From a bacterium (lineage in GTDB: Bacteria > Acidobacteriota > Blastocatellia > HR10): a stretch of 12,342 bases of DNA. Positions 1-12,342 of this stretch are shown here, piece by piece (position 1 is the first letter of the stretch; every line of letters starts with the position of its first letter). The stretch lies in the NCBI GenBank assembly GCA_041640655.1, contig JBEPZV010000064.1:1-12342 (forward strand). Direction: 5' to 3'. Made by a program: the position numbers and the translations under genes. The notes beneath the pieces are model-generated. The model had not been told where the DNA came from, ran no database searches, and saw only the letters and a program-made list of their open reading frames with translations.

Positions 1-149
1 GTCAGCTCATGGCCGATCTGCAGCAGGTCGCGCATCAGATCGCGGCGATCGCCTATGGGCAGGCGACCTCGGCAGGAGCGGGGACGTCGGGCCGATCCGA
101 TGGTGGATCGGATGATGTGATTGATGCCGAGTTCAAACCCAGTCATTGA
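1..149 (+). CDS. dnaK: Molecular chaperone DnaK (Hsp70), C-terminal end; gene starts upstream of the window
   Basis: Not in the ORF track. The frame from position 3 reads QLMADLQQVAHQIAAIAYGQATSAGAGTSGRSDGGSDDVIDAEFKPSH-stop (TGA 147-149). This is a lid helix ending in AY, a G/S-rich linker and the DDVIDAEF tail motif typical of DnaK. The dnaJ/clpB context agrees. Confidence 0.9.
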   Translation, partial: QLMADLQQVAHQIAAIAYGQATSAGAGTSGRSDGGSDDVIDAEFKPSH

Positions 150-152
150 GAC

Positions 153-177
153 CCACGTGATTCGCCGAGTCGCGTGG
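153..177 (+). other. RNA stem-loop immediately after the dnaK stop (no U-tract)
   Basis: CCACGTGATTC (153-163) pairs with GAGTCGCGTGG (167-177): 11 pairs including two G-U wobbles, loop GCC. The mismatches are G-U compatible on the + strand transcript. Confidence 0.6.
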
Positions 178-202
178 AACACCGCGGAGGTGAACATATC
201 CT

Positions 203-694
203 ATGCCACGTCGAAAGAAGACACAGATGGAGGAGCCGGTTCTTCCCCCGTCGGAGGAGCCGGCTTCGGCGTACGAGGAATCGGTCGAAGCTTATGATGA
301 GGTCCTGGAGGAGGACTACTACGACGAGGACTTCGCCGTAGAAGAAGAGGCGGTGGACGTCGCCGAGGAGGAAGCCGAAGTCGAGGAGGAGCCGGTGGCC
401 GAGGCGGTGTCGGAGCCGGAGGAGGAAGTGGTCGAGCCGGTCTCTCCTCGGTATGAGACGCGCCAGGAGATGTTGGCTCGGCTCATGCGGCGGCTCCTGA
501 CCGCGCGCGAGCGGGTGCGGGCGACGCTGGAGCGCGTGCGCGACATCAATGCGCAACTTCGGGACGCTGGGCCTCGCCCGTCCGATCGCTTGAAGGAGCA
601 GTATCAGCGGGCGCTCGCAGAGTTGAGCGCTGCACGGCGGGAGGAGAATCTCGCGCGGGCTGAGCTCATTCAGGCGCTCAACTGGCGGGGGTGA
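203..694 (+). CDS. Hypothetical protein, 163 aa: acidic low-complexity N-half plus predicted helical hairpin/coiled coil
   Basis: Strong SD GGAGGTGA at 186-193 before ATG 203. It fills the gap between dnaK and dnaJ on the operon strand. Residues 10-82 contain 32 D/E and no K/R. Residues 83-163 form two long amphipathic R/L/A/E-rich segments separated by GPRPS. Confidence 0.85.
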   Translation: MPRRKKTQMEEPVLPPSEEPASAYEESVEAYDEVLEEDYYDEDFAVEEEAVDVAEEEAEVEEEPVAEAVSEPEEEVVEPVSPRYETRQEMLARLMRRLLTARERVRATLERVRDINAQLRDAGPRPSDRLKEQYQRALAELSAARREENLARAELIQALNWRG

Positions 695-773
695 TGCGGC
701 TCCCGTCGCGAGCGCGCTCTCCAAGGCGCGAGCAGATCCCCATGCGTGAGGTCATCGGCGCGCGAAGCGAGCT

Positions 774-1703
774 ATGGCGGTCAAGTACAAAGACTACTAC
801 GAGATCTTGGGTGTCCCCCGGACGGCCACCCAGGAGGAGATCAAAGCGGCCTTTCGCCGGTTGGCCCGGAAGTATCACCCGGATCTGAATCCGGGGGACA
901 AGCAGGCTGAGGAGAAATTCAAGGAGATCAACGAGGCGTATGAAGTTCTGGGGGATCCCAAGAAACGTGAGTTGTACGATCGGCTGGGGCCGAATTGGAA
1001 GGCGGGTGCAGACTTCACGCCGCCGCCCGATTGGGAGAAGATCCGCATTGATTTCGGCGATTTCGACTTCTTCACGGGCGGGCCGGGGACCTTCAGCGAC
1101 TTCTTCGAGATGCTCTTTGGCGGGTTGCGTGGGCGGACGGCCTCACGTCGTTCGGCGACGGGCACGCGGGTGGGATGGGGCGTTCGGGGGGCCGATGTTG
1201 AGTCCGAGCTGACGCTCACGTTAGAGGAGGCGCATCGAGGGACGACGCGTCGCGTCACGCTGCCCAATGGGCGGACGGTGGAGGTGAAGATCCCGGCCGG
1301 CGTGCGCGAGGGGTCGGTGATTCGGCTCGCTGGACAGGGAGAGCCGGGCATGGGGGGGCCTCCGGGTGATCTCTATCTGAAGGTACGGGTGCAGAAGCAC
1401 CCGATCTTTACGGTCTCCGGCGATGACGTTTACGTCGAGGTGCCGATCACGCCGTGGGAGGCCGTCCTCGGGGGGAAGATTCAGGTCCCCACGTTGGACG
1501 GCATGGTCGAGGTGACGCTCCCACCGGGCTCGCAGAGCGGGCAGAAGCTGCGATTGCGCGGTCAGGGACTGAATCGTCGGCGCGGCGGACGCGGCGATCA
1601 GTACGTGCAGCTTCGGATCGTCGTCCCCACCAATCCGACGCCCGCCGAGCGACGCTTGTTCGAGCAATTGGCGCGCGAATCGAGTTTCAACCCGCGGCGA
1701 TGA
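774..1703 (+). CDS. cbpA: Class B J-domain co-chaperone (DnaJ/CbpA-like, no zinc finger)
   Basis: J domain KDYYEILGV...KYHPDLN...[14 protein letters not shown] region with [11 protein letters not shown], no CxxCxGxG repeats, and a C-terminal domain with GDLYL, PWEAVLG and GDQYV. Confidence 0.92.
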
Positions 1704-1742
1704 GTCGCGCGCGAGGAGATCGCTGCTGAAGGGAGGGGGATT

Positions 1743-4385
1743 ATGGATGTCAATCGGTTGACGGAAAAGGTGCAAGAGGCTGTGCGAGCTGCGCAGAGTC
1801 TGGCGGCGCGCTACAGCCATCAGCAGATCGATGTCGAACATCTGCTCCTTGCGCTGCTGCAGCAAGAGGGGGGATTGGCATCGGCGATCTTGGAGAAGGC
1901 GGGGGTGGATCCGAAGCTCGTCCGCGCTCGCCTGGAGCAGGAGCTGGCGCGCTGGCCCAAAGTGAGCGGTCCGGCGGCTGGTCCCGATTACGTGTACATC
2001 ACGGGGCGCCTCAACCGTCTCTTCACCGTGGCCGAGGATGAAGCCGCGCGGCTCAAGGACGAGTACATCAGCGTCGAGCACATCCTGCTCGCGATCCTGG
2101 AAGAAGGGCGCAGCGGAGCCGCCGGACGCATCCTGCTCGATCTGGGGCTGGATCGGGATCGGGTGATGAAGGCGCTGCAGCAGATTCGCGGCACGCAGCG
2201 GGTGACGAGCCCCACGCCCGAGGCCACCTATCAAGCGCTCGAGCGGTATGGGCGCGATCTGACGAAGCTCGCCGCTCAGGGGAAGCTCGATCCGGTCATC
2301 GGGCGCGATGAGGAGATCCGGCGCGTGATGCAAGTCCTCTCGCGTCGGACGAAGAACAATCCGGTGTTGATCGGGGAGCCGGGCGTCGGTAAGACGGCCA
2401 TCGTCGAGGGGCTCGCGCAGCGGATCGTGAGGGGCGATGTCCCCGAGGGGTTGAAGAACAAGCGTGTCATTCAACTGGACATGGGCGCGCTCATCGCGGG
2501 GGCGAAATACCGGGGCGAATTCGAGGAGCGCTTGAAGGCCGTGCTCCGCGAGGTCCAGGAGTCGCAGGGCGAGATCATCCTCTTCATTGATGAGTTGCAC
2601 ACGGTCGTGGGGGCCGGACGCGCCGAGGGGGCGACCATGGATGCGAGCAATCTCCTGAAGCCGATGCTCGCGCGCGGCGAGTTGCGGTGCATCGGGGCGA
2701 CGACCCTCGACGAATATCGCAAGTACATCGAGAAGGACGCCGCGCTCGAACGCCGCTTCCAGCCGATCCTGGTCGGCGAGCCCTCAGTCGAGGACACGAT
2801 CTCGATCCTGCGGGGATTGAAGGAGCGGTACGAGGTGCATCATGGGGTGCGCATCAAGGATTCGGCCTTGGTGGCGGCGGCGATGCTCAGTCATCGCTAC
2901 ATCTCGGATCGCTTCCTGCCGGACAAGGCCATTGATCTTGTGGACGAGGCGGCGGCGCGGCTGCGGACCGAGATTGATTCGATGCCCTCGGAATTGGATG
3001 AGATTCTGCGACGGATCATGCAGCTGGAGATCGAGCGCGAGGGCTTGAAGCGCGAGACCGATCCGGCTTCGCGCGAGCGGTTGCGGAAGATCGAGGATGA
3101 GCTGGCCGAGCTGCGCGTGCGGGCGGATCGGCTCCGCGCGCAGTGGGAGGAGGAGAAGCAGATCCTGGCCCGCTCGCGCGAGCTGCGGGAGCAGATCGAG
3201 CAGACGAAGATCCTCATCGAACAGGCCGAGCGCGCGTATGACCTCAACCGCGCGGCCGAGCTGCGCTATGGGCGCCTGGTCGAGCTGGAGAAGCAGATGC
3301 GAGAGCAGGAGGCGAAGCTCGCCGACTTGGCGGCGCGGCATGGCGGCACGCGCTTGCTCAAGGAAGAGGTGGACGAGGAAGATATCGCTGAGGTCGTGAG
3401 CCGCTGGACGGGCATCCCCGTGAGCCGCTTGCTGGAGGGGGAGATTCAGAAGCTGCTGCGCTTGGAGGAGGAGCTGCATCGTCGCGTCGTCGGTCAGGAG
3501 GAGGCTGTGCGCGCGGTCGCCGAAGCCGTCCGCCGCGCGCGCGCGGGATTGAAAGACCCGAATCGTCCGATCGGGAGCTTCATCTTCCTCGGCCCCACGG
3601 GTGTGGGGAAGACGGAGCTGGCCCGCGCGCTCGCCGAGTGCCTCTTCGATGACGAGCGCGCGCTGATTCGGATTGATATGTCCGAGTACATGGAGAAGCA
3701 CTCGGTGGCCCGCCTGATCGGCGCGCCGCCCGGATACGTCGGATACGAGGAGGGGGGGCAACTGACGGAGGCCGTGCGGCGTCGCCCCTATTCGGTCATC
3801 CTCTTCGATGAGCTGGAGAAGGCGCATTGGGATGTCTTCAACCTCCTGCTGCAGATCCTCGACGACGGGCGGCTGACCGACAGTCATGGCCGGACGGTGG
3901 ACTTCAAGAACACGATCATCATCATGACGTCGAACGTCGGGAGCCATCTGATCCTGGAGCATCGGGGGGGGACGGGAGAGAGCTACGAGCGCATGAAGGA
4001 CGCCGTGCTCGCCGAGTTGCGGCGGACGTTCCGGCCGGAATTCCTGAACCGCGTGGATGAGATCGTCGTCTTCCATGCACTGACCGAGGAGCATCTGGCG
4101 CGTATTGTGGAGATTCAGATCGGGCGGCTTCGAGAGCGGTTGCGCGATCGGCAGATCGAACTGGAGCTGACCGAGCGGGCGAAAGCGCGTCTGGCCGAGT
4201 GGGGCTATGATCCGGTCTTCGGCGCGCGGCCGCTCAAGCGGGTGATCCAGCGGGAGGTGGAGACGCCGCTGGCGAAATTGATCCTGCAAGGGGAGGTGCG
4301 AGATAATTCCCTCGTGATTGTGGATGAGGAGGGCGGCCGGCTCACCTTCGCCGTGCAGCCGAAGGAGGTGCCGGTGACCTCGTGA
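1743..4385 (+). CDS. clpB: ATP-dependent disaggregase ClpB
   Basis: Clp N-domain; NBD1 with Walker A GEPGVGKT, pore loop [13 protein letters not shown] and Walker B LFIDE; long coiled-coil M domain with AAELRYG; NBD2 with GPTGVGKT and [16 protein letters not shown]. No IGF/LGF ClpP-docking loop. SD GGGAGGGGGA at 1731-1740. Confidence 0.97.
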
Positions 4386-4412
4386 ACCTTCGCTCTCAGG
4401 AGGGGGAGAGAG

Positions 4413-5942
4413 ATGAACGCGATCAGGCGTACCATCGGCCCCAGACTTCGCGAGCGCCTCGGGAGGATCGGTGGGGCGATCGCACTCGTGCTCCTCGGCG
4501 TGCTCGCCGGATCGGCGATCACGGCGCGCACGGATTGGTCGCCTTTCCCCGGCAGGGAGAATGCGACGCGGGTTCCCATCTATCTGGCCACGGGGACGCC
4601 CGTCAGTGGGAACATCTCGCTCCTTGAGGGGTTGGCTCCGATCGTGCGCGCGGCGCGCGAGTGGGTGGTGACGATCGAGACGAAGATCCCGGATCGCGCA
4701 GGGTTTGACATCTTCGACGATCCGTTCTTTCGCTGGTTCTTCGGACGGCCTCAAGTCCCGCGGCGAGAGCAATACCGTCAGGGGCTCGGTTCGGGCGTGA
4801 TCGTGAGTCCGGACGGATACATCCTGACCAATCATCACGTCGTCGAGAATGCGAGCGAGCTCAACGTGAGGCTCTTCGATGGACGCCAATTCCGGGGGCG
4901 CGTCATTGGGACCGATCCGAAGACCGATGTGGCCGTGGTGAAGATCGAGGCGACGAAGCTGCCGGCGGCCGTCTTTGGGGATTCCTCCCGCGTGCAGGCG
5001 GGAGATTTCGTCATCGCGATCGGGAGTCCGTTCAGCGCCCAGCTTCAGCATACGGTGACCTTTGGGATCGTGAGCGCGACCGGGCGGGGGAGTCTCGGTA
5101 TCGCCGACTACGGGGACTTCATCCAGACGGACGCCGCCATCAATCCCGGCAATTCCGGCGGGCCGCTGGTGAACATGCGCGGGGAATTGATCGGCATCAA
5201 CACGGCGATCTTCACGCGCGGCGCGCCGGCCAATGCGGGCGTGGGCTTCGCCATTCCCATCAACATGGCGCGCGAGGTGATGGATCGCATCCTGAAGTAT
5301 GGGCGGGTCGTGCGCGGGTACCTGGGGGTGAACATCCAGACGCTCGATGAAGCGATGGCCGAAGTCTACGGGGTGAAGGGACGTCGGGGGGCGATCGTGC
5401 TCGAGGTCGTGCCCGACAGCCCGGCCGACCGCGCCGGTCTGCGACGCGATGACATCATCATCGAATATAACGGGCAGAAGGTCACCGGGAGCGAGCAGTT
5501 GCGAAACATGGTGGCACTGACGGCGCCCGGGACGCGCGCGACGCTCAAGGTCCTGCGCGACGGACGCGAGCACACGCTCACGGTCGAGGTGGGGGAGTTG
5601 AAGGAAGAGCGAGCGGGCACGCGATGGGGAGGAGAGTCCGAGCGCGGGATGACGCTGGGCGGCCTCGAGGTGCAGGAGCTGACGCCGGCATTGCAGCGAC
5701 GCTATGACCTCCCGCGTCAGATCACGGGCGTGCTCATCGTGGATGTGGCCGACGGGAGCCCGGCGGCGGAGGCGGGCCTGATGCCCGGGGATGTGATCCA
5801 GGAGATCAATCGCCAACCGATCCGAAGTGTCGCCGATTTCCGCCGTATGGTCGCCGAGGTCGGGCGGCGCCGCGCGGTCCTGCGCGTCTACAGTCAGCGT
5901 CAGGGCGGGAGTCTGCTCATCGTCCTCGAACCGCGAGGATGA
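4413..5942 (+). CDS. degP: DegP/DegQ (HtrA, Do-family) serine endoprotease with two PDZ domains
   Basis: Basic N-terminus followed by a hydrophobic signal/anchor segment (IGGAIALVLLGVLAGSAITA). Catalytic triad motifs TNHHV, DPKTDVAV and QTDAAINPGNSGG. PDZ motifs RGYLGV, SPADRAGL and SPAAEAGL..GDVI. Confidence 0.95.
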   Translation: MNAIRRTIGPRLRERLGRIGGAIALVLLGVLAGSAITARTDWSPFPGRENATRVPIYLATGTPVSGNISLLEGLAPIVRAAREWVVTIETKIPDRAGFDIFDDPFFRWFFGRPQVPRREQYRQGLGSGVIVSPDGYILTNHHVVENASELNVRLFDGRQFRGRVIGTDPKTDVAVVKIEATKLPAAVFGDSSRVQAGDFVIAIGSPFSAQLQHTVTFGIVSATGRGSLGIADYGDFIQTDAAINPGNSGGPLVNMRGELIGINTAIFTRGAPANAGVGFAIPINMAREVMDRILKYGRVVRGYLGVNIQTLDEAMAEVYGVKGRRGAIVLEVVPDSPADRAGLRRDDIIIEYNGQKVTGSEQLRNMVALTAPGTRATLKVLRDGREHTLTVEVGELKEERAGTRWGGESERGMTLGGLEVQELTPALQRRYDLPRQITGVLIVDVADGSPAAEAGLMPGDVIQEINRQPIRSVADFRRMVAEVGRRRAVLRVYSQRQGGSLLIVLEPRG

Positions 5943-5971
5943 GCGATCTCCTCTGTCGGGAGGGAGCGGCG

Positions 5972-6271
5972 ATGGCGACCTACTACATCCTGCGCAAGGC
6001 CAATGGTGAGGTCTTCACGCTCGAGGTGAACGGCGTCTCGTACGTCGCCCTGTGGGCGGACGAGCGCGATGTGCGCCGCAGCAAGAGCGCGAATCCCGAC
6101 TTGATGGTCTACATCCCGGCGCCTGCAGATGAGCGCTTCCTCAAGCGGCGGTTCGGCGATCGTCCGATCCGGTTCTTCCTCGTGGACGGTCGGGATCCGG
6201 ATCTGCGGACCGGGCGCGAGATCACGCCGGAAGACGTCTTCGGGGAGGCGGTGCTTCCGAAGGCGGCCTGA
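5972..6271 (+). CDS. Hypothetical protein, ~99 aa (alternative start at 5939 overlapping the degP stop gives 110 aa)
   Basis: SD GGGAGGGAG at 5958-5966 before ATG 5972. Globular-looking beta/alpha sequence (MATYYILRKANGEVFTLEVNGVSYVALWADERDV...). It fills the degP-ftsH gap on the operon strand. Confidence 0.8.
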   Translation: MATYYILRKANGEVFTLEVNGVSYVALWADERDVRRSKSANPDLMVYIPAPADERFLKRRFGDRPIRFFLVDGRDPDLRTGREITPEDVFGEAVLPKAA

Positions 6272-6273
6272 CC

Positions 6274-6297
6274 GCGCTCCGTGCGTGAGCGGAGCGT
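6274..6297 (+). other. RNA stem-loop between the small gene and ftsH (no U-tract)
   Basis: CGCTCCG (6275-6281) pairs perfectly with CGGAGCG (6290-6296), extended by a G-U pair at each end; loop GCGTGA. Confidence 0.5.
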
Positions 6298-6326
6298 TCG
6301 AGGGCGAAGCTCTGGAGGAGGCGAGT

Positions 6327-8180
6327 ATGGATCAGCTCACCAGGCGCAGGTGGGTCTTCAGCGGCCTTTATTTGCTCTTCATGGTGGGGGTCTTGTTTTC
6401 CCTCCACCAGTATGCGCGCGTGAGGCCGCAGCACATCCCGTACAGCGAATTCCTCGAAGCCCTTCGGGGAGGCAAGGTCGCGGAAGTATGGATCAGCGAG
6501 AGTGAGATTCGCGCGCGCCTCTCCGAGGATGGGCGAATCGTCGTCGCCACGCGCGTGCCGGGGATCGAGGAGACGGCGTTGCTCAAAGAGCTGCAGGAGC
6601 GTCGGGTGAAATTCTCCGGCGTGATCGAGCGCATGTCGTGGTGGGAGCAGCTCTTCCTCTGGTGGATCTTGCCGCTTCTCATCTTGGGCGCCCTCTGGGG
6701 CTATGGGATGCGTCGTCTGGCCCAGGGAGGGGGTGGGGCCCTCACCTTCGGCCGCAGCAAGGCGAAGATCTACGATACGAGCAGCGAGAATCGGGTGACC
6801 TTCGCCGATGTCGCGGGCGTGGATGAGGCGAAGGCGGAGCTCATGGAGATCGTGGATTTCCTGAAGAACCCGTCGCGGTATCAGCGCCTCGGGGGACGCA
6901 TCCCGAAGGGCGTCTTGCTCATCGGGCCGCCGGGGACGGGCAAGACGTTGCTGGCGCGCGCGGTGGCGGGCGAAGCGGGCGTGCCGTTCTTCGCCATCTC
7001 GGGATCGGAATTCGTGGAGATGTTCGTGGGCGTCGGCGCGGCGCGCGTGCGCGACCTCTTCGAGCAGGCGAAGCGCCGGGCCCCGTGCATCGTCTTCATT
7101 GATGAGCTGGATGCCATCGGGAAGATGCGGGCCGTCGGCGGCGGACTCGTCGGCGCGCACGATGAGCGCGAGCAGACGCTCAATCAACTGCTCGTGGAGA
7201 TGGATGGATTCGATTCGTCCAAGGGCGTGATCATCATGGCAGCGACCAATCGGCCGGAGATCCTCGATCCGGCGCTGCTGCGGGCCGGGCGCTTCGATCG
7301 GCGGATCGTCGTGGACAAGCCCGACCTGAAGGGGCGCGAGGAGATCTTGCGCGTGCATGCGCGGAAGATTCGTCTGGCCCCGGACGTGGACTTGCGCGTC
7401 ATCGCCGCGCGGACACCGGGGATGGTCGGCGCCGATCTCGCCAATATCGTGAATGAGGCGGCGCTTTTGGCCGCGCGGCGCGGAGCCGAAGCCGTCGAGA
7501 TGCGCGATTTCGACGACGCCATTGATCGCGTCCTGCTCGGGTTGGAGAAGAAAGGGCGGATCATGTCGCCCGAGGAGAAAGAGCGAGTGGCGTATCATGA
7601 AGTCGGGCATGCGCTCTGCGCCCTCTCGGTGCCGCATGCCGATCCCGTGCATAAGGTCACGATCATCCCGCGCACGATTGGGGCGCTCGGCGCCACATTG
7701 CAACTGCCGACGGAGGACCGATATTTGCTCACGAAGCCGCAATTGGAGGATCGCCTGGTCGTGCTGCTGGGAGGGCGCGCGGCTGAGGAGTTGATCTTCG
7801 GGGAGATCTCCACGGGCGCGCACAATGATTTGGAGCAGGCGACCGAGATCGCGCGCCAGATGGTCATGCGCTTCGGCATGAGCGAGCGCTTGGGGCCGTT
7901 GACGTATGGTCGTCCGTGGTCGGGGCAGTTCCTGCAGGGCGCGCTCCCCGCTTATGAGGAGCGGAATTTCAGCGAGCAGACGGCGCGCGCGATTGACGAG
8001 GAGGTGCAACGCGTGGTGACCGACGCCTATCAGCGCGCGCGGAGGGTTTTGCAAGAGAAGCAGGCGGCGTTGCGCCATGTGGCGCGGGAGCTGATCAAGC
8101 GCGAGACGTTGGATCGCGAGGAATTGGAGCAGTTGGTGCGTGAGGGGATGGCCATCGCCGCTCCCGCGCCGGTCGAGTGA
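6327..8180 (+). CDS. ftsH: ATP-dependent zinc metalloprotease FtsH (~617 aa)
   Basis: Start moved from 6129 to ATG 6327 (SD GGAGGAGG at 6314-6321). Two TM segments, Walker A GPPGTGKT, pore motif FVEMFVG, Walker [30 protein letters not shown], zinc motif HEVGH and GGRAAEE. Confidence 0.96.
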
Positions 8181-8190
8181 GGTCGAGTCA

Positions 8191-8217
8191 TCTCGGGCGA
8201 AGATCTCTCGCCCGAGG
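8191..8217 (+). other. Inverted repeat/stem-loop after ftsH (no U-tract)
   Basis: CTCGGGCGA (8192-8200) and TCGCCCGAG (8208-8216) form a perfect 9-bp inverted repeat with a 7-nt loop. Confidence 0.65.
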
Positions 8218-8238
8218 GGAGGGGGAGCGAGGTGCGCT

Positions 8239-9618
8239 ATGCGATCGGCCGTGATCTTCGCCGGAGTTTCGCCGCATCCTCCGATCATCATCCCGGAGGT
8301 CGGGGGCCGACACGTGAAGGACGTCGAGGCGACGGTGCGTGGCGTTGAGCAGATGATGCAGCGTTTGGTCGCATCGCGGCCGGATGTCGTGGTCATCATC
8401 AGCCCGCATGCGCCGCTCGATCCTCAGAGTTTCAGCGCCTACAGTGGCCCTCGGCTGCGCGGGGACTTGTGGGATTTCGGCGCGCCGCAGGTCGAATTCG
8501 ATGTCCCGAATCACGTGGTGCTGCTGTCGCGCCTGGTTGCCGTGGCGCACGAGCGTGGATTGCCGATGTGGCTCGTGCCAGCCGGACGCCGATTGGATCA
8601 TGGCACGATGGTCCCGCTCTACTATTTGCTCAAAGCGGGATGGCGGTCGAGCGTCTTGGTCGTGGGCTTATCGTTGCGCCCGTTTGAGGACCACATGCGC
8701 TTTGGCGAGTGCTTGGCCGAAGCGGCCGAGCAGCTGGGCCTGCGCGTGGCGCTCTGCGCCAGCGGTGACATGAGCCACCGATTGAAGCCCGGAGCTCCGG
8801 CCGGGTATCATCCTGAAGCGCATCGGTACGATGAGGCGATCGTCGAGGCGATTCGCGCGGGCGATTTCGAGCGCATCCTGCGGATTGATCCCGATCTGCG
8901 CGAGGAAGCGGGCGAGGACATCTATCGGTCGCTTCTGATCGCCTACGGCGCTTTGGGGCGCACGCTCCATCGCCCGGAGGTCTTCTCCTACGAGGGGCCG
9001 TTCGGCGTCGGGTACATGGCGGCCATCCTCGCCGATTATTCGACAGGGGATGGACCGGGTGAGCGCGTGGGTGAGGCGGAGTTGCCCGCGCTCGCGCGGC
9101 GCGCGGTCGAGGCCTACGTGAAGGAGAAGCGCGTGCTTGATCCCCCGCTGCACCTTCAGGGGGTGGCGGCCGAGCGCGCTGGGGTCTTCGTCAGCATCAA
9201 GACGCGCCAGGGGCACTTGCGGGGATGCATCGGGACCATCGAGCCGGTCCATGAGAACGTCGCCCGCGAGGTCATTCACAACGCCATCGCCGCGGCCACG
9301 CGGGATCCGCGGTTTGACCCGGTGCGCGAGGAGGAGCTGGAGGATTTGGTGTTCTCGGTGGACATCCTCTCACCGCCGGAGCCGGTGACGGACCCGAAGG
9401 GGCTGGATCCGAAGCGCTATGGGGTCATTGTGGAGACGGATGATGGGCGGCGCGGACTGTTGTTGCCGGATCTGCCCGGGATCGAGACGGTCGAGGAGCA
9501 GCTCCGTTACGCGCGGATGAAGGCGGGGATCCGACCGGATGAGCCCGCTCGGATCTCGCGCTTCACCGTTCGACGGATTCGGGAGGGTGGGCGCGCGGTG
9601 GTGGGGAGTGAGGAATGA
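8239..9618 (+). CDS. Fused MEMO1/LigB-like domain + AMMECR1 domain protein (AmmeMemoRadiSam protein B+A type), ~459 aa
   Basis: Start moved to ATG 8239 (SD GAGGT at 8229-8233). N-domain motifs PHPP, IISPH, LDHG, SGDMSH and [11 protein letters not shown]-domain motifs GVFVS, LRGCIG (9217-9234), DPRF, SVDILS, and GLLLPDL, which are AMMECR1 signatures. Confidence 0.9.
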
Positions 9619-10784
9619 TCGTGCATCTTCAGCTCGGAGGGACGCCTATGGTCTCATACGAGGACATCGAGATGCTGAAGGCCTATGTGCCGCAGGGCGA
9701 TGGATGGGTGTTGAGCCTGTATCTGGATGTGGATCAATCGAAGGCGAGCAATCTGAAGCGCGGCTTCGAGACGGTGGTGCATAATCTGTTGCGAGACGTC
9801 GAGCGCGGGGTGGATGAGCGGGCGCGCGAGGAGTTCGAGCTGAATCGCGCGCGCCTGTTGCGCTTCCTTCGCAGTTACGAGCCGAGGAAGAAGAGCCTGG
9901 TCGTCTTCTGCGACGCTCGACATGATTTCTGGTGGGACCGCGATCTGCCGGTCTCCATGCCGAGCGTGGCGCGCTTTGAGAACGCCCCGTATCTTCGACC
10001 GCTCATCGAGGCCCTCGATGAATATGAGCGCTACGGCGTCGTCCTCATGGACAAGGAGAAGGCGCGCTTCTTCACCGTGTATATGGGTGAGATCCAGGAA
10101 CACGAGGCCGTCTTCGATGAGGTGCCGCGCCGCACGGTGACGACGAGCATGGATCGGCTGTGGTCGCAGAAGAACCTGCAGCGGCATCACGATGCGCATG
10201 TGCATTGGCATGCTGTGCATGTGGCCGAGCGTTTGCGGGAGTTGGTGGAGCGGTATCGTTTCGATCGGCTCATCGTCGGGGGGACGGTGGAGGCCGTGGG
10301 CGAGTTGATGCGCGTCTTGCCCAAGCGCTTGAGCGAGCGCGTCGCGGGCACGATCTCTCTCCCCGTCACGGCACCCCCTCAGGATGTCCTGGCCGAGGTG
10401 ATTCGCATCGAAGAGCAGGTCGAGCGCCAGGCCGAGCTGCAGATGGTGGAAGCTCTGCTGACGGCCGCCGCCAAAGGGGATCGCGCCGTCGTCGGTCCGA
10501 CGGCGACGTTGGAGGCGCTCAATGAAGGGCGGGTCTGGCGGCTCGTCTATGCGGGCCAGTGTACGCTCACGGGCTCGGCCTGCGCGCAGTGCGGCGCGCT
10601 CTTCTGGGAGCCGCAGCGCGCGACCTGTTGGTATTGCGGGGGGACTTTGGAAGCTGTCCCCGGCTTCCTCAATCGCGTCTTGGAGCGCGTGCTCGTGCTG
10701 GGCGGCAGTGTGGAAGAGGTGCGGGGACCGGCAGCGGAGCGATTAGAAGCCGCCGGGGGGATCGGGGCCTTCTTACGCTATTGA
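9615..10784 (+). CDS. Bacterial archaeo-eukaryotic release factor homologue (baeRF1 / aRF1-pelota-like, three domains with zinc ribbon); alternative start at 9648
   Basis: N-domain VLSLYL; PYLRPL linker; RNase-H-like middle domain [14 protein letters not shown]...VP...WSQ..LQR...LIVGG; L7Ae-like C-domain [17 protein letters not shown] with CxxC...CxxC; C-terminal GGIGAFLRY, as in aRF1/pelota. ATG 9615 overlaps the upstream stop (ATGA); ATG 9648 has SD GGAGG at 9636-9640. Confidence 0.88.
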
Positions 10785-10802
10785 TCAAGGGGGAGAGGGG
10801 TG

Positions 10803-11552
10803 ATGGCTGAGGAGACCATAGACGTTTTGGCCGTTGGCGCTCATCCCGATGATGTGGAGTTGGCGATGGGCGGGACACTGCTTAAGCTGGCGTCCTTGGG
10901 ATATCGCACGGGCATTCTGGATATGACGCGCGGAGAGGCCGGGACGCGCGGGACGCCCGAGGAGCGGGCGCGCGAAGCCCGCGAGGCGGCGCGCCTTCTG
11001 CGCGTCGTCGTGCGCGAGACGCTCGGGCTGCCCGACAGCCGCGTCCGCTGCGACGAGGAGGCGCGGCGCGCCTTCGTGCGCGTGCTGCGTCGGCTCCGAC
11101 CGAAAGTCGTCTTCACGCACTATTGGGAAGATCCACATCCGGATCACGCGCAGACGAGTCGGATCGTTCGCGAGGCGGTCTTCTTGGCGGGCTTACCGAA
11201 GTATGATCCGGAGACGGGGCATGCGCGGCATCGGCCGAACGCTCTCGCGTATTTCCTCTTCCCGCGCACGCTCCCGCCGAGCTTCATCGTGGACATCACG
11301 GCCTTCGCCGAGGAGAAGCTGCGGGCGATCCGCGCGCATCGTTCGCAACTCTACGATCCCTCGCGTCCGGAGCCGGAGACGCGGATCAGCGCCGAGAGCT
11401 TCCTGCGGCGCGTGGAAGCGCGGCAGCGCTACTACGGGGCGCTCATTGATGTCGAGCATGGGGAAGCCTTCCTCGTGCGCGAGGCGCTGAACGTCGAGGA
11501 TCCCGTGGCGCTGCTCACGCGCTCGATGAACATCTACTCGTACTTCATCTGA
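10803..11552 (+). CDS. bshB1: PIG-L/LmbE-family zinc deacetylase, BshB1-like (bacillithiol biosynthesis GlcNAc-malate deacetylase)
   Basis: Motifs [35 protein letters not shown] and YG..I....GEAF. ATG 10803 (or GTG 10800) follows a G-rich SD. Family is secure; exact substrate is inferred. Confidence 0.82.
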
Positions 11553-11566
11553 GCGAGGGGGGACGT

Positions 11567-11893
11567 ATGGCGGCGGAATATTGTGTGGGACTCATCACGA
11601 CGGGCAGTCGGGAAGAGGCGGAGCGCATCGCGGAAGCGCTCGTCCATCAGCGCCTGGCGGCGTGCGTCACGCTGGTGCCCGAGGTCGCGTCCGTGTACTG
11701 GTGGGAGGGGCGGGTCGTGCGAGATCGCGAGGCGCTGCTCCTGGTGAAGACGAGTCGAGCGAAGTGGCCGGCGCTCATGGCCGCCGTCCGGGAGTGGCAC
11801 AGCTATCAAGTTCCGGAGATCATCGCTCTCCCCATCGTGGAGGGATCGGCGAGCTATCTGCAGTGGCTCGAGCAATCCCTCGCCGAATCTTGA
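11567..11893 (+). CDS. cutA: Divalent-cation tolerance protein CutA
   Basis: Motifs A..IA..LV..RLAACV, S.YWWEG, E.LLLVKT, HSYQVPEIIALPI..G...YLQWL. Confidence 0.95.
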   Translation: MAAEYCVGLITTGSREEAERIAEALVHQRLAACVTLVPEVASVYWWEGRVVRDREALLLVKTSRAKWPALMAAVREWHSYQVPEIIALPIVEGSASYLQWLEQSLAES

Positions 11894-11918
11894 TCCGCGG
11901 GGGGAGATTTGCTACCTT
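11890..11918 (+). promoter_or_regulatory. Putative sigma70-type promoter for the IHF/HU gene
   Basis: -35 TTGATC (11890-11895, overlapping the cutA stop), exactly 17-bp spacer, -10 TACCTT (11913-11918) preceded by an extended -10 TG at 11910-11911. Confidence 0.6.
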
Positions 11919-11947
11919 AGCGCGTGTTCTCGGTGAGGGGGGAAGCT

Positions 11948-12280
11948 ATGGACAGAGATGCGGAGAAGCCGATCGAAGCGACGACGTCGTCGAAGAAGAA
12001 GACGTTGACGAAGGCTGATCTCATTGAAGAGGTCGCTCGAGCGGCCGAGCTGGCTCGGAAAGATTCGCAGGTCATTGTGGAGACGGTGCTGGAGAGTTTG
12101 GTCAGCGCGTTGAAGCGAGGCGAGGGAATCGAGCTGCGGGGCTTCGGCTCCTTCCGCTTCCGCGAGCGCGGTCCCCGTCGGGGGCGAAATCCGAAGACGG
12201 GCGAGGTGGTGGATGTCCCCCCCAAGCGCATGCCCTATTTCAAGCCGGGGAAGGAGCTGAAGGAGCTGATCAATCAGTAG
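11948..12280 (+). CDS. ihfB: Integration host factor beta-like / HU-family DNA-binding protein
   Basis: Motifs TKADLIE, IELRGFGSF, GRNPKTGE.V.VP and PYFKPGKELKE; the latter motifs are IHF-beta-like. ATG 11948 follows SD GAGGGGGGA. An in-frame TTG at 12005 would give the canonical MTKADL start. Confidence 0.88.
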   Translation: MDRDAEKPIEATTSSKKKTLTKADLIEEVARAAELARKDSQVIVETVLESLVSALKRGEGIELRGFGSFRFRERGPRRGRNPKTGEVVDVPPKRMPYFKPGKELKELINQ

Positions 12281-12304
12281 CATGGATTTCCTCTGGAGTC
12301 CATG
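12281..12304 (+). other. Stem-loop directly after the ihfB stop, enclosing the next start codon
   Basis: CATGGATTTC (12281-12290) pairs with GGAGTCCATG (12295-12304): 10 pairs including two G-U, loop CTCT. Confidence 0.55.
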
Positions 12305-12342
12305 GCGGTTCCGGTACGTCTCGAGCGCCGAGGAGCAGCAGG
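12282..12342 (+). CDS. HIT-family (Ap4A hydrolase/phosphorylase-like) protein, N-terminus only; truncated by the window edge
   Basis: Not in the ORF track. ATG 1 nt after the ihfB stop reads MDFLWSPWRFRYVSSAEEQQ. The LW[S/A]PWR..Y N-terminal motif is characteristic of this HIT subfamily. The HxHxH motif would lie beyond the window. Confidence 0.7.
   Translation, partial: MDFLWSPWRFRYVSSAEEQQ

Follow-up and report, generated by a model that had tools for sequence, protein, structure and literature searches.

What does a full-length homologue of the release factor aRF1 do in a bacterium, encoded behind a row of chaperone and protease genes and carrying no glycine in the loop where aRF1 has GGQ? 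Bacterial termination is carried out by RF1 and RF2. The locus lies in a 12,342-nucleotide stretch of acidobacterial DNA (the window), and an earlier note, made from the sequence alone, had proposed that the protein is no normal terminator but a candidate for ribosome hibernation or rescue, akin to Balon/baeRF1. This hedged reading was supported by the family, the fold, the loop loss, the conservation, and the gene neighborhoods described below. The explanation favored here, with moderate confidence, is that the protein is a stress or hibernation factor that occupies the A site as Balon does, without catalysis.

The open reading frame of the earlier note was present at 9615-10784 on the forward strand, encoding 389 amino acids and ending in GGIGAFLRY, but its start at 9615 gave way to a likelier one. 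All eight closest matches (77-98% identity) were 378 amino acids long and covered 97% of the query, the first residue aligned to codon 12 of the 389-amino-acid frame in each of the five retrieved homologues, and the 11 extra N-terminal residues were covered by none of the 120 homologues listed, whose coverage of the query was 97% in most cases. The spacing of GAGGA to ATG 9615 is 1 nt only. On the lengths and starts of the homologues and the spacing of a GGAGG, ATG 9648 rather than 9615 is probably the start codon, giving the following features:

9615..9647, forward strand: upstream in-frame extension, probably not translated; its ATG 9615 overlaps the stop of the upstream gene
9636..9640, forward strand: Shine-Dalgarno-like GGAGG, 7 nt 5' of ATG 9648, from sequence
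9648..10784, forward strand: most likely coding sequence of a baeRF-1 family 10 protein, 378 amino acids plus stop, from homologue starts, the PF18854 match, and dN/dS

Membership of the aeRF1 superfamily, for which the earlier note had proposed an HMM search, was borne out far past chance by Pfam baeRF_family10 (PF18854), which scored 140.4 bits (cutoff 27.1; E 6.6e-41) over residues 125-267 and profile positions 1-143 of 143. Pfam eRF1_1, eRF1_2, and eRF1_3 gave no match at E<=0.01, and Pfam acVLRF1 (PF18859) stayed under its cutoff (22.4 bits; cutoff 27.1). The family comprised 1291 clusters at E<=1e-30 in a 50% representative library, is already catalogued in Pfam, and was discussed in 2019 (PMC6514570) and in 2024 (PMC10901736). 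One homologue (L012) belongs to a cultured relative, Pyrinomonas methylaliphatogenes K22. By sequence, the gene is a bacterial aeRF1 homologue of this catalogued baeRF-1 family 10, in its long-loop subfamily, and a typical member whose function would follow from homology.

Relative profile scores served as a proxy for a tree with aRF1, Pelota, Balon, and Rv2629. The best NCBIfam model was the MSMEG_1130-family ribosome hibernation factor, matched over its full length at 101.6 bits (cutoff 480), followed by Rv2629 at 53.1 (cutoff 320), aRF1_eRF1 at 31.8 (cutoff 234.7), and AOC03_06830 at 22.2 (cutoff 330). The window protein was therefore far below all three hibernation-factor cutoffs (NF052287, NF052288, and NF052289), which counts against the Balon-like reading; the 12 other family 10 proteins tested were likewise all under these cutoffs. 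The family profile A1 matched PDB 8v9j_z, the ribosome-bound Balon homologue Msmeg1130, at E 5.3e-28 over residues 4-378. An AlphaFold2 (AF2) model (pLDDT 89.1) could be aligned in full length with Balon homologues, aRF1, and eRF1 over approximately 386-410 columns, confirming the three-domain aRF1-like architecture described in the earlier note. Foldseek ranked 8v9l_z first (E 1.8e-25) and 8v9j_z second (E 2.2e-24), then aRF1 4af1, then 8rdv, 8rdw, and 8rd8. Pelota/Dom34 was not closest: its chains came after Balon homologues and aRF1/eRF1 in the fold search, with E 2.5e-10 at best, and the sequence profile gave E 2.4e-6. The domains were delimited as:

9648..9986, forward strand: N-terminal domain, with strand VLSLYLDVD and the N46/R49 motif, from AF2 secondary structure and the Msmeg1130 alignment
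9987..10415, forward strand: middle domain (RNase-H-like, release-factor core), equal to the Pfam baeRF_family10 span
10185..10211, forward strand: His-rich start of the long post-loop helix, HHDAHVHWH, matching the rRNA-facing basic helix of aeRF1
10416..10781, forward strand: C-terminal Pelota-like domain ending GGIGAFLRY, from profile and fold alignment
10581..10637, forward strand: Zn-ribbon insert CxxC-x11-CxxC (C323, C326, C338, and C341), with a weak zf-ChsH2 match

The cysteines of the Zn ribbon were nearly invariant among 198 sequences (C323, C326, and C338 in 198 each and C341 in 197), and a Zn ribbon or a two-strand insert at this same site is described in PMC6514570. In the N-terminal domain, whose counterpart in aeRF1 and Balon is the decoding-centre domain, L33, Y36, L37, and N46 were kept at >=90%, to which a 64-sequence summary added R38 (R49 in 389-residue numbering). 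The full three-domain architecture and the conserved N46/R49 motif (SNLKR) speak for an alternative terminator that depends on stop codons, or for a pauser that recognizes them but leaves the peptide attached, and PMC6514570 considers that full-length baeRF-1 proteins might read stop codons and so halt translation. However, inspection of the N-domain sequence found no literal NIKS, and SNLKR was rejected as a NIKS remnant by its position, approximately 8 residues past the first strand where the aRF1 alignment places NIKS roughly 15 residues further. With the aRF1_eRF1 score far below its cutoff and no GGQ either, such a function is highly improbable.

The question then centers on the loop that should carry GGQ:

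10122..10184, forward strand: loop in question, codons 170-190, without glycine
10152-10154, forward strand: D180
10161-10163, forward strand: W183
10164-10166, forward strand: S184
10167-10169, forward strand: Q185

The window loop reads DRLWSQ, with R and L at the GG positions, and has 26 residues compared to 22 in the short-loop sister subfamily, from which it differs by 4 additional residues; the claim that GG is replaced by RL in a longer loop was correct relative to both this subfamily (GGWSQ) and aRF1. The sister subfamily keeps VPGKHKQGGWSQ, which aligned without gaps to A. pernix aRF1 VPGKHKMGGQSQ (GGQSQ against GGWSQ). It follows from this alignment that RLWSQ lacks both glycines and has tryptophan at the position of the catalytic glutamine. 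Since W183 occupies the position of the GGQ glutamine, the kept Q185 is not that glutamine but lies two residues later; the WSQ noted earlier is indeed retained, but not as the catalytic residue in register. Among the 198 relatives the same position was R in 86, W in 46, L in 31, and E in 16, with Q absent from the eight commonest residues, and any GG in the loop occurred in only five. Forty-two of the sequences, including the whole clade of 17 to which the window protein belongs, had no glycine in the loop. The loop as the most conserved segment of the protein was a candidate that did not hold, its mean conservation of 0.50 being close to the protein average of 0.54 with only D180 and S184 standing out. 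Residues 162-172 (378-residue numbering) had pLDDT <50 in the AF2 model, indicating a disordered loop, and the lasso loop of Balon is likewise poorly ordered without P-site tRNA (PMC10901736).

The loop is nevertheless not free to drift, given a length of 26-27 residues in 191/198 sequences and the conservation of D180 (183/198), S184 (190/198), and Q185 (154/198), and this counts against the non-catalytic reading. In a less likely alternative the protein would be an active ribosome-rescue factor, hydrolyzing peptidyl-tRNA in heat-stalled ribosomes with a non-GGQ loop (D180...S184-Q185 and the His-rich helix) and passing the chains to ClpB, HtrA, and FtsH, and it would then parallel in a bacterium the final step of eukaryotic RQC. 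The account by Burroughs and Aravind (2019; PMC6514570) takes fixed loop length and a conserved glutamine as marks of catalytic families, singles out family 10 for its well-conserved glutamine as possibly a peptidyl hydrolase, and suggests a rescue hydrolase or nuclease. The family 10 trait of a well-conserved glutamine beside a tiny residue after the loop is present in the window as S184-Q185, a pair equal to the 'uQ' part of the VLRF-1 GxuQ/GGxSQ motif (PMC6514570). The conservation of D180 and S184 at >90%, purifying selection on the loop, and proteases and disaggregases as neighbors also speak for hydrolysis, but both glycines are gone, and PMC6514570 holds that they give flexibility to the loop placing the glutamine. 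Furthermore, Q185 is replaced by E (20), D (13), or H (8) in 41/198 sequences, which appears unlike a catalytic glutamine, the true GGQ-glutamine position holds W, R, or L, the acVLRF1 score is under its cutoff, and among solved structures the closest relative blocks the A site without catalysis.

Cutting of peptidyl-tRNA by Vms1, brought up in the earlier note, provides the precedent for another catalytic reading, in which a Vms1/ANKZF1-like nuclease would act on stalled ribosomes and use conserved Asp, Ser, Gln, and His side chains to cut the CCA end of the P-site tRNA, or rRNA close by. The residues D180, S184, Q185, H195, and H199 (the last kept in 193/198 sequences) are conserved and clustered at the junction of loop and helix, and weak acVLRF1 matches occur. 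This nuclease is improbable, however: that match is below the cutoff, leucine stands in place of the glycine so that there is no GxuQ motif, and no RtcB-type or other RNA-repair neighbor was found among 266 proximal ORFs. All three domains are also kept, whereas acVLRF-1 lost the N domain and archaeal VLRF-1 the C-terminal Pelota domain, according to PMC6514570.

Loss of the canonical catalytic motif could also mark a decaying relic without function, but this is scarcely credible. The dN/dS values against five relatives (L001-L005) were 0.09-0.17, the loop was identical in four of the five despite synonymous changes, and within the loop all 3 differences from L003 and L004 were synonymous (0 non-synonymous). 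The frame is intact with a good Shine-Dalgarno site, and the family spans the 1291 clusters mentioned above. The glycine-less long loop is, as the codon comparison indicates, a clade trait under purifying selection, and the conservation across the clade together with this selection ruled out the private, decayed allele that the earlier note had raised against its own reading. A tree from which the loop columns were left out placed the short-loop subfamily in a separate clade (support 0.972), and PF18854 was the best match for 8/8 short-loop and 4/4 long-loop members tested. On these comparisons family 10 splits into two forms, one with GGW[S/A]Q and one with a long, glycine-poor loop.

The genomic neighborhood bears on when the protein might be made. 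The flanking genes were:

774-1703, forward strand: DnaJ/CbpA-like, upstream array
1743-4385, forward strand: ClpB, upstream array
4413-5942, forward strand: HtrA/DegP, upstream array
6129-8180, forward strand: FtsH, upstream array
8140-9618, forward strand: LigB/Memo-like and AMMECR1 fusion, closing the co-directional upstream array 774..9618
10800-11552, forward strand: BshB1 (bacillithiol deacetylase), downstream
11567-11893, forward strand: CutA, downstream

The stress cluster of the earlier note was thus partly retained, with ClpB and FtsH present and DnaJ/CbpA-like and HtrA genes in addition, but DnaK was absent from the window. Synteny of the upstream array was kept in L001-L005 as far as the contigs reach, as were BshB1 and CutA, which follow at gaps of 14-15 nt. 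No terminator-like sites were found between genes of the array, and the short gaps together with this absence suggest co-transcription. Scans for sigma-70 promoters and terminators were at or below shuffle expectation, searches with consensus patterns of the heat-shock operators CIRCE and HAIR returned 0 matches even when 3 mismatches were allowed, and the window contained no RaiA/HPF gene; the missing operators and the missing RaiA/HPF gene count against the favored reading. Across 75 related loci, stress-family ORFs within +-2 genes numbered 34/266 compared to 5/150 among distal controls (Fisher p = 0.0013), the neighbor ORFs having been picked with the target gene forced and GC3 weighting and some still being mis-called. 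The controls were ORFs >5 kb away in the same loci (150 sampled of 355), and the stress set consisted of the Hsp20, Lon, HtrA, DnaJ, Usp, RaiA, DUF308, OsmC, MarC, and BON families, largely the neighbor types given for Balon genes (PMC10901736). RaiA was adjacent in 2/75 loci, and the HtrA of locus L010 was recognized by tblastn only.

There is also a broader form of the catalytic view, in which long-loop family 10 proteins as a group would be active rescue enzymes whose glycine-free site (Asp180, Ser184, Gln185, and the His-rich helix) replaces GGQ chemistry, freeing or cutting peptidyl-tRNA on heat-stalled ribosomes and feeding an RQC-like ClpB/HtrA/FtsH/Lon pathway, with one clade coupled to a SpoU-type 23S rRNA 2'-O-methyltransferase. 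Such a scheme is decidedly unlikely. Under the favored reading of a non-catalytic A-site factor, heat or proteotoxic stress would lead to its synthesis along with expression of the DnaJ-ClpB-HtrA-FtsH genes, and the protein would enter the A site of 70S ribosomes. Its N domain would lie at the decoding centre, with the flexible loop of the middle domain and the His/Arg-rich helix placed at the peptidyl-transferase centre's entrance and the C domain with its Zn ribbon towards the factor-binding site, so that the ribosome would be held idle and protected and peptidyl-tRNA would not be hydrolyzed. No experimental study of any family 10 member was found in the literature searched. Balon-type factors were recognized only in 2024, family 10 is the one bacterial aeRF1 family flagged by earlier analysis as possibly still catalytic, and its two loop forms and the shifted glutamine sharpen a testable question, i.e., whether these proteins block, release, or cut. 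The thermophile-like acidobacterial lineage and the chaperone and protease array make the protein convenient to take into assays of ribosome binding and release.

Among known systems, the closest fold was that of Msmeg1130, the Balon homologue of M. smegmatis (PDB 8v9j and 8v9l; NF052288), which has the same three-domain layout (TM 0.59), is also without GGQ, and has a C terminus, ..AAGVAAVLRW, resembling the GGIGAFLRY end of the window protein. However, identity was only 21%, its loop lacks the D...SQ motif and differs in length, and its C-domain insert has no cysteine in the aligned stretch where the window protein has an intact CxxC...CxxC ribbon. The Balon of Psychrobacter urativorans (8rd8, 8rdv, and 8rdw; NF052287) matched the fold at E 4.5e-19 (8rdv_B) to 3.7e-18, and, like the window protein, it is a bacterial homologue of aeRF1 that has neither NIKS nor GGQ and is encoded among stress genes (PMC10901736). 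Its likeness in sequence was nevertheless very weak, with 22.2 bits against 330 and an A2 profile match of only E 1.6e-4 in the N domain. No counterpart of Balon's lasso loop, bL27 trap, or beta-hairpin, or of its decoding-centre HP motif, was located in the window protein, whose N domain has no HP dipeptide. A complex prediction in which Swiss-Prot RL27_SOLUE stood in for bL27 next to the middle domain (A1 residues 112-268) scored 0.00 and 0.01 against a mark of 0.32, a result that speaks neither for nor against a bL27 trap like that of Balon. Balon homologues carry a cysteine-free two-strand insert at the site of the Zn ribbon. Balon occupies the 70S A site whether or not mRNA is bound and does so with EF-Tu(GDP); the Balon/EF-Tu interface is approximately 230 A2 and unstable off the ribosome (PMC10901736), and an intact ribbon where the Balon beta-hairpin contacts EF-Tu(GDP) suggests that the mode of delivery may differ.

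The VLRF-1 clade (Vms1/ANKZF1 and acVLRF1; PF18859 and NF041024) shares the Ser-Gln pair of its GGxSQ/GxuQ motif (PMC6514570), but differs from the window protein in the glycine that is leucine there, in a profile match below cutoff, and in the window protein's retention of all three domains. The window protein has the ancestral fold in common with aRF1/eRF1 (TIGR03676; 3agk, 4af1, and 1dt9), family 10 still shows a recognizable loop frame VPGKH..GG.S....R, and in halobacterial aRF1 the Zn-ribbon site holds an insert that is partly cysteine-bearing; the window protein differs by the absence of GGQ and NIKS and by a score of 31.8 bits against a cutoff of 234.7. The short-loop GGW[S/A]Q subfamily belongs to the same Pfam family and has the same Zn ribbon and helix QRHHxxHVxWH, but retains GG and, at 22 residues, a loop as long as that of aRF1, where the window protein has 26 and no GG, and scores higher against aRF1 (51-86 against 32-44 bits).

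The profile comparison proposed in the earlier note, against baeRF, eRF1, and acVLRF1 models, assigned the window protein to baeRF_family10 (PF18854), with a score of 140.4 bits (cutoff 27.1; E 6.6e-41) and the whole profile covered. Other baeRF families and acVLRF1 gave weaker overlapping Pfam matches, with acVLRF1 (22.4 bits) short of its cutoff of 27.1, and eRF1_1, eRF1_2, and eRF1_3 gave no match to the protein at E<=0.01; a stop-codon reader, less likely than either a peptidyl hydrolase or a non-catalytic A-site factor, is very improbable. In NCBIfam, the protein scored highest with the model for the MSMEG_1130-family ribosome hibernation factor, at 101.6 bits along the full length (cutoff 480), followed by Rv2629 (53.1 bits), aRF1/eRF1 (31.8 bits), and the Psychrobacter Balon family (22.2 bits), with no cutoff reached among these four models. 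A profile from an alignment of 64 family sequences (A1) matched ribosome-bound Msmeg1130 of M. smegmatis in the PDB (8v9j_z, E 5.3e-28, residues 4-378), with eRF1, Pelota, and aRF1 as weaker matches. The AF2 model built from A1 (mean pLDDT 89.1) likewise gave Msmeg1130 as the top Foldseek match in the PDB (E 1.8e-25, TM 0.59), followed by aRF1 4af1, P. urativorans Balon, and then eRF1, Rv2629, and Pelota; its pLDDT fell below 50 at residues 162-172 (378-residue numbering), which is the loop aligned with the GGQ region. The family comprised 5955 clusters (50% identity) at E<=1e-3 and 1291 at E<=1e-30. It is already known, being catalogued in Pfam and discussed in 2019, and it comes under the broad "Balon homologue" definition of 2024, set in the available text by three rounds of HMMER started from Balon and from aRF1 (PMC10901736). 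A full-text literature search turned up no experimental study of family 10.

Features of the window
774-1703, + strand, DnaJ/CbpA-like
1743-4385, + strand, ClpB
4413-5942, + strand, HtrA/DegP
6129-8180, + strand, FtsH
8140-9618, + strand, LigB/Memo-like and AMMECR1 fusion (AmmeMemoRadiSam protein A, 132.7 bits, cutoff 99)
9615-10784, + strand, baeRF ORF, 389 aa, translation ending GGIGAFLRY
10122-10184, + strand, loop, codons 170-190, 21 residues
10581-10637, + strand, Zn ribbon CxxC-x11-CxxC, its four Cys in 198, 198, 198, and 197 of 198 sequences
10800-11552, + strand, BshB1 (bacillithiol biosynthesis deacetylase, 258.1 bits, cutoff 182.5)
11567-11893, + strand, CutA, directly after BshB1

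The ORF reported in the earlier note exists with its GGIGAFLRY end, but translation probably begins at ATG 9648, since the eight closest database proteins among the matches listed (77-98% identity, covering 97% of the query) were all 378 aa, the first residue of five of five fetched homologues aligned to codon 12 of the 389-codon ORF, and a GGAGG at 9636-9640 lies 7 nt 5' of this ATG. For ATG 9615, a GAGGA occurred at a distance of only 1 nt.

The loop was compared among 198 distinct relatives (121 proteins and 80 locus-derived sequences, deduplicated), with the family consensus K-T-[ST]-G-T-D-H-x-x-S-Q and a length of 26-27 residues in 191/198. A single Gly was conserved in 149/198, D180 in 183/198, S184 in 190/198, and Q185 in 154/198 (the replacements including E, D, and H, with 20, 13, and 8 cases), while 42/198 loops held no Gly and only 5/198 held GG. 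A second, 22-residue form, VPGKHKQGGW[S/A]Q, was found among more divergent family 10 representatives, and PF18854 was the best match for both forms (12/12 tested), with the NCBIfam hibernation-factor cutoffs reached by 0/12. A FastTree phylogeny (319 sequences, 357 columns, loop columns removed) split off a clade of 55 tips (48 short-loop, 3 long-loop, and 4 odd; support 0.972) from a remainder that was long-loop in 257/264; as rooting was by midpoint, the tree alone gives no polarity. The window belonged to a clade of 17 sequences whose loops have no Gly (support 0.915), nested in a larger clade (support 0.96) of about 51 sequences, these having 26-residue loops. Among the short-loop proteins, P0260 carried a literal GGQ (..KAGGQQAEKNQR), the sole case among the 319 classified sequences; P0155 and P0260 had an N-terminal zf-HC2 anti-sigma-factor domain, and P0124, P0190, and P0249 were extended at the N terminus by 80-105 aa.

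A profile built from 29 short-loop proteins (A2) aligned gaplessly with A. pernix aRF1, its consensus vpgkhkqGGwsqaryqR lying opposite VPGKHKMGGQSQRRYER. Judged from this alignment, the family 10 Trp occupies the place of the catalytic GGQ Gln, with the conserved Gln two residues later, and the window R-L stands at the former G-G positions in a loop 4 residues longer. The first reading of GG replaced by RL in a longer loop was thus aligned correctly; the Gln of the WSQ described as kept is present but differs from the GGQ Gln. Its counterpart is the Gln in the VLRF-1 GGxSQ/GxuQ pattern described by Burroughs and Aravind (available text of PMC6514570). A Vms1-like nuclease is improbable, less likely than the hydrolase and non-catalytic readings. 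Both the split into GGW and long-loop forms and the correspondence between the family 10 Trp and the GGQ Gln appear to be absent from the available text of earlier accounts.

Purifying selection was indicated by dN/dS of 0.09-0.17 between the window gene and its five closest loci, and the 21-codon loop was identical in 4/5 of these, with 3 synonymous and 0 non-synonymous differences each from L003 and L004 and 6.5 and 1.5, respectively, from L005. The glycine-less loop is thus a trait that the clade has maintained; the private, decayed allele that the earlier note had set against its own proposal was ruled out by these values and the loop identity, and a decayed relic, well below the hydrolase and non-catalytic readings, is scarcely credible. 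Conservation of the whole loop (0.50) was not above the protein average (0.54), and among 35 positions conserved at >=90% the loop contributed only D180 and S184. The main rival, that family 10 is possibly still a peptidyl hydrolase as suggested in 2019 (available text of PMC6514570), is supported by the constant length of the loop and by its conserved Asp, Ser, and Gln; it is weakened in that both Gly are gone, Gln is replaced by E, D, or H in 41/198 sequences, and the true GGQ-Gln position holds W, R, or L. We consider it unlikely.

The stretch of Msmeg1130 aligned to the window Zn ribbon contained no cysteine, fitting the statement, in the available text, that at this C-domain site many baeRF-1 families have an insert of two strands, which may be a degenerate Zn ribbon (PMC6514570). 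In Balon, a C-domain beta-hairpin or beta-loop is described as touching EF-Tu(GDP) (available text of PMC10901736). The four cysteines were lost in about 7-8% of long-loop members (e.g., P0137, P0145, P0146, P0154, P0160, P0171, P0172, P0219, P0230, P0232, and P0255).

All genes from 774 to 11893 lie on the + strand with short gaps, and no terminator-like sites were found between them in the window. The DnaK/ClpB/FtsH cluster of the earlier note holds for ClpB and FtsH, but the window has no DnaK. BshB1 and CutA follow the baeRF gene at 14-15 nt gaps and add thiol and metal stress to the proteostasis functions of the array. A search of the window with CIRCE and HAIR consensus patterns found neither operator. 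Upstream of DnaJ, ORFs 203-694 (+) and 143-724 (-) matched no Pfam or NCBIfam family, and tblastn gave no match to the former in the best 80 of 534 loci.

These loci came from a single scan of genome contigs, which gave 534 candidate stretches encoding a relative, the best 80 being kept. Among these, the closest records were Bacterium HR10 (98%) and HR08 (94%), then Acidobacteriota and Blastocatellia MAGs. Window synteny was kept in L001-L005 as far as their contigs extend, and the DnaJ-HtrA-LigB/AMMECR1-baeRF order in L006 and L007; the LigB/Memo-like and AMMECR1 gene was directly upstream in 7/80 loci (L001-L007; best 80 of 534). L005, titled "uncultured Clostridia bacterium", shared the eight-gene synteny in full with the window and the Acidobacteriota records, at 68-94% protein identity, and may be mislabelled through an error of binning or classification. 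HtrA lay just upstream in six more loci (L010, L011, L013, L042, L045, and L046), four titled Pyrinomonadaceae. The order DUF308 (HdeD-like)-HtrA-family 10-DUF5335 recurred in L013, L036, L042, L045, L046, and neighbours, mostly titled Pyrinomonadaceae (L045 Blastocatellia), and four loci had ClpB a few kb upstream. MAGs J050 (L006, L008) and 356-308 (L007, L009) each had two long-loop paralogues, sharing 57% and 50-51% identity with the window, one with DnaJ-HtrA-LigB/AMMECR1 and the other near FtsH.

Within two ORFs per side of the gene in the 75 other loci of the best 80, stress families accounted for 34/266 ORFs in 24 loci (Hsp20 7, DUF308 6, HtrA 5, Lon 4, Usp 4, BON 3, RaiA 2, and DnaJ, OsmC, and MarC 1 each) versus 5/150 distal control ORFs, sampled from 355 at >5 kb in the same loci (Fisher p = 0.0013, indicative only because the set was picked after first results and ORF calling was crude). 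RaiA was directly upstream in L014, and L008:4645-5664, two genes upstream, combined RaiA/HPF (Ribosomal_S30AE) with an ECF sigma domain, either as a fusion or because the ORF picker joined two genes; ECF-type sigma domains were just upstream in 3/75 loci (L008, L033, and L064). A SpoU-class methyltransferase was directly upstream in 13/75 loci and absent from the 150 control ORFs (p = 0.0055); in nine (L035, L040, L041, L044, L047, L048, L050, L053, and L078; the others being L052, L056, L069, and L070) its ORF ended on the first base of the match, implying a 4-nt stop/start overlap. The best NCBIfam model for these methyltransferases, RlmB (23S rRNA Gm2251), scored 87-92 bits, short of its cutoff of 160. 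The link between the SpoU-type gene and family 10 appears to be absent from the available text of earlier accounts.

Considering the fold, the nearest-relative relationship, the lack of GGQ, the disordered PTC-side loop, and the stress context, we favour the window protein as probably a non-catalytic A-site stress or hibernation factor, which would sit in the ribosomal A site under stress without catalysis. Balon and its mycobacterial homologues, according to the available text, sit in the A site without touching mRNA, have neither NIKS nor GGQ, and hold the PTC in an inert state (PMC10901736). The neighbours described there for Balon genes, namely Hsp20, DnaK/DnaJ, HdeD, OsmC/OsmY, RaiA, and MarC, largely coincide in type with those of family 10 genes (PMC10901736).
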